Shown piece after piece: positions 1-64,000 of a stretch of 64,000 nt of DNA. Made by a program: the position numbers and the translations under genes. The DNA comes from a virus, in IMG/VR virus record IMGVR_UViG_3300037092_000015, positions 11,478 to 75,477 of that record; one strand, written 5' to 3'. How positions within the stretch are numbered: the stretch's first letter is position 1; every line of letters begins with the position of its first letter. The notes beneath the pieces were generated by a model, which was not told the DNA's origin, searched no databases, and saw only the letters and a program-made list of their open reading frames with translations.

Positions 1-1
1 C

Positions 2-1414
2 CCGGCTATCCGCGCTCAATCCGTGACGAAGCAAGTCAACGTCAGACACCGCACCGTCGCCCTTGCCGAACGGCCAGCCTAATGCCTCGCTCACGCTCAT
101 CATTTCAATTTCCGCCATCCGCTTTGCGTGAACCGCATCTTGTCCTGGCGTAGCCTTGAGTAGTTGAAGCACCAGCATATCATTAAACGGGTTGTCTATC
201 ACCGACAGGAGCAGCTTCGCCCGCCGCCAGTCACCCGGCTTCACGCGGGGCTTGCTCTGTTTGACCGGCACGCCGTTAGCCCGCAAGTGCTGCGCTACGG
301 CATCGCAAAGACGGTTCGTGCGGGCGAGAATTGCAACCTCAGTTAATGGTGTTACAGGTTCGTTTTCCACCGGGGTTGGTGTATGCCCCTCGTGAGCAAA
401 TCCTTTGATTGGATCACCGCAGTGGCATACTAGCTCCGGTGCCTTTGTAACTGCTTGCACCTGCTCCAGAACGTAGCTTAACTCGTCCGCTGGCTTGTCA
501 CACTCGTGCACCGTGACGCTGCCGCCCGGACGCATGGCCTGCGTAACCTTTGGAATACGGTTGACGTTGTGCTCTATGAGCCTCTGTGCGGTGTCGCAGA
601 TAACGACTCCCGACCTGTAATTGTTTTCTAGTTTGAACACCGTCCATTGCTTTCCCGCTTTATGTAAAGCTACGTCAATGAACTGCTGAACCTTGGTATC
701 GCGAAACGCGTAGATCGACTGGCAGTCATCCCCGACTATAAACTTGTTCCCGCACGGCATTGCTTCGTAAATAGCGAAGTCCTGCTCTGATGAGTCTTGC
801 GCCTCGTCTATCCAAACGTGCGTGTATGGCCAAGGAACCTTACCATCCATCGCCATTTGCGCCGCTCGCAAACCGTGGTGCAGAAGCATGTCGAAGTCGC
901 ACATTCCCGATTCAAGAAGCAGCGCGTGGTAACGGCGCACGACTAGCTCCGCCCGACTCGGCAGCCGAGTCAACGGGTCGCCGCCCTTGCTCGCCGCCAG
1001 TGTCGCCAGCGCAACCTTCGTGCTGCTCTTTTCACCCATCAAATCCATGATGGACAGGAGCAGCGGTTCTACCTGCTCATCGTCCACCACCCCGATGCGC
1101 TCCGGCAACCCTAGCGCCACATGATGCTCCCGGCACAAACGTAAGCAGAAGCTGTGAAGCGTCCCTACGAACCCGAGCTTGGACGTGACGCCGTGCTCCT
1201 TGGCCAGCCTATCCACAAGCTCCCTCGCTGCCGCGACCGTGTAAGTCACAACCAAGACGGACTCAGGCAGCACGCCCTGCGACACGGCGTAGGCCACGGC
1301 GGCTACTAGGGTGCGAGTCTTGCCGCTCCCCGGACCCGACACAACGAGTTTGTGTGTGGCTGGTGACTCCACGGCGGCCCGTTGCTCTTGGTTTAGCTTC
1401 TCAAGTATGTCCAT
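2..1414 (-). CDS. UvrD/Rep/PcrA-family SF1 DNA helicase (runs off the window edge; absent from the ORF track)
   Basis: Partial manual translation from ATG 1414: MDILEKLNQEQRAAVESPATHKLVVSGPGSGKT (Q motif + Walker A), WIDEAQD (Walker B), VGDDCQSIYAFR (motif III), LENNYRS (motif IV). Confidence 0.93.
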   Translation of the reverse strand, partial: MDILEKLNQEQRAAVESPATHKLVVSGPGSGKTRTLVAAVAYAVSQGVLPESVLVVTYTVAAARELVDRLAKEHGVTSKLGFVGTLHSFCLRLCREHHVALGLPERIGVVDDEQVEPLLLSIMDLMGEKSSTKVALATLAASKGGDPLTRLPSRAELVVRRYHALLLESGMCDFDMLLHHGLRAAQMAMDGKVPWPYTHVWIDEAQDSSEQDFAIYEAMPCGNKFIVGDDCQSIYAFRDTKVQQFIDVALHKAGKQWTVFKLENNYRSGVVICDTAQRLIEHNVNRIPKVTQAMRPGGSVTVHECDKPADELSYVLEQVQAVTKAPELVCHCGDPIKGFAHEGHTPTPVENEPVTPLTEVAILARTNRLCDAVAQHLRANGVPVKQSKPRVKPGDWRRAKLLLSVIDNPFNDMLVLQLLKATPGQDAVHAKRMAEIEMMSVSEALGWPFGKGDGAVSDVDLLRHGLSADSR

Positions 1415-1440
1415 TCTGGTTTCCTTTCGTGCTATGCAAG

Positions 1441-1566
1441 TGAGCGAGACAGGGTTCACACCTGCTCTTGAGGCCCCACGCTGCCAGTTGCCCGGCAGCG
1501 GCTTTTGACATACCGGCTAGTCATACGCAACCTCTGTGCTTGCTCCGGCTCTTACACCACTCGCTC
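1441..1566 (-). ncRNA. tRNA-like RNA with enlarged anticodon domain (~126 nt)
   Basis: Acceptor GAGCGAG/CUCGCUC-A; D stem GUGU/GCAC; stem GAGGU/GCCUC enclosing ~55 nt including GCUGCCGG-GCAA-CUGGCAGC; T arm GCAGG-UGUGAAC-CCUGU; intergenic. Confidence 0.65.
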
Positions 1567-1604
1567 ATTGTTGTTGCTTGATTCACTGCGCCAACCTAAC
1601 GCAA

Positions 1605-2126
1605 TTACTTGCCTTCCGCAAGCGCCTTCTTCGCCTCCTCAGCCTGCTCTGGCATCAGCGCCGGGTTTGGCAAAGGCTCCGTCCCCGTCACCACGCCTGT
1701 CGCCGTGCCGTCCGTCACCTTGTCGCCCGGCTTCGGCTCCGGCTGGTCCGGCAGCGGCAGCTTGTCGAACTCGTCTTCGTCCATCGCCGACTTGCGGATA
1801 ACCTTGCCTTTGTCCGGGCCGTCAGCGAAGCGGTAGGTCTTCATCCCGTTCTTGCGGTCGAACTCCACGTCCGCCGGCACCTTGCGCGACTCCGCGCCGA
1901 GCCGCAACTGGTTTCCCAGTTCGCTGCACTGGCTCTCCAGTTCCTTGATGACCGCCTTGGCGCTGGCCGCCGACGCCTTGACCGCCTCCTTCTTGAGGCT
2001 CACATCAGCCATGAGTTGCGCCAGTTCCTCGCTTTTGGATTTATACTCCTGAAGCGTGAACTGGTGCTGGATTTCAACCGTCTCCCGTATCGTGTGCTTC
2101 TTTTCCTTTGTCTTCTTGCTGTCCAT
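1605..2126 (-). CDS. Hypothetical coiled-coil phage protein
   Basis: ORF; likely start MDSKKTKEKK after an AAGG-rich RBS. Confidence 0.7.
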   Translation of the reverse strand: MDSKKTKEKKHTIRETVEIQHQFTLQEYKSKSEELAQLMADVSLKKEAVKASAASAKAVIKELESQCSELGNQLRLGAESRKVPADVEFDRKNGMKTYRFADGPDKGKVIRKSAMDEDEFDKLPLPDQPEPKPGDKVTDGTATGVVTGTEPLPNPALMPEQAEEAKKALAEGK

Positions 2127-2160
2127 GTATTGCCTTTCCTTTGTTGTTTTGTTGTGATGT

Positions 2161-2313
2161 TTACTTATCCCGATCTGCCCGGCGCTGCTTGATGACTTGG
2201 CGCCGTTCGCTCTTGCCGTGCCAAGGACGTTGCGGATCAATTCGCGTCCGAACCCCGCGACCGTCAACGAAGTAGGTGACGCCCGACCATGTTTTCAATG
2301 TTCCTGTTTTCAT
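2161..2313 (-). CDS. Small basic hypothetical protein
   Basis: MKTGTLKTWSGVTYFVDGRG..., preceded by AAGGAAAGA. Confidence 0.5.
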   Translation of the reverse strand: MKTGTLKTWSGVTYFVDGRGVRTRIDPQRPWHGKSERRQVIKQRRADRDK

Positions 2314-2335
2314 TCTTTCCTTTCGCTTGTTTCGT

Positions 2336-2717
2336 TTACTTACCAGCCAAGGCCGCAGCAACCGCCGCTGCCTCTGCCGGCTCCAAATTCCAAATGCCCT
2401 GTCGCCCGCGCACCGGCACGGGCTTCGACAGAACCCGAAGGTTCCGCGTCAGCCACGCGAACCTGCCTGGGGTGTAGTCGCCAAGGTCGCGCAACACAGT
2501 CGTAAAGTTCCACCACGCACAGCGCCGCGCCGTAGGGCATCGCCATAGCCGCTGCGTAGGTGGCAACGTCACCGCACTCTTCCAAAGACGGCTTGCGCTT
2601 GCTTGCGCATATCACTAAGTTACCCCTGTAGGATGTTGGCCAGCTACGAGTTTCGTTCTGCTTCACGCCGCTAGCCATTGCAGATGCCCACGGCTGCCAC
2701 AAACTAACAGCTTTCAC
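2336..2717 (-). pseudogene. ASCH-domain protein, frameshifted near 2490
   Basis: N-terminus KAVSLWQPWAS..GVKQNETRSW is in one frame; the typical C-terminus LGDYTPGRFAW..PVPVRGRQGIW is in another. Confidence 0.75.
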
Positions 2718-3220
2718 TTACGACCTCCTGTTCGCCTTACGCGGCCAGCAGTAGGCGGCGTCACCCACACCCTAACCGGGAAGTGGCACCGCTCTCCGCC
2801 TAGCCCGTCGCGTCGCAGCATGTCGCACACTGCTTCCGCCTGCTCCTTGGTGGCATGGTAGTCGTGCGTGGTGTTAGGCGGTTCCGCGCCAATAATGTGG
2901 CCCGGTGGCCATTCCGCCCACGACGCCCATCGCGCTTCGGTAGCCGGTGGCGCACCAGAAGCCTGATTCCCGGCACTAGGGCTTGATTTGCCGCACCTTT
3001 GCTCCGTAACCGTGCCGCCAAGGCTGTTTTGCGCCCCGCCGCGCCACGGGCCGGCCTCGGCAAGTAGCCAGAACACAACCGTCGCGGCAAATAGCAGCCC
3101 GAAGCCTGCCGCACATAGTTTTTGCCCGCCGTTGAAGTGCGCCAGCAAGACGCACAAAGCTGGCGTCGCTACCATCAGGAACAGGCAGACGCCGATTAGA
3201 TGCTTGCGCGGGTTGCTCAC
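2714..3220 (-). CDS. Hypothetical membrane protein (2 TM)
   Basis: Two N-terminal hydrophobic segments; start and stop overlap both neighbours. Confidence 0.55.
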   Translation of the reverse strand: MSNPRKHLIGVCLFLMVATPALCVLLAHFNGGQKLCAAGFGLLFAATVVFWLLAEAGPWRGGAQNSLGGTVTEQRCGKSSPSAGNQASGAPPATEARWASWAEWPPGHIIGAEPPNTTHDYHATKEQAEAVCDMLRRDGLGGERCHFPVRVWVTPPTAGRVRRTGGRK

Positions 3221-5277
3221 GACAGCACCTCGATTTCCACGTAACCCGGAACCGTTGGCGCGTCGGCGCCTAGCGGTCGCACATCGGTGAGAACCGCCTG
3301 GTCTAATTTATCGGTGCGGATTAATTCCAGAAGCAATGCTACGAACGCGACCTTGTTATGGTCATCCAGGCGTCCTATCTCGTCCACCATAGCCAGCCGG
3401 AACGGCGCGTCCGCTGCCAGTGCAACAGACAGGGCACAGTAAGTCAACGCCTGCTCTGTCCCTGAGAACATCTTGTGAGTGATCAGCTTCCCGGCTGTCG
3501 CCATACCGATTTCACCGTCTTGCCATACCAACGGGCTTCGTAGAATCCCGCCGCACAACTCGTTAGCCCGCACCACCAACGGACCCACCGCCGCGTCCAG
3601 CAGCTTGGATTGCAGCGCCGCCACCAATTTTGCGGTCTCTTTCCAGACCTCGCACTCCACCCGCGCCCGCGCTAGTTCCGCCGCCGCCCGGGCGCTGGCC
3701 GCCTTCTCCGCTCGCAGCGCCAAGAGTTGCTTGTAGGCTGTGTCCGCCGTGGCCACTTCGATGCGCTTTGTATCCGCTGCCAGTTTCGCTGCCGTGTAAT
3801 CTGACCGCGCCTTGTCTAGCGCAATCGTGAGAACCGGAACCTTGCCCGCCGCTTCTGCCGCCGCCGCGTTGTGCGCTACCTTCTCACGCAACTCCGCCAC
3901 TTGGTTAGCCATCACCTTGAGCGCGTGCTGTGCGCCAATGTAGAGCGTGTTCTTGTGCGTCCAGTCGGCAACCGCGTTCTGGTAGCTGGTATGGGCTTCG
4001 GCTGTAGCTTTGTCCCATGATGCTTGTGCCTGATAAACCTCGCTCAAGGCCACCGACGCCGCCGTCGCCGTAGGGTTGAAGTCCAGTCGCGCCTGTGTGG
4101 CCGTCTTAACCGACTTGCTCGCTGCCTTGATTAAGGTTTCCAACCCCTTCACCACCTTGGATTGCAAGTCCACTATGCTCTGGCCGCACTTGCTGCACTT
4201 GACCGCACCCGCCGCGTCTTTCAGTTCCTTTTGAAGCCGCGTTATATCGGCTTCCGCTTGTCGCACGTCGCCGTCGAGCTTGTTCGCTACCTTGGCAGCG
4301 TTCGCAACAGCATCCCGCGCCGCCGTGTCATCCGGGCGATTGCCTGTCGCCGTCGGCCTCGCTGGCTCCGGACCAGCGGGTAGCATTTTGGAACTAGCTC
4401 CGATCTTGATCTCGTTCTCCAGTTTTGCGATGCGGTTCTGCGTAGCTTCCAAGTCAACCGCCGTAGCCGCTAACTCCTTGGCGTCGTTTAGCGCGTTCAG
4501 TGCGCCTTGCCCAACCTCCGTTATACGCGACTGCTCCTGCACCGCCGTCTCTAGCAGCGCACGCGCACGCGCCAACCGTTGCTCCGCGTCAACCGGCGGT
4601 GGCGGCCCGGTCAGAGCGATCTGCGCCTGCCCTTGCCCAGTCTTCTGCATCCGCTGCACACACGCTGCGCTTGCCTTCTTTTTCTCCCCCACCATTTCCA
4701 CCATGCTCTCAACCCACGCTTGCGGAGTCCGATCAGAGTCGGTGGTTAGCGTCGTGCCGTTCAATAGCTTCACCACTTCCTCCAACCCCGCCTCGCTCTC
4801 CGGCGTATTGTCTTCCAGCTTCACGTTCTTGACGTTAGCTACAAGCGCCCGCACCATCGCCTCGATGGTCATGTCCTCTGGAAGCTTGCACCGTCCGAAC
4901 AGGAACCGCGTCCGCGCCGGGCCGCTCAGCCCCAGGAACTCCCCTTGCACATCCAGCGCCACTGGCGGCATCTTCAAGTCTCCTTCTTGCGTAACCCTCA
5001 CGCTGCCGCCAACCTCCTGCCATGTCCGGCTCAGAACCGTGCCGTCGTCCATCGTCCCTGCGACGTGGAGAGGGTTGCCGCTCGCCACCGCGTCGAATAC
5101 GTCTCGGGGCTTGGAACTCATGCCGGGCAAGCTGCCGCCTAGCAGTAGCGATATGGTGTTCTCTCTGGCCGTCTTGCCGGCAAAGTTGCGTCCGTATATC
5201 AACGTGACGGCGCCAAGCTTGTGCGTGAAGGTTTGCCCCTTTACGTTGCGGCCTGTCAAAGTGTCTATCTTTCTCAT
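3217..5277 (-). CDS. Rad50/SbcC (gp46-like) SMC-family ATPase
   Basis: Walker A GRNFAGKT, long coiled coil with CSKC zinc hook, signature FSGTE, Walker B MVDEIG. Confidence 0.88.
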   Translation of the reverse strand: MRKIDTLTGRNVKGQTFTHKLGAVTLIYGRNFAGKTARENTISLLLGGSLPGMSSKPRDVFDAVASGNPLHVAGTMDDGTVLSRTWQEVGGSVRVTQEGDLKMPPVALDVQGEFLGLSGPARTRFLFGRCKLPEDMTIEAMVRALVANVKNVKLEDNTPESEAGLEEVVKLLNGTTLTTDSDRTPQAWVESMVEMVGEKKKASAACVQRMQKTGQGQAQIALTGPPPPVDAEQRLARARALLETAVQEQSRITEVGQGALNALNDAKELAATAVDLEATQNRIAKLENEIKIGASSKMLPAGPEPARPTATGNRPDDTAARDAVANAAKVANKLDGDVRQAEADITRLQKELKDAAGAVKCSKCGQSIVDLQSKVVKGLETLIKAASKSVKTATQARLDFNPTATAASVALSEVYQAQASWDKATAEAHTSYQNAVADWTHKNTLYIGAQHALKVMANQVAELREKVAHNAAAAEAAGKVPVLTIALDKARSDYTAAKLAADTKRIEVATADTAYKQLLALRAEKAASARAAAELARARVECEVWKETAKLVAALQSKLLDAAVGPLVVRANELCGGILRSPLVWQDGEIGMATAGKLITHKMFSGTEQALTYCALSVALAADAPFRLAMVDEIGRLDDHNKVAFVALLLELIRTDKLDQAVLTDVRPLGADAPTVPGYVEIEVLS

Positions 5278-5299
5278 GCTTTTCCTTTCGTTAGTTGAG

Positions 5300-5431
5300 T
5301 GGTGGGCGTGGCAGGATTTGAACCTGCAAGTGCGACATAGCCATTAGAAATGTTGTTCGCTACTCAGCAAACGCTGGAAAGCCATGCAGCCCCGTTTCTC
5401 TCCGGTGCGTTTTACATTCCGCCACGCGCTC
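5300..5431 (-). ncRNA. Degenerate/enlarged tRNA-like RNA (Leu-type D arm, encoded CCA)
   Basis: Canonical T arm GCAGG-UUCAAAU-CCUGC, 3' end CACGCCC-A-CCA, D arm UGGCGGAAUGUAAAACGC; two acceptor mismatches and a long internal stem-loop. Confidence 0.65.
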
Positions 5432-5445
5432 ACAAATTGCATCTA

Positions 5446-6240
5446 TCAAAAAGGAACATCCTCAGGCTCCGGCTCCGCCGCTTCGCCTTGCGGCTCACTC
5501 GGTGGAGGTTCGTTTTCTGGGGCTTCCGGTTGTGCCTGCCCGTCGTCAGTCGGCTGTGCGGCGGAGCTCTTGGTTTTGGCGAAGTAACCTTCCAAGAACA
5601 CTGCCAGTTCGGCGTCGCATACCTTTGCCATTGCGTCCGTCTCTGGCTTGATGTCCACCATCGAGAATTTTGGTAGTATGTAAGTCACGTCGCCATTCAC
5701 AATGGTATCGCCCTTTGCGATCACCACTGCCCTTTCATACACTTCCCCTTGAGGGTGGCTTGATCCTCGCCGGTGAGCCTTCTTGAACTCAATCCACGCG
5801 TTGACACTTGAACCTTTGATGTGTAATCCTCCAATCTTCAGCACTGGCACCTTTGGGTCTGGGAAGAACCCGATGTAGATGCTGTTGTAGAAGTGCCCGC
5901 CAACGGCCTTGCTCGTAACGTGGTCTTTAATGTCCTTGTAGAACCCTGACGTGATTACGTCGCCTTTGTAAGACTTCACGACCATCACTTCGGAACGGCT
6001 GTCCCGCACTTCGTTGGAGTAGATGCCGCCGATCTGCTTTGAGTATCCACGGACGCAGGACAACTCGTCCAGCACCAGGAACTTAAACCCGTCTCTGACG
6101 TTCACCCGCATTCCTTTCTTTTGCGTTTTCGGGTTGTCTAGGTCCTTGTCCCAGTATTGTAACTGGCCCGTCTTACCGCTCCATTCAAACCACCGGACTG
6201 CTGGATTTGGTCTCGTGTCAACTGGATTTGATCTGCTCAT
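5446..6240 (-). CDS. Putative single-stranded DNA-binding/annealing protein
   Basis: Acidic Pro/Glu tail ending EPEDVPF; sits upstream of the Rad50-like and UvrD genes. Confidence 0.65.
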   Translation of the reverse strand: MSRSNPVDTRPNPAVRWFEWSGKTGQLQYWDKDLDNPKTQKKGMRVNVRDGFKFLVLDELSCVRGYSKQIGGIYSNEVRDSRSEVMVVKSYKGDVITSGFYKDIKDHVTSKAVGGHFYNSIYIGFFPDPKVPVLKIGGLHIKGSSVNAWIEFKKAHRRGSSHPQGEVYERAVVIAKGDTIVNGDVTYILPKFSMVDIKPETDAMAKVCDAELAVFLEGYFAKTKSSAAQPTDDGQAQPEAPENEPPPSEPQGEAAEPEPEDVPF

Positions 6241-6260
6241 GTTTTTCCTTTCCTTGATAA

Positions 6261-6350
6261 ACCGCACGCCCCGGGCAGGTGCATCAAACGTGAATTGGAC
6301 GCACCGAAGTCCCGAGGCGGCGGTAAGTTGTTTGTCGATTGATTCACGTT
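6261..6350 (-). promoter_or_regulatory. Structured 5' leader (long hairpin plus 9-bp pseudoknot) of the SSB-like gene
   Basis: Hairpin 6261-6325; loop AUUCACGUU (6287-6295) is complementary to AACGUGAAU (6342-6350). Confidence 0.65.
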
Positions 6351-6358
6351 ATGCAGGC

Positions 6359-6398
6359 AACATAACGCAACTCCTGCCCGTTTGGCAACAACTATTTT
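6359..6398 (-). promoter_or_regulatory. Putative promoter with AAATAGTTGTTGC motif
   Basis: TTGCCA-18-TATGTT; motif shared with 57141-57153 and 62727-62740. Confidence 0.55.
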
Positions 6399-6508
6399 GA
6401 GAAATCTTTTAAGCCGGTTTCATCCACCGACACCGCGCACGGCAGACACTACGGATACGGCACCGGCGCCAGCAGCTTGATCTTCTGGACGCTCCGCGCC
6501 GTGCCGAC

Positions 6509-6793
6509 TCACTTCAACCCCACCCTGACCATCCACACCACATTCGTGCCGCGCTGCTGCTGGACCACCGAAAAGCTCTGTAGCCCATTGGTCCGGGCGG
6601 ATTGCAGCGCGGCGAGCACGGCGTCCATAGTGGTGAACGTCTGAGGGTCGGCCTGGCGCAGCGAGCTGGTATGGACTATCCAGCCGGTAAAGTTGGTGCG
6701 GACTCCCGACCAGGGATTCACCGGCGTATGATTGGTTTGTGCGCCAGCCGACACGGCCAGAGCGACGATTGCGATTGCGATTATGTGTTTCAT
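6509..6793 (-). CDS. Small signal-peptide protein
   Basis: MKHIIAIAIVALAVSAGA-Q. Confidence 0.7.
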   Translation of the reverse strand: MKHIIAIAIVALAVSAGAQTNHTPVNPWSGVRTNFTGWIVHTSSLRQADPQTFTTMDAVLAALQSARTNGLQSFSVVQQQRGTNVVWMVRVGLK

Positions 6794-6799
6794 AAAGCG

Positions 6800-7714
6800 T
6801 TAAGGGGACGTGGTCCAAGTGGCCACCCCGAGCGAGGTGACGTGCAGATACATCGGCACCCCATTGTCCGATGCTTGCAGCATAAGCGTGGTGCCGCCGT
6901 TGCCGCCGGAGTCCGGGCCGATTACAGCAGTCGAATTGAGGGTCAGGATGTTAGCGGTGAGCGAGTCCCCAGCCGGGTCTGCAAACGACGCGGCCACGAC
7001 GTTACCGCTGCTATCAATCGTCGCCGCGCCGCCGTAGAAATTCAGCGGGGCCGTGCTATCTTGAATTGTGTTTCCATTCAGGTTGGCCGGGCTTCCGAAG
7101 GTCACCGAGCCGCTGATTGTGTCCACCAATGTAGTCCCTTGAAAATCAATACCAACCCCCGTGTCTTTGGATGCTATGACGACCGGCCCATAGAAAGTTG
7201 GTTGAGCAAAGTTAAGGGATGGCGGGAACTCGATGTTGGCCGCCTGAAAAACGATGGTGTTTGGGTAGCCATAGACCCCCTCTCCAAAAGCCCCAAATCC
7301 CCAAGTGCCGTCGCCGCTCGCATACCACGGCGGCGTTCCCACTATCCCAAGCGTTGGGTCAAATGCGCCACCCGGCCCGCAAATGCCCGACAGGTTGGTT
7401 GCGAAGTGCGTCTGCCAGTCCACATCCTGCAACACCGGCGTCTGGCTGCCGCCGCCTCCCGTAACATTGGTCCCCATAAAGTTGGTCAGCGCCCAGTTCA
7501 ACCCGGCGATGCTGTCGCTCTGGAATTGGAAGTTGTGGTTGATCTTGTTCCAAATCACGATGTATGAATCGCGCGCCGAGTCCGCCCCGTTTGTGCCGCA
7601 AAAGATGTTCGTGGTGAACGGCAGCGCGTAGTAGAGGTTGGTCGAGTAGGTGAAGTCCTGCCCTGGAGCCATAGAGGCCCAGAGCAATCCGATCAAGCAG
7701 AGTAGTCTTTTCAT
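6800..7714 (-). CDS. Signal-peptide-bearing fibre-like protein
   Basis: MKRLLCLIGLLWASMAPG-Q; G/T/N-rich; TNGADSARDSYIVIWNKINHNF resembles phage fibre N-terminal segments. Confidence 0.65.
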   Translation of the reverse strand: MKRLLCLIGLLWASMAPGQDFTYSTNLYYALPFTTNIFCGTNGADSARDSYIVIWNKINHNFQFQSDSIAGLNWALTNFMGTNVTGGGGSQTPVLQDVDWQTHFATNLSGICGPGGAFDPTLGIVGTPPWYASGDGTWGFGAFGEGVYGYPNTIVFQAANIEFPPSLNFAQPTFYGPVVIASKDTGVGIDFQGTTLVDTISGSVTFGSPANLNGNTIQDSTAPLNFYGGAATIDSSGNVVAASFADPAGDSLTANILTLNSTAVIGPDSGGNGGTTLMLQASDNGVPMYLHVTSLGVATWTTSP

Positions 7715-7721
7715 AAGTCAA

Positions 7722-7901
7722 TTAAGGCCCGCACCCAGCGCAAGGCCGTTGGTTTGTGACGCGGAAAATCTCATTGGCCAGCGCGTCCTCGATGTCGCCA
7801 GCCGCCGCTCGGCTAGGCACTGTTGGCGCTTGGCGATTCCTCTTGGCCTTTGGCTTCGCCGGCCGCATCTGGAATACCTTGGTGACGTTGGCTTTCAGCA
7901 T
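7722..7901 (-). CDS. Small hypothetical protein with C-terminal CxxC
   Basis: MLKANVTKVFQM...PCAGCGP, overlapping the upstream stop. Confidence 0.45.
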   Translation of the reverse strand: MLKANVTKVFQMRPAKPKAKRNRQAPTVPSRAAAGDIEDALANEIFRVTNQRPCAGCGP

Positions 7902-10900
7902 GACGTGAATTTCTTGTAAGCATCGGCAAACACTGGAGTATTGGCCGCAATGGTTCGGCACGCAGCCAAGTAGAACCCGTAGATCGTCGCCACGTCCCCG
8001 TAACTGCCGTCCCCGTTCGGTGGGGTGGGGATTCCGGTTGGCAATCCGTCCGCAAAGTCCGCTGTGACAACATTCGTCGTCGGGTCATAGGGCAGCGTGA
8101 TGCCAGTCGGCAGTATCGGTGCGGTTTCGTTTTTAAGCCATCCGAGATTGGCCGGGTAAGTGGCGCGGGCCTCGACCAAAGGAGGCGCGGGGTAATACTT
8201 AACCATCGGAATGGGCGGGTCGGAATCCGGGTCTCCGGCTATGTCCGCCAGGCCGCTCCCGTCATCCGACGACCATTGGAATTGCGGACTGGACGCAGCG
8301 GTTTCCGGCGCGAACGGAGGCTGCCAAAACGGGTCCACCATCGCCGTCGGCGCAGCCCCCATCCAAAACGCCCCAAACGCATCATCAAAAAGAAACGTGC
8401 CCGGGAAGTCGAACAGCTTCTGGTTGCGGAAAGATTCCAACGGCACGGGCGGCGGCGGGAGCGAGCCGCCGGTGTGTGCTGGCCCGCTGCCTGTGTCCGC
8501 TGGCGGCGAGTAGAACGGCACAAACCCTACCACCGCCGGGCAGCACGGACTCATTCGGATATTCGCATCCAACACTTGAGCCGGCATCACTCCCGGCTGC
8601 GGGGCACTCAGGCCGGCCCCATTCCATGCCACCGCCGGGCCGGTATAGCCTGGAGCCGGTGTTGTCTGTACCGCCCGAATGTTGAACCCCCACTGCACCT
8701 GCACGAAGTCGCCTTTGGGCCGATTGTCATCATACTCTGGCTTGAACACGTTGTCTGTCGTGCGCAGCTGGGTTCCAACCGAATAGAGCAGGTGCGGGCA
8801 AAGGAATGCCGCCGTGGTGAAGTTCCCAACGGCGTAGGCCACTGCGCCAACCGGCACTGTGCCGCCCGTCGTCCACGTCACCTCGTCGTCCGAGGTAGTG
8901 CCGCCGACCGTCGGGTTCCAGGTCGGCGCTATGCCGTTGCTGGTGCCTCCGGTGGTAGCCGTCTGGATTGTCTGCCCGACGAGAATCTTCTGGCCGGTGA
9001 CGTAATCCGTCGATGCTTCCCATGCGCCGTATTTTGTGAGGGTCGCGGTGCTGCCAACTTGCGCGTGCGGGTTCCTGTTGCTCGCGTCCGGAGCGTAGCA
9101 ATCCACCAACAGGGTCGGGTTGCCGCTGGCCGCAAGCCAGTAGGGGGTTGCCGGCATCACGAAGTTGGTGTTCGCCGTGCCGTCCCACCAAGCCGCGCAA
9201 TCCAGCACCCCAAACGGCGGCGCGGTCCAGAAGCGCATCATACCGACGTAGCCCTCGCCAATGTCTGCCCCGGTTGGAATGTCGCCCAGTCTTGTTCCTA
9301 CGCTCAAAGTGAAAGAGCCGTCTCCGTTGTCTGTGCAACCTGTCACTGAATACACCCCGTCGCCGCCGATCATCACGTTACCGCTTGCGACCAAACCTCC
9401 CAGAAGCGGCGTAGCAGCGTTATTGGTTTTCGTCACGTTCAAACTTCCGCTAGAGCCAGAGCCGGAATTGACGGCGCATACTGTCGTCTGGTCCACCGCA
9501 AACTTGTCCAGCCCGTAAGGCCGGGCGAAGTTCACTGACTGCCAAATCTCCTTCGCCTCGACATACTTCCCGCCGACCATGATCGCGTCCTTCTCCCGGA
9601 GCCAGGAGTTCGGCAGGTTCCCGTATTGCGCTCCTGAGTCGTATTGGGACTCGAATCGGTTCATCCAGCGCATCGCCGTCGCTGGCAGGCTCCCGTCGAA
9701 TGTTCCGCCGTGCGAGATGCAAGACCACACCCATCCTCCATCATCGGATACGGTGTCATTCCAGCGCAACCAGTTCTGCGCGGCGAACCAGAAGTGCTCG
9801 TCGCTCCCGGCGGCGTTATGGCTGACAATCGCCCCCGAGTATAGCGGCCCGGCAAGGTGACTGCCTGCCACGTTGCTGTTGTTCACACTACCGTCTAGCC
9901 CGACCCACATGAAGCCCGTCGGGTCGAAGTATGTCCGCTGCGGCCAGGTGGAGTCCTCATTCTGTGCCTGGGTATAATCGTTCACCGTCGCCATCGTCGG
10001 CTGCGGCTCCGTCGGCCCCACCTCCACCTCGTCAAAAACGACCAGCGGCGCGTTGGCTAGCTCCTCATCCATTCGATACGGATAGATGGTGTCACTCGTC
10101 ATGTTCCACGCATCTGCAAGCGCCAGCCAGTCCGCGTAGCAGTCCGCCGAAGTGTAGGGGTCGGTCAGCGCCAGCGTCGCTGCATTGGTCTGCGTATAGA
10201 TGGTACCCTCCGAGGATGCAGCTGCTTCTGAATAGCCGTAGGATAGCAAAGTATTTCCCCACGTAGCCGACTCGGTGGTATCATACGCCTCCACCGTCTT
10301 CACCACCGTCTCCACCACCGAGGTTTGCAAGTAGTGCGTCGTTAGCGAGCAACTGCCGGAAGAAATAACCACCACTGCCGTCGCGTTGGTGACATTCCCC
10401 TCACCGTCGTCCGTGCCAAACGTCCACGTCCATGAAGTGCCACCGCCCGTCACGACCCCACTAACTCCGCCGTCAGAAACTAGAAGCGGATAGTTCTGAA
10501 ACTGCGCTATGAAATAGAGAATAATTGCGTCGTGGTCCCACCCCACAATTTGCGCGAATAGCCCGCCAGCATCCACCCAGGGATTAACGTCCCCCACCGG
10601 AGTATATGCCGGGTCGGGTGTATAGCTCAGCACGTTTCCGAGCGAGTATGTCTGGATTCCCGTGTAACGCCCCACCGTAGAAGCCCCGCTAACAGTTCGT
10701 ATGCTGGTCCCAGGTCTGCCGTTCTGCTCTGGGTCGGTCGGGTCCCATATTGAAACGACCCGCTCCATCGTTAGGCTTGTGATTGCCGCCGTCCGGTAGC
10801 GCACCTGCGGAGCCACATTGTTGAACCCCGTAACCGTGGACCACATTCCGGCGGGCGGGTTTTGAACGTTACCATCCGTCGAACCCGTCGTGCAACTCAC

Positions 10901-11389
10901 CGAGACAATCGGAGTCGGGTCGTTCCGGTCGTTTATGCCCAGTATGCCCTGCCAGTATTTGCGGGCGTTGACCCATTTCGCGCCGACCTTGTGGCATTTC
11001 TTGAAGCTGACCTTCGTTCTGTCGGGTGAGTAGCAGTTGTGGTCAATGGCCTGGACCGGCAGACCTCCGCAAGCCATGATGTCGTTCACCGTGTCCTGAA
11101 TTTGCTGGGCGCTGATGCCGTTCAGGTCCCCGAACAGCCATGCACCGCACAGTCCAGTGCTTAGGACGCACGGCACTGGCGGGTCCAGTAATCCATCGTA
11201 AGCCTGATCCGTCCTGGGAACCGGAGACCCTGTGCTATAAGTCGGCGGCGATGCCCCGTCCGACTTCCGAACCGCCGTCACGTTCGCCAGCCGAGGAACC
11301 ACGTCGCATCCGCTAAGGTGATTCGGATGCGTGTAGATGATCGAGCCGAGAGGCGGCAGCCTATACGGGAGTGCGAAATTGCCAGGCAC
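7895..11389 (-). CDS. Large tail-associated structural protein (1164 aa)
   Basis: T/G/S-rich; AWEASTDYVTG...GGTSNGIAPTW...VTWT module common in phage tail proteins. Confidence 0.7.
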   Translation of the reverse strand: MPGNFALPYRLPPLGSIIYTHPNHLSGCDVVPRLANVTAVRKSDGASPPTYSTGSPVPRTDQAYDGLLDPPVPCVLSTGLCGAWLFGDLNGISAQQIQDTVNDIMACGGLPVQAIDHNCYSPDRTKVSFKKCHKVGAKWVNARKYWQGILGINDRNDPTPIVSVSCTTGSTDGNVQNPPAGMWSTVTGFNNVAPQVRYRTAAITSLTMERVVSIWDPTDPEQNGRPGTSIRTVSGASTVGRYTGIQTYSLGNVLSYTPDPAYTPVGDVNPWVDAGGLFAQIVGWDHDAIILYFIAQFQNYPLLVSDGGVSGVVTGGGTSWTWTFGTDDGEGNVTNATAVVVISSGSCSLTTHYLQTSVVETVVKTVEAYDTTESATWGNTLLSYGYSEAAASSEGTIYTQTNAATLALTDPYTSADCYADWLALADAWNMTSDTIYPYRMDEELANAPLVVFDEVEVGPTEPQPTMATVNDYTQAQNEDSTWPQRTYFDPTGFMWVGLDGSVNNSNVAGSHLAGPLYSGAIVSHNAAGSDEHFWFAAQNWLRWNDTVSDDGGWVWSCISHGGTFDGSLPATAMRWMNRFESQYDSGAQYGNLPNSWLREKDAIMVGGKYVEAKEIWQSVNFARPYGLDKFAVDQTTVCAVNSGSGSSGSLNVTKTNNAATPLLGGLVASGNVMIGGDGVYSVTGCTDNGDGSFTLSVGTRLGDIPTGADIGEGYVGMMRFWTAPPFGVLDCAAWWDGTANTNFVMPATPYWLAASGNPTLLVDCYAPDASNRNPHAQVGSTATLTKYGAWEASTDYVTGQKILVGQTIQTATTGGTSNGIAPTWNPTVGGTTSDDEVTWTTGGTVPVGAVAYAVGNFTTAAFLCPHLLYSVGTQLRTTDNVFKPEYDDNRPKGDFVQVQWGFNIRAVQTTPAPGYTGPAVAWNGAGLSAPQPGVMPAQVLDANIRMSPCCPAVVGFVPFYSPPADTGSGPAHTGGSLPPPPVPLESFRNQKLFDFPGTFLFDDAFGAFWMGAAPTAMVDPFWQPPFAPETAASSPQFQWSSDDGSGLADIAGDPDSDPPIPMVKYYPAPPLVEARATYPANLGWLKNETAPILPTGITLPYDPTTNVVTADFADGLPTGIPTPPNGDGSYGDVATIYGFYLAACRTIAANTPVFADAYKKFTSC

Positions 11390-11392
11390 AAC

Positions 11393-11953
11393 TCAACAGG
11401 TTGATTTCCAGAGCAGCCAATACACCTTGTATGGGTCTGCCGTTCCATCCAAGTCTCCCTTCAGCGGAGATCCGCTCGTGGCTGCCACCCCACTCGTAGG
11501 CACCGGGTCTTGCGGCATGTTGTAAGCCCCGCCAGAAGTCTTTTTGGGAACGTCGCAAAGCGCCTGCCAGATTCCCGGAGTGGCGAGGAGGGTTTGTGAT
11601 CCTGGCAGTACCAAATCAATCAAACCCACCGTCGCAATCGGATTCTGCGGCGAGATGCAAACGAACGTGTTCTTTTTAACCGCCACGGATGGGTCAAGTT
11701 CCTTGTAAGGCGTCTGCCACGGAAACTCGCTTGACGGCGAGTCCTGGCTCCCGCCCCGGCGTCGCAAGTTGTTGATCGCTTCTTGGTGTGACCGCACAGC
11801 ATTAGTCAACGACCCTAACTGCGAAGCGGTCTGCTGGTTCTTGATCCACTGCCTGCTAGTGTCTCCCGACTCTCTATGAGAAGACAAAGCTGAGTTTTCA
11901 CGCAGACGCGGAGACGGAGGCGTTGTAATGCGGCTGAGTCGTGTCGGGTTCAT
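11393..11953 (-). CDS. Hypothetical virion-associated protein
   Basis: 186 aa ORF, translationally coupled. Confidence 0.6.
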   Translation of the reverse strand: MNPTRLSRITTPPSPRLRENSALSSHRESGDTSRQWIKNQQTASQLGSLTNAVRSHQEAINNLRRRGGSQDSPSSEFPWQTPYKELDPSVAVKKNTFVCISPQNPIATVGLIDLVLPGSQTLLATPGIWQALCDVPKKTSGGAYNMPQDPVPTSGVAATSGSPLKGDLDGTADPYKVYWLLWKSTC

Positions 11954-12372
11954 GGTTTCACATATTCCGCCCTATCCTTGTCAAATGCCGCCTGCCCGCC
12001 CACTCGTAGAGCGTTGTAAATCGTGTAGGCATGAATGTAGTCCTCACCGAGCCACAGCATGATTTCAAGCAGGAGGTTGTCGCACTCTAGCCGGGTCCAG
12101 TCCAGGCCCAGAAGTCCCTTGTAGCCCGCGTCGTGGTAAACGTATCCCGGCCACACCAGCCCGAATGGCGCAAAGCCGGGGATGGACCAACAAATACCAG
12201 GGATAGAACCCCCGTCCGTCGCGTAGCCTTCTGGCAGTTCTAATACCTCAAGCGTGGAGGTGTCGCCGGGGACGTTGCGAACCTGCGTGGCGTAGCGCGG
12301 CAACGGCGGAACGCCGACCATGTTGCGGCCATCCCGAGTCCGCACCGTGAAGTCTGGAATTATGAATGGCAC
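11950..12372 (-). CDS. DUF1353-family protein
   Basis: PEGYATDGGSIP...HDAGY...CDNLLLEIM...YNALRVGG pattern. Confidence 0.8.
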   Translation of the reverse strand: MPFIIPDFTVRTRDGRNMVGVPPLPRYATQVRNVPGDTSTLEVLELPEGYATDGGSIPGICWSIPGFAPFGLVWPGYVYHDAGYKGLLGLDWTRLECDNLLLEIMLWLGEDYIHAYTIYNALRVGGQAAFDKDRAEYVKP

Positions 12373-12519
12373 ATCACTTCACCCGCGTCAGAACGCTATA
12401 CCACCGCCCGGTCTTGCGGTCCCGCTTGCAGCGCTCGGTGTATTCGCTGCCGTTCAAGAACCGCAGTCGGGGCTGCGGCGTGCGCCGAAACAGCCCTACG
12501 ATGAATGACCAAAGGTGAT

Positions 12520-13272
12520 TCATGTCACGCGCTGGCAGAGCCAGAAGTCACTAGCAAGGTCCGGATCGGTAAAGTAGGTGTATGGAATTGTGAAGTAGCC
12601 TTTGAGGCCCCAAGTCGTGCCCCACGAGTTTCTCACGATGAACGCCTGCTTGCTGTCATCGTATCCGACCAGCAGAACGGCATGGCCGCCTTGAACAGAC
12701 TCTTTGGACAGGTCCGGCATCGGCACCACCCCGGAAGCGGATACAGAATCGCTCTCGAAGCTATCGTAAACGGTGAACCCACCAACGACGGTCCCCTGCA
12801 CCAGAGCAGCCTTGAGGTCTTCCAGAACGGTGTTGTCCACGGCCCGGTATTGAAGCAGGAGTTCCTTGGCTGCGTCCGCGTAGCAGTTGGCTAGCGGCGA
12901 CGCGGCGAACTGCAATTCGTCATAAGGCCACTCGCTCTCAGGACAGCATCCTTGAGAATTGATGCTCTTGATTCCGTCCCGGATTTCCGCTCCCGAGTCG
13001 CTGTCAACACTGTCCTCGATCACGCGTTCGTTGAAGTAGATGAACAGGCGCGACGGCATCACCAACGGCTCGTTCTGAGCGGCTTGCAGGAATTGCAGCG
13101 CACCGGCCAGCGCATTGGCTGTGCATGAACCTAGCTGGCCCTGGTCGTAGCACGGCGGCAGCTTGTCCGTCCAGTCCACTGAGGCGGGTAGCGCGACGGG
13201 AGCACGAAGAAAGCGCCGGTCTCGCTTGTCCGGCCCGGAAGGATGCCAACCGTAACAGTGGTTCGTTCTCAT
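12520..13272 (-). CDS. Papain-like cysteine peptidase (C1A)
   Basis: DQGQLGSCTAN (Gln/Cys), GGHAVLLVGY (His), RNSWG (Asn). Confidence 0.93.
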   Translation of the reverse strand: MRTNHCYGWHPSGPDKRDRRFLRAPVALPASVDWTDKLPPCYDQGQLGSCTANALAGALQFLQAAQNEPLVMPSRLFIYFNERVIEDSVDSDSGAEIRDGIKSINSQGCCPESEWPYDELQFAASPLANCYADAAKELLLQYRAVDNTVLEDLKAALVQGTVVGGFTVYDSFESDSVSASGVVPMPDLSKESVQGGHAVLLVGYDDSKQAFIVRNSWGTTWGLKGYFTIPYTYFTDPDLASDFWLCQRVT

Positions 13273-13481
13273 TTTACGGCGTCAAAAACGAACCCCTCTC
13301 GAAATGCTGCTTCGCTGCCGAACCAAGACAGTATCGGGTCCATAGAAAACGAAGTGACGGTCGCCACTTCAACCTCATGGGTGTCCGCGTCCTCGATCAC
13401 CCCAATTACCTTGTGCCGCAGGAACTTCACCGGCCCCGCAGGTTGCTTCCACCAATGGCCTTGTTTAATCTCCATTTTCAT
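13269..13481 (-). CDS. Hypothetical protein
   Basis: Short ORF coupled to both neighbours. Confidence 0.45.
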   Translation of the reverse strand: MKMEIKQGHWWKQPAGPVKFLRHKVIGVIEDADTHEVEVATVTSFSMDPILSWFGSEAAFREGFVFDAVK

Positions 13482-13936
13482 AGTCTCCACACCAGCCCAG
13501 CCACCAGCCACGGGCTTCGTTCCGTCGTTGCCTTAACCACCCCGAGCGTCAGGTCCAGCGTCTTGACCGGCGTGTCCACCGAGATTCCACCATAGGCCAG
13601 CCCGACTGCCGACCCACTGCCAGAGCCATAAAGCCCCGTAGCCGCCCCAGTGCCCATCCAGGGTGTAATCGTCACCGGCCCGAGCGTCAGCGGGTACTTC
13701 AGTTGGAAGTTGGCCGACGGCATCGCCACGGTAACCGGGCGCGGGAAGTAGTAGAACCCCACCCCGGCCCCGACGTAGGGCGTGGCGTTGTAGATCGCCA
13801 GAACGCCCGCGCCAATCTGCCGGGTGCCCGCGTCGTAGAGGCCGAACGCCGCCACATCGAAGCCGTTAGTCTGCGCCCGCGCTGCCGGGCACAGCAGCGC
13901 GGCGGCAAGGGCGATGAATGCCGCAAGGCGCTTCAT
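13478..13936 (-). CDS. Signal-peptide protein, small outer-membrane beta-barrel-like
   Basis: Signal ending ARA-Q; alternating hydrophobic/aromatic strands; ends VAGLVWRL. Confidence 0.65.
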   Translation of the reverse strand: MKRLAAFIALAAALLCPAARAQTNGFDVAAFGLYDAGTRQIGAGVLAIYNATPYVGAGVGFYYFPRPVTVAMPSANFQLKYPLTLGPVTITPWMGTGAATGLYGSGSGSAVGLAYGGISVDTPVKTLDLTLGVVKATTERSPWLVAGLVWRL

Positions 13937-13937
13937 A

Positions 13938-14396
13938 CTAACGCAAATGTGGCGGGAGCAACTGGGCGGAGACGCGGCGCACGGCGGCGGGTGCGGCGAC
14001 GGGCGGTAGCCCGGCGGTCAGCCCGGCGCACGTCGCTTGCAGGTAAGGCTCCATCGCGGTAGTCGCGTTGGTGCCAATGAGCGACCAGACGCCTTCATAG
14101 GCCAAGAGGGCACCGTCCACGATCAGCTTGGAGTTGCTGTTCGTGATTCCAGCAGCCGACAGGTCGTTGACGATGGTGGCCGGGTTGACGTTGGTGCTGG
14201 ATGCTTCGGCGCAGATTACGTCACGCGCCAGGGCCACATCGGGAGCCGCTTGCGGATAAACATCCAGGCCGACTTGAACCCCAGTGGAGACGGCGGTTTG
14301 CAGCGCGGCGGGCGTCATGACTGAGGTGGTGGAGCATCCGGTCAGCGCGAGGCCGGCCAGGAGCGTGAGGGTGAGTAGTGCTGTTTTGAACTTCAT
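13938..14396 (-). CDS. Lipoprotein
   Basis: Lipobox LALTG-C after a hydrophobic signal. Confidence 0.75.
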   Translation of the reverse strand: MKFKTALLTLTLLAGLALTGCSTTSVMTPAALQTAVSTGVQVGLDVYPQAAPDVALARDVICAEASSTNVNPATIVNDLSAAGITNSNSKLIVDGALLAYEGVWSLIGTNATTAMEPYLQATCAGLTAGLPPVAAPAAVRRVSAQLLPPHLR

Positions 14397-14740
14397 AGTT
14401 TGTCTTTCTTTGGTTGTGCCTTGCGGCGGTTTAACTGTTCTTGAATCGCTTTAATTGAGTCTTGACAGGCGGCGATGTAGGAGAGGTCTTGTTTCTCCGG
14501 CGCTGCCTCAATCTTGGCCTTCTCTACGGCTTTGACAAGCTCTATGGCGAGTTCCAATCCGCCGGCCAGAGACTCGTTCGCCAGGTCAACGGAATGGTGC
14601 CCTATCCAGTCCGCGATGGCGATGTCCTCGTTCGCGGCCCCGGATCGGTAATGGCCTTGCTCCGTGTCGAGTCCCCATTCGCGCGCGCCGTCGCCATTCA
14701 CGGCAGCCTGCGCTTTAAGCCATTCCAGAAGTAGGCCCAC
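14393..14740 (-). CDS. Hypothetical protein
   Basis: 115 aa ORF in operon. Confidence 0.5.
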   Translation of the reverse strand: MGLLLEWLKAQAAVNGDGAREWGLDTEQGHYRSGAANEDIAIADWIGHHSVDLANESLAGGLELAIELVKAVEKAKIEAAPEKQDLSYIAACQDSIKAIQEQLNRRKAQPKKDKL

Positions 14741-14782
14741 GGTAATGAAATTGGTGCCCGTGACACCGCACGGGCGACGGGG

Positions 14783-15097
14783 TTAGGCAGCCGGAGCCGC
14801 CGGAGTGTTCGCCACGACCGCAGCAGCCATAGCCGCCTTGTCGGTGTCGATCTTGGCCTTCAACGCGGCCAACTTGACCGGGTCGGTGCCCGCCGCCGCC
14901 AAAGCGGCAGAGAGGTTAGTCAGCAAGGTCGTCATGCTGGCTTCGACCGTTTCTTCATCTTCAACATCAGCGATGATGTCATCCAATAATGCCATGATAC
15001 GTTTCTCCATGTTTGCCAGGTCTTTGCGTGTTGCCAGTGGCGACTCGGGCCTGCGAGAGTCGTCAGGGACATCTTTTGGGCTGTGGATTGGGTCCAC
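14783..15097 (-). CDS. Ala-rich helical hypothetical protein
   Basis: 104 aa ORF in the membrane/lysis block. Confidence 0.65.
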   Translation of the reverse strand: MDPIHSPKDVPDDSRRPESPLATRKDLANMEKRIMALLDDIIADVEDEETVEASMTTLLTNLSAALAAAGTDPVKLAALKAKIDTDKAAMAAAVVANTPAAPAA

Positions 15098-15101
15098 AGG
15101 C

Positions 15102-15359
15102 TTACCAGTGGATGAACCCGTGTCCGGTGATACTGAACAGCAGGTTGATCGCCCAGATCAGCCCGAGCAGGACAAAGAGAATGTCCCACGCCTTACCGAC
15201 AATCGGTGGAGCGCCAAGCTGTCCGAATATCCACTTGCCCACCCACCAGATGAGCAGAAAGGCCACGCCCATGATGAGAATGAAGATGAGGGTCTGGGCC
15301 ATTCCGCCACCCCCGCCGGTGTTCAAGCTGAAATCTGCGAGTATCGGGACTAAGTTCAT
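15102..15359 (-). CDS. Small 2-TM membrane protein (holin candidate)
   Basis: Two strongly hydrophobic helices. Confidence 0.6.
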   Translation of the reverse strand: MNLVPILADFSLNTGGGGGMAQTLIFILIMGVAFLLIWWVGKWIFGQLGAPPIVGKAWDILFVLLGLIWAINLLFSITGHGFIHW

Positions 15360-15670
15360 AATGTTCTCTCTTGGCCTACCGTGGTTAGTTTCGGCTCCGG
15401 TGGCGAGGCCGCGCCCCCAGTTCCGGTTGACTGCTTCAAATCTTTCACCACGATGCTGTCCGTGCTCTGAAGGTGAGCATCAATTTGCTCTATCTTCTTT
15501 GAGTCCGGAGAGCCGTAAATGATCTTGCGCCAGAGACCTACCAGGCCATTGTTCTTGGCCAGAATTTGAACCACATGGTCAAGCATCCAGTAAACGGCGA
15601 CGGCAGCGTTGATGTAAACCAGCCACTTTGACGGGATGGAGTTGATTATACCGGGTGGCAATTGGTCCAT
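15356..15670 (-). CDS. Membrane protein (holin candidate)
   Basis: One TM segment and a charged C-terminus. Confidence 0.5.
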   Translation of the reverse strand: MDQLPPGIINSIPSKWLVYINAAVAVYWMLDHVVQILAKNNGLVGLWRKIIYGSPDSKKIEQIDAHLQSTDSIVVKDLKQSTGTGGAASPPEPKLTTVGQERTL

Positions 15671-15671
15671 A

Positions 15672-15941
15672 TTATATGTGCTTTACGATGTATTGGACTC
15701 CAATGGCCAGCACAGCCCCAGCCCCGGCAGACATGGTGGCGATTAGCCAACTCTTTAGCTTGGTTAATGCCACGACTTGCTGTGCGATTCCACCTACAGA
15801 ATCACGACCGTAAATCACACGCTCCAATGCGGAGACCCTGGCCAGGATTCCCGGTGCTGCTTCGCCTTCCCCTTCAAGCAGTTGAAGGACTCGGTTCAGC
15901 TTGTTGATAAGGTCTTGACGACTTGGTTCTTCTGTTCCCAT
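15672..15941 (-). CDS. Coiled-coil protein with C-terminal TM (holin-like)
   Basis: N-terminal heptads, C-terminal hydrophobic helix. Confidence 0.55.
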   Translation of the reverse strand: MGTEEPSRQDLINKLNRVLQLLEGEGEAAPGILARVSALERVIYGRDSVGGIAQQVVALTKLKSWLIATMSAGAGAVLAIGVQYIVKHI

Positions 15942-15961
15942 AAATCAATGTCCAACATGCA
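15939..15961. repeat. 23-bp direct repeat, copy 1
   Basis: CATAAATCAATGTCCAACATGCA, identical at 18502-18524. Confidence 0.9.
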
Positions 15962-17657
15962 CAGTGCCCGCATAGATTGTCAATCCGCTGGCCGCTGGCG
16001 GGTTCGTTGCTGGCGCACCGGCAGGCGGGTCCATTCCAAACGCGGCCCGGTAGCCAGCCGGAAGGTTCGTCGCGTCCATCTGCGCGGCGCTGCTCCGGCT
16101 CGGGTCGAACGGCGGCCATGTCAGGTTGCCGAACCATGACGGCGCGTTGGCGTAGAGGTAGCTGTTGGCGATTACTTGGCCATTGGTCAGCGCCTCGCCG
16201 GAAGCCACCCCAGGCCCTCCTTCCGTGGTAACAGCGCACCAGTTTCCAGCCCGGATAAGCCCGGTTTGACCTTCAAGGCTGTAGCAGGTCTGCCAGTCAC
16301 CGCCAACAGCATCGGCTGGCTTGTCGTAATACTGGGTGAAACCCACTTTGCCAATCAAACATCCCACAATGGAGTTGCTATAGCCTGGGTTCAGGATAGT
16401 GATTCCGTAGGTCTGGTAGAGCTTGCCGCCGTCTGATCCATCATCTGTTACAACGCGATCTCGCACTTCCGTAAGTCCCCATGTGATAGTCGGGTCGTTC
16501 GAGTTGTTGGTAAGGCCGTCGTGATAGTAGCACGGTATGGAGTTGCCTTCAAAAAGGGGATAGCCATTAAACCCGCCGTGGCAATAAACAAGCTGCGAAA
16601 TCGTTTTCGGGCTTTGAGAATACGGGCAGTTGGTGATGAAATTGTAGGCGAACACAGAATGCCAACTGCACATCATCGGGTAGAAGTTCGGGGCGTTGTG
16701 CAGATAGCAATTCTCAACCTTGATGCCGGTTCCGTCTTGGTTGAATAGCGCGTAGTCGTTCGCCCCGCCCGCGCTGATGCCGCCCACGTCGCTGTGCTGA
16801 ACCTCGCAGCGGTTGCAGGTGAAGAAGTAAATCTGGCGCGTCTGCGTTGACGAGCCGGTGATGGTGCAGTTCTTAACCCAGCACTCGTCGCAGCCCGAGA
16901 ACGAAATGTAGGTGTTCTCGGTGCCCGTCATGGCGATGTTCTCAACTCCCATCCTGTGATAGACGGTGCCCTTCGACACGCTGGCCTTGAGCGTGGCCGG
17001 GTAGGCCGAATCGAGTGGCGGGTAGAACGAGACTGAGTTGCCCGAGATCGCTGTCACCTTGACGATCATCACGCATGGGTCAGTCCCCAGGAACAAGCTG
17101 AACGTGTCTCCGGACCAGCCGCAGTCTGCCGGGGCAGCGGAGAACCACAAGAGGTTGCTGACCGCGCACCCTGCCGGTATGGACGCCAGCGTGACGTTGC
17201 TGGAGCCGCGGGCGATGCCCGCCGTGACGGCGACGGTATTCCAATCTCCCGATACGCCGGTCAGGAAGTGGTTGCCGTCGCCAAGGTAGATCGTGTAACC
17301 AGCGTTGAAGAAGGTGGCGGGCAGCCCGTTCGCGTTTGTCGCCCCGCGCAGCGTCAGGCCGTCTTTGGCCATGAACAAGTCTCCGTCCATCGTGTTGGTT
17401 CCCGCCGCGATGGTGACAACCGAGTTGGACGGGCACGCCGCGAGCCAGGCGTTAATCGTCGCTGCGTTTGCGGTGATGGGCAGGTTGGTAAAGATGCTGG
17501 TCCGCGCCGGGATGCCGCCCGACACGCCGGCCAGCCCCGCCCAGGAGCCGCCGTAGGGCAGCCGGGCCGAGGGCACCGGGTCTGAGGCGTGGCAGCACAG
17601 CGCAAACGCCATTAGTATGAGCAAGGCCGCCAGTATTATGAACAGCGTGCGCTTCAT
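15945..17657 (-). CDS. Parallel beta-helix (pectin-lyase-like) tailspike/depolymerase candidate with signal peptide
   Basis: Start MKRTLFIILAA overlaps the upstream stop (ATGA); repeats such as CWVKNCTI, CEVQHSDV, IKVENCYL, VFAYNFI. Confidence 0.7.
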   Translation of the reverse strand: MKRTLFIILAALLILMAFALCCHASDPVPSARLPYGGSWAGLAGVSGGIPARTSIFTNLPITANAATINAWLAACPSNSVVTIAAGTNTMDGDLFMAKDGLTLRGATNANGLPATFFNAGYTIYLGDGNHFLTGVSGDWNTVAVTAGIARGSSNVTLASIPAGCAVSNLLWFSAAPADCGWSGDTFSLFLGTDPCVMIVKVTAISGNSVSFYPPLDSAYPATLKASVSKGTVYHRMGVENIAMTGTENTYISFSGCDECWVKNCTITGSSTQTRQIYFFTCNRCEVQHSDVGGISAGGANDYALFNQDGTGIKVENCYLHNAPNFYPMMCSWHSVFAYNFITNCPYSQSPKTISQLVYCHGGFNGYPLFEGNSIPCYYHDGLTNNSNDPTITWGLTEVRDRVVTDDGSDGGKLYQTYGITILNPGYSNSIVGCLIGKVGFTQYYDKPADAVGGDWQTCYSLEGQTGLIRAGNWCAVTTEGGPGVASGEALTNGQVIANSYLYANAPSWFGNLTWPPFDPSRSSAAQMDATNLPAGYRAAFGMDPPAGAPATNPPAASGLTIYAGTVHVGH

Positions 17658-18085
17658 TTCGTCGCAAACCCGCTTGGCAATCGGCGCACAGTGTTGCTGG
17701 CTATCACTGAGAATACCGGCATACCACTCGCAGCTTGATTGATCGTGTTTGTCCATCGCTGAACATGGGTGACGCCGACAGGCATCCAAGGCAGTGATGC
17801 CAATGAGCAACCGTTGGTTATCCCGTGCGCCAGAGTCGTGCTTCTCACTATGAACACCACGTTGCTGGATGGGTTGTTTGTGTCAGCCAACCAATTCCAC
17901 GCAAACACGAACACCGGCGCGGGCGGCACGACAGCCTTTGGAGCTACCAGCATTTCGGCTCCGCGCTTCTCCACCGCCGCCGCCTTGTGGTGCCGGTGCA
18001 TCGGCACGTTAGGCGGCATCGGCGGCAGTTCGGCCCCGAGCGCAGAGACGCACAGGGCCGCGAGGATGACGGGGCGGAGGTTCAC
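17654..18085 (-). CDS. Signal-peptide protein with a small beta domain
   Basis: MNLRPVILAALCVSALGA-E. Confidence 0.55.
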   Translation of the reverse strand: MNLRPVILAALCVSALGAELPPMPPNVPMHRHHKAAAVEKRGAEMLVAPKAVVPPAPVFVFAWNWLADTNNPSSNVVFIVRSTTLAHGITNGCSLASLPWMPVGVTHVQRWTNTINQAASGMPVFSVIASNTVRRLPSGFATK

Positions 18086-18385
18086 TCAGCCGAAGCAATC
18101 GCTGGTGGCAAACTCTTGGCCGGCGTTCGGAAGGAAGTTTGGCAGCGGAGAGCCTTGGATGTTCGTCGAGTTGATGTTGTGCAACCAAGCGTTGCACGTT
18201 TTCCCGGGTACCGTCGGGTCCACCAGGAACTTGAGGGCCAGACCAGCACCGCTAGGGAACAACCCTAGGCAGAACCGTGGCGCGAATTTGAATGTGATGG
18301 GCTGTGCCACGTCGTATTTTATGGCCAGCGCGTGTGTTTCAACTATCATAGTTTGTTCTTTTGTTGTTTGTTTGCTGTAGATCAA
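18086..18385 (-). CDS. Hypothetical protein
   Basis: ORF; probable start at the internal MIVETH. Confidence 0.5.
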   Translation of the reverse strand: MIYSKQTTKEQTMIVETHALAIKYDVAQPITFKFAPRFCLGLFPSGAGLALKFLVDPTVPGKTCNAWLHNINSTNIQGSPLPNFLPNAGQEFATSDCFG

Positions 18386-18501
18386 GGTGCAATCTTCACT
18401 GCCGCGTTGCTGGTTGTCCCGTCGTCGGTCCAGCTATAATACAGAAAATGGTTGCTGGTTTGGGTTTCATCGTCTGTTTCCGATTCTTGATGTGGATGGT
18501 T

Positions 18502-18524
18502 CATAAATCAATGTCCAACATGCA
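18502..18524. repeat. 23-bp direct repeat, copy 2
   Basis: Identical to 15939-15961. Confidence 0.9.
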
Positions 18525-18560
18525 TATTTGCTTTGTTCTTTCTTGTTGTTCTGTGATTGT

Positions 18561-21404
18561 TTACTGCACCTTCATTATTATCCCATTGGTGATGCAAAGT
18601 TGGTTTGGAGTCGTTCCCACCACCCCCGTAAAGATGCTTGGACCGATATTCCGAAAACTCGCTATAGTAATTCCCACCGTTGAGGCAGCGGTTAGCGTAT
18701 ATGTTGAGTTGTCTGTGTCCAATCCGGGGCCAGAAATTAACCACTGATCTGGATTCTCCGCACTGCCGGGTGTCCAAAAGTACGTCGCCGTCTCTGGGTA
18801 AACCAGCGACAACCCTACAGACCCAGGAACGTCCGTTGCGAACATCTTTATGTTCGCTTCCAAGTCGGTATGCTCCAACATTGAACAACCCATTTCTGGG
18901 TCGTCGCTAATTACTTGTCTCCCAAACGTGGCAAGGCACAAAGCACACTGGTAAATATGGCCCCCGAAGAACGTAGTGTTTAAGCCCAAGTGATCTACGA
19001 CCGCCGCCCCGAGTGAATAAACACTTGTAGATGGCCATGTAGGCTGGGCGCTGAGAACGTCGCCAACCACCTTAACGCCAATGCTGTCAAACTTAGCAGA
19101 GTAAAATTGTTTGTGATCTGAACTGCAATCCAGTCCAGTGGCCAACCAGCAGAAGAACGGACTTTGCATCACAAAAATATCATCCCCGCCAGTTCCGCCC
19201 ACCAACCCTACCAAAGCCGGGGCAACGGAAATATCCGGCAATCCCCACTCATCTGGGCCAACGTCTTTATGGCCCGTGAAGTGGCACCCGTTGATGTGAG
19301 TGGTTGTTTCATTCACAATTCTTAACAGCACGTTGTTGGTGTTGGCAACGGCGGTAAAGCGGATATTGTTTAACTCCACGTTGAACGGCCAAAAAACGGA
19401 GTCCGAACCGGCCAACGTGATGCAGTTCGTTCCAACTAAGTTGCCAGCGTAGATAAACTTCGTCGAGTAGCCCGACATTCCATCCATCCTGATTGATGCT
19501 TGCTTGTTGTAGTTTGAAAACCAAAGCACGTTGGTAAAGTAGAAGTCCCCCAGTCCGGCCTGAATCGCTACCTGCACCACGAAGTTAGAAGTAGATGCCG
19601 TGTTTATTGCTTCTTGGAGTCCGCACGTTGATGTGCCAGGCGTGTCCGGCCCAAACTTCAAACCGTCGTTGATGTTTGTGGACAGTCCGTTAGCGATGCC
19701 TTTCGACGAAACCGTAACAAAAGGACTTGCTCCACTCGTCACGCCCCCGCCACTATTCCCACCACCGCCCGAAAGATTGGTGGCGTTGACCCACGTGCTG
19801 CCGTTCCAGAAATATCCGTTAGTGGAGTAGCTGTTCGCCACCGCCAGCGTCCCCGTCCCCAGGTCCACCGAGCCGTGAAAGGTTCCGCCTTGAGTGACCA
19901 TGCTTGACAGCGTGTTGGTTGGCACTTGAGCCCAGTCCACTACAGGTTGCGGTAGCCGTGGTATGGCGACGGAGCCCATAATCTGAGCATAGAACGTAGT
20001 ATTCATCATGTTGGATGTCACCGTCCCGTCGTTAATTGCGGCAATGTTTGCCATTAGTTCGATGGAGCTTGAGTTCAGGTTGGTGGGGTCAACCGTGTAG
20101 GCTTGTAGCATTCCGATTGCCAGCGCGTTCTTTTGGTTGTTCGTCACCACCGCCGATGGTATCGCTGCCAGTGGCACCTTGCCGCTAGTCAAGTTGTTCG
20201 CGTTCAAGCTGGTGATAGCCGCCGCCGCTGCAAGCTGCCATGCGTTCGTCACAGCAGGACTTACCCCTGACGCGTTAGTAGCTGTTCCGTAGAGAGGTCC
20301 GTAGAAAGCGCCAGTGATGACCGCTGCCGTAGGCGGGTTCGCAGCCCACGCGGTCGTGACCGGGTTTGTAGCTGGTGGCGTGAAGCCAAGGATGCCGACC
20401 AGTTCCGCCGCCGTCTGGTTCACTACCCCCGCGTGCCCGTTGATAGACACCACCCCGGCAGTGTTGCTGGCTACCAGACCCGCCAGCGTGTTGGACATGC
20501 CTACCGTATAGACAACGTTGTTCGATACCAGCCCTGCAACCGCGTTGCTCACCGCCATGCTGTGCGTAGCCGCGCTCGCGTCTGCGTATCCATTCACGCT
20601 GGCAGTCGTCAGATCGTCCAGCCCTTTGGCTATGTCAGCGAACGTCGCGGTGCCTATCAGGCTTCCGTTAAACTGATTCGCCATCACGCCATCAACAGAT
20701 AAGTCCGCCGGTGCTCCACTGTTGTCTGTCAACGTGAGCAATCCGTTGGTTGCGCTAAGCACCACATAAACGCCGGAGCTTGGCGCACTTTCGACGGTAA
20801 AATCCCCTGCGTTTATGAGCCTTGACAGCGTCGCGTTAGTTTGCCCGTTCACTAGCGCGTTCGTGCTGACGCCAGCCACCGCCGCCGCCAGCGCCCCGGT
20901 AGTCGCTAACGACGTGGGCGGCAGCGTCGCATACTGCGTCAAGTAAGGCGCCGCCGGTTGCGGCAAAAAGCTCAATCCGCCGCTCCCTTGCAGCGCGTAG
21001 CGTGCGTCGCTTGCCGTGCTTGAGTAAGGGTAGTCCTGCGGACGCACGATGTTCTGCGGTATCGCCGTCTCGTTAGCCTCCACCCTAACCCAGTCACCCA
21101 CTCCGCTGACGTGGTTTGTCGGCACAAGGAACCCCTGCGTCGTGGTCTCCGGCGGCCACTGTGCCGTCCATGAGTAGAGACCGACGCTCATGTTGGTCCA
21201 GTAGATTTGCCCGTTGGTGTCCGTAGTGTAGCTGCCTTGGTCGTAAGCCTTAGACTGCGCATTCGGATAGACCTTGAGAGGCGTCAGCACTACGCTCCTG
21301 CCTGGCGAACCAAGAGACAGCACCATGTCAGTTCCGGCAATAGCAGCCACCGGCGACCAAAGGAGCGTCGCCGCTGTCAATGCTGCCAGCACCATGTTGC
21401 GCAT
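18561..21404 (-). CDS. Tail fibre/spike-like protein with signal peptide and beta-helix-like C-terminus
   Basis: MRNMVLAALTAATLLWSPVAAIA; TN-rich; GLQEAIN motif preceding a beta-helix-like region; the ORF track starts at 21458. Confidence 0.7.
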   Translation of the reverse strand: MRNMVLAALTAATLLWSPVAAIAGTDMVLSLGSPGRSVVLTPLKVYPNAQSKAYDQGSYTTDTNGQIYWTNMSVGLYSWTAQWPPETTTQGFLVPTNHVSGVGDWVRVEANETAIPQNIVRPQDYPYSSTASDARYALQGSGGLSFLPQPAAPYLTQYATLPPTSLATTGALAAAVAGVSTNALVNGQTNATLSRLINAGDFTVESAPSSGVYVVLSATNGLLTLTDNSGAPADLSVDGVMANQFNGSLIGTATFADIAKGLDDLTTASVNGYADASAATHSMAVSNAVAGLVSNNVVYTVGMSNTLAGLVASNTAGVVSINGHAGVVNQTAAELVGILGFTPPATNPVTTAWAANPPTAAVITGAFYGPLYGTATNASGVSPAVTNAWQLAAAAAITSLNANNLTSGKVPLAAIPSAVVTNNQKNALAIGMLQAYTVDPTNLNSSSIELMANIAAINDGTVTSNMMNTTFYAQIMGSVAIPRLPQPVVDWAQVPTNTLSSMVTQGGTFHGSVDLGTGTLAVANSYSTNGYFWNGSTWVNATNLSGGGGNSGGGVTSGASPFVTVSSKGIANGLSTNINDGLKFGPDTPGTSTCGLQEAINTASTSNFVVQVAIQAGLGDFYFTNVLWFSNYNKQASIRMDGMSGYSTKFIYAGNLVGTNCITLAGSDSVFWPFNVELNNIRFTAVANTNNVLLRIVNETTTHINGCHFTGHKDVGPDEWGLPDISVAPALVGLVGGTGGDDIFVMQSPFFCWLATGLDCSSDHKQFYSAKFDSIGVKVVGDVLSAQPTWPSTSVYSLGAAVVDHLGLNTTFFGGHIYQCALCLATFGRQVISDDPEMGCSMLEHTDLEANIKMFATDVPGSVGLSLVYPETATYFWTPGSAENPDQWLISGPGLDTDNSTYTLTAASTVGITIASFRNIGPSIFTGVVGTTPNQLCITNGIIMKVQ

Positions 21405-21478
21405 AAACCTAACGTAACATTTCCCGCTCTTCAAATGCAAGCCTTTAGGCACGTTCATACGTTTTTATTTCTGATCTT

Positions 21479-22711
21479 TCAAGCCGCCATGTTGTAGTCG
21501 CTCGGATTCGTCGGCCTGTCTTTCTGAGTGAACAAGTCCGGGTCCCAGTAGCCGTTGAACACAATGACCCACTTGTGCTGGGTAGCCCAGAACGTCCTAT
21601 CCCGCATTGGCTGGTCTGGCTCCCGCCGGCAGCTCATTGACACCATGCCGCCAGAAGTCCCGTCGCTTGAATAGCACTGCGGGTTTATCCTTGCCATGTT
21701 GGCGAACATGCCGTCCACCATAGGAGTGTCTGAGTCGCTGGGCGGAAAGTGCGTGTCCCAGAAGTAGTCCGGAAGCGGGTTGTAAGGGTCGCTCTCCGGC
21801 CCTGCCCACCCGGACGAGTCTGGAAGTATGACGTAGCCGCCAGGATTGATCGGAATCGGCGTCCATGAGAACTCGGTCATCACGACTTGGAACCCGTAAA
21901 CCGGAGGCTGCTCTAACCCGCGCCAATACTTAGTGACGATCTCAAGCGCCGCCGCTAGCGCTAGCGCCGTTCCACTGACAAGCGCCTGCGTCCCGTCCGG
22001 TGGGTTGCCCCAGTTCTGCCACGATACATTCCCGTTAGAGTCTGGCGGCAGAGCCGTTGGAGGTTGCGGACCTACCCCGGAAGACGAGCCTGCTAAAGCA
22101 GCGTCCAAAGATGCCTTAAACATCGCGTGTATAGCATCCCTGAACGGCGCCGTCGTGTTCTCAAAGTAGTTTTGCAAAAGCCGAATCACCATCTGGTTCT
22201 GCTTCTCAGTGTCGCTGCCTAAGCCGTCCCCGAGGAAAGAGTAGAAATAGCGCGGGTGCTTGATTATCGAAAGCGCCAAGTCAACTGGAATTATTTCTAT
22301 CGTGTCCGGCGCTGTGTCGCCGCTCATCACTTCGTCCACTGTCTCAAGCGTGGCCTGGTGCGCGTCCTTGTAGCTGGCCACCGCCGAAAGCAGCTTGTGA
22401 AAGTAGCCTTGGCTGTCTGTGCGGATGATACCACGGTGCAGATTGTCTAGCTCCGTCAGGATAGTGTTCGCCCCGCCGTTGAACCTGTGCTTGATGGTTT
22501 GCTGCTCCGCGTTCTCGCACACGGGAGAATCTGGCTCCTCCTCTATTGGTCGGTTGGCTCCGTTGTCAACTGCCAGGCCCTGAGCCGACACCAGCACTTG
22601 TCCGTCTTCTGCCGCCGTCCCCCTGTTCACGTCCACGCCTTCTGCGCGGTCGTATCCGCACGGCAGCGCGTTCTCGTCGAACAGTATCGGTATGCCTGTT
22701 TCTGAACTCAT
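21479..22711 (-). CDS. Tail structural protein
   Basis: 410 aa, downstream of the tape measure gene. Confidence 0.55.
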   Translation of the reverse strand: MSSETGIPILFDENALPCGYDRAEGVDVNRGTAAEDGQVLVSAQGLAVDNGANRPIEEEPDSPVCENAEQQTIKHRFNGGANTILTELDNLHRGIIRTDSQGYFHKLLSAVASYKDAHQATLETVDEVMSGDTAPDTIEIIPVDLALSIIKHPRYFYSFLGDGLGSDTEKQNQMVIRLLQNYFENTTAPFRDAIHAMFKASLDAALAGSSSGVGPQPPTALPPDSNGNVSWQNWGNPPDGTQALVSGTALALAAALEIVTKYWRGLEQPPVYGFQVVMTEFSWTPIPINPGGYVILPDSSGWAGPESDPYNPLPDYFWDTHFPPSDSDTPMVDGMFANMARINPQCYSSDGTSGGMVSMSCRREPDQPMRDRTFWATQHKWVIVFNGYWDPDLFTQKDRPTNPSDYNMAA

Positions 22712-22718
22712 GCCATTG

Positions 22719-23750
22719 TCACGTCACGGTCAGCGTAGCGGCCCCGGTCGTTCTTGCACCCGCCGCCGCGTCCGTCGCCGTGCAACGGTAGAGGTTTCCA
22801 CTTAGACCGATGTTCGCGCTCCTGTCCGTGATTCCTGAGCTGGTGTTGGCCGGCGTCACTGTCAGCGTGCTTATCAGCCCGGTAGAGTCCGTGGCCAGCC
22901 CGTAAACGCCGCCTGCCGACACGTTGCTCCATGTGCTGCCGCCGTCCGCGCTCACTTGCCACTGAAATGCTAACGCAAGCTCGCTGCCGAACGAAGCCGC
23001 GAACGGAAGCCCAGCCGCCGCCGCTCCGCCTGCCAAAGTAGCGCCGCCCCATGCCATGACTGCCCCGGTGGACGACACCGTAGTTCCGTAAGCGTTGGCG
23101 GTTGCCCCGCTGGCCTTGGCAGTCACTTGAACCGTCGTGCCGGTCGCTACCGCCGTCACCGACGCGTTAGGCGACGTAGCTGTGGCTACATACTTGGAGC
23201 CAGCGCCAGTCCCCCCGTTGATGCAGGCCGCAAGGTTGGACAGCGTGAGCGCCAGCGTCGTGTCTATCAGCACGTTGCCAGCCGTCACTCCAATGGCGGA
23301 TACGAAGTGGTAAACCACGCTATTGATCGTCACCGTGTCGCCCGCCGTCGGCTGCGCCGTGGCTGTGAGCAGCCCTTGAGCGTAGAACGCGCCCGCTTGG
23401 CTTGCAGGGTTGGCCAACACCACCGGAGGCGTCCATGTAAGCGTGTTCTCTAGCATCACAGAAATCTGGTTCAGCACCGCCGTCAACCACGCGACGCCCT
23501 TAGCACCTACCCTGACGATGGACACTGCCGAGCTTCCTGCCCGCACGTTCTTCGGCCAGTTCGGGTTGAGTGCCGAACGGTAGCCTACCGTGGTCTGCTG
23601 CGAGTTCATCACCGGCGCTTGGTCTGCCACGCTGAACACCGCTATCACATCCCCGGCGGCCAGCGTCACCAGCGACGTGCCGCCAACGTCCTTAATGGTC
23701 TCCGTCCCTATCGCCACCCGCGCCAACTTGATTCCTGTTATCGTTGTCAT
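22719..23750 (-). CDS. Tail structural protein with Ig-like domain
   Basis: FQWQVSADGGSTWSNV...YRCTATD...ATLTVT. Confidence 0.65.
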   Translation of the reverse strand: MTTITGIKLARVAIGTETIKDVGGTSLVTLAAGDVIAVFSVADQAPVMNSQQTTVGYRSALNPNWPKNVRAGSSAVSIVRVGAKGVAWLTAVLNQISVMLENTLTWTPPVVLANPASQAGAFYAQGLLTATAQPTAGDTVTINSVVYHFVSAIGVTAGNVLIDTTLALTLSNLAACINGGTGAGSKYVATATSPNASVTAVATGTTVQVTAKASGATANAYGTTVSSTGAVMAWGGATLAGGAAAAGLPFAASFGSELALAFQWQVSADGGSTWSNVSAGGVYGLATDSTGLISTLTVTPANTSSGITDRSANIGLSGNLYRCTATDAAAGARTTGAATLTVT

Positions 23751-23760
23751 AGTTTCATGT

Positions 23761-25158
23761 TTACGGGGATGCCGCGCCGACTGGCTTCCAGTAAGGGTTA
23801 GGCTGGTTAGCGTTTACCCTTTGCAACATCTTTTCCAACACCGTCACGGTCTTGGCCGTGTTCTTAGCTGTCTGCGCTGCATGGCTGCCGCCACCCATGT
23901 TGCCTAGCACTAGACCTTGACGCTCCCACTGCGATACCTCCAATCGCTTTGCAGACACAGCCGGCGGAGGTATGTTGGGCATCACGGACTTGAGTATGTT
24001 CTGAACCCACTTGGGTATTCCAATCAATGACAGAAGGTTTAGATGGTGGGCTAACTTTGCAATATTCTCCGATCCGAATCGTAAATACTGGATAAAGATG
24101 TTCATCACTGGTGCAAATTGAGACGCAATTTCCATTTCTGCCGCGTGTAGGTTTAGTTTCATCACCTTCCACTCCCACGACATCGCGGTTAGACTTGGAA
24201 TTGACTCTGTTATACCACGCGTCGCCGTCTTTATTTGTGAGTTGAGAAACCTTACAGCTTCACCATACTGGATTACGTCATGCTCACTCACACCAATAAT
24301 GTCTGCTAGGTTCCCCATTTTCGTCACGTAACCCACCGGCATACCACCGGTCTGTAATGACTTGGCGTATATCCTACTTGCTGCATCTGCGGCTTCAAGG
24401 AATGCCCGCACCATCATTTGTATCGGTTTTATCGCTAGCGTGATCGCATATCTCCATAATCCTATAGCTACACGAACACCGGCCACTGCTGCCGTCAACC
24501 CGGCGAACGCGGCTTGCGGCTTTGACAGAGTCTTGTTAAAGAAGTTAGTCACCATTGACGCGAGGGTAGTGCCTGCCTGACCTTGCTGCTGTGGCTGCGA
24601 CTTCGGCAGCATCGGCGGCACAGCGGATGCCCACCAAGACGCATAGCCTGGGGCCTGCCCGCCAGATCCGATTCCTAACTGCCGATTAATCGTAGAGCCA
24701 AGATTAGGAACAACGGCGGCACGACCGCTACCAGCTTTCACCGCCGCCGCCTTCCTCGCTCTTTCAGCGTCCAGCGCCTCGCGTCGGGAACGTCTCTCCG
24801 CTTCTTGCGCTATGCGTGCCGATGGAGGTTCTACTTCATTCCTTCTGCGTCTAGCTTCCCGCTCATTATTATATTCTGCTTCAGCGTAGTCCCCCTCTGT
24901 TCTTACAGAAAAACCTCTATTTTGAAGGTCCCTAAACTTCCGCATCGCCGCCGTCAGCTTCACCACGCTCGCTGTCGTTTTGTCCACCCCGGTAGCCCCA
25001 GCCGCACCTTGCGCCGCCAAGTTTGGAAGGCTGATGCCACCCGTAGCTCCCGCCGTGCTGAGCTGCTTCTGGATATTGCGCCCCATCTGCGCCACCAGTT
25101 TTTTGTTCGCCGCCGCTTCGACTAGCATCAACTCTACAACTATGCGTCCATCAGGCAT
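23761..25158 (-). CDS. Tape measure protein (short)
   Basis: Ala-rich, helical, with hydrophobic segments; follows the frameshifted chaperone pair. Confidence 0.65.
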   Translation of the reverse strand: MPDGRIVVELMLVEAAANKKLVAQMGRNIQKQLSTAGATGGISLPNLAAQGAAGATGVDKTTASVVKLTAAMRKFRDLQNRGFSVRTEGDYAEAEYNNEREARRRRNEVEPPSARIAQEAERRSRREALDAERARKAAAVKAGSGRAAVVPNLGSTINRQLGIGSGGQAPGYASWWASAVPPMLPKSQPQQQGQAGTTLASMVTNFFNKTLSKPQAAFAGLTAAVAGVRVAIGLWRYAITLAIKPIQMMVRAFLEAADAASRIYAKSLQTGGMPVGYVTKMGNLADIIGVSEHDVIQYGEAVRFLNSQIKTATRGITESIPSLTAMSWEWKVMKLNLHAAEMEIASQFAPVMNIFIQYLRFGSENIAKLAHHLNLLSLIGIPKWVQNILKSVMPNIPPPAVSAKRLEVSQWERQGLVLGNMGGGSHAAQTAKNTAKTVTVLEKMLQRVNANQPNPYWKPVGAASP

Positions 25159-25161
25159 TTC

Positions 25162-25416
25162 TTATATCTCGTTGCCGTGCATTATCTGCCGAATTTCACT
25201 CTTAACATAGCCGGGCGATGTACGCCGCAAGTTTCCACCCCACATTCGAGCCTCGTTCTCGACCGCCCACACGTAGAGCATCCACCCTTGCGCTCCTGTT
25301 ATTTCTTCGGCTATGTGCTGCTCTGTCATCTGCGGAAATGTCGCCATTATTCTAAACCGTTTTTCAAAAAGCCAACCCAGACCGTCTGTGGCCGAGCCGA
25401 CTATGTGCTGAAAGGG
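25162..25416 (-). CDS. Tail assembly chaperone T-like segment (-1 frameshift product)
   Basis: The -1 frame is open from C CCT TTC (25410-25416) through the 61 aa ORF 25162-25347. Confidence 0.65.
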   Translation of the reverse strand, partial: PFQHIVGSATDGLGWLFEKRFRIMATFPQMTEQHIAEEITGAQGWMLYVWAVENEARMWGGNLRRTSPGYVKSEIRQIMHGNEI

Positions 25417-26162
25417 TTTGCCGGGGCGTCCGCCGCCGCGCTCCCCTCTTTGCCGACTGGAACTTCTTCATGACTGACCGTGGTGCTCCAATACACTTTC
25501 ATTTGCTTGTCAATCGCTAAGTATAGTTCTAGCAGTTCTTGCGCAGTGCAGTCTCCGAACTCTGCTTCCGCCGCGTCTTTGAACAGTTCTAACCCGTTTT
25601 GCTGCTTTAGCAGCGTCCGCACCTCGCTCGGCTTGCGCGTTACCAGCATCGCCAGTTGCCACAATGACGCGCCGCGTGGAATGTAAGTGTCGTCCACGCT
25701 CGGCTCAGCCCTCTTTCCTCCAAGCTTTCCATACGCTTCCGCTACGTCAATCCAGAACTGGTCCCAGTCCACTCCCTTTTTATCCGTCTTCTTAGCGGCC
25801 AGTGTCTGCGCGACTTGCCCCTTGGCCTTCTCCCACAGCAAGTCGTCCACTACCCACACCGGCTTGCCCGTGACGTTGGCGATTAGCTCCTTGGTTTGTA
25901 TGCGCTCGATAGGGTGCTTCAACAAGCCAAGCCACTCGTAATGACGGTCACGGAACGGCCCGACAGTCCACTTGCCAACCTGAATGTCTTGGCATGGGTT
26001 CACCGCCGCCGCCGTTGGACCCGGCAGCGGTGCCACCAGTGCTACCCGCGCCGCATTGTCCACCTCTCCGTCCTTGGCCTCCTGCGCCGCTACAGCTTGC
26101 TGTATCGCCGCCGTCATTCCTTTGTTTGCTTCCATAGACTGCGCGTTACTGGCCTGCGTCAA
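25401..26162 (-). CDS. Tail assembly chaperone G-like
   Basis: Lies between the putative tube and tape measure genes; slippery heptamer just before the stop. Confidence 0.65.
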   Translation of the reverse strand: MTQASNAQSMEANKGMTAAIQQAVAAQEAKDGEVDNAARVALVAPLPGPTAAAVNPCQDIQVGKWTVGPFRDRHYEWLGLLKHPIERIQTKELIANVTGKPVWVVDDLLWEKAKGQVAQTLAAKKTDKKGVDWDQFWIDVAEAYGKLGGKRAEPSVDDTYIPRGASLWQLAMLVTRKPSEVRTLLKQQNGLELFKDAAEAEFGDCTAQELLELYLAIDKQMKVYWSTTVSHEEVPVGKEGSAAADAPANPFST

Positions 26163-26604
26163 CGAGGATGATCTTTTCCAGCTTCAAGTCCCGCTCTCCA
26201 GGGACTCCGGACGACGCCTTGTAAGGTGACTCCACGACAAATGCCGTTACTTGCGCTCCGATGCCGTAGCCGAAGTGGTTTGCCATGTCAACGATGGTTA
26301 TCGTGTCGCCGACCTGCGGGAATGTTACGTCCGTTCTGTCCCTGACAGTCAAGTCCCACATGCCGCCGTGTTTGATTATTGACCGGCCAACCTTGGCCCC
26401 GCTGCCCTGCTTGTAGTGCTCCAAGCTCGTGTCCTGAGATTGGTTGCAGGTGAGAATCGACAGCAAAGTCAACCCGTCCACGTCGCCTGCTTGCGCGTCG
26501 AGCGTCGGGAGCAGCCCGTCCGTCCCCCACCGAGACTTTGACACGTCGCCTTGCAGAATGATCTGCGAGCTTGTCCCGCCTGTTACTGGCCATGCAAAAC
26601 CCAT
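26146..26604 (-). CDS. Putative tail tube protein
   Basis: 152 aa, beta-rich; synteny only. Confidence 0.5.
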   Translation of the reverse strand: MGFAWPVTGGTSSQIILQGDVSKSRWGTDGLLPTLDAQAGDVDGLTLLSILTCNQSQDTSLEHYKQGSGAKVGRSIIKHGGMWDLTVRDRTDVTFPQVGDTITIVDMANHFGYGIGAQVTAFVVESPYKASSGVPGERDLKLEKIILVDAGQ

Positions 26605-26658
26605 ATTGTTCTCTCTTTCTGTTCTTGTGTTGTCTGTTTCTGGTTACGAACGTGCCTG

Positions 26659-26919
26659 CTAGCTGCTAGCAGGTTTCACGGGCTGCGACGCCTGCCGCTG
26701 TGCGCTCGGCGCGAACTGCTTGGACGCCTGCTCGATGTAGCGCCGCTCCGCCACAAAGAACTGCTTCCACAATTGATAGTCGATTGGGTCCTCGCCTGAC
26801 TCCTCAAACTTAGCCAGCGCCAGCTTGTCCTGCTCCAACGGCGTCGCCGCCTTGATTTCCACGGACGCGGCTGCCGCCGAACGTGCGCTTTTGATTAGAT
26901 CGAGATGTGTCTTCTTCAT
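26659..26919 (-). CDS. Hypothetical protein
   Basis: 86 aa ORF with AAGGA RBS. Confidence 0.55.
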   Translation of the reverse strand: MKKTHLDLIKSARSAAAASVEIKAATPLEQDKLALAKFEESGEDPIDYQLWKQFFVAERRYIEQASKQFAPSAQRQASQPVKPASS

Positions 26920-26931
26920 TGTTTCTGTTCC

Positions 26932-27369
26932 TTAGTTTGGCCACGCGCTGACCGTGACCGTGTTTGTTTGGACTGACATGCCCCTGGCATACAGCGTCAA
27001 GTTGGTCGCACTCGCATACCAGATGTAGGCGCCAGCCGCGTTGCTTGAAGGGTTCCACTGGGCCGTAACCGTCACCCAGTTGTTAGTGCTGCCGAGCGAC
27101 ACTTGGCCCCACACCGGCAAGTCGTTCGTGCTGGCCAGCGCCCCGGTTTGGACCGTGTAGGACTTGCTCGGAATGTTCACCGTCGTGAGCGCGAACGCCG
27201 CGGAATAGTTGGTCCCTGTCGTCAGCGTCGTTCCGCTGCCCCATATCAAGGATGCCTTCATCGAAAGCATCCCGGCTGCGAACGCCACCGCTAGCGCCAC
27301 CACCACCACTATCTTGCTTCTGTCTTTCATTTTGATTTTGTCTTTCTGTGTTGCCGTCATTTTCACCAA
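26932..27369 (-). CDS. Signal-peptide protein in head-tail region
   Basis: MKDRSKIVVVVALAVAFAAGMLSMKA-S; TN-rich beta protein; true start probably at an internal ATG. Confidence 0.6.
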   Translation of the reverse strand: MVKMTATQKDKIKMKDRSKIVVVVALAVAFAAGMLSMKASLIWGSGTTLTTGTNYSAAFALTTVNIPSKSYTVQTGALASTNDLPVWGQVSLGSTNNWVTVTAQWNPSSNAAGAYIWYASATNLTLYARGMSVQTNTVTVSAWPN

Positions 27370-27923
27370 GTTCCAACTTCCCCGATGTCGTTTGCCGTGG
27401 AAAATGTAAGCTCAGCCCCAGACAAGAACACGTTCGCCATGCCGGGCCTTGCCACCGGACGCAGCGGCATCCAGCCGTCGTAATGCAGCGGGAACTCTTC
27501 GCTCATGTTCGACATGCTCCGCACAGTGTCGCGCAGCGCCGCTATGCTCTGCGTCAAAGACTCCTTGCCGGGTGGCTGACCGTCAGCTTGCGGCAGCCGG
27601 TTCCTGAACCCGTGCCCTTGGAGCAGCACCACGAGCCAGCGCCGGTCGGCCCGGTGCGTCCGGTCCGCGTCCTGCAAGCTGACCCCAGGCCGCTGCTTTT
27701 CTCCGTTCAAGCACACCAGCACCGTCGGCTCGTCGTTGGCGACGGTGTAAACGTATTCCCAAAGGTGCGACTCGCCTTCCATGCTCTTGGTGTTAGGCTC
27801 AGCACTTGGCGCAACGCGGGGCTGAGTGAACATCTTGTCTATCCAAGAGCACAAGGCGTTCAACTGCCAGTCTTCCGTCACTGGCGGCTTTGGCATGTTC
27901 GGCCTGCGTTCACCCCAAGCCAT
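27363..27923 (-). CDS. Tail terminator/completion protein (Mu gp37 position)
   Basis: Synteny after the gpG-like gene. Confidence 0.5.
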   Translation of the reverse strand: MAWGERRPNMPKPPVTEDWQLNALCSWIDKMFTQPRVAPSAEPNTKSMEGESHLWEYVYTVANDEPTVLVCLNGEKQRPGVSLQDADRTHRADRRWLVVLLQGHGFRNRLPQADGQPPGKESLTQSIAALRDTVRSMSNMSEEFPLHYDGWMPLRPVARPGMANVFLSGAELTFSTANDIGEVGTW

Positions 27924-28420
27924 TATGAAAGCACCCCCTTCACCGCTAGCTTAGCCGCCTGCTCCACCAACCGCTTGGTCCTGTCGTTCACTTCGTCGTT
28001 GAACGGGTTCAACGGGAACACGCGCCGCGCCGGCAAGTCGCCAGAGCCAGGCTGCGTCCACCCGAAGTTGCCGGGGCTGCCGTGGTGGTGCGCCAGCGCG
28101 TAGGGCACCTGCCCGGTGTTGCCCATGCTCACTGTCGCCGCCCCTTCGCCGTTGGATTCCTTCTGTAGCGTAGCCTTGAGAGCGCCAGTGACGAACAGTG
28201 TGGCGAACGTCCGGCCAACCTTCTTCGCGTAGCGCGGAGACAGCGCCTGCCACTCGTTGCCACGGTCCCAGCCCGTGCTGCCAAAGTTGCTCTCCACCAC
28301 GCCAAAGAAAGTGTCCGCCATAGCCGCCTGAACCGGCTGCCGAACCTCTCCTAGCTTACGCGCAATAGCCGCGTGCAAGTCGCGCAAGGAGGAAGCGTTG
28401 ATTTGAAAGGTAGCGTTCAT
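27923..28420 (-). CDS. Phage virion morphogenesis protein (Mu gpG / tail completion S family)
   Basis: NF...WQALSPRY...LFVTGAL...PYALAHHHG...LPARRVFP. Confidence 0.85.
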   Translation of the reverse strand: MNATFQINASSLRDLHAAIARKLGEVRQPVQAAMADTFFGVVESNFGSTGWDRGNEWQALSPRYAKKVGRTFATLFVTGALKATLQKESNGEGAATVSMGNTGQVPYALAHHHGSPGNFGWTQPGSGDLPARRVFPLNPFNDEVNDRTKRLVEQAAKLAVKGVLS

Positions 28421-28551
28421 GGCTTGACTACAAACCTTTCCGTTTTCACCACCTTGCCGTTGTGGTCCAGCGTCAACCGCACTGCATTGACAGCCTTTTC
28501 TGGTGGCTGCTCTTTGCCCTCTCGGTCGTAAAACTTGATAACAGTCTTCAT
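28417..28551 (-). CDS. 44-aa protein coupled to the MuF stop (not in ORF track)
   Basis: MKTVIKFYDREGKEQPPEKAVNAVRLTLDHNGKVVKTERFVVKP; ATGA overlaps at both ends. Confidence 0.6.
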   Translation of the reverse strand: MKTVIKFYDREGKEQPPEKAVNAVRLTLDHNGKVVKTERFVVKP

Positions 28552-31500
28552 GTTGCTGCCGTGTTGCAGGAACTATTATACTTAGCCTTCACGGCTGCGT
28601 CAATAGCCTTTTTGAGAGCTAGGAACGCGTCACGCCCATCCTTACCATCCATCTTAGCAAACGGCTCCTTGTAAACTTCATTTCGGTTCACCAATCCGTC
28701 ATTGACTAATTTGTCAATTACACGCCCAGCAGAGAACTCCGCATAGGCTTCGTGCAGGCTTCGCATGGTCCAAAGTTCTGTTGCAATATCTTGTTCATGC
28801 CCTTTGCTGTCTGCGACATACACAGGCCACTCCGTCTTATCTACGATAGGTTCTTTAGCCCAGCTTTTAGCGTAATCAGTAGGAAGCCGGCTTATGTCGT
28901 GACCAATGGTGCTACGGAATTTCAGCAGCGCATTGTAAAGCTCCTGATCCGCTGTCTTTGGTTCTGCAATGCTAGCATCCGGGTGAAGTAAACCACCGTC
29001 AGCCCATTGGTCTCGCCACACTCTAAACTTGTCCCCATGAGCTAACATTGCTACATCCCGAGCTTCTCTTATTCCAATCACCGCCCGATCTTTAGCGAAA
29101 TCAAACTCAGCGTGCCCTAGCTCGTGCGCTAAAACATCCGGCACTGGCGTGGACACCGCCGTCTTAGTTTTGTTGTTCCACTCGCCCGCCTTGCTCCACG
29201 TCTTGCCACCTGCCTCAAAGCTACCAAGCGCATCCGGTTCCACCAGCCGCACCACGCCGCAAATCTCGTCGGCTGCGAAGTAGTCGCACACCGTCCGCAC
29301 CATCATCTTTTCAGGCAGCGACGGCGCATGGCCGATTCCTACCGTAACCACAGGCGCAGCCATGTGCGCCATGCTTGGCACCGGCAACCTTGCCGCCTCC
29401 CGCGAGTCCCGGTGCGGCGCCACCTGCACCAGCCGCCCCGTCCGCGTGTCCTGACGCATGTAGCCGGATACCTCCACCGCCGCCACCGTCCCCGTGCGCA
29501 CGCTGCCCGCTGCCGCGCTTCCTTTGACTGGCCTGTATGCCTGCATGTCCTTTGGGACTGTATGCTCTTCTGTCCATCCGCCCGGTGGCGCGTTCTTGTC
29601 GTTGACCTTATCAATGACGCTTCGCAGGCTGACTTTCTTTGCCTGCTCCGGCGCGGGGGGTTCCGGGGCTTTATACACCATTCCGAAATCGTGGCGCCGT
29701 TGGCTACCTTTCAGACGCACGTTCCGGTTAACGTGCGATATGTGCGCGATGCGACCGTGCGTATGTGTGCTACTATTCAACGACACCCTAACCCACTCAC
29801 CAATGCGATAAGTCTGGTCGTGAAATTCACCAGTCTCTTGGTTCATGCGCCCGACCGTGAACTGGTTATGCCCTTCTGGATTGTGAACTTGTCCCAGATC
29901 ACTGGCCACCAGTAACCCGGTGCGAACGGTTGCCTCGCTTCCCTGCAAGTGCCCGGTGCCAGCCTTGCGCTTGCCCGGTATAAGTGTGCAACAGCAATTT
30001 GCGTTTTCCGCCGCTCCACCTACGGAGTCGCCGGGGCATTGCTGCCCGTTGCTGAATACGTGCCCCACCGGCACTTCGCCTTCAAGCACGTTCTCCGCGT
30101 GAGTGGCCCTTTTTGTTTCGCGCTCCAACTGGTCCCACATGCACGTCGCGAACCCCGCACGCTGCAAAACGTGGAGTTGCGCCATGCCGAGCGTAGCCGT
30201 CGCTTCGGTCTCCGCCACCACGCGCCCGCTGCCCGCCTCTACCTCTGCCGCCTTGCGCTTCACCCGCCGCGCCAACTCTTCCACGCTCTCACCAGCCGCC
30301 CGGCCTTCCGCAAGCTCCTTGTCCAGCCGGTCTGCCGTCTCCACCGGAAAATTGAGCAGCAGAGGTGCCCTGCTAGTGGCAAAGTCGGTTGCCTCCTCAG
30401 GTTCTGCCGCCACAGGTCCGCCGCCGCCCATTCGCCATGATTCCGGCTGTGCCGGATACGCGACGGGCTGACCACTGGCCGGTTGCCCGGCGCTAGGCGT
30501 GCCCTGTGGCGCATTGGTTGGCTGCGGGGCGGTGAGCGGACCTGAAATTGATTGCGGCGCTACCAAAGCCGCTAGGGAGTGGCTGGCGGCCATGTAAATC
30601 TCTTTGTGCGCCAGGAACAGGAGCAAGGCAACCGCCTCAAGCTCCTCTTCGCGCTTCTTCCGCCGCTTGGCTCCGTCCGCACGCTTGGCATCGGCTACCG
30701 CTGCCGCCTCTATCACGGCGACAGCACGGTCAACCGCCCGCTGGTAGCCAGCCTGAGCCTCACTACGGATGCGACGGTGCGCCGCCAGCGTCCGCTCGCG
30801 CTCGGTAGGTTCGGACGCTGTCACCGTATCTGATTTGCGGGGTGCGCTAGCGGCCAGCGAGTGCCGTTCTGGGTGCCACACGTATGACGGATGCTCTGCG
30901 TCGTCCGTCTTCTTGAACCCGTGCCGCTCGTAGAAAGCATTCAACCTTCCTTGCAACTCGGGCGTGTCCGCGCCTGCCGTCAGTTCCAGCCGCCGCCCCG
31001 ACTTGGTAGCGAAGTCTTTCAGCCGCCCCATAGCCTTGCTGCCAGCCCCCTTGCCTTGCTCCACTGCGTCAAGCCGCGTGATGAACACTGCGTCCGGGTG
31101 TATCTGTGCGCTCAACCTTACAGACGGGTCGCTTGACCCGTGGTATCCCATGCGGCCTAGCGAGCCTTTCATGCGGGCCATGCCGAAGTCCTCCGGCCTG
31201 ACGTGCTGGTTGCCGTGGAACGGGTGCCCGGGTGCAAACGCGCCTTGAGCAGCATTGACTACGGTGCCAGTCCTGACCGCCGTTGCCGCTACCTTTGGCT
31301 CCCACCCTAATTCCACCAGATGCCGACCCTTGCGCTCTGGTAGGCTGTAGAGCAAGTCCACCGCCGTCACCTTGCGGCCGGCGAAAGCGTCACTGCCGTC
31401 CAGTTCTTTCAACTTACCTTTTTTGAGATACGCGATGGTCAGGTGCAGATGGTAGCTGTGCTCGCTCGGCTCCTTGTTCGCAAAGAACTCTTCCACCAGT

Positions 31501-32261
31501 TCCGCGTGCAGCCGCTCCAGTTCCGGGCTATCAATATCCACCTTGAGCACGTCGTAGTCCGAGCACTCGAACCGGGATACCTTGCCGAGCGTGAATTTGA
31601 CAGGCCCATAACCAGCCAAGAGCACTTGCAGCCTGTTCGCGTCGAAGTCAAAGTTGAAGCCGTATAAGACAGTGACGTGCGTCTCACTCTCACGCCCATT
31701 CTCTGGGTCCAGCGCCGCGTCCGGCACGTTGGCCTTGCCCCACGCTAGCAACTCGTCCTCTAGCGCCCCGTGCACCATAGCCATGAGGCAACCGCGCTCC
31801 GGGGTGCTGGCCTGCACCGCGTCTTGCGTGTAGAGGGAACCGTCAACGGCTCCTAACTTCAAGTCTCTAGAGGTCGCTCGGTCTCCGAGGCTGTAATTTG
31901 ACGGAACATACAGAGCAGCCTGCTCTCGATCTAAAAAATGTCCGCTCTCGGTTTCAAACCCTTCGTGCTGAACATTACTCCAGCCGCCCGAATTATCTTT
32001 CGATCTTGGATTGACTGCTGAATATTCTCCGAACGCTTGCCAATGGCTCGGCCCCTTGTAACGCTTCCCGCCAATGACTAGAACCGCGTGCCGTATCTTG
32101 CCGCTAGGCTCCCCTACAGGATCGTTCGCCGCGTCCTGCGCGTGCTTGCTCCATTGGTTGCCCCAGAACTTGTGACCCGCCGCGAATGCACCTTCTGCCG
32201 CCCGCACCGCCGCCAGCGCCTCTATGCCCCGTGCCAGTTTCTCTATGCGCACCGCCTTCAT
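28548..32261 (-). CDS. Multidomain MuF (minor head) protein: 2H phosphodiesterase + GNAT + MuF + HExxH domain
   Basis: HVTVLYG/HLTIAY; EQGKGAGSKAM...FYERHGF; VAETEA...RATH...FSNGQQCPGD...NCCC; HELGH...HEAYAE; likely start MKAVRIE (the ORF track extends to 32516). Confidence 0.82.
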   Translation of the reverse strand: MKAVRIEKLARGIEALAAVRAAEGAFAAGHKFWGNQWSKHAQDAANDPVGEPSGKIRHAVLVIGGKRYKGPSHWQAFGEYSAVNPRSKDNSGGWSNVQHEGFETESGHFLDREQAALYVPSNYSLGDRATSRDLKLGAVDGSLYTQDAVQASTPERGCLMAMVHGALEDELLAWGKANVPDAALDPENGRESETHVTVLYGFNFDFDANRLQVLLAGYGPVKFTLGKVSRFECSDYDVLKVDIDSPELERLHAELVEEFFANKEPSEHSYHLHLTIAYLKKGKLKELDGSDAFAGRKVTAVDLLYSLPERKGRHLVELGWEPKVAATAVRTGTVVNAAQGAFAPGHPFHGNQHVRPEDFGMARMKGSLGRMGYHGSSDPSVRLSAQIHPDAVFITRLDAVEQGKGAGSKAMGRLKDFATKSGRRLELTAGADTPELQGRLNAFYERHGFKKTDDAEHPSYVWHPERHSLAASAPRKSDTVTASEPTERERTLAAHRRIRSEAQAGYQRAVDRAVAVIEAAAVADAKRADGAKRRKKREEELEAVALLLFLAHKEIYMAASHSLAALVAPQSISGPLTAPQPTNAPQGTPSAGQPASGQPVAYPAQPESWRMGGGGPVAAEPEEATDFATSRAPLLLNFPVETADRLDKELAEGRAAGESVEELARRVKRKAAEVEAGSGRVVAETEATATLGMAQLHVLQRAGFATCMWDQLERETKRATHAENVLEGEVPVGHVFSNGQQCPGDSVGGAAENANCCCTLIPGKRKAGTGHLQGSEATVRTGLLVASDLGQVHNPEGHNQFTVGRMNQETGEFHDQTYRIGEWVRVSLNSSTHTHGRIAHISHVNRNVRLKGSQRRHDFGMVYKAPEPPAPEQAKKVSLRSVIDKVNDKNAPPGGWTEEHTVPKDMQAYRPVKGSAAAGSVRTGTVAAVEVSGYMRQDTRTGRLVQVAPHRDSREAARLPVPSMAHMAAPVVTVGIGHAPSLPEKMMVRTVCDYFAADEICGVVRLVEPDALGSFEAGGKTWSKAGEWNNKTKTAVSTPVPDVLAHELGHAEFDFAKDRAVIGIREARDVAMLAHGDKFRVWRDQWADGGLLHPDASIAEPKTADQELYNALLKFRSTIGHDISRLPTDYAKSWAKEPIVDKTEWPVYVADSKGHEQDIATELWTMRSLHEAYAEFSAGRVIDKLVNDGLVNRNEVYKEPFAKMDGKDGRDAFLALKKAIDAAVKAKYNSSCNTAAT

Positions 32262-32534
32262 CACTCCACCAAGTCCAGCCGCACCTTCACCGGCACTGCC
32301 GCCCGACCGCAACAGCCCAGCGCCCGCACGTATAGCCGCCGCTCCGGAGCCGGAAACCCCGCCGCCTTGAACATGGCGTCCAACTTCCGGCGCTCCTGCG
32401 CCTTCCGCCGCCGCTCGCTGCATGGTTTCACTGGCTGTCATTGCTCCGTCACGTAACATGCCGGGAGAGAGGGAGGAAAAGGGACCTCTGGCTCCCGGCC
32501 CGGCCTGAGCCGGCAAATTGAAGTCGCTTGCTCA

Positions 32535-33164
32535 TCACGGCGACCCTAGCTTGTCTTGTGCCCACTTTGGGAACATTTGCGGCGACCCAGTCCGCAAGTC
32601 AACCGGCGCCTCCAAGCTGCCTTGCCGAACCGTTCCCTTGATCGGCGGATTGAACGTCAAATAGTCAAACGCTCCGCCGCCTTTCACCGGCACGCACACC
32701 GGGTTGACCCAGTCGCGCCCGCACGGGTCTGTTGGCGGTGTTATGGCGTGCGTTGCGATACCGCCGATGCGCCGTCCGCCTTCTACCCTGCCGTCCATCC
32801 ACTCCTCTGCTGCTTTGTTGAACGTCGCCAACGGAGCGTAAGCCCCGTTCTCTGTCAGCACCACCATCTGCAATCCTGCCTTGCTGTTTACCAGCCGCCA
32901 AGCGGCCATATAGACAACGTGGTCAAACGCCTCAGGAGGCACCGATCCGGGCGTCACGCTCAAAGGAGTGTGACCAGCATTCTGTATGGCCGCACGAACC
33001 TTCCGCACCATCTGCTCAAGCAGCATCGTGCTGCGCAATGGCGGTGTAGCCACCGGCGACCCGCTGCCGTCAGCCTTCGTCACCTGCTCGTAGTCGAGCG
33101 CCATGAACAGGTCCTTCTGCTCTGGCACCACCCAATTGGTGTTGATTTGCGGGGCTTGAATCAC
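32535..33164 (-). CDS. Head-tail adaptor, Mu gp36/DUF1320-like
   Basis: VRAAI..AGHTPLSVTPGSVPPE..VVYMAAWRL; follows the capsid genes. Confidence 0.65.
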   Translation of the reverse strand: MIQAPQINTNWVVPEQKDLFMALDYEQVTKADGSGSPVATPPLRSTMLLEQMVRKVRAAIQNAGHTPLSVTPGSVPPEAFDHVVYMAAWRLVNSKAGLQMVVLTENGAYAPLATFNKAAEEWMDGRVEGGRRIGGIATHAITPPTDPCGRDWVNPVCVPVKGGGAFDYLTFNPPIKGTVRQGSLEAPVDLRTGSPQMFPKWAQDKLGSP

Positions 33165-33171
33165 GCGGTTG

Positions 33172-33214
33172 AAATTGAAGCCCGCCGCCGCGCCTGGCTG
33201 GCAACGGCGGCGAG
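33172..33214 (-). terminator. Hairpin terminator candidate after the capsid operon
   Basis: CUCGCCGCCG...CGGCGGCGGG followed by CUUCAAUUUC. Confidence 0.45.
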
Positions 33215-33226
33215 CGTGTCAGTCCG

Positions 33227-33847
33227 TTACTGGCTGTTCGCCCACACGCTGTAGTTCGTGAGCGTCGCACCGGACGCGCCGATGCTGTAGATGTAGATGT
33301 AGGGGATCGCACCCTTGCCTGGCGTTGTGCTGACGCTATACACCTTGTTTGTCACTGTGATTGTGCCTGGCACACCGCTCAGCGCAAGCGTCACCGTGTC
33401 AAACAGTTGCATCCCGTTCGCGTTGTAGCAAGCACCGTTAGTCCCTCCAGTGCTCAAGGAAGGCGGCTGAACGGAAGCATACAGCACGTATGTCGCCGTG
33501 TAGGCTCCGCCTCCATTAGTGGCCGTAGCTGCCCCGTTGAACTGCAAGGCTAGCGAGTTCCCCGACAGCACGCCGTTAGGGCTTCCGCCTCCTCCGAATA
33601 CCGTCGCAGGCGCAGCGCAATTCACCAGCACTAGGTTGTTCGTGGTGACGCCCGAAGAGATTGACTGCGGATACAGACCGTTGGTGCAAACCAGCGGAGC
33701 GCCCGGCCCGTTGATGTTGCCAGATACCAGCACTTGCGACGGCAATCCTAACCCGAATGGGTTAGCCGAAGCCGCTTGGCTGGTGAACGATAAGGCGACC
33801 ACTGCAAAGGCCAGCGCCGCGATGAATGTAATTTTCTTGATGCTCAT
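33227..33847 (-). CDS. Signal-peptide protein directly after the capsid gene (decoration candidate)
   Basis: MSIKKITFIAALAFAVVALSFTSQA-A; TN/G-rich. Confidence 0.65.
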   Translation of the reverse strand: MSIKKITFIAALAFAVVALSFTSQAASANPFGLGLPSQVLVSGNINGPGAPLVCTNGLYPQSISSGVTTNNLVLVNCAAPATVFGGGGSPNGVLSGNSLALQFNGAATATNGGGAYTATYVLYASVQPPSLSTGGTNGACYNANGMQLFDTVTLALSGVPGTITVTNKVYSVSTTPGKGAIPYIYIYSIGASGATLTNYSVWANSQ

Positions 33848-33932
33848 ATTGGTCTTGTTTCTTTTTTTTGTGTTGTTTGGTCCGGCCAAAGCCGCCCGGC
33901 CCGTCGCCGGGCAGGCTCAAGCCGTCGGTTCG

Positions 33933-35711
33933 CTATTTCACCACGCACTGGATGCCTTGGCGCTCGTCGCCAACGCCGACGCCGAACATGGCCCGCAGGT
34001 GCATGTTCGCCATTTCGTAGTTGTGGTCGAGGAACTTAACGCTCAGGAACGGAATCCGGAGCTTCGGGCTCATCACGATCTCCAGCGCAGCCGTGCTCGG
34101 AATCTCCGGCATGATCTTGGTGTAGTCCAGCGGTGCGCGGCTGACGAACAGCAGCGCGTTGCGCGTGCCGGCAAAGCCAAGGACCGACGCGGTGGTCGGA
34201 TCCCCGGTGGACACCGAGTAGTTCGGTGGGGTGGCGCCGTCGGAAACTTCCGTCAGCGTGTCCGTCATCAACTGCGACTCGCTATACTTCACGTTCCCTA
34301 CGCGGTGGTAGTTGCCAGTCTTGATGAGGTCGTTGCCAGTCTTGCCGGCAATCGCGTCCTTGATTGCCCGCAAGGTTTGGTTCAACACAAACCCAGAGTC
34401 GGCAGGCAACAGCGAATAAATGTCTGGATGCAACCAAGCAAACCGCTCCACATCGGGGGAGTCTTCGGGCTCCTGGCCGCCGGGGAACTTGGCCATGTTC
34501 ATCACGCGAGGCAGTTCCGCCAGGAACGTGCTAACAGTAGCGCCCTTGACGTTGAACACTGCGCGGTTCAACACCGGGTCAGTGTATGCCGGGGCGAACT
34601 TCTTGCCAGCCGTGACCGTGCCGTCGTTCTCGATGCGCTGCGTCCCATTGACGATTGCGTTGACCAGTTGGAACACAATGCCTTCGCACAGCCCATAGAT
34701 TTGCACCGTCTTCTGCTCGTTGAAGAGCTGCCGGTAGGTGCTCGCCAAGAGCGTGTTCATGATGCTAATCGGGATGCCGATGTAGTTGTTCATTTGCACG
34801 TTGGCATTCCGAGCGTTGCCGACGTTGCCGCCCCATGCGCTGTTAGTCAGGTTCGTCCGCTTCTGGTAGCCCGGAACGATGATGTAGCGGGTGACCGCCT
34901 CCTGCATGAACAACACCGGCTGGTTTTCAACGTCCGTGCTGATGTCGTTCAACTGCGGCAGCATGTTCTCGATGTGCCCCAGGTTCCACGTCATAATCAG
35001 GTCGCTGTTCAAGGCGCCCTGCCCGGTCGTCGGACTCGTGCTGCCCGGATCGTTGTAGTCCGCAGCGCGAATAAGGTCCAAGATCGGGGCGTCGCCGCCG
35101 AGCGCCTTGACCTTGTTTTCGATCATGCCGATAAACGTCGCCCGCGCATTGGCCGCCTCAGTAGCCGCCATAATCGCCCGGGTGGCCGTGCCGCCGGTTC
35201 CGCAGGTGCGGATCAAACCGCCTTGGCGCCACGTCTTCAGGAAAGGCTCGCTGGCCTTGACGTAGCCTTGCACCATCTCGCCAAGCGACTGCTCGCAGCC
35301 GTGCAGCGTGCCGGTCTTCAGTTCGCCGGCCTGTATCTTCCGGTCGGACAGATCGTCTTGCTTCACCTTCACCGGCAGGTTGGCGATGTAGGCAACGCCG
35401 CGTCCCGGCTTGAGCATCTCAATGTCGAGCGCCTCAGCCCGGATGGTGTCTTTCACCTCTTCCTTGAGCGCGATGGCCCCGCGAACACGCGCCTGCACAA
35501 TGGCAGTGTCGATGCTCACTTCGGCCCGCACCCGCTCCCGAGCTTCGGCAGCCTTGATCTTCTCCGCGTTGTCGTAGTCGGTGGCGCGAACAGCCCAGCC
35601 GTCGTCCATCAGCAGGTCGACCTGCTCCTTCTCAACTTTCAGTCGTGTGCCCACTTCCCAATTCTTCTCGGGGCAGGCTTTCACCACGACGATTTCGTGT
35701 TTGTCGTTCAT
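33933..35711 (-). CDS. Major capsid protein with N-terminal scaffold-like region
   Basis: 592 aa after the protease; HK97-like C-terminal pattern (AWLHPDIYSLL, VKYSESQLM, LRAMFGVGVGD). Confidence 0.75.
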   Translation of the reverse strand: MNDKHEIVVVKACPEKNWEVGTRLKVEKEQVDLLMDDGWAVRATDYDNAEKIKAAEARERVRAEVSIDTAIVQARVRGAIALKEEVKDTIRAEALDIEMLKPGRGVAYIANLPVKVKQDDLSDRKIQAGELKTGTLHGCEQSLGEMVQGYVKASEPFLKTWRQGGLIRTCGTGGTATRAIMAATEAANARATFIGMIENKVKALGGDAPILDLIRAADYNDPGSTSPTTGQGALNSDLIMTWNLGHIENMLPQLNDISTDVENQPVLFMQEAVTRYIIVPGYQKRTNLTNSAWGGNVGNARNANVQMNNYIGIPISIMNTLLASTYRQLFNEQKTVQIYGLCEGIVFQLVNAIVNGTQRIENDGTVTAGKKFAPAYTDPVLNRAVFNVKGATVSTFLAELPRVMNMAKFPGGQEPEDSPDVERFAWLHPDIYSLLPADSGFVLNQTLRAIKDAIAGKTGNDLIKTGNYHRVGNVKYSESQLMTDTLTEVSDGATPPNYSVSTGDPTTASVLGFAGTRNALLFVSRAPLDYTKIMPEIPSTAALEIVMSPKLRIPFLSVKFLDHNYEMANMHLRAMFGVGVGDERQGIQCVVK

Positions 35712-35777
35712 TTGTGTCTGCTTTCTTTTCTGTTGTTGTCTGCTTTGCCCTTGTTCTGTGTTTCGGGGGGCACCCGC

Positions 35778-38700
35778 TCACCGCGTCAGCGGTAAATTCT
35801 TCTTCGCCGGGTGGTCGCGCTCGTAGGCGAGCACCTCAAGCACCTCAAGCCCAGTGGCCGGCTTTTTCGGCGGCAGCTTAACCTTCACAGGCATGACCGA
35901 AGCCATAACCTGCTCAGCTTTCTGGCGCCGCGCCGATAGCGACTCAATAACTCCCTTGGACGCCGCGCCTACTGACGCCAGCGACGGCGGCAGCGCCGGG
36001 GTGGCCGAGTGCACCGTGGCCGGGGACGCGACAGCGGATGCCTGTGCCATGCTACCTGCCGAACCTTTTTCTGTGACGGTCGTATGATAATGCTCGTGCG
36101 CCGCTTTCATTGCTTGCCGGTGGGTGTTGAATACGCCGTGGTCTTTCCACAGACCAGCGCTGTCAGGATGACCGGCAGAACTAAGAGCGAAACCTTTGCG
36201 CCGTGACAAAGGGTTGATATTGTATTGCACAGTGTCACCGCGCAGATGGCCGCCCGGAACTTCCTTCTGGAAACTATTAGCCTCTTGATCGTAGGCACCC
36301 GTCCCTGGCCCAAACGTATTCCAACTATCTTCGTCAGCCAAATTGTGCGTCTTGCGTGCGTCTGCGCTGGCCTTCCTTGCGGCCTCGCTCCAAGTGGCCC
36401 GCACGGTCTCCGCCGCGTCCAGTTCCACCGCCTTGACCTCTCCGCCTTGCTCCACCCAGCTTGCCACCACCTTGCCGGCATCAAAGCCGCCCTCGCTCGC
36501 GTAGGCCAGCGCAACCTTCTCCCCACCGCCCACGACCGGAACGTAACTCGTCTTCCGCTCCACTAGCACAGCCGGGGCGCCCAGCGTCACCGAACCGCCG
36601 TCCGCTGCGACCGTGAACTGCACCCGCAAGCTCTTGCCGTCCTTGCCGCAGACAACCGCTCCCCAGTCGCCGTCGTTGTCGTAGTCGCAAAGAATATCCT
36701 GCACCCAGATGCCGCCGCAAGGACCGCACGCGTTGGCACCCACCTCTGGCTCCTTCTGGAACCGTGGGTCGTTCTTGGCCGCCTCGCGCACCAAGTCAGC
36801 TAAGTCGCTGTAGAGCATTGCACTGGCGCGGACGGTAGCCTCGCTCCGCTGCTCTTGCGCCTCGGCGGCATGAACCGATCTGGATGAAGTAGCGTCGGTG
36901 GCTTGGACGCGACTGCGTAACACGCCCGCTTTGTCCAGTTCCTTGCCGTGCTTTTCGGCATGGGATTCATGCTCCTTTGCCACAGATTCCCATTGGCTTG
37001 CAGTGTTGAGATGCCACTTCCGCAAGTTGGGTTTGTCTTTGTTGAAATCCGAACCGGCAAGTTCTCGCATCTGCGCGGACTTACCTTGCAATTCTTCCGC
37101 CGCGTCTAAGTGCGCTGAATAGGCTTTCATGTGCCCTGCCGTATTGCTTGCTTCATCCGTAAGCCTGTGCGCCCTTGCACTTCTGGATTCGGCCGCCGCC
37201 TTCCGCGCTGCATCGGACCAAGTAGCCTGCACCACATTGCCAGTAGCCCGCACGACCTCGCGCCCGCCCGCCATTAACTCCGTAGCCCGCACCGGCGGCA
37301 TCGCACTGAACGCCGGCCTGTTCGTCAACGTGCCAAGGACAAAGGCTACCCCGGTGATCCGCGCCGGGTTGCTCACGCTCCCCCGCACCCCGTCCGGGAA
37401 CGCCAGAGCAGGCTTCGCGCAGTCGCAAGCCGCCACACCGTTCTGGCACGTCCCGCAAACGCACTTCGCGTAGTCCGCGTCCGTGCCGAATGAAGGAGAC
37501 CACCGACGCCAGTCGCGGTCGTTAACCGCCTTGGCACCGCTGCCGCTCGGCCTGCCTTCCAACAGCACCGAAGGTCGACCGTAAACCGGGTCGTTGCCAG
37601 CGCTGAACTCTGTAGCCCACACGCTCGCCTGCTTCTCGTCATGCTCGAAGCAACCGTATGGCTCCTGGTCCGGCTTCGCAGCCTTGATCGCGTCCATGCT
37701 CTCCTGGCATACCTTGGCGTCGCGCTCGGGCACAACGTCCACCGTCAAAGTCAACGCGCAGTCGCGGCCCTTGGTCACCGGGCCGGAGAACCCCGCCGTG
37801 ATGGTGTGGACGCCGCCTGGCGCCCAGCAGAAACGGACGGGAGCATTCACGCTCCAAGGTTCACTCTTGATTGAAATCTCTTCCGCCACTGCCGAGTAGC
37901 AGCGCACGATGTTGCTGTTGTCTTTGCTCATAGATTGGTTGGTTGCTTTGTTCTTGCCGTAAGCTGCCGCCTCTTTTGCTTTCCAAGTTGCCTTGTGCTT
38001 TTCCGCCAGTTTTGAATGCTCAAATTCAGCGTTGCCGTGATATTCCTGCATCACTCTGTCGTTTTGGGCAACAGCCTCGCATTTCAGTTTCTTATGCGCC
38101 TTTGCGGCATCCTTGTGCGCTTCTGCCGCCTTTGCGTGGCCCGGCATGTTGTGCATTTCAAGCGCCGTTTGCGTCCACTTCTGAGCGTCGTGTGAAAACT
38201 GTTCGGCGGACCAGTCGCGCCGCACATCCTCTTTATCCAACACCCCTGCTAATGGACTTTTTGAATACTGGTTCCCGTGAAACTCGTGCCCCGCCGCATA
38301 CGCGCCAACCGCCGCCGTTACCGTGCCGAGACGGGAGCCGGATTCTGTGGCGTTCATGCGCTCCATTTCTTGCAGTTCCATCGCCCTGTTGTGCGTTGTC
38401 ACTCCGCGCTGGTGGTGTATCGCCATACCTCTGTGATACTCAGCTTCCTCGCCCGACAGTTCTATTTTCCTGCTGCAAGCCAAATGAGCATCATGCGCCT
38501 TTTCGTGCGCCGCGTGCGCCGCTTGATGTTGCCCAAAGTTCCTTGTCCCGGCAGCTTGCATTGTCAAGTTGTCTGCAATATCGCTATCCTTTGCTGCCTG
38601 CCGCCTCGCCTCCAGCGCCGCGTCCCGGGCCGCCTGGCTCCACGTCGCCCGCACCGTGCCCGTGCGAACGGTGCAGGATGCTTTTGCAGTGCCCGCTTTG

Positions 38701-39086
38701 CTGTGGTGAGTTGTAGCCGCTGACTTGTGGTAGGCAATCTGCATCTGATGATATTGGCTATCGCCACCGTTTTCGATAGCCGTCTGGTGCCGTTCTGCCG
38801 CGATTGCGTGGAATTGAACCGCGCCATTATGGGCAACCTTGTCTCCTAGCATGTTGGCTGCACTGCTCTCCTTGTCTGCCATGTCTGAATATAGTGCCGC
38901 CAGTTTAATGCTAGGGTTTTCGCTATTCTTGGCAGCACGATGCCCCGCCGCGTTCCGGTTGCCGACCGGGGCGCCCGCCAGCACTGCGTTCCGTTGTGTC
39001 GTGTCACTCATGTCACTTGAGCAGTTGCACCCGGTTAACCGACGCTGCGTAATCCGTTTCGTGTCTGCTTCGCGGGCTATGCTCAT
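35778..39086 (-). CDS. Mu gpI-like prohead protease embedded in a large His/Ala-rich polyprotein
   Basis: FEHDEKQASVW...WRRWSPSF...LTNRPAFSAMPPV; repeated ATWSxAAR modules; start may be 39011. Confidence 0.78.
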   Translation of the reverse strand: MSIAREADTKRITQRRLTGCNCSSDMSDTTQRNAVLAGAPVGNRNAAGHRAAKNSENPSIKLAALYSDMADKESSAANMLGDKVAHNGAVQFHAIAAERHQTAIENGGDSQYHQMQIAYHKSAATTHHSKAGTAKASCTVRTGTVRATWSQAARDAALEARRQAAKDSDIADNLTMQAAGTRNFGQHQAAHAAHEKAHDAHLACSRKIELSGEEAEYHRGMAIHHQRGVTTHNRAMELQEMERMNATESGSRLGTVTAAVGAYAAGHEFHGNQYSKSPLAGVLDKEDVRRDWSAEQFSHDAQKWTQTALEMHNMPGHAKAAEAHKDAAKAHKKLKCEAVAQNDRVMQEYHGNAEFEHSKLAEKHKATWKAKEAAAYGKNKATNQSMSKDNSNIVRCYSAVAEEISIKSEPWSVNAPVRFCWAPGGVHTITAGFSGPVTKGRDCALTLTVDVVPERDAKVCQESMDAIKAAKPDQEPYGCFEHDEKQASVWATEFSAGNDPVYGRPSVLLEGRPSGSGAKAVNDRDWRRWSPSFGTDADYAKCVCGTCQNGVAACDCAKPALAFPDGVRGSVSNPARITGVAFVLGTLTNRPAFSAMPPVRATELMAGGREVVRATGNVVQATWSDAARKAAAESRSARAHRLTDEASNTAGHMKAYSAHLDAAEELQGKSAQMRELAGSDFNKDKPNLRKWHLNTASQWESVAKEHESHAEKHGKELDKAGVLRSRVQATDATSSRSVHAAEAQEQRSEATVRASAMLYSDLADLVREAAKNDPRFQKEPEVGANACGPCGGIWVQDILCDYDNDGDWGAVVCGKDGKSLRVQFTVAADGGSVTLGAPAVLVERKTSYVPVVGGGEKVALAYASEGGFDAGKVVASWVEQGGEVKAVELDAAETVRATWSEAARKASADARKTHNLADEDSWNTFGPGTGAYDQEANSFQKEVPGGHLRGDTVQYNINPLSRRKGFALSSAGHPDSAGLWKDHGVFNTHRQAMKAAHEHYHTTVTEKGSAGSMAQASAVASPATVHSATPALPPSLASVGAASKGVIESLSARRQKAEQVMASVMPVKVKLPPKKPATGLEVLEVLAYERDHPAKKNLPLTR

Positions 39087-39166
39087 TGAACACGCCCGCC
39101 ACTGCCGTTGTAAGCCGTTCGCTCACGTCCGTTTATGTTTACCGACTCTATTCAATCTTCTTTGTT

Positions 39167-41053
39167 TCAATCCGCGCCCAGCCCGCGAGGGCGGGGCGAC
39201 ATTCGGTTCGTCTTTGAAATTTCGTCCACGGTTGCCACGACATTTTTCCACTCGCCGTTTCCGGTTCCCGCAACCTTGCACTTCACAACGGCCTGCTCGA
39301 CCTTTGCCAACTGCTCCGCCGTAGCCTTGGACAGCGCCGCTCGCAGCCGGTAGCTGCTAGCCGCCGCCCGCGCCTCAACCTGCTCCGGCTCCTGTTCGCC
39401 GCCGACTGGTGCCCCGCCTTGCGCCTCTGATTGCAAAGCCATCGACGCCTTTGCTTGCTGGACTTGACGTTCTAGTTGCTGTTCAAACTTTTCCTCTTCG
39501 GTCAGCGCCTCTCCTTGGACCTGTATCACGCCGTTCACAAGCACTTGGTCACCAGGTTGCGGCTGCTTCAACCCGACCACCTTGTAGGCTTCTTCCGCAA
39601 CCACCGGCATCTTGCACGTCGTAGTGATCGTGCCCATGCGTACCGCCGCTTCCTGCGGAGACTCAATGTGCGTAAAGTCAGCCGTCACCCTCGGGCGCTC
39701 CTTGGCGTCACCGTAATTCACAGTCAGTAGCGTCGTGGCGAACTGGTACTCCAAAACTTCTGCCACCCAGTCCGTTACCGCTTCAAGCTTCTCCTGCTTA
39801 ACTTCACCGTGCACCTTGCCTAGACCGTAGCTGCCGCCGCCTTTGCCTTGGTCTCCCGTGTCGCTAGTTAGCGTTTGGCCTAGGAACAACTGCTCGCACC
39901 ACTTCTCTGCAAGGGAAATCATCACCCTTATCGGGTTGTCCGCCGTGATGCTCTGCGGTGCTATCACAGTCGGCTTCATGCTATCGCTCTGCGCTGCATA
40001 GACGATGAAACCTTGCGCCGCGCACCGGGCCGCCGCCGCCTCGAACTGGTCAATCTCTGACTGAGAAATGCCTGGCATGTATGGGATGGCCATGAACGGG
40101 TTGCCGAACTTTTGCCCGAAGTTGCGCATCCAGTCCATCGCAAACACGATGTTCAGCCACGCCGTAGCAATGCACCGCATCTCGCCCGCCATGAGAAAGC
40201 TGCCGCTCTTGCTCTTGTGCTTCGCCACCATGAACTTGCGCGGGTCGTTCAGCAGCTTGCGCGGCACAACAGAACCCGGAAACGAAAGGTTGTCCTCTCC
40301 GCGCCCGTCGTCCGCAACCCCCACACTTCCGTCCGCCTGCACCGCTATGTAGCGCGGGTTGACCCACCCGGACGCACGCACTGTTCGCTCTAGCTTGCCG
40401 CCGCCTACCGATGCAGGGTTTGACCAGAGCAGTTCCGTGATGCTGATACCGTTCGGTATGGCGTCCGTAAGGTCGTAAACCATCCCCTTGAAGTTGTCCT
40501 CTTCCTTGAACCTGTCCGGCTCGAAACTACCGAAACTGCGCCGCACGAAGTCCGCCTTCTCAACCGCGCTCTTAGTCGGCGGTGTGCTTTCGTCAACCGT
40601 GAACGGAGTTACCTTGTAGTTCACCATCTTTGCCGCCGTCCGCAACGTGTTCAAGCAGCGCCGATACGTCGGCCACGTGTCTGCGATTTTCACTCCCAAA
40701 GCTGCTTGCTGCCAAAGCGACCCCGCCGCCGCGCCACGAAGCAACGCGGAAATTTGCGGGATGGAGAGCACGTCTGGCAATCCCAACCACCAATCACTGA
40801 GCGCGTTTGCTGGCACCTGCCGCCCCGCCAAGTCCCCCGCCGCCGCCTTCGCCGGCACTTGCTTGCCGCGCCGTATCGAAGCAGGCAGTTCACCAACGGC
40901 CCTAACCAAGTTTGACACCGCGCCGCCAAATGGAAACGACACGGCCTTGACCGGCTTCCGGTTCACCGTGTAGAGGAGGTAATTAACTACTCCGGCGAGA
41001 TACGCTACCACTTTGCACCTCCACAAAGGAAAAGGCCGGCGGCTTCGGGACAC
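39167..41053 (-). CDS. Portal protein (Mu gp29/DUF935-like)
   Basis: DAIPNGISITELLW, DWMRNFGQKFGNP, LFLGQTLTSD..GGSYGLGKVH; true start probably near 40966. Confidence 0.88.
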   Translation of the reverse strand: MSRSRRPFPLWRCKVVAYLAGVVNYLLYTVNRKPVKAVSFPFGGAVSNLVRAVGELPASIRRGKQVPAKAAAGDLAGRQVPANALSDWWLGLPDVLSIPQISALLRGAAAGSLWQQAALGVKIADTWPTYRRCLNTLRTAAKMVNYKVTPFTVDESTPPTKSAVEKADFVRRSFGSFEPDRFKEEDNFKGMVYDLTDAIPNGISITELLWSNPASVGGGKLERTVRASGWVNPRYIAVQADGSVGVADDGRGEDNLSFPGSVVPRKLLNDPRKFMVAKHKSKSGSFLMAGEMRCIATAWLNIVFAMDWMRNFGQKFGNPFMAIPYMPGISQSEIDQFEAAAARCAAQGFIVYAAQSDSMKPTVIAPQSITADNPIRVMISLAEKWCEQLFLGQTLTSDTGDQGKGGGSYGLGKVHGEVKQEKLEAVTDWVAEVLEYQFATTLLTVNYGDAKERPRVTADFTHIESPQEAAVRMGTITTTCKMPVVAEEAYKVVGLKQPQPGDQVLVNGVIQVQGEALTEEEKFEQQLERQVQQAKASMALQSEAQGGAPVGGEQEPEQVEARAAASSYRLRAALSKATAEQLAKVEQAVVKCKVAGTGNGEWKNVVATVDEISKTNRMSPRPRGLGAD

Positions 41054-41166
41054 CTGTATCCCGGAGCCGCCTGGCCCCCCATACCCACAACCGTCACTGT
41101 GTTGCCGAATCTCACCAAGGTTCTTCGCGTTCTGCTAAACTTTCGGACCGCAACTGTTACAATGCG

Positions 41167-41195
41167 AAAATAGCGACCGCCTCCGTTTCTGGCAA
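41167..41195 (-). promoter_or_regulatory. sigma70-type promoter upstream of portal
   Basis: TTGCCA-17-TATTTT. Confidence 0.5.
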
Positions 41196-41234
41196 TAGAG
41201 GTTGCGCATTTTGTTTATTTTGTTTGCGGGCAGC

Positions 41235-41260
41235 AAAAAGCCCCGGCTTGCACCGAGGCT
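41235..41260 (-). terminator. Rho-independent terminator
   Basis: AGCCUCGGU-GCAA-GCCGGGGCU-UUUU. Confidence 0.8.
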
Positions 41261-41494
41261 GACACCGATAAGATTGAAGATGTGAACTTCCCTACTTGCC
41301 TCTAGCTCCGTGGAACAGCGCGTCAAACATTGCGTCGCCAGTCTTGCATTCAGCCTTGCCCGCCGCGTAGCCGTCGTTGAACGCTACCCGTATCAGCCGC
41401 TCAAGACTGTCCACCGTCATCGTGACGCGCTTAGCCGCAAACAGCTTCGCGTTGCACTGCCGCACCCGAGCCATGTAGCTATCGGCTGATGCGC

Positions 41495-41716
41495 TCACGC
41501 CGCCTGCTCCCGCCACTCGTCAACGCCCATCTCACGCTCCACGTCCGCCTTCACCTTGGCCGCCGATTCCGCCCGCGTCTCGCCTGAGTTGAACCAAAGC
41601 TCCCGATCCACCGGCTCTCCCGTGGCGCTGGTCCCGTCCGTAAGCGGCTCCACCGACGCCCACGCCACCCACCCCGGACCCACCGCGCCGCGCCGGCACT
41701 TGAAGTAGCCTGTCAC
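41495..41716 (-). CDS. Hypothetical protein
   Basis: Coupled short ORF. Confidence 0.5.
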   Translation of the reverse strand: MTGYFKCRRGAVGPGWVAWASVEPLTDGTSATGEPVDRELWFNSGETRAESAAKVKADVEREMGVDEWREQAA

Positions 41717-42033
41717 CGGCCAGCGCCTTTCTTACCGCTGCGCGGCGGCCTGACCTCTACAGCTACAGGAACCGGCACTGTCAACACCCCGTTCTTCCGC
41801 GCAAGCATCGCCGTCGCCGCCATTTCTGACACTGTTAGGTTCTCTGGGTTCGGGCGCCGCTTGAACACCGCGCACATCGGCCTGCCAGACGGCACGAGCC
41901 GTTCTACAATCATAAACCCGCGACTGTCCACTTGTGGGGGTGCCCCCATGCAGTCTCCCTTGTCCATGCTCGGCTTGCGGTGAAAGTAGAAGCACTGGCC
42001 GCACGTATCCATGCCGTTGATTGTGTTGCTCAT
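41713..42033 (-). CDS. Cys-rich hypothetical protein
   Basis: CGQCFYF...C...PP...C pattern. Confidence 0.6.
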   Translation of the reverse strand: MSNTINGMDTCGQCFYFHRKPSMDKGDCMGAPPQVDSRGFMIVERLVPSGRPMCAVFKRRPNPENLTVSEMAATAMLARKNGVLTVPVPVAVEVRPPRSGKKGAGR

Positions 42034-42035
42034 AG

Positions 42036-42290
42036 TTAAGTTTGCTTGCTGCCGCTGTTCGCTGCCGCCTCTAACGCCCTGTCGTATTCTGCCTCGTCAA
42101 ACTCTATCCTGCCGTTGAACCTGTGCACCGGCCCGATACCTACCGCCGCCCGCCACTCATCATGCAACCGCTCACACCGTAGCCGCCTCTGCGTCTTGCT
42201 GTTCGGGTTCGGCAAGCTGCACAGCAACTGCCGAGCTGCCGCGTGTTTGAGGTTCGCTACCTTGCACTCGCGTCTCTGCTTCGGAGTCAT
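42036..42290 (-). CDS. Hypothetical protein
   Basis: Coupled to the TerL stop. Confidence 0.5.
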   Translation of the reverse strand: MTPKQRRECKVANLKHAAARQLLCSLPNPNSKTQRRLRCERLHDEWRAAVGIGPVHRFNGRIEFDEAEYDRALEAAANSGSKQT

Positions 42291-43678
42291 AGCCTTCCTA
42301 TCATCCTTTCCTCACCTGGACGTCCTGCCGACTGGCTCTTCCATGCGCCACTCCCAAACACCGAGGCGGAACTGAATCCGCCAGACACCCCGAGCGCCAC
42401 TGCCAGATAGCGCAAGGCATCAAGCGCATGATCGTTCTCCTTCACCGGCTGGTCCTTCGGTTTGTCCGGCGCCCAGACGTAGCTCTCGAACTCGTTTATC
42501 AAATTAACGCACGATGGGTCTACCGTCAGCCGTGGCCGCCCGTCACCTGCCACCTTGAGCAAGTTCTGTATCTTGTTGATGCCATCAATCACCCTTCCCT
42601 TTTCCCCGCGTGCGAACACCTGCATGGAGTTCATGTCCGCTATCAGCCCAGCCGCCGCCTCGTCCACCGCTGCGAACTCGTGCCGTCGCCCTTCGGCCTT
42701 GAACCACTTGCACGCCTGCCCGACTACAACGTTCTGTAGCTGGCCGCGCTCATACCACTCTTGAAACACATGCCAACGACCATCGCTGTCCAAACCTACG
42801 TCCAGAATCACAGCCGGGTTCGTGTAGCCCTCGTCGCACGCTAGCAGCCACCGCTTCATGTCGCCAGGCTGCCGAACCAGCACATGCACCGCTGCGCTGA
42901 ACCCGTCATACACCGCACCCTCTGCCGACGCCCACGCGCCCTCGAACAGCCGCTTTCGACGCATTCCAGTCAGGTCGTTCAGCACCGCCATGCGCCGGCT
43001 ACCGTCCTCTGTCAATATATAGGTGCATCCATTGCGTATAACGGAACCTTGCGGGTTGCCTTGAGGAAACTCTTTAGCCGCTTGTTCCGGTGTCAGGTTT
43101 CGGTAGATAGTAGGGTTGTCGGTGTGCACTGACGACAGCAACCGAATCTTTCCATCCTTAGCCCGCTTTCGTATCCAGTGCTGACTCCCGCCAGGGTTCG
43201 CGTCACCGTAGAGTTGCGGCCACTTCACAACCGCCCCGCGACCGCTGCACCGTGTTGCTAAATACTCCCAGTCGTTAAGGGAAAGCTCCTCTGTCTGGCA
43301 TGTGTAAATAAAATCACGCTCGCTGCTAAGGATGCGGTCTGGATTGTCCATTCCACCGCACCATATCGTTGACCCGTTCGGGTAGATGAAACGCGACGGG
43401 GTTTCCCCTCCGAACGCCTCTACTCCGCCGTTGCCATGTGTCACCTTGGCAAACGTCTTTAGCACAGACCCCGCTAGACTAGCCGCAGTCTTGCGCACAA
43501 TAGCCCCCTGGCAGCCCGGGTAGGTCATGCACAATATGTGCGCCTTCATACAGCACGGCCACGTCTTGCCAGTGTCCGAAGGACCACAAATAATAACCTC
43601 GTGCTCCCTCGACGCCACCAAGTCGTAAGCGGCCCCGCGTAGTGGCTCCTTCTTTGACTTGACGATGCGCCGCGCCAT
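42287..43678 (-). CDS. terL: Terminase large subunit (PBSX-like)
   Basis: ICGPSDTGKT, ANPGGSQHWI, ACDEGYTNP, ENDHALDALRY; TAATG overlap with TerS. Confidence 0.92.
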   Translation of the reverse strand: MARRIVKSKKEPLRGAAYDLVASREHEVIICGPSDTGKTWPCCMKAHILCMTYPGCQGAIVRKTAASLAGSVLKTFAKVTHGNGGVEAFGGETPSRFIYPNGSTIWCGGMDNPDRILSSERDFIYTCQTEELSLNDWEYLATRCSGRGAVVKWPQLYGDANPGGSQHWIRKRAKDGKIRLLSSVHTDNPTIYRNLTPEQAAKEFPQGNPQGSVIRNGCTYILTEDGSRRMAVLNDLTGMRRKRLFEGAWASAEGAVYDGFSAAVHVLVRQPGDMKRWLLACDEGYTNPAVILDVGLDSDGRWHVFQEWYERGQLQNVVVGQACKWFKAEGRRHEFAAVDEAAAGLIADMNSMQVFARGEKGRVIDGINKIQNLLKVAGDGRPRLTVDPSCVNLINEFESYVWAPDKPKDQPVKENDHALDALRYLAVALGVSGGFSSASVFGSGAWKSQSAGRPGEERMIGRL

Positions 43679-44262
43679 TACGGAAGGTCCTTCTCCGCCA
43701 CGCCGCAATCCCACACTGCCGTCGCCTCAGTGCCATCCGGTGCCTTGACCGACAATGTGCCACCCTCCCGTGGCGGCTCCCGGTATGTCTTTGGGTCATG
43801 CGACTTGAGTAAGAATATGGTCAGGGTGTCGCTAAACTCCCTCACCTTGTCCACGCATACGGGCTTGCCAGCGGCATTCTTCATCCAGATGCGCTTCTCT
43901 ACCCCGTCTCTTGCCCGTTTAATCGCCGCATTTGTTAGCCTGCCGACTGCTAACTTTAAGGCTTGGTCCCATTGCTTAGCGAACAGTTGGCTTTTCTTTC
44001 GAGCATTGTAGGCGGTCGGTGGCGTGATTCCAGCCTCCTCGCACGACGCTGCTACGTTAGGCACGTTAGCTAATGCCGTAAGGAACTTACTTCGCCAATT
44101 ACCTTTGCCGGCAGCCGTACTTCGCCGCCTTCCTTTTTTAATTCCTTTAGGCGTAACTTTCGTAAATGCTTCCTTGTCACCCTGCCCCGGCCTTATCGTA
44201 GTGCCTACGGGCTTGCCTTTCGCATTTAACTTAACCCCATGTTGGCTGCCGTTGCCGTTCAT
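43678..44262 (-). CDS. terS: Terminase small subunit
   Basis: FLTALANVPNVAASCEEAGI HTH; FSDTLTIFLLKSHDPKTYRE. Confidence 0.8.
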   Translation of the reverse strand: MNGNGSQHGVKLNAKGKPVGTTIRPGQGDKEAFTKVTPKGIKKGRRRSTAAGKGNWRSKFLTALANVPNVAASCEEAGITPPTAYNARKKSQLFAKQWDQALKLAVGRLTNAAIKRARDGVEKRIWMKNAAGKPVCVDKVREFSDTLTIFLLKSHDPKTYREPPREGGTLSVKAPDGTEATAVWDCGVAEKDLP

Positions 44263-44554
44263 GCGTCGAACACCTTTCCTGCGCTAGCCACGATGCGGCC
44301 ACGCTTGTCGGTCAGCCTTTTGTTGTTTGCATTTGTTGTCAGCCCCATATTGCTCCCGTTATCTTTTCCTCCTTACTACCCCAAAACCCCATCGCCCGGT
44401 TCCTGGGGCGTGGCCTGCTCGTCTTGAACTCCTTGGCTATCTGCCGCGTCTGAGCCTCGACGAACACGTCGCCAGACTCCCACCTTATCGGCTCCCCGTT
44501 GCGACCGATGTCGGTCTCGCAGCCTGAAACTTCTAATGTCCTATGCATTGCGCT

Positions 44555-44575
44555 GTTATGTAACTTTGGTTAGGG
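44555..44575 (+). repeat. attI-like/secondary site at the array head
   Basis: GTTATGTAACTTTG-GTTAGGG; GTTAGGGGTCAT is the exact complement of ATGACCCCTAAC at attC1. Confidence 0.55.
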
Positions 44576-44576
44576 G

Positions 44577-45233
44577 TCATAGCAGCACGCCTTGGTTTGC
44601 CTCGCGTTCCAGACGGGAGCAGGCGGTTGCGTAGTGTGTCGGATTCTTCTCGATGCCCACGAAGTTGCGGCGAGTTTTCAGACAGGCCAGCCCTGTGCTT
44701 CCGCTGCCCATCCACGGGTCTAGCACGGTGTCGCCTTCCTTCGTTACGTCGAGGATGATTTGTTGCATCAGTCGCACCGGCTTCTGTGACGGATGCCCTG
44801 TCCATTCGTCGCCAGTGTATGACGCCGCGACGGTCGAGTTGATCAGGTATTGCCGATAGACTTTGTAGTTCGCCTGACCGTTGCGCTCGTAGATGCGTTC
44901 GTATTGGCTTCCGCAGCCTGTCTTTTTATCCCAGATGTGGATTGCCGTGTAGTCGAGCGGGAAGTCCGCCTTCGCAGACCAGAAGATGAGTTGCCGACAT
45001 TCTATCAGGCGCAGAGATTCGAGCAGCCCGTCCTCGTATCCGTAGGCTTCCGCGTGGTAGTCAGGATATGGCGGGTCACAGATTATCACGTCGCACTTCA
45101 TCGGGAGCATCGTCTGGCAGTCGCCGAGTATGAGAGTCGCCACGACATGACCCCTAACAAATCGCTTCAGCGAACCGCCGTTGGGCGTCGCAGGCGAGTT
45201 CGGGAGCGTTAGCTCGGCGGTCGCTGAGCTCAT
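44577..45233 (-). CDS. DNA methyltransferase (N6A/N4C, beta class), cassette-borne
   Basis: DPPY, HPSQKP, DPWMGSGSTG. Confidence 0.9.
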   Translation of the reverse strand: MSSATAELTLPNSPATPNGGSLKRFVRGHVVATLILGDCQTMLPMKCDVIICDPPYPDYHAEAYGYEDGLLESLRLIECRQLIFWSAKADFPLDYTAIHIWDKKTGCGSQYERIYERNGQANYKVYRQYLINSTVAASYTGDEWTGHPSQKPVRLMQQIILDVTKEGDTVLDPWMGSGSTGLACLKTRRNFVGIEKNPTHYATACSRLEREANQGVLL

Positions 45234-45242
45234 ACGTTAGAC
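45152..45242 (+). repeat. attC1
   Basis: CCCTAAC aaatc GCTTCAGC...GCTGAGC tcatac GTTAGAC. Confidence 0.88.
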
Positions 45243-45390
45243 AGCCGGGCCGCACGTTGGGTTTGCGTTTGGTTTTCGACCAGCGGGCGGCGACCGCAGC
45301 GCGGGCTTGCTCGCTGGTGCGGGCTTTTGCCGCGCCAGTCCCAGCAGACCCTCCGAGTTTTCCGAGCGCGACCGCGGCGGGATTTTTCAT
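45154..45390 (-). CDS. Small basic protein (KNPAAVALGKLGG type)
   Basis: MKNPAAVALGKLGGSAGTGAAKARTSEQARAAVAARW; tail reads into attC1. Confidence 0.65.
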   Translation of the reverse strand: MKNPAAVALGKLGGSAGTGAAKARTSEQARAAVAARWSKTKRKPNVRPGCLTYELSDRRANAPELACDAQRRFAEAIC

Positions 45391-45656
45391 TGAACTAAAC
45401 ATTTTGCCGCGCCGAGCGCGTCTGCCGTGATTCCAATCCGAAGCATATCTTCCGCCGCCCTGCGGGATTTTGGCCCGTAGTAATTTTCCCCCAGGAAGCT
45501 GCCAGCCTTGCAGTCAATCCATTCGATTTGGTCGGGCGCGATTTGCACCCCATCGCGGTCGCAGATTTGTTCGCCTCGAATTTCGACACCCTCACTCACA
45601 ACCAACATTTTCGTTACCGGATCAATCCGGTTTTTTATTCTGGCACAGGTATTCAT
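45387..45656 (-). CDS. Hypothetical cassette protein
   Basis: 89 aa, ATGA-coupled. Confidence 0.6.
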   Translation of the reverse strand: MNTCARIKNRIDPVTKMLVVSEGVEIRGEQICDRDGVQIAPDQIEWIDCKAGSFLGENYYGPKSRRAAEDMLRIGITADALGAAKCLVQ

Positions 45657-45695
45657 ATTTTTAAGCAGGGATTAGTTTCCTCTCCCTTTGATTTT

Positions 45696-46019
45696 TTAAT
45701 AGCGTTCGCCGGGAAGGTCTGGGGTTGCCCGGAGTTTGGGGCGCGCAAGGAAGGCTTTGTTGCTCGCTTCGCGAGCCGCTTTGCCAGCCTCACGTTGAGC
45801 CGCCGCCGCCGATTCTTCTTGCTGATAGGCGGCCAATTGTGCGGTATGCACACGAGCGCCAACCACTTTACCTTCGGGTGAATATTTGCTTCCGACCAGA
45901 TGAAACGGAATGGCTTCACCTTTTGCGGTTTTGAAGCCGCCTTCCGGTTGAAGGATTGCATCTGTCCACTGTCCGCCGCCGGTTTGTCCGGCTGGCACTC
46001 TTGGTTCGTCTTCGTTCAT
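45696..46019 (-). CDS. Cassette protein with N-terminal PRVPAGxxGGGQW motif
   Basis: MNEDEPRVPAGQTGGGQWT. Confidence 0.65.
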   Translation of the reverse strand: MNEDEPRVPAGQTGGGQWTDAILQPEGGFKTAKGEAIPFHLVGSKYSPEGKVVGARVHTAQLAAYQQEESAAAAQREAGKAAREASNKAFLARPKLRATPDLPGERY

Positions 46020-46067
46020 TTTTTCTTTCGTTGGCTTGGCTTACTGGGCCTCGCCCTTTATGCCTGC

Positions 46068-46096
46068 AATATACGCAAGCGATTGCGTATATGCAA
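46068..46096 (-). promoter_or_regulatory. Cassette-internal promoter overlapped by a 10-bp inverted repeat
   Basis: TTGCAT-17-TATATT; ATATACGCAA-gcga-TTGCGTATAT. Confidence 0.75.
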
Positions 46097-46158
46097 ACAA
46101 AATCTTCATTTATTTACACACTCACAAAACCATTGATTCTATTGACTCAAACCGGCCT

Positions 46159-46258
46159 GCCCAACAAATCGCTGCACGCAATGACCGCCGCATTGGGCGT
46201 CATTGGCGAGTTCGGGCATCGTGGGCGCGGCGTTCATGCGTGAGCTTGGTCGTTGGGC
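46159..46258 (+). repeat. attC2
   Basis: GCCCAAC aaatc GCTGCACG...CGTGAGC ttggtc GTTGGGC. Confidence 0.9.
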
Positions 46259-46283
46259 GCTTAGTCACTCCGCGCCCGATGCG

Positions 46284-46598
46284 TTACGGGTTTTTCGTGT
46301 AGTCCTTTTCCCCCGCCTTTTGGATATCCTCGAAAAATCCAGGCCGATGCACTCGCGCCACCGGCGAGTTGAACCACGGATTGTTGCGTTGCGCCCAGTC
46401 CACGGCCTTCTCCCCAGCGCGCGGCAGTGCGGCCTGCGCCTCTTTGATGGCTTGCGGAATATGCGTTTGCTCGATGTTTGTCCGCTGAGGCAGGCTTTGG
46501 AGTCTGCCGATTTCGGAGCTGATGACCGCTCCCGTCTCGGGCATGAATTGCCCGCCTTCCGGCGATCCCGCCGGGACTCTTGGTTGATCTGGATTCAT
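46284..46598 (-). CDS. Cassette protein with N-terminal QPRVPAGSPEGGQF motif
   Basis: MNPDQPRVPAGSPEGGQFM. Confidence 0.7.
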   Translation of the reverse strand: MNPDQPRVPAGSPEGGQFMPETGAVISSEIGRLQSLPQRTNIEQTHIPQAIKEAQAALPRAGEKAVDWAQRNNPWFNSPVARVHRPGFFEDIQKAGEKDYTKNP

Positions 46599-46621
46599 TG
46601 TGTGTTTTTGTTGTTCGACGC

Positions 46622-46716
46622 GCCCAACCAATCACTGGAGCGAATGCAGGCGGGCGCTGCCTGTTCGCAAATTCGGATGTCAGTGGCCGCCTGCATCGCT
46701 CAGTTCTGCGTTCGGC
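46622..46716 (+). repeat. attC3
   Basis: GCCCAAC...GTTCGGC; near-identical to attC8. Confidence 0.9.
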
Positions 46717-46988
46717 ATCTGAAATTCCAATTGCCTCTGGACCGGCTTGTCGAACGTTTTCCACGCTGGGTCAGTACAGAAGGGATGCAGGTCCACGAAG
46801 GCATTGTAGTAGATCCCCCAGGAGTGTGTGATGCAGATTCTGAGATTCAGTCGGAAGTTGTATTCTTCCGTAGTCAGGTATCGGTCATCATCGGCCTCCG
46901 AATGCCGAACCAGACGCTCCACACGAACCGCCGCCAGCCTCTCGGACTCCGGGAGGCTGTTTCGTTTTCGGGCGGCAGTGGTGTTCAT
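46680..46988 (-). CDS. Cassette protein (starts in attC4, ends in attC3)
   Basis: ...VERLVRH...MPNAELSDAGGH. Confidence 0.6.
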   Translation of the reverse strand: MNTTAARKRNSLPESERLAAVRVERLVRHSEADDDRYLTTEEYNFRLNLRICITHSWGIYYNAFVDLHPFCTDPAWKTFDKPVQRQLEFQMPNAELSDAGGH

Positions 46989-47017
46989 GGCGGCGGTCGG
47001 TGAGCTACTTGTTCGGC
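46904..47017 (+). repeat. attC4
   Basis: GCCGAAC cagac GCTCCAC...GTGAGC tactt GTTCGGC. Confidence 0.88.
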
Positions 47018-47322
47018 GCGCGCAGGCATTCCTCCCACGTCATGCCGCAGACTTTCTTGTAATGCTTTGCCGAGGCCACCAGTTCCCGCGCGGTCTTTCC
47101 CGACGCGACGACCTGCTCTCGCGTGTAGTCGAAGTTCACCGGCTTTCCGTCTTGGTCCTGCCATTGGCCTTCGCTGCGCTCGTTCCAGCCCAGGACCAGG
47201 AAGTGGGTTCCGTAGGGAGAAGTGATGCGCGCCGCGTCGCACTTGAACATGCGGACGAATCGCCGAACCAAGCGCTCCAGACAACCGCCGACGGGCGTCT
47301 CTTTTGAAGTCGTAGCGTTCAT
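47005..47322 (-). CDS. Cassette protein (starts in attC5, ends in attC4)
   Basis: ...LERLVRR...RAPNK. Confidence 0.65.
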   Translation of the reverse strand: MNATTSKETPVGGCLERLVRRFVRMFKCDAARITSPYGTHFLVLGWNERSEGQWQDQDGKPVNFDYTREQVVASGKTARELVASAKHYKKVCGMTWEECLRAPNK

Positions 47323-47352
47323 GTCGGCGGTGTCTGAGCTTGGTCGTTCGGA
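47262..47352 (+). repeat. attC5
   Basis: GCCGAAC caagc GCTCCAGA...TCTGAGC ttggtc GTTCGGA. Confidence 0.88.
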
Positions 47353-47699
47353 GATGCATTAATGCGCTTGATAATACAGCTTGTGCAGAGCGTTCTCCCT
47401 CGTGTGGTCGTTGGCAGACTCCCCATCCGGCCTGTGTTCTGCGGAAATGCTGCGATGATATTCCTGGCATTGCTCCGCGCTTTGGATAGCTGCTCACGCT
47501 TGTTCCCCCCCAGCCTAGGGGCGACCAGTGCAGATAGCGCGTCCAGCAGGATTCGCTCTCGCGCTCGGACAGCCGTTCCCAGTCCTGAGACTGATGTTGG
47601 TCCGCGGACGATACCATTGCATAGGTCGGTGATCTGGCTCTCAATCGCAGAACCAAGCGGGTCGAGCGAACTGCCCGATTGCGTCTCAGGTTTATTCAT
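47319..47699 (-). CDS. Cassette protein with C-terminal CxxC
   Basis: Starts in attC6, ends SPNDQAQTPPT in attC5. Confidence 0.6.
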   Translation of the reverse strand: MNKPETQSGSSLDPLGSAIESQITDLCNGIVRGPTSVSGLGTAVRARERILLDALSALVAPRLGGNKREQLSKARSNARNIIAAFPQNTGRMGSLPTTTRGRTLCTSCIIKRINASPNDQAQTPPT

Positions 47700-47738
47700 A
47701 GCGTTTTGGCGGGCAGTCGCTCACCCGCGGCGTTCGGT
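47647..47738 (+). repeat. attC6
   Basis: GCAGAAC...GAGCGAACTGCCCG/CGGGCAGTCGCTC...GTTCGGT. Confidence 0.82.
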
Positions 47739-47995
47739 GGAAGCGGTTGACCGCATTCCTTGCAACAGCTTGGGGCCTTCTGCTTCTCTGCCAGTTCTGC
47801 GTCGTGGACCAGCATCGCCGCTGCCAACCTTCGGCTGGCCATCGTGAAACGGCGCCACAAATATTCTTCGTGCGTTTGCAGGCACGGCCTTGGTCTGTTC
47901 GTATGCGCCAGCGCCCATGCATCCCTCCACCAAACGCACCGAACCAATCGCGGCAGCGAACCGCCGACTGGCGTTGTTGCAATAGGGGTGTTCAT
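47696..47995 (-). CDS. Cassette protein with CxxC
   Basis: Starts in attC7, ends PPNAAGERLPAKTL in attC6. Confidence 0.6.
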   Translation of the reverse strand: MNTPIATTPVGGSLPRLVRCVWWRDAWALAHTNRPRPCLQTHEEYLWRRFTMASRRLAAAMLVHDAELAEKQKAPSCCKECGQPLPPNAAGERLPAKTL

Positions 47996-48031
47996 TGGTG
48001 GTTATCGCCGCCGCTCAGCTTGTCGTTGGGG
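47938..48031 (+). repeat. attC7 (more degenerate)
   Basis: ACCGAAC caatc GCGGCAGC...GTTGGGG. Confidence 0.7.
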
Positions 48032-48058
48032 CGCTTAGTCACTCCACGCCCAGTTACG

Positions 48059-48334
48059 CTATTGCGCGGTGTTTTCACACGCCGGTAGTGCCGATGTGTC
48101 GGCGACTTTCTTGATGTCCCCAAGCTTGGCTCGTACGTCGTCAATGTGCAGGCATTCCGCCAGGTTGCATCCAGCTTGGTCTGCTACCGGCACGGCTAGG
48201 TTGCCGTTGCAGGCGTCGTTTCCAGGAGTCGCATCGTGGAGTATTCCGACGATGGACTTCACGTAGTATCCGGGCGGCACGATGCGGAGCACGCGGTCCC
48301 CGTTCTTTGCTTCTCTTCCGTTTGCGTAGTGCAT
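48059..48334 (-). CDS. Cassette protein (MHYANGREAKNGD type)
   Basis: 91 aa, self-contained within its cassette. Confidence 0.7.
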   Translation of the reverse strand: MHYANGREAKNGDRVLRIVPPGYYVKSIVGILHDATPGNDACNGNLAVPVADQAGCNLAECLHIDDVRAKLGDIKKVADTSALPACENTAQ

Positions 48335-48360
48335 ACTTATGTTCTGTGTTTACCGTCGCG

Positions 48361-48455
48361 CCCTAACCAATCACTAGAGCGAATGCAGGCGGGCGCTGCC
48401 TGTTCGCAAATGGGTTTGTCAGTGGCCGCCTGCATCGCTCAGTTCTGTGTTCGGT
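48361..48455 (+). repeat. attC8
   Basis: CCCTAAC...GTTCGGT; near-identical to attC3. Confidence 0.9.
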
Positions 48456-48646
48456 GATGTGTTTTCCACGGTCACATACCCAAGGAATGCCATCGTTTTC
48501 CCGCAACAGCGAGGCATGGGAGCATCTGCCCCGAGATAGGCAGGCACATATTCCTCTCGCCCACACTGTCGGCAGTAGTGCTTGAAGCATCTCACCGAAC
48601 GAGCCGCGTCAGCCAACGGCGGGGTTACGCTTTTAGTGTTCTTCAT
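48419..48646 (-). CDS. Zn-ribbon cassette protein
   Basis: YCRQCG...PRCCGKTM; ends SPNTELSDAGGH. Confidence 0.6.
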   Translation of the reverse strand: MKNTKSVTPPLADAARSVRCFKHYCRQCGREEYVPAYLGADAPMPRCCGKTMAFLGYVTVENTSPNTELSDAGGH

Positions 48647-48685
48647 ACGTCCTTTGGCCCGCCGTGGCTGCGCTCTGTGTTATGC
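48594..48685 (+). repeat. attC9
   Basis: ACCGAAC...CAGCCAACGGCGGG/CCCGCCGTGGCTG...GTTATGC. Confidence 0.85.
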
Positions 48686-48769
48686 CCTACCATCGGAAGG
48701 TTCCCGTATCGTCGATTTTGCGGGTGAGCCACCAGACCACGATCATCAGTATTATCAGTTCCATATGGT

Positions 48770-48964
48770 TTATTTATTCCCTCTGAGCAGGCGGTAGGCG
48801 CGGATCGCTACAGCGTCCCACACGGCTACTGATTCGCTTGGCAGGTCTCTGAATTTACAGAGGGGGCGCCCCCAGATTGATTTTGGCTGGCTCAGCATTT
48901 CTTTCCGGCTAGCGTTGTAGAGTTTGATAGCCAGTGTTCGGGCTTCATCTAGTTTTTGTTTCAT
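48770..48964 (-). CDS. Cassette protein
   Basis: 64 aa, ATGA-coupled. Confidence 0.5.
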   Translation of the reverse strand: MKQKLDEARTLAIKLYNASRKEMLSQPKSIWGRPLCKFRDLPSESVAVWDAVAIRAYRLLRGNK

Positions 48965-49194
48965 GGCAGTAGGTCGTTGAGGCGCTTCTGGAGCGCGGTT
49001 GCCAGCACGCTAACCTTTGTCTGTTGCTCTGAGGCTGGCAGGTTTTCGATTTCGTAGCACAGGTTCAGCGCGGCGCTTCTGGCGTCCCCGATTCCCCGGT
49101 GCAGTTTGATTTCTTTCGCAGTCGTAGCCGTGGCCACCTGCGAGAGTTCCAGATACAGGCTGTTGATAGTGTCGAGTTCCATAGGCATAACCAA
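48961..49194 (-). CDS. Cassette protein
   Basis: 77 aa, starts at attC10. Confidence 0.55.
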   Translation of the reverse strand: MVMPMELDTINSLYLELSQVATATTAKEIKLHRGIGDARSAALNLCYEIENLPASEQQTKVSVLATALQKRLNDLLP

Positions 49195-49243
49195 TCACGC
49201 CACCGAACCGGCTCCGCGCCGGTCGGTGAGTTCCTTGTTATGC
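49185..49243 (+). repeat. attC10 (59 bp)
   Basis: GCATAAC...CACCGAACCGG/CCGGTCGGTG...GTTATGC. Confidence 0.88.
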
Positions 49244-49473
49244 CTGCACCCCAGGACGTGAGTGATGGTGCCGCCATTCGGGCCGGGGTCGTTGAGGCAC
49301 TCGGGGCACTGCACGGCCATTTTGTCCGCGCAGGTTTTTCCCGGCGCATATGTCGCGCAGTTCGAGCATTCACCGAGCAGATACCATCCGCACCAGCACT
49401 TTGCTGCCGCTGGCAGGTTGCTCAGCATGTCCATGTATTCTTGTTGGTCAGAGTTAAACATCGCAGCGCTCAC
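49195..49473 (-). CDS. Cys-rich cassette protein
   Basis: CWCGW...CSNC...CPEC; ends RHNKELTDRRGAGSVA. Confidence 0.6.
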   Translation of the reverse strand: MSAAMFNSDQQEYMDMLSNLPAAAKCWCGWYLLGECSNCATYAPGKTCADKMAVQCPECLNDPGPNGGTITHVLGCRHNKELTDRRGAGSVA

Positions 49474-50153
49474 AATTCATCCGGTTCGCAGGCGTTGTCG
49501 AAGTGCCGCTTGTCCTTCTCGACGCCGATAAATTTACGACCAGTCCGCAGGCAGGCGATTCCCGTGCTGCCGCTGCCCATGTATGGGTCTAGCACCGTTG
49601 CCCCGACCGGCACGCCAACTTGTTCCAGACACCACGCCATCAGCGCGACCGGCTTTTGGTTGCTGTGGATTCGCGGCTCGTCCTTTTCCTTCGCTTGCGC
49701 ACCGTTCCAATAGCGCGTTTTCAGCCGCAGAACGCCGTCCTGGTTTGTCCACGCCGTCTCGCCGTCGGCCTGGTCGTTGCTTGGGATGCCTTCGCGCTTG
49801 TCCCATATCAGCCACCGTGAGGAGTTCGGCAGGCGGTTCGCGTAGTGATTCGCGCCCCACAGCACCACAATTGGATAGCCGAGCCACGGGCGCGGGTCGA
49901 ACGGCTTGTCATCGCCCATGATTGCCTCGCCATCAGTGCCGAGTTTCACGCCGCCTTTACGCGCTCCGTGGCAGTAGGCGATTCCATACGGCGGGTCGCT
50001 GATTAGCGCGTCCGCGTCTATCCACGGAAGCTCCAGACAGTCGGCATTGATTAGTCGGCAGTCTCCGATTGTGACCCCTAACAAGTCGCTGCACGCAATG
50101 CCCACCGCGTTCACGGTTTGCTTGCAATCGGGTGCTGTTGGCGCGGTGGTCAT
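49470..50153 (-). CDS. DNA methyltransferase (N6A/N4C, beta class), cassette-borne, slightly truncated at C-terminus
   Basis: SDPPYG, HSNQKP, DPYMGSGSTG. Confidence 0.9.
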   Translation of the reverse strand: MTTAPTAPDCKQTVNAVGIACSDLLGVTIGDCRLINADCLELPWIDADALISDPPYGIAYCHGARKGGVKLGTDGEAIMGDDKPFDPRPWLGYPIVVLWGANHYANRLPNSSRWLIWDKREGIPSNDQADGETAWTNQDGVLRLKTRYWNGAQAKEKDEPRIHSNQKPVALMAWCLEQVGVPVGATVLDPYMGSGSTGIACLRTGRKFIGVEKDKRHFDNACEPDEL

Positions 50154-50173
50154 GCGTGAGCTAGTCGTTATCC
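50076..50173 (+). repeat. attC11
   Basis: CCCTAAC aagtc GCTGCACG...CGTGAGC tagtc GTTATCC. Confidence 0.88.
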
Positions 50174-50488
50174 TTCATGCTGTGTAGGTATTCCGTGGTC
50201 AGGGTGCTGGTATTCTGGATACTTGCGGCCCTTGACAGGCTCTCCGCGCAGCGGAGCTCCGCACTGCTCCATACATGCCACTCCAGTTGCTGTGATCTGT
50301 CGGATTTCATGCAGCGCCTTGTCGTCGCCGTGCCCTGTTACCCACGCATGGCGGGCATCGTTGCACAGTTTTTCGATGATGAGCAGCCACTCGGCTACAC
50401 AGTGTTGATGATCGGGCCACTTCTGTTCTTGGTAGGCGCGTTCGCCTTCGATTGCATGTCTTACGTCTGCATCTATATGTCGATTCAT
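50168..50488 (-). CDS. Cassette protein, helical MazG-like candidate
   Basis: AIEGERAYQEQKW...EWLLII...EIRQITATGVACME. Confidence 0.55.
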   Translation of the reverse strand: MNRHIDADVRHAIEGERAYQEQKWPDHQHCVAEWLLIIEKLCNDARHAWVTGHGDDKALHEIRQITATGVACMEQCGAPLRGEPVKGRKYPEYQHPDHGIPTQHEG

Positions 50489-50489
50489 A

Positions 50490-50580
50490 GGATAACGAGT
50501 CGGTTCAGCGACTGCCGGGTTCGCGTTTGGGTTTCAGTTCGGGAGTCAGCGGCCCGGCATCGCTGACCTCTTTGTTCCGG
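50490..50580 (+). repeat. attC12
   Basis: GGATAAC gagtc GGTTCAGC...GCTGACC tcttt GTTCCGG. Confidence 0.85.
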
Positions 50581-50891
50581 GCTGCCGATCCGGAACCTTT
50601 GCATGTGGGGCATTTCCGCCCTGGCTCAGCTTGTTTGTTCGTCGCGCCGGAATGAGCGCCGCCAGCCTCTTCCTTGGCTGCCGCAAGTTCACCCTGCCTC
50701 AGCCGAACGCTAGCCGTGATTGACTGCCGCATGGTCCAGCCGTCCTCGTCGCGGCCTCGCGCCTTCCAAAATCGCCGCGCACCGGCCCTCACCGAAGCAG
50801 CCATCTGACGCAGCGGCTCACCGGTCGGATGCTCAAGCACCGTCTCCCAGTCTCCCTGCTGAATCGTTGCTAGATTTAGACCGTCGTTCAT
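50505..50891 (-). CDS. Hypothetical protein reading into attC12
   Basis: CPTCKGSG, then ARNKEVSDAGP across the core site. Confidence 0.55.
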   Translation of the reverse strand: MNDGLNLATIQQGDWETVLEHPTGEPLRQMAASVRAGARRFWKARGRDEDGWTMRQSITASVRLRQGELAAAKEEAGGAHSGATNKQAEPGRKCPTCKGSGSAARNKEVSDAGPLTPELKPKREPGSR

Positions 50892-51420
50892 CGCGTCACT
50901 CCATCCACGCTATTATCCCACTGTCGTATTGCACCACAGTCACAAGACTCACTTGGCCGCATATCCTACAAACCACCTTTGCCTTACCGCCGCCGGCCCC
51001 GATCTTGAAATACCGATCTACCACCACAGCGTCATTGTGTCCGCACCGTCTGTTTCTTCTTGGCCAGTAGTAGCTACACAATACGAAGAACGATACAACG
51101 CAAGCCGACGGCAGTAACAGTATCACCCAGTCAAGAATCGTCACTTGGCACCTCGCGATTCCTTTTCCGCCTTGTGCTCGACCGGCTTCCGTATCCCAGC
51201 TTTCGGTTCCGTGAACGCCGTGCACTGGCTTCCGTGGTTGCTGACCGCCGGCTTGTTAAAGACGCAGCACCAACCCGCAATGCCAGTGTCCAGCGCATCC
51301 CAGTAGTAGCAGGTAGCACAGGTTGCGCTCATGCTGGTGTGTTATTTTTCATGCTTACACTTTTATGAAACGCCTAGTCACTACTTGGTTTGGAAACCAT
51401 GTCATTCCATCCGGCCGGGT

Positions 51421-51672
51421 CTAGCAAGCCTGCCTATATTTCTCTTCATTTTCTTGCCTCGCTAGTAAAGTAGCTGCGACCACCTGTAATCTTGAAACAT
51501 CCTGCTCTACCATCATCCGCAGCGCGTCCTTGGCCGCAGTTCGCGCCTTGCCAGCCCCGCGCCCCGGCAGCCGCGTCACCGCTTGCAGCGCCAGCTTCGC
51601 CAGTTCCAAGTGCAACTCCTGACGGCGGATACGGTCCTTGCTGGCGCGGGGCGTCTGCATGTCAGTCAACAC
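51421..51672 (-). CDS. Hypothetical protein
   Basis: ORF in operon. Confidence 0.45.
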   Translation of the reverse strand: MLTDMQTPRASKDRIRRQELHLELAKLALQAVTRLPGRGAGKARTAAKDALRMMVEQDVSRLQVVAATLLARQENEEKYRQAC

Positions 51673-52471
51673 TCTCGACCAAGTGCTTGAAGAAGCTTCG
51701 GTTCAGAACCCGGAACGTCGCCAAATGGCCTGTGCCTAGCTTCTCGACATATTGTTTGGAAGCCCAGTAGGCCAGATTGTGCACAGCCGTGTCCGGTTTC
51801 ACCTTGTCAATCAATGCACTGTGACCGTTAGCAACCACCGCCTGCATTAACTCGTCGCATGTGAAAGGTTTTTCAAACTTGAGCACCGCCCGCTTCATTG
51901 CGGCCCCAAGCGTGCTAGGAGCGTCCAACAAGTCCTCAGTGCTTCGCACAGCAGCTTGAATCTTTACCGCGTCAGGCTTCGGCGTCCATTTCTGCACGAC
52001 AGTCACCGCGCCTTCTGCTACAAGTAGCGGCTTTGTTTTCGACCAGTAACCGTAACCAGCCGACCACAACTTACCGTCCCGCTTCTGCCGATTGGCCCAG
52101 CAACTCACTAGGCTCTTGCTGAACCCGGAAGCCTTTCGTATGGCCCGCAACTTCATAGGGTCCGGCATAGATTTGACTATGCCCCACAGAACGCCGTCCG
52201 TACTACCGGGCGCTGGCACTGGCTTCCTGTTGCCGTTTCCGCCGTTCCTTGAAGCAGGCTTTGACAACCGCGCACCGTGCACGGTTGAAGTTCTTTTAGG
52301 CGCAACCGGCATGGTTGGCTGGTCTGGCATATTGCATCCTGACTCCCCTTCCCGGAACGCCTCCAGTTCCTTGATTAGTGCCGTGAACCGTTCAACCCTC
52401 GCCCGTAGCGCCGCGATGGTGTTGTTAATTGCCGTCATCATGTCTTGTGCCCTTTCGGATTGGTTGGCCAT
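51662..52471 (-). CDS. Basic protein with possible winged-HTH domains
   Basis: 269 aa, K/R-rich. Confidence 0.55.
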   Translation of the reverse strand: MANQSERAQDMMTAINNTIAALRARVERFTALIKELEAFREGESGCNMPDQPTMPVAPKRTSTVHGARLSKPASRNGGNGNRKPVPAPGSTDGVLWGIVKSMPDPMKLRAIRKASGFSKSLVSCWANRQKRDGKLWSAGYGYWSKTKPLLVAEGAVTVVQKWTPKPDAVKIQAAVRSTEDLLDAPSTLGAAMKRAVLKFEKPFTCDELMQAVVANGHSALIDKVKPDTAVHNLAYWASKQYVEKLGTGHLATFRVLNRSFFKHLVESVD

Positions 52472-52653
52472 GCTTCCGCCATTGTAGCCAACGGCTGCCC
52501 TGGCGCAACATAATTCTGCTTTGTTTTCGACCCGGCCGCTTCCGCCTCTAGCTGCTCCAGCGCCAGCGCAGCCTCCACCAGCAGCCTTGCCAACAGGTCG
52601 TCACCTCGCGACTCAGCCGCGTCCCGTAGCCGTTGCACGATGGTGTTGCTCAT
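52438..52653 (-). CDS. Hypothetical protein
   Basis: MSNTIVQRLRDAAE. Confidence 0.5.
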   Translation of the reverse strand: MSNTIVQRLRDAAESRGDDLLARLLVEAALALEQLEAEAAGSKTKQNYVAPGQPLATMAEAWPTNPKGHKT

Positions 52654-52895
52654 AGCATTTCTAAGTCATCATCTGCGCACCGGCGCGAACAGTATTCTTT
52701 CCACCACGGCAGCCACAGCGGCACAATGGCCCGGTGGCAGTTCTTGCCTGGCACCCACGCCTTTGGGTCGCCTTTGTAGCTCACCCAGCTTACAGTCCAA
52801 CGCGGCCAGCCACCCCAGTAAGGACGCCCGCACATCATGCACCATTGCAGTGGAATCCACCCAATGTATCGCCGCCAGTAGTATCGCCACTTCAC
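52650..52895 (-). CDS. Trp/Cys-rich hypothetical protein
   Basis: CMMCG...YCSRRC. Confidence 0.5.
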   Translation of the reverse strand: MKWRYYWRRYIGWIPLQWCMMCGRPYWGGWPRWTVSWVSYKGDPKAWVPGKNCHRAIVPLWLPWWKEYCSRRCADDDLEML

Positions 52896-53113
52896 TGCGG
52901 CACCTCCATTCGCCTATCCTTCACGAACCGCTGCTCCCACTTGCTAAGCCCCGCCAGGAACGTAGCCCTGTATTGCGAGTCTAGTTCGTCGTGCGTCTTC
53001 CTCAACTGCACCAGCTTGTTCCGTTCGTAATCTGGGTTTGTGACCTCATACCCGCCGCCACACCCGCCGCGGTTGCCGCCTCGCGCCCGGCTGGAATTTG
53101 CAATGGTGCTCAT
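52892..53113 (-). CDS. Hypothetical protein
   Basis: Coupled ORF. Confidence 0.45.
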   Translation of the reverse strand: MSTIANSSRARGGNRGGCGGGYEVTNPDYERNKLVQLRKTHDELDSQYRATFLAGLSKWEQRFVKDRRMEVPQ

Positions 53114-53124
53114 TGTTTTGCTGT

Positions 53125-53445
53125 GATTGAATGCACGCGCCGGGAAGTGCTCAGGCGTCGTATTTCACGGAGCGGGAGCCGGTGCCCAGGATATTCCCAA
53201 CAGCCTAATATTTGAGAAACATCCTGTCCCGGGCCGTGTCTGCGTCCAACCCCGCTAAGAGCGGACAGATTAGACCGCGTGCATCTGTTCCACGCTAAGG
53301 AAGCCTTTCCCGAATTGCTGTGCGTTAATTCGCTCATGCGGAAGACTGGGGACCAGACCCGTTTAAGTGAGGGCTTCTTGCGCTCTGGCGCGTGTTCGCG
53401 TGATAAATTGTTAGTCGGTCCGGCTCGCGACCCGGCAGGAAGCAT
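53125..53445 (-). ncRNA. Candidate structured RNA
   Basis: ATGCACGCG (53131-53139) pairs with CGCGTGCAT (53276-53284); CAGGAUGUU/AAUAUCCUG; further hairpins; overlapping ORFs look non-protein-like. Confidence 0.4.
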
Positions 53446-53554
53446 CTCAACTTCCTAATCTCTGCATTCTCCGCAGCCTCCATTGCTTGCAGCTTGCGAT
53501 TCAACGCTACAGCCTTCTTTCTTCGGCTTCTAGGTGTGCTGCTCATAGCATCTC

Positions 53555-54095
53555 AGGGTTGCATCAGGTTTCTCGCCTTACACCCTGTTGATCCCTACTC
53601 AAACGGGAGCCAAGCAGCACGCGGCCACTGGCAGGCACCAGCCTTCCCGGTTGTTTCAAAAGTCCCATCTCAGTGTCTGTTCGCATCGCGGGCTTTAGCG
53701 AGTCCCGGTAGCAACAAGTACTTTTGAACCTTACAGCATCAAACCAATCGTCTTGCGGACACTTTTTTGGCAACGGTAAGCCATCCCTCCGTGACGGGAT
53801 CATCAAGCTTTCGCGTATGACAACAATCGGACACCCTTCGCACCGCCTTGTGATGTTGGCTGAACTTTCCAGCCGTTCTTGTTGCCGCCAGTCGGGTTTT
53901 ACCCCAACACGGGTTGTGAATTTCATGGCACACGAATGCGCCATCCGAAGCCGTAAGACCAATGTCGAATGCGTTCTCACGGTAGTTTATCGCAGATGGT
54001 TTGATCTGGCCAGTGCCCAACAGGAGCATCACATCTGGCGGTGTGGTCCGCATTATAGCGGCGTGTTCCCCGGCCTTGCGGATCATCGGGGTGAT
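53555..54095 (-). ncRNA. Large ornate non-coding RNA (~540 nt)
   Basis: Three nested long-range helices crossed by a 14-bp pseudoknot; UUCG/GNRA hairpins; directly follows a tRNA-like RNA. Confidence 0.75.
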
Positions 54096-54103
54096 GAAAA
54101 TTG

Positions 54104-54227
54104 TGGACGCGGCGGGAGTCGAACCCGATGCCCTGTGTTGCAAGGGAATTATCCTTGCCGGGGAATAGTTCCAGGTAGTCGGCGCCGACTGCCAAGAATC
54201 CACTGCCGTTGCCACGGCTACGCGCCC
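54104..54227 (-). ncRNA. tRNA-like RNA with G3-U70 pair and enlarged anticodon domain (124 nt)
   Basis: Acceptor GGGCGCG/CGCGUCC-A, D arm GCCG-UGGCAA-CGGC, T arm CGGG-UUCGACU-CCCG. Confidence 0.75.
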
Positions 54228-54413
54228 ATAAAGAAAATCCCCAGCGCGGCCTTTCGGTCGGCTGGGTGCGAATTTCCACTTGGTGTAGTGCTGCTGGAAC
54301 ATGCGAACGTAGGCGTTCATTGCAGTCGCGGTTTGCACAAAGCTTCCGCGAACCAAGCGTAATTCTAATCTTTTTCTCATATTCCTCAAGCCCACTACGG
54401 CTTGAACATTTGA

Positions 54414-54442
54414 AATATACGTGCAGCGCATCCACGGCGCAA
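54414..54442 (-). promoter_or_regulatory. sigma70-type promoter of the RNA locus
   Basis: TTGCGC-17-TATATT with an upstream A tract. Confidence 0.7.
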
Positions 54443-55302
54443 GCCTTTTTTGCAGGATTGTTGAAATGGTTACTCACCGGCACATTCTCCTGTATCCCAA
54501 GCACACCGCCGCCAGCGCCAGCACCCCGCACATCCACTTGAAGCCAAAGAACACCAGCGCGAACTGTGAGAAGAAGCACAGCGTTACTGCCACGCATAGA
54601 CACGCTACCTTCACTTGCCGCCTCCCGCCAGCCGCCGCAACCGCGCCAGCATCCCCGGAGGCGGCTGCTTCGCGGCCACCTGCTTCAACGGCTCCGGCAC
54701 TACCACCCGCTCCTTCACCGGCATTCCAGAAACAACCGCCCGCACCGTAGCCGCGTAAGCCACCTGCCCCTGCAGCTCCGCAGGACGCAAGCTATGCGGC
54801 CAGACCTTAGCGACTATCTTTGGGTTGCGCTTACCCACGGCGCACTTCCTCCGTAGTCGCCTTGCAGCCGTCACTGCCGACGCTGTCCAAAGAAGCGTAG
54901 TGGCCATACGGAAGCTTAGGCACGTCCTTAGCTTTCGTGATAGCCGCTTCCGCACGCTGCCGGGAACTGCGCGGGTCGCTTCCGCATTGCGCCGTGTCGC
55001 TCAGCCGGTGCACCTTTCCTGTAGCCTCTTCGACGTGCCGCAAGTCCGCCTGGAACCGACGCGCCGACTGCATCGCGCTCCACTCCCTGTTGCCTAACGG
55101 GTCATGCTGATAGCTCACGGCAGCCTCCCTCCCCACGCCACCGACGCCAGTGCCAGCCCTGTCACCAGCCCGACCGCGAAGAATAGCAACCCCACGCCCA
55201 GCCCGCCCCGCCGCTGCACCGCAAACGGCCCTAGCAACTCAAGGCGCCGGTAACTCTCGCACTTGTTAGATAGCTTGCACACGTTCATCAAAGTAGCTCC
55301 TT

Positions 55303-56106
55303 CTATTGCATGCCCAGAACTGCCGGGAACTCCTTCATGTTCCAGATCGCGTCAGGCAACCGGCCTTTCATGCCCGGCCTCTCCCCGCCGTCCTGCTTGC
55401 AATAGAACTTAATGCCGTTTCGCCAGCAGAATTTCCAGCATCCAGTTACCCACTCCGGTTCGGACGGCCTGCGCTTTGGCCCGCTCTCGCCACCGTAAAT
55501 AATCCAGTGGACGAAGTCCCACCCCGTCCAGTCTATGCTCGACAGCGCGGGTTCGTAGCTGACGAATTTGACCGCGGCGGGAATGGCCTTGAATGCCTCC
55601 CGGCGTTCGTCGGCCCGCTTCTGGTCCTCGACGCTGACTCCAATCCAGACGTTTTCAAGGTAAAATTTGCCTTCCGATTGGGCATCCAAACAGCGCATGG
55701 CAATGTCAGCCCCCAGCACATCGACCCGCATGATTTCCACCATCCTGTGCGCCCACAGGTCAATGCGTTTAGTCAGCAGCAGCCAATCCAGATTCGGAGT
55801 CTGCCGAATCAGGTCTAAGAACTCACCCAACCACTCGACCGGCGCTTGCGGGTCAAGCCAGTCCATGAGCGACGGGAACATCCGGGGCCGCTCCGCCGCG
55901 CCTTCCGCCTTTCGGTTGAGATTCCGCGCCATTTCCCAAAAGCCCTTGCTTCGGACTCGCTGGGATTTGTCGCCCCAACCAGCCCAACCGCGCTTCAAGG
56001 TCATCTCGCGAGCGTAGCAGTGGGCACAGCCGGGGCTGACCTCTGTGCAACCGAACCACGGACTGCCCGTACTGGACGCCCAGCTTATCTTTGTAGTTTC
56101 GCTCAC
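55303..56106 (-). CDS. DUF5131 (phage Gp37/Gp68) family protein
   Basis: TKISWA...GCTEVSPGCAHCYA, LLTKR, NVWIGVSVEDQ, SYEPAL, GGESGP. Confidence 0.9.
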   Translation of the reverse strand: MSETTKISWASSTGSPWFGCTEVSPGCAHCYAREMTLKRGWAGWGDKSQRVRSKGFWEMARNLNRKAEGAAERPRMFPSLMDWLDPQAPVEWLGEFLDLIRQTPNLDWLLLTKRIDLWAHRMVEIMRVDVLGADIAMRCLDAQSEGKFYLENVWIGVSVEDQKRADERREAFKAIPAAVKFVSYEPALSSIDWTGWDFVHWIIYGGESGPKRRPSEPEWVTGCWKFCWRNGIKFYCKQDGGERPGMKGRLPDAIWNMKEFPAVLGMQ

Positions 56107-56305
56107 GGATTGTTCCTTCCGCCGCTCGGCTCCGGTCGCTGCTGCTGTGCTTCCGCCGCTTTCACGCCCGTCATTGTAGCCGGACGCCGATCAGTTGCAA
56201 TAACTATTTGCGCGACGCCTGCCACGCACAGGTCCGCGTTTCGCTCGTCGAACGCACCCGCCTGCGTCGCTTCCATCGCAGCCTGGCAGTCGCGGCTGGC
56301 CTGGC

Positions 56306-56545
56306 TCACGACCGCGTTCCTTCCGCCGTTTGCCAGTAGTGCCACACTTCCTGCTCCGCTTTTACTATCTCCGACAGCCGGTGAGACCCGCCGCACGGTG
56401 GAACGTAGTCCACCACCGGCACAGCACCAGACAGGACCGGGTGCTCTCGACGGTATTGCTCGCGTTGCGCTTCAGTCTTAGCCCACTCGGCACGCCGGGC
56501 CGCTTTGCGTTCTGCCCGAGTTCGTTTTGTTGGTAACGTGTTCAT
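56306..56545 (-). CDS. Hypothetical protein
   Basis: MNTLPTKRTRAERK after a GGAGGGG RBS. Confidence 0.5.
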   Translation of the reverse strand: MNTLPTKRTRAERKAARRAEWAKTEAQREQYRREHPVLSGAVPVVDYVPPCGGSHRLSEIVKAEQEVWHYWQTAEGTRS

Positions 56546-56823
56546 ATTCCCCTCCCGTCCAGTTGCATCGCCGTCGGCAGCGGCAGCCGGTCGAACGCCG
56601 CTTGGTCGCACCGGCTGCACAACTCATGCTCTCCCGGAGATAGACGCTTGCCGCACTCACACCTCTCCACCACGTCTGCCGGGGACAAGTGGTGACGCAC
56701 CGCCCCAAGGTGAACCGGAACCGAAGCCCGGTCGCCTGGTTCAAAGTCTATCCTTATATTCCTTATCGCTGTTGCGCTCATATTTCCTTTCGTGCTTGTT
56801 TCGTTTATTGGTTTCACTGCCAT
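56542..56823 (-). CDS. Zn-finger hypothetical protein
   Basis: CECGKRL...CSRC. Confidence 0.5.
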   Translation of the reverse strand: MAVKPINETSTKGNMSATAIRNIRIDFEPGDRASVPVHLGAVRHHLSPADVVERCECGKRLSPGEHELCSRCDQAAFDRLPLPTAMQLDGRGI

Positions 56824-56827
56824 TAAA

Positions 56828-57109
56828 TCACTTCGCTTCCGCCGCCAGTGCCAATGCTGCCAGCGCCGCGTCCGCCTTAGCTTGCTCTGCTGGTGGCACC
56901 GACCACCCTTCCGCCGCCAACGTCTTGCCGCTCAGGCTGCTCTTAACACCATGCCCCGGTATCGGCGCTGTCAGGTTGTAGCACGCCACTGCCGGCCAGT
57001 TTGGACCCATAGCAGGCCACACGTAGGCGAACACCGCCGGAGCAACCTTAGCACCAGTCACCTCGCGCGCCGCCGACAAGTCCGCCATTTTTGTTGTTGT
57101 CCGATTCAC
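56828..57109 (-). CDS. Hypothetical protein
   Basis: First ORF after the promoter. Confidence 0.55.
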   Translation of the reverse strand: MNRTTTKMADLSAAREVTGAKVAPAVFAYVWPAMGPNWPAVACYNLTAPIPGHGVKSSLSGKTLAAEGWSVPPAEQAKADAALAALALAAEAK

Positions 57110-57115
57110 AGCTAA

Positions 57116-57153
57116 AGAATATACCCGCTAGCCAGATAACGCAACAACTATTT
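57116..57153 (-). promoter_or_regulatory. Promoter with AAATAGTTGTTGC motif
   Basis: TTGCGT-17-TATTCT. Confidence 0.6.
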
Positions 57154-57264
57154 GCATATTTCTTCAACTATTTTTGCACCACTTCCGGCCTTTATTCTCA
57201 AGCCTTTGCTAACTTTCTAATACTCCAAGCAGTTTGTATTATGCCATTTTTATACGCATCTGCG

Positions 57265-57702
57265 TCACGGCAGCACACTTTGTTCGCACCACTGGCGGTC
57301 CTTGCGCGACAGTAAAATCCAATGCACTTCCGGGAACTGGTGCGCCGCCGTCTTGAGCGCCAGTATCCCCCGGTCCACATTCTTGCCTTTGAACTCCTTG
57401 CACTCCCATGCCGTCCACCGCCCCGCAACTACCGCGCAAATGTCCACCTTGAACCATGCTCCATTAGCAATCTTTGTCCGCCACGCTTGGCAGTGAAACG
57501 CCGTGCCTGGATACCGCGCCTGTAGCCACGCCAGCGCCTGCGTCTCTAGCTTGTTCATCACCGGCTCTCGCTCCTGCCGGATGCGCGTGCCGTGCTCGGG
57601 AGCCGCCACGGCATCCACAGCCGCGCCACCGTAGAGGTGCGGGTTTCGTTTGCGCGTCGAATCGCTTACCGTCAGCACCCGCCCTGTCACGACGAGACTC
57701 AC
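57265..57702 (-). CDS. PD-(D/E)xK endonuclease-like protein (start uncertain)
   Basis: MNKLETQALAWL...WFKVDI...WECKEFKG. Confidence 0.6.
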   Translation of the reverse strand: MSLVVTGRVLTVSDSTRKRNPHLYGGAAVDAVAAPEHGTRIRQEREPVMNKLETQALAWLQARYPGTAFHCQAWRTKIANGAWFKVDICAVVAGRWTAWECKEFKGKNVDRGILALKTAAHQFPEVHWILLSRKDRQWCEQSVLP

Positions 57703-58118
57703 GCAACCCTCCGGTTCCATTCCCGCTTGCAGCCTACCCGTATCCGGTCCGTTCCACGCGCCGTCTTGCCAGCCGCGTAGAGCCTCTCGCGCATCCTTTG
57801 GTTGTAACGCCGTTTGGCAGCACGCTTCAACGCCGCCGCCCGCAACGCCTTCCTCTCCGGTGACCACCCTCTCATGTCCACGCGCTGCCGCTTGCGCTTC
57901 GTCCCCCTGACCGTCATCCCCAATTCCACGCGCCTCTGCCGCATCGCCGCCACGCTCGCCAGCGCCTTGTCGCGCACCATGCGGTCTATCTCCGCCTCGC
58001 TCAGCGGCGCCACCGCAGTCTTGGCTAGCACAACGCCGCGCCCCACAAACATCGACACCAGCGCCGCAGGGTCCGGCAGCCGCGTCCCGTCACGGAAATG
58101 TAGGACGTGGGCGGTCAC
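57699..58118 (-). CDS. Arg-rich hypothetical protein
   Basis: Coupled ORF. Confidence 0.5.
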   Translation of the reverse strand: MTAHVLHFRDGTRLPDPAALVSMFVGRGVVLAKTAVAPLSEAEIDRMVRDKALASVAAMRQRRVELGMTVRGTKRKRQRVDMRGWSPERKALRAAALKRAAKRRYNQRMRERLYAAGKTARGTDRIRVGCKREWNRRVA

Positions 58119-59104
58119 AGCAACATCTTGTCTTGCTCGCGCTTTTCACCTAGCGCAGTTGCCACGTTCTTTACTGACTGCCGATAATAAGTTGGCTTGA
58201 GTTCTGCACCGATTCCTTTGCGTCCAAGAAGGACCGCCATATACACCTCGCTGCCGACGCCTAGGCACGGGGTCCATACTACTTCTCCTGGATTGCTCCA
58301 CAGCGTTATGCCGCGCTCGATCACGTCCAGTTGCAGTGGGTGGCAGTGCTTTTCGTCGTCAGCGTCCCGGGCATCCTCGTAAGGGAGCACTCGGTCGATC
58401 CGCACATCATCCCAAAACGCCGACGCATACTGCCGCCAAATCCAGTGCGAGTATCGGTTCTCAGTTTGCTTCCCGGTGTGGCCTTTCCACTCTTGCAACT
58501 CGTGAGGAATGACGCGCTCGCCAGCGTAGGTTTGAAGTCCGCTCGGGTGAGCGATAGGCACTTGGTTTTCTCCTTTCTTGCGGAACATTAGCAGATAGTC
58601 CGCGCTAGCCACGTCGCACAAGGACGAGTCCTCCACTACCTGCTTGTGCGCCAGACCTTTCGCCATCGTCCGGTTGCGCACGCCTAGCGGCTCTTTCCAG
58701 ACGTGATAGCGGGCACAGTAGTTGAAACCTATTTCCGTATGGAGCCGGATAATGTCGCCCGGAAAGTCAATCAATCCGGTGCCTACATTGGCGCCTACAC
58801 CCATCTTTGCCGTCGCGCCGTTCCCGATGCCTGGAACGTCCATGCAATGCACGGCGGTTATGCGTCCAGGCTTTGTTAGCCGAAAGATTTCTTGCACCAC
58901 GAATCGGTAGTGCTCAAAGAACTCTTGGTAGTTCTTGCAATTCGACAGGTCACGGTCGCTGCTAGAATAATTGTAAAGCCCGCAAAATGGTGGCGAGTAT
59001 ATAGACATATCTACTTTATTAGACGGCAGCGCTTGTGAAACTTCCATGCAGTCTCCATTATAGAGAGCGTATTCTGGGGTTATCGTTTGGTGTATTATAG
59101 CCAT
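58115..59104 (-). CDS. DNA methyltransferase (SPPF type)
   Basis: YNGDCME, YSPPF, HCHPLQLDVI, WSNPGEVVWTPCLGVGSE. Confidence 0.9.
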   Translation of the reverse strand: MAIIHQTITPEYALYNGDCMEVSQALPSNKVDMSIYSPPFCGLYNYSSSDRDLSNCKNYQEFFEHYRFVVQEIFRLTKPGRITAVHCMDVPGIGNGATAKMGVGANVGTGLIDFPGDIIRLHTEIGFNYCARYHVWKEPLGVRNRTMAKGLAHKQVVEDSSLCDVASADYLLMFRKKGENQVPIAHPSGLQTYAGERVIPHELQEWKGHTGKQTENRYSHWIWRQYASAFWDDVRIDRVLPYEDARDADDEKHCHPLQLDVIERGITLWSNPGEVVWTPCLGVGSEVYMAVLLGRKGIGAELKPTYYRQSVKNVATALGEKREQDKMLL

Positions 59105-60498
59105 GATGGTATTTCCTGTTTCTGTGTGTGTAGGTTTATGTGGTCAATCCTTAGTTCGTTGTTTATCAGTTCCACCAAGCGTGCGAACATGATGTCTGCT
59201 GCCGCTGCCTTCCGGTTTAAGTTAGAAAGCACTCCCGCTTCCCCCTCGCTAGATATCACGTCAATCGTGACTGGTTTCTTCTGCCCGAACCGCCAGCACC
59301 GTCGTATTGCCTGATACCACTGTTCAAATGAGTGCGACGGAAAGAATGTTTGGTGTGCGCAATGCTGCCAGTTCAACCCATACCCGGCAATCACTGGTTT
59401 ACTAATCAGAACACGCACCTGCCCAGCAGCAAAGGCGGTGAAAGTTTCCTCTTTGAACTCGTCAGCATCGTTGCCATCCACTTCAACGGAACCGGGGATC
59501 ATCTTTTCAAGCATGTGGCCTTCTTCATTCAAGTGGCACCAGGCAATGGCGGATGCCTTGTGGGCACCTACCAACCGTGCCGCCATTTCGCACCGCTCAG
59601 TGATCGTTCGCCGCCGCTCGTGCCGTTGCTCGTCAAGCCCGATTGCCGGCATGTCGAAAAGGAAGTCTGGGTTGGCTGTCCGCGCCTTGACGATGTGCTC
59701 GTTAGTTGTAAGTGGAGGAAGCACAAACCCATCATTAACAAACCCCAAGTCAGACGGCTTCCGGCACGCCCGCGCCCAGGAACACACCCATCGCCAAAAG
59801 TCGTGTTCAGCGTGGCCACGAAACCGCCACTTGGCCGTCTCGTTCAACCGCGCGAAGTCCATACCCCGATGCCGATACAGGGACGGGTGCAAAGAGTTTT
59901 GCGCGTTCTTGAAGAACCTCCCAAGCATATCCATGTATCCGAGCTGGCCCAGCGCCTCGCTAGACGTTCCAAGCTCTATGTAATCGTTTGGGGCAGCCGT
60001 CGCGGTGCACAAAAGCCGGTAGGCAATCTGCCGCATGAACTCCGTTATCTGCTCTTTGAGTTGGCCATCAAAGTTTTTTAGGATTGACGATTCGTCGCAC
60101 ACCACGCCTGCGAAGTCTTGCCAGTTGAATCGGTGAAGCTGCTGGTAGTTTGTGACGATGATCTTGACGTGCGCCGGCCACTTGCCGTCCCGTGACTGGT
60201 AACACTCAATTCCAAACTTAGCCCCCTCGCTTACGGTTTGCGGACCTACCGCCAGCGGCAGTAGTATCAGCACGCGCCCGTTAGTCTTGCGAACTACGTT
60301 CTCCGCCCACACTAACTGCATTGGTGTTTTCCCAAGCCCACAATCGGCAAAGATAGCTCCGCGCCCCTTTCGTGTAGCCCAATCAACTAATAACGTCTGG
60401 AAATCAAAAAGGAAGTCTGGTAGCCATAGCGGTTTGAAACCTGAATCAGACCCGAACTGCGCCCTGTTGTTCAGGAACTCTTGATAGCTCGCGCTCAC
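59095..60498 (-). CDS. SNF2-like SF2 helicase
   Basis: DCGLGKT, CDESS, TATAAPND, YQAIRRCWRFGQ. Confidence 0.9.
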   Translation of the reverse strand: MSASYQEFLNNRAQFGSDSGFKPLWLPDFLFDFQTLLVDWATRKGRGAIFADCGLGKTPMQLVWAENVVRKTNGRVLILLPLAVGPQTVSEGAKFGIECYQSRDGKWPAHVKIIVTNYQQLHRFNWQDFAGVVCDESSILKNFDGQLKEQITEFMRQIAYRLLCTATAAPNDYIELGTSSEALGQLGYMDMLGRFFKNAQNSLHPSLYRHRGMDFARLNETAKWRFRGHAEHDFWRWVCSWARACRKPSDLGFVNDGFVLPPLTTNEHIVKARTANPDFLFDMPAIGLDEQRHERRRTITERCEMAARLVGAHKASAIAWCHLNEEGHMLEKMIPGSVEVDGNDADEFKEETFTAFAAGQVRVLISKPVIAGYGLNWQHCAHQTFFPSHSFEQWYQAIRRCWRFGQKKPVTIDVISSEGEAGVLSNLNRKAAAADIMFARLVELINNELRIDHINLHTQKQEIPSWL

Positions 60499-60902
60499 TT
60501 AGCTTCCTCCTTCTTGTCTACCGGCATCTTTGCGAATAATAATGGCTGCACTCTCGACATATTCTCTAGCACCGCCCAGTCCATCAGCCGCACCTGCTTT
60601 GATCCGCCTCGCCGCGCCTCCACGCCCTTGTCCGTCATCGTGAACGTAACCCATTCACCTGCCACGTCCACCTCAATTCCGCCGCCGTTGCACAGCCGCT
60701 CAAACCCCACCAGCACGTCACCCTTGCGCCTCGCCGCCAGCTTGTGCACTAGCACTCCGGCCTTCGTTAGCTCCACCGTGACCAGCTTCTGCTGCCCAGG
60801 CACCGCTAGCCGCGTCAAGCGACCGAACACCCGCCGAACTGGCTTCTTGCGAGTCAGCTTGGTTGTCACAGTGGGAGCTTGCATATTTTTATGAATGCCC
60901 AT
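60495..60902 (-). CDS. Hypothetical protein
   Basis: ORF in operon. Confidence 0.5.
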   Translation of the reverse strand: MGIHKNMQAPTVTTKLTRKKPVRRVFGRLTRLAVPGQQKLVTVELTKAGVLVHKLAARRKGDVLVGFERLCNGGGIEVDVAGEWVTFTMTDKGVEARRGGSKQVRLMDWAVLENMSRVQPLLFAKMPVDKKEEAK

Positions 60903-61176
60903 CCCGCCGCATTCAGTCTTGCGACTTCGTTCCTAACGTCTGCTTCGTTTGGGTCTTTATACTCTCCTGCCCTTATGCTCCATCTTCCGTGATAGCACGC
61001 AACAATGAAGTAAGGACACAGGCACGGGGGATGGTCACCCATTGCAAGTGTCGCCTGCAATGGTGCGGCCTGCCCGGTAGGTAACTTGCTTCCGCCTTGC
61101 AGCGTCGTAGGGCGATCGCCACCGTCGCCAGTCATATTCGATACGTTTGTTCCTTTCATAGTGCTCCTTCCTCGTT

Positions 61177-61434
61177 CTACATTAGCTTTCGGTTGCGCCT
61201 AGCCCACTCTGCTAGCGCGTCGTCCTCTGTCGCCCCGCCGGCAGCATGGCGGGGAGGATAACACTTGCCTTGATACTGCCACGCCACCCACGGCCACAGG
61301 TCATCACCAGACTCTTCGTCCTCGTCGCCTACCGCAACATTTGGGTAGTGCATAGTGCGCAACTGGAAACGCTCAATCCACCGCAAGCGTGGGCTTTTAG
61401 CTTCCGGCACATCGAACAGCAACCCATCGCTCAT
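61177..61434 (-). CDS. Hypothetical protein
   Basis: MSDGLLFDVPEAKSPRLRW. Confidence 0.5.
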   Translation of the reverse strand: MSDGLLFDVPEAKSPRLRWIERFQLRTMHYPNVAVGDEDEESGDDLWPWVAWQYQGKCYPPRHAAGGATEDDALAEWARRNRKLM

Positions 61435-61769
61435 ACCAGTCCTAGCTCCGGTTGCGTCTGCCGCCGTATCAGTTGCCACGCGGCAGCCGTCTTTCCACTT
61501 TTGTTTCGCCGCCTCTCCCCGCTATCCTCAAGCACCGGCGGGTTGCACTTGCGAAGTTCACTCACCCTCGGTCTCACACTAAGGATAGACTCACCAAGCA
61601 ACTCCGCACACTCGTCAGCGGTCAACTTTCCATGCTGATGATAGCACGTCACCACAAGCGTCCGCAGCACCGCCGCACGGCCCGCTACATCGGCAGCAGC
61701 CGCCGCGCTCGTCTCCGGCGCCAGCGTCTTGTAACCGGGAGCCAAAGGGTATTGCTCTGTAGCCGTCAT
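61431..61769 (-). CDS. Winged-HTH DNA-binding protein
   Basis: LTADECAELLGESILSVRPRVSEL...RRNKSGKTAAAW. Confidence 0.75.
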   Translation of the reverse strand: MTATEQYPLAPGYKTLAPETSAAAAADVAGRAAVLRTLVVTCYHQHGKLTADECAELLGESILSVRPRVSELRKCNPPVLEDSGERRRNKSGKTAAAWQLIRRQTQPELGLV

Positions 61770-61795
61770 AGTTGATCCTTTACCTTGATCTCTCG

Positions 61796-61981
61796 TTACT
61801 TGCAGTGAGCCATGAACTCCGCCCGAACCTCCGGCTCTAGGAACACGCCGGACAGTGCACAGGTCACCATCTCTGCCCGCTGCTTCATAACCGCCAACCT
61901 TACGAAGATGGACGGCTCCCCAGCCCTGGCGCCTTCGCCTTGGATGCTGTAGAACAGTTCTGAAACGCGTAGTATTCTCAT
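61796..61981 (-). pseudogene. queE'-'folE deletion fusion remnant
   Basis: VSELFYSIQGEGARAGEPSIFVRLA (QueE N-terminus, cut before CxxxCxxC) joined to VMKQRAEMVTCALSGVFLEPEVRAEF (FolE-like C-terminus). Confidence 0.8.
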
Positions 61982-62376
61982 GGCTCCCCGTATCTCGCGC
62001 AGCTTGTGCACGTTTCATCAATCTCCACTGCCGCCAGAAGCGCGTGCGGCCCTAGCTTACCCGACGGGCCGAACTGCCCTACCAGTCTGCCATAGAGCCA
62101 CGTTGCAACCGCCTCACTTGTCGGCCTGTCCGTCGCCAGCGTTTCGTTGAGAAACCTGTGGTCCAAGTAGCCGTCCACCAACGGCTCCAGCACCGCCTTT
62201 AAGTCGCCGTAGTCCACCAGCATCCCGGCCTTCGGTCCGTCGCGGTGAAGCTCGCTGCCACGCACAACAACCCGACCTTTCCATGAATGTCCATGCAACC
62301 TCGCGCAAGGTCCGTCGTGGCCTACCAACACGTGCGCCGCCTCGAACTTAAACTCTTTTGTGATTGTGAATGGCAT
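61978..62376 (-). CDS. queD: 6-carboxytetrahydropterin synthase
   Basis: KEFKFEAAH...CARLHGHSW...GMLVDY...LDHRFLN...PTSE...ETCTS. Confidence 0.93.
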   Translation of the reverse strand: MPFTITKEFKFEAAHVLVGHDGPCARLHGHSWKGRVVVRGSELHRDGPKAGMLVDYGDLKAVLEPLVDGYLDHRFLNETLATDRPTSEAVATWLYGRLVGQFGPSGKLGPHALLAAVEIDETCTSCARYGEP

Positions 62377-62381
62377 AGCGG

Positions 62382-62663
62382 TTAAACCTTCTTCACCTTC
62401 GTTTGTATGTTCAGCTCGTTGCTGAATTGATGCCACACATCCACTGGCTTGAGACCTAGTTTTGCCTCTCCCATCTCGTCAAGCACGCCATGCGACATCT
62501 CTTCTGCGTCTTGCAACGAGAGCGAAATGCTTTTGTGCGTCTTTGGAATGGTGATGTGAAGCCCTTGCGTTTCGATGTGATGCCCGTCGTCGCGTGTGTA
62601 ACTTTTCACTTGGACCGTTTTGCCGGTGCGGGTTGTTCGAGTGTATTCTTTTACTGCGCTCAT
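62382..62663 (-). CDS. Small protein with VKEYTRTTRTGKTVQVKSYTR motif
   Basis: 93 aa, downstream of a promoter motif. Confidence 0.65.
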   Translation of the reverse strand: MSAVKEYTRTTRTGKTVQVKSYTRDDGHHIETQGLHITIPKTHKSISLSLQDAEEMSHGVLDEMGEAKLGLKPVDVWHQFSNELNIQTKVKKV

Positions 62664-62699
62664 GTTTGGTTTGATGTTTTGTTGTTTTGATTCACTTGC

Positions 62700-63422
62700 T
62701 TACTCTCTCACACGTTGCAGTCTTCCGCAACAACTATTTTTTTGCTGACCGAAATTATGCCACCGCTCATCTAGAACTCCTGGCTGCGCTTTCATAAGCT
62801 GCCGGCTGCCGCGATGCTGGTTGTGCTTTGCAGCTTCCGCTCGTAATGGCGCCAATACTTTACCAAAGATTGCTTCCGTCTTATTCTCTAAATCAAGATA
62901 CCAACGCACCTCACCGTGCAGCTTGATATGCCGCGACGGAACTGGCACTTTAATTGCCCACTGGTACGGCCCTACCTGGGCCGGCTTCCAGTCAGCAGCC
63001 ATGAGCGGCCCGGTGTCAGAGTCGTGAAATCCAGTCAATCCGACGTCCAGCCCTCGAGCCGTGAGCGCCTTGAGCAGCAAACTCACCGGCTGCCACTGCC
63101 ACTCCCCGACGTGGTTCTGCAAAGCTAAGTGCGCCGCGTCCTCGTCCTCCTCCGGGAGGTCTACCAGCCACACCGGAACAGACTCCATACCGAGCGCACG
63201 GCACGCGTCAAGCATTTCGTCGCCGTCCAGAAGAGTCCCGGTGCGCACGTTAAGAGTGAATGGAGGACGAAGGAACCCGAAGTGCTTGAGAGAGTTAAGC
63301 AATCGTAGTTCGTCACTTGGCACGGAGGACCGGACGCCGTCTGGGTGCGCCTTGAGCGACGCGACTGCCATCATCTCTAGCCGAGGATATTTGATGACGG
63401 TGTTTATTATTGGTTGTGTCAT
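62700..63422 (-). CDS. ParB/Srx-like N-terminal domain protein
   Basis: LKAHPDGVR...LLNSLKHFGF...RTGTLLDG...ACRALGMESVPV. Confidence 0.7.
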   Translation of the reverse strand: MTQPIINTVIKYPRLEMMAVASLKAHPDGVRSSVPSDELRLLNSLKHFGFLRPPFTLNVRTGTLLDGDEMLDACRALGMESVPVWLVDLPEEDEDAAHLALQNHVGEWQWQPVSLLLKALTARGLDVGLTGFHDSDTGPLMAADWKPAQVGPYQWAIKVPVPSRHIKLHGEVRWYLDLENKTEAIFGKVLAPLRAEAAKHNQHRGSRQLMKAQPGVLDERWHNFGQQKNSCCGRLQRVRE

Positions 63423-63436
63423 ATGTATTATTTAGT

Positions 63437-63985
63437 TCAAAATAGAGTATCTTCCTTACGACTTGACGGCTTGTGCTTCGGCACCGGCACCGCCTTCTTT
63501 GATTGCTCCGGCGGCAGATCCCGCTTCGGAAGCTCCATGTCCGCCGAGCTGAACGCCGCCTCGCGCATCGCCTTCTGCCGGAACGGAATGAATGGAGTGC
63601 GCGGATATTGGCTTTCTCGGCCAGACCCACTGCTCTCCCCGCTCGGCCCTGGGACCTTACCTTGAAAGTGCAACTGCCCGCACGAATCACACGTCCACGT
63701 CCTCACCAGACGAACACTTGGGCCGCACCTCCGCTTCATGTAGTCAGATAGCTCTGCCTCGCAGCCAAACGCTGCACGGTTGACCTTGGAGCATATAGCA
63801 GGTCCGCCAATCCAACGAGGCTTCCAGAATACTGGCTCGGACTCTGGTGCAGCTACTACCACCGGAGACTCTACTACCGCAACCGCCGCCACGGGAGGTG
63901 ATAAGTGCTGATCTAATGCCGAACAGTCTCCTGGACGGTGATTTAGCGAACCACATTTATGACAAAAGATCATGCCACTTTGCAA
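63437..63985 (-). CDS. Cys-rich hypothetical protein
   Basis: CHKCGSLNH..C knuckle; CDSCGQLH. Confidence 0.55.
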   Translation of the reverse strand: MQSGMIFCHKCGSLNHRPGDCSALDQHLSPPVAAVAVVESPVVVAAPESEPVFWKPRWIGGPAICSKVNRAAFGCEAELSDYMKRRCGPSVRLVRTWTCDSCGQLHFQGKVPGPSGESSGSGRESQYPRTPFIPFRQKAMREAAFSSADMELPKRDLPPEQSKKAVPVPKHKPSSRKEDTLF

Positions 63986-64000
63986 TCCTCCCGGCTCCGG

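Follow-up and report, generated by a model that had tools for sequence, protein, structure and literature searches.

Does a gap between the genes of a phage hold the gene for a large non-coding RNA and, if so, is that RNA of a known kind? The question is raised by the stretch at 53555-54095, where the initial annotation had proposed an ornate, pseudoknotted RNA on the minus strand. The window analyzed here comprises 64 kb out of a 75,477-base virus record. The record contains a large terminase and a portal gene, and the same phage encodes helicases and several DNA methylases. Nearly all sequencing runs in which the stretch was detected are peat metagenomes. All convincing genes nearby are carried by the minus strand, and the codon-usage score together with an ORF check delimits a gap of ~1.36 kb without a convincing gene (53114-54473), in which the stretch lies. 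The codon-usage score is negative over 53100-53950 and weakly positive up to ~54500. In the order of minus-strand transcription, the parts of this region are as follows:

54474-54614, minus strand: 46-aa strongly hydrophobic ORF, the last convincing gene before the gap
53555-54095, minus strand: the RNA of the initial annotation, its limits taken as putative outer limits
53114-53554, minus strand: non-coding tail with a negative codon score, before the gene at 52892-53113
52892-53113, minus strand: flanking gene on the 3' side of the gap, the next convincing gene

The GTG start of the 46-aa ORF overlaps the stop of the preceding gene (GTGA). Within the tail, the ORFs 53334-53546 and 53110-53445 matched no family, and a single RNA-library contig was found (53189-53355). 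As anchors for related loci, the adjacent 269-aa protein and a DUF5131 protein retrieved no IMG/VR loci, and a TerL search of GTDB genomes found no prophage. A DNA contig from another peat sample (X3) joins 55388 to 56135; the 746 nt that it skips hold most of the DUF5131 gene, and the contig may come from a strain that lacks it. Further along, at 61978-62436 on the minus strand, lies a QueD/PTPS gene (PF01242, E 2e-31). QueD belongs to the 7-deazaguanine (queuosine precursor) pathway, through which some phages modify their own DNA.

Conservation at the nucleotide level

An exhaustive phmmer search with the 138-aa ORF at 53564-53980 recovered as relatives three singletons from other metagenomes, P0002, P0003, and P0004 (E 5e-9 to 1.4e-4). 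Logan assemblies are the source of P0003 and P0004, whose longest contigs measure 22,866 and 75,066 bases, respectively, and P0002 comes from another assembly catalogue (SRC, the ERR1035437 assembly). Their ORFs contain 12-14% Arg and 3-6% Cys and thus resemble the window ORF, which has 14.5% Arg and 4.3% Cys versus 4.8% and 1.4% in the real proteins of the phage. A fourth match, P0005 (E 4e-4), was discarded as spurious, being a tandem-repeat protein.

In tblastn, P0002 aligned with 54034-53834 without gaps at 57% identity (E 1e-20), and this alignment crosses two stop codons of the window, a UGA and a UAA. P0003 matched 53923-53615 and P0004 matched 53890-53606. Furthermore, the P0003 piece APVEHRTSSKICD matches the block at 53997-54043 (called the hub below) in a frame different from that of the 103-residue main block of P0003, with a spacer between piece and main block of 57 nt in P0003 versus 65 nt in the window. 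The NSQP block of P0004 is out of phase too, with 12 nt versus 20 nt in the window. Similarity between P0003 and P0004 themselves is confined to one block of 26 residues, 21 of them alike, and near-identical blocks alternate with segments of variable length across the relatives. Since stop codons are crossed and 8-nt indels break the frame, the conservation acts at the nucleotide level, over the following part:

53606-54034, minus strand: part conserved at the nucleotide level in three other metagenome contigs (phmmer, tblastn, frame-breaking indels)

The element is very probably real, non-coding, and conserved. The neighboring 269-aa protein has no relatives, whereas the element has three. 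No relative of the stretch was recovered by distant blastn against GenBank phages and PLSDB plasmids, by nhmmer and blastn on 41 TerL-related IMG/VR loci, or by BLAST against the full length of five related virus records. Searches of IMG/VR with degenerate core patterns and with the ORF alignment, as well as tblastn of P0003 and P0004 against phages, were likewise negative. A 20-mer of the hub had two matches in JGI metagenome contigs, which extended to at most 25 nt in total and were set aside as chance. The approach may be reusable: spurious, oddly composed ORFs are searched in protein catalogues, and stops and frame-breaking indels then reveal nucleotide conservation, which could aid the study of elements beyond the reach of DNA searches.

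It is important to consider whether the stretch encodes a protein after all, in the 138-aa minus-strand ORF or in the plus-strand ORF 53724-54362 (212 aa), whose wobble positions coincide with the minus frame. The resemblance of the 138-aa ORF to three database ORFs, the gap-free alignment of P0003 over 103 residues, and the fact that the plus-strand ORF stays open through most of the conserved part speak for it. On the contrary, stop codons fall within a conserved block, the ORF has an unusual Arg/Cys-rich composition without a family match, and only 26 residues are common to P0003 and P0004. The plus-strand ORF crosses the tRNA mimic described below, has a strongly negative codon score, lacks relatives, and leaves conserved blocks 2 and 3 outside. 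The 8-nt difference breaks all frames on both strands, so the plus-strand ORF is also excluded. No frame was kept open and in phase among the homologues, given the two stops and the 8-nt indels. Pfam and PHROG yielded no family for any ORF overlapping 53555-54095, and neither a 230-aa nor the 212-aa ORF had relatives among 5.8 billion protein clusters. The protein reading is thus largely refuted already, and we give it hardly any credence. Consequently, the non-coding nature proposed initially holds: the codon score is negative or weak, the overlapping ORFs are familyless, and the conserved blocks are out of frame.

Known RNA families were searched as well. Rfam 15 gave no hit at the gathering score over the whole window. 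With E values up to 10 on a 1.7-kb region and on 566 nt (53540-54105), GOLLD, ROOL, group I and II introns, and RNase P were all absent; the sole hit inside the stretch was Ocean-VII, at 13.4 bits versus a gathering score of 53.5. The RNA is thus neither GOLLD nor ROOL by Rfam, in agreement with the initial annotation, which could assign it to neither.

Local stems and a conserved core domain

The ORFs of the three relatives were back-translated codon by codon onto the window, and all 480 stems of at least 5 bp were scored by whether the forced substitutions were compatible with pairing or not. Back-translation fixes no third codon positions and some alignments are weak, so that the outcome is a hint and not a covariation test; a shifted-partner control over all stems gave too small a difference to use. 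The modules that emerged from the alignments and the scoring are these:

53951-53982, minus strand: hairpin CCGUGAGA/UCUUACGG, in a segment of variable length
53925-53944, minus strand: hairpin AUGGCGCA-UUCG-UGUGCCAU, with a compensatory change in P0002
53891-53908, minus strand: hairpin GUUGGG-GUAAAA-CCCGAC, scored on the back-translated homologues
53819-53886, minus strand: core domain closed by GGCAACAA/UUGUUGUC, the most conserved module
53834-53852, minus strand: near-invariant 19-nt block CACAAGGCGGUGCGAAGGG inside the core domain (residues TRRCEG kept in all homologues, as TSRCEG in P0004)
53677-53720, minus strand: conserved block 2 ('CY..SLKP.MR.DT'), with the second UGCGAA, in the window and P0003 and partly in P0004
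53606-53632, minus strand: conserved block 3 (SGRVLL), including the 3' strand of helix H2, kept in P0003 and P0004

The closing stem GGCAACAA/UUGUUGUC was the best of the 480, with five two-sided compatible, eight one-sided, and one impossible change in 26 cells. The domain that it closes contains the one part common to P0003 and P0004 (the 21/26 residues), and the ACAUC/GGUGU stem flanking CACAAGGCGGUGCGAAGGG shows an A-U pair that has likely become G-C in 3/3 relatives. In P0002, the closest relative, residues 45-104 (equivalent to positions 53902-53804 of the window) correspond to a tandem duplication of the core domain, with a unit of ~99 nt and copies that have already diverged (18/27 residues alike). 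The two most conserved blocks each contain the hexamer UGCGAA, at 53843-53838 and 53686-53681 on the minus strand, which could serve as a binding site or represent a loop motif present twice.

Compensatory change also fits the local hairpins. For CCGUGAGA/UCUUACGG, P0002 has two two-sided compatible changes and no impossible pair. For AUGGCGCA/UGUGCCAU, the basal A-U pair is G-C in P0002, with six pairs kept and the loop-closing pair lost. In the 15 cells of the GUUGGG/CCCGAC stem, three changes are two-sided and compatible and none creates an impossible pair, and the outcome for UUCAAAAGU/ACUUUUGAA on the back-translated homologues was mixed. Length variation among the relatives coincides with these predicted hairpins. 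P0003 is 8 nt shorter over 53988-53924, the span of the CCGUGAGA/UCUUACGG and AUGGCGCA/UGUGCCAU hairpins; as read from its residues, it appears to lack most of the former and to be ~15 nt longer at the latter (53925-53944). In P0004, the interval from 53911 to 53890, the region of the GUUGGG hairpin, is shortened by 8 nt. The GGCAAC/GUUGCC arms were also considered as an integron attC site, a reading rejected because, on inspection of the sequence, the core-site consensus does not fit.

Long-range helices and folding statistics

The initial annotation had drawn three nested long-range helices crossed by a two-armed pseudoknot:

54025-54017 with 53591-53583, minus strand: helix UCCUGUUGG/UCAACAGGG, motif found
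54015-54009 with 53632-53626, minus strand: helix H2, CACUGGC/GCCAGUG, motif found
54005-53997 with 53746-53738, minus strand: helix H3, AUCAAACCA/UGGUUUGAU, motif found
54043-54037 with 53847-53841, minus strand: pseudoknot arm CACCGCC/GGCGGUG, motif found
54033-54027 with 53855-53849, minus strand: pseudoknot arm UGUGAUG/CAUCACA, motif found
53997-54043, minus strand: hub formed by the 5' strands of H1-H3 and of the pseudoknot, an arrangement at chance level

All nine motif pairs named there occur once, on the minus strand, where they had been placed, the four local stems among them included, and the crossing topology matches the description. The architecture built on them fared differently. 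The minimum free energy of the 541-nt RNA was -185.5 kcal/mol versus -182.9 +/- 6.6 for dinucleotide shuffles (z -0.39), so that folding below the energy of shuffled sequence, the generic sign of a structured RNA, was not seen for the whole stretch; the plus strand gave z -1.07. Among 150-nt windows of the minus strand, the lowest z (-2.8) was found where they overlap the tRNA-like element, and inside the large RNA z reached -1.8 at best. Perfect complementary 7-, 8-, and 9-mers numbered 15, 5, and 2 versus 9.4, 2.2, and 0.7 in shuffles (p 0.11-0.18), these counts were equalled in 19-21% of other windows of the same genome, and counts of 6- to 9-mers as a whole lay within the range of shuffles and other genome windows. 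A hub, defined as three nested helices totalling at least 25 bp with one strand set inside 32 nt, appeared in 25% of shuffles and in 30% of other genome windows.

The homologues point in the same direction: the local helices GGCAACAA/UUGUUGUC, AUGGCGCA/UGUGCCAU, and CCGUGAGA/UCUUACGG fit compensatory change, whereas the long-range ones do not. On a parsimonious reading of P0003, H2 keeps 4/7 pairs and H3 4/9, and P0002 has an impossible pair in the middle of the pseudoknot arm UGUGAUG/CAUCACA. The sequence of the hub block is retained in P0002 and, weakly, in P0003, but its pairings are not maintained. Thus, the named helices are real in the sequence but are no evidence for a fold, and the specific ornate, pseudoknotted architecture as drawn is improbable.

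A tRNA mimic upstream

Directly upstream of the large RNA, and on the same strand, lies a second RNA-like element:

54101-54227, minus strand: tmRNA-like tRNA mimic (RF00023, 23.1 bits, E 6e-7, gathering score 47)

Its 127 nt comprise a 7-bp acceptor stem with G3:U70 and a T arm, and CCA is not encoded. ARAGORN called neither a tRNA nor a tmRNA here and found no true tRNA in the window. A homologue is present in an unrelated complete 57-kb IMG/VR phage (L068, 5761-5885, minus strand). Both mimics have the 5' strand GGGCGCG, an identical 23-nt T-arm/acceptor 3' end, and the UAAUUCCCUUG hairpin. In L068, the mimic stands alone in a gap of ~300 nt between small genes, without the large RNA and without shared neighbor genes. 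Since the mimic occurs there without the large RNA, the two are separable modules, and from these sequences the mimic seems to be an independent module that is itself mobile. Reading the residues in the N-terminal parts of P0003 and P0004 revealed no trace of the mimic, and a mini tRNA-mimic pattern had no match in GTDB genomes.

Occurrence in RNA libraries and candidate promoters

In six peat metatranscriptome runs, 10-32% of the words sampled from 52900-54700 were present, and contigs from three of them jointly cover the 53645-54391 region. The contigs of run X15 span 53645-53780 and 53886-54391 at a depth of 10-13, X16 covers 53913-54387, and X17 covers 54105-54335. This evidence consists of assembled contigs at depth 3-13, which carry neither strand, ends, nor level, and carry-over of DNA is possible. 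The best-covered part is 53886-54391, whereas 53555-53886 is thinly covered, and the contigs bridge the junction of the mimic and the large RNA at 54100. In the rest of the 8 kb compared, the hits of X15 and X16 amount to a single contig (54903-55164) plus two short, partial matches around 50000-50119, and one DNA run covers 28/30 bins of the same 8 kb; the metatranscriptome runs were chosen for containing the stretch, and the uncovered parts of the 8 kb were not counted as evidence.

Two sites upstream of the mimic resemble promoters:

54414-54442, minus strand: candidate sigma-70-type promoter TTGCGC-17 nt-TATATT, read from the sequence, predicted start ~54407
54362-54389, minus strand: second promoter-like site TTGAGG-16 nt-TAGAAT (consensus scan, 9/12 matches)

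The former was not flagged by the promoter scan; RNA-library contigs of two studies end at 54391 and 54387, near its predicted start, which is a weak hint. The latter cannot be the sole start, since RNA contigs extend upstream of it. A perfect TATAAT is also found at 54050-54055 on the minus strand, ~45 nt from the start of the large RNA, where it occupies the loop of a small hairpin (CCGC-UAUAAU-GCGG); it lacks a good -35 box and was unflagged by the promoter scan. Regarding variation, the X15 contig misses 9 nt at 54337, within the leader that precedes the tRNA mimic, the X16 contig has C>T at 54300, and no difference is listed for 53555-54095 in the four runs compared.

Alternative explanations

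Nucleotide conservation does not separate RNA from DNA function, and the stretch could be a conserved non-coding element without an elaborate RNA fold, i.e., a leader or UTR, a regulator of the downstream small genes, or a site acting as DNA, for instance an origin of replication or a platform for protein binding. Structure is not in excess, the promoter/terminator scan found no terminator around the stretch or between it and the downstream genes, and replication genes lie within ~5-10 kb. Against these points, iterons, an AT-rich tract, and repeats are all absent from the stretch, its segments of variable length fall on hairpins, and two-sided changes are compatible with several of the stems. 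Moreover, the stretch is present in RNA libraries and is co-oriented with the RNA gene directly upstream. We consider an explanation of this type unlikely, though it merits consideration.

Alternatively, the stretch could be a non-coding module that is selfish or mobile and passes from phage to unrelated phage, for example a degenerate intron, an element carrying a ribozyme, or some other insertion. This would account for an element conserved where its neighbors are not: the element has relatives and the flanking proteins have none, the core is tandemly duplicated in P0002, and TerL relatives are without the element. Nevertheless, group I and II introns and ribozyme families remained unmatched even at E values up to 10. 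Neither terminal repeats, a target duplication, nor a second copy in the genome was found, and the region has no repeat elsewhere in the genome of the kind sought for a diversity-generating retroelement or retron. No reverse transcriptase or homing endonuclease is adjacent (a GIY-YIG-like gene is ~59 kb distant), and no reverse transcriptase or RNA-handling enzyme was seen among the proteins scanned, which were part of the ORFs. Such a module is improbable to us. Functionless, decaying spacer DNA, in which the similarity to the three ORFs would be residual common descent, would be in line with the lack of a structural signal and the few relatives. This reading is more improbable still, because near-identical blocks (the 19-nt core and the 21/26 residues of P0003 and P0004) stand beside unalignable segments while the neighboring proteins have diverged past recognition, which argues for selection on the blocks.

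A candidate new class of large phage RNA

The best reading, to which we assign a probability of roughly 0.6, is that the stretch is the gene for a large functional structured non-coding RNA of a new class. Of the suggestion that the RNA may represent a new class, the non-coding, conserved, RNA-library-represented, and Rfam-less character stands, and the fold as drawn does not. The gene includes at least 54034-53606 and plausibly ~54100-53560. In the mechanism that we propose, minus-strand transcription would begin from the promoter near 54414-54442 and yield, in order, a leader, a mimic with alanine identity (54227-54101), and the large RNA. Host RNase P would act at the 5' end of the mimic and an RNase Z/RNase E type of cut at its 3' end, freeing the 5' end of the large RNA. 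The latter would consist of conserved blocks linked by hairpins of variable length, with the domain closed by GGCAACAA/UUGUUGUC (53886-53819) at its center, displaying the near-invariant CACAAGGCGGUGCGAAGGG. By analogy with GOLLD and ROOL, it would most likely serve during infection as a structured scaffold or as a decoy, binding a macromolecule of the host or the phage.

Several observations count against this reading: the helix content is at chance level, a thermodynamic signal is absent, and the relatives are few (three). The element is also absent from the 41 TerL-related loci and the five related records, no terminator was found, and the mimic is not linked to the large RNA in the 57-kb phage. 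The fullest version of the proposal is accordingly put forward as tentative and on balance doubtful, namely, that a new class of large phage RNAs, akin in kind to GOLLD and ROOL and unrelated in sequence, has its first member in this element, with a co-transcribed mimic cut by tRNA-processing enzymes, a conserved and duplicable core, and a scaffold or decoy role directed at the host translation/tRNA machinery during infection. Few large, structured, protein-free phage RNAs are known, and the RNA would, if the proposal is true, offer a fresh subject for structural work.

Comparison with known systems

ROOL (Rumen-Originating, Ornate, Large) is a non-coding RNA of several hundred nt found in phages and prophages, often near tRNA islands, whose protein partner and function are not known (bioRxiv 10.1101/2024.12.08.627333). 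The candidate is likewise a large phage-encoded non-coding RNA near a tRNA-type element, on a phage contig with terminase and portal genes. It differs in that it misses the Rfam ROOL model even at E values up to 10 and adjoins a single tmRNA-like mimic instead of a tRNA island.

With tmRNA, the upstream mimic shares the acceptor stem, the T arm, and G3:U70. Unlike tmRNA, its tRNA-like domain is self-closed within 127 nt and is the only part that RF00023 aligns, and ARAGORN detects neither a tmRNA nor a tag frame, nor a permuted version. In addition, the large RNA (53540-54105) scores against no tmRNA model, and the mimic occurs alone elsewhere. A tRNA-shaped module joined to a longer non-coding RNA is also found in MALAT1-mascRNA and in the tRNA-miRNA transcripts of gammaherpesviruses, where tRNA-processing enzymes define one end of the partner RNA. 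These systems are eukaryotic or belong to eukaryotic viruses, whereas in the phage candidate the corresponding processing is our proposal.

GOLLD, an RNA of phages and prophages, lies beside tRNAs, which are sometimes covalently linked in a linker region; it has a conserved and a variable part and is often longer than 800 nt. GOLLD and ROOL have recently been found to form RNA-only cages, the function of which is not known. The candidate has no Rfam match or sequence resemblance to GOLLD, is ~430-540 nt in length versus often more than 800 nt, and, compared with a GOLLD of that size with its conserved 3' region, has a conserved part of ~430 nt and a gap of ~990 nt downstream of the mimic. It resembles GOLLD in having a tRNA-like domain directly upstream on the same strand. 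If our reading is true, it would be a further, unrelated class beside a tRNA-shaped element and would support the view that phages pair large RNAs with tRNA-like modules.
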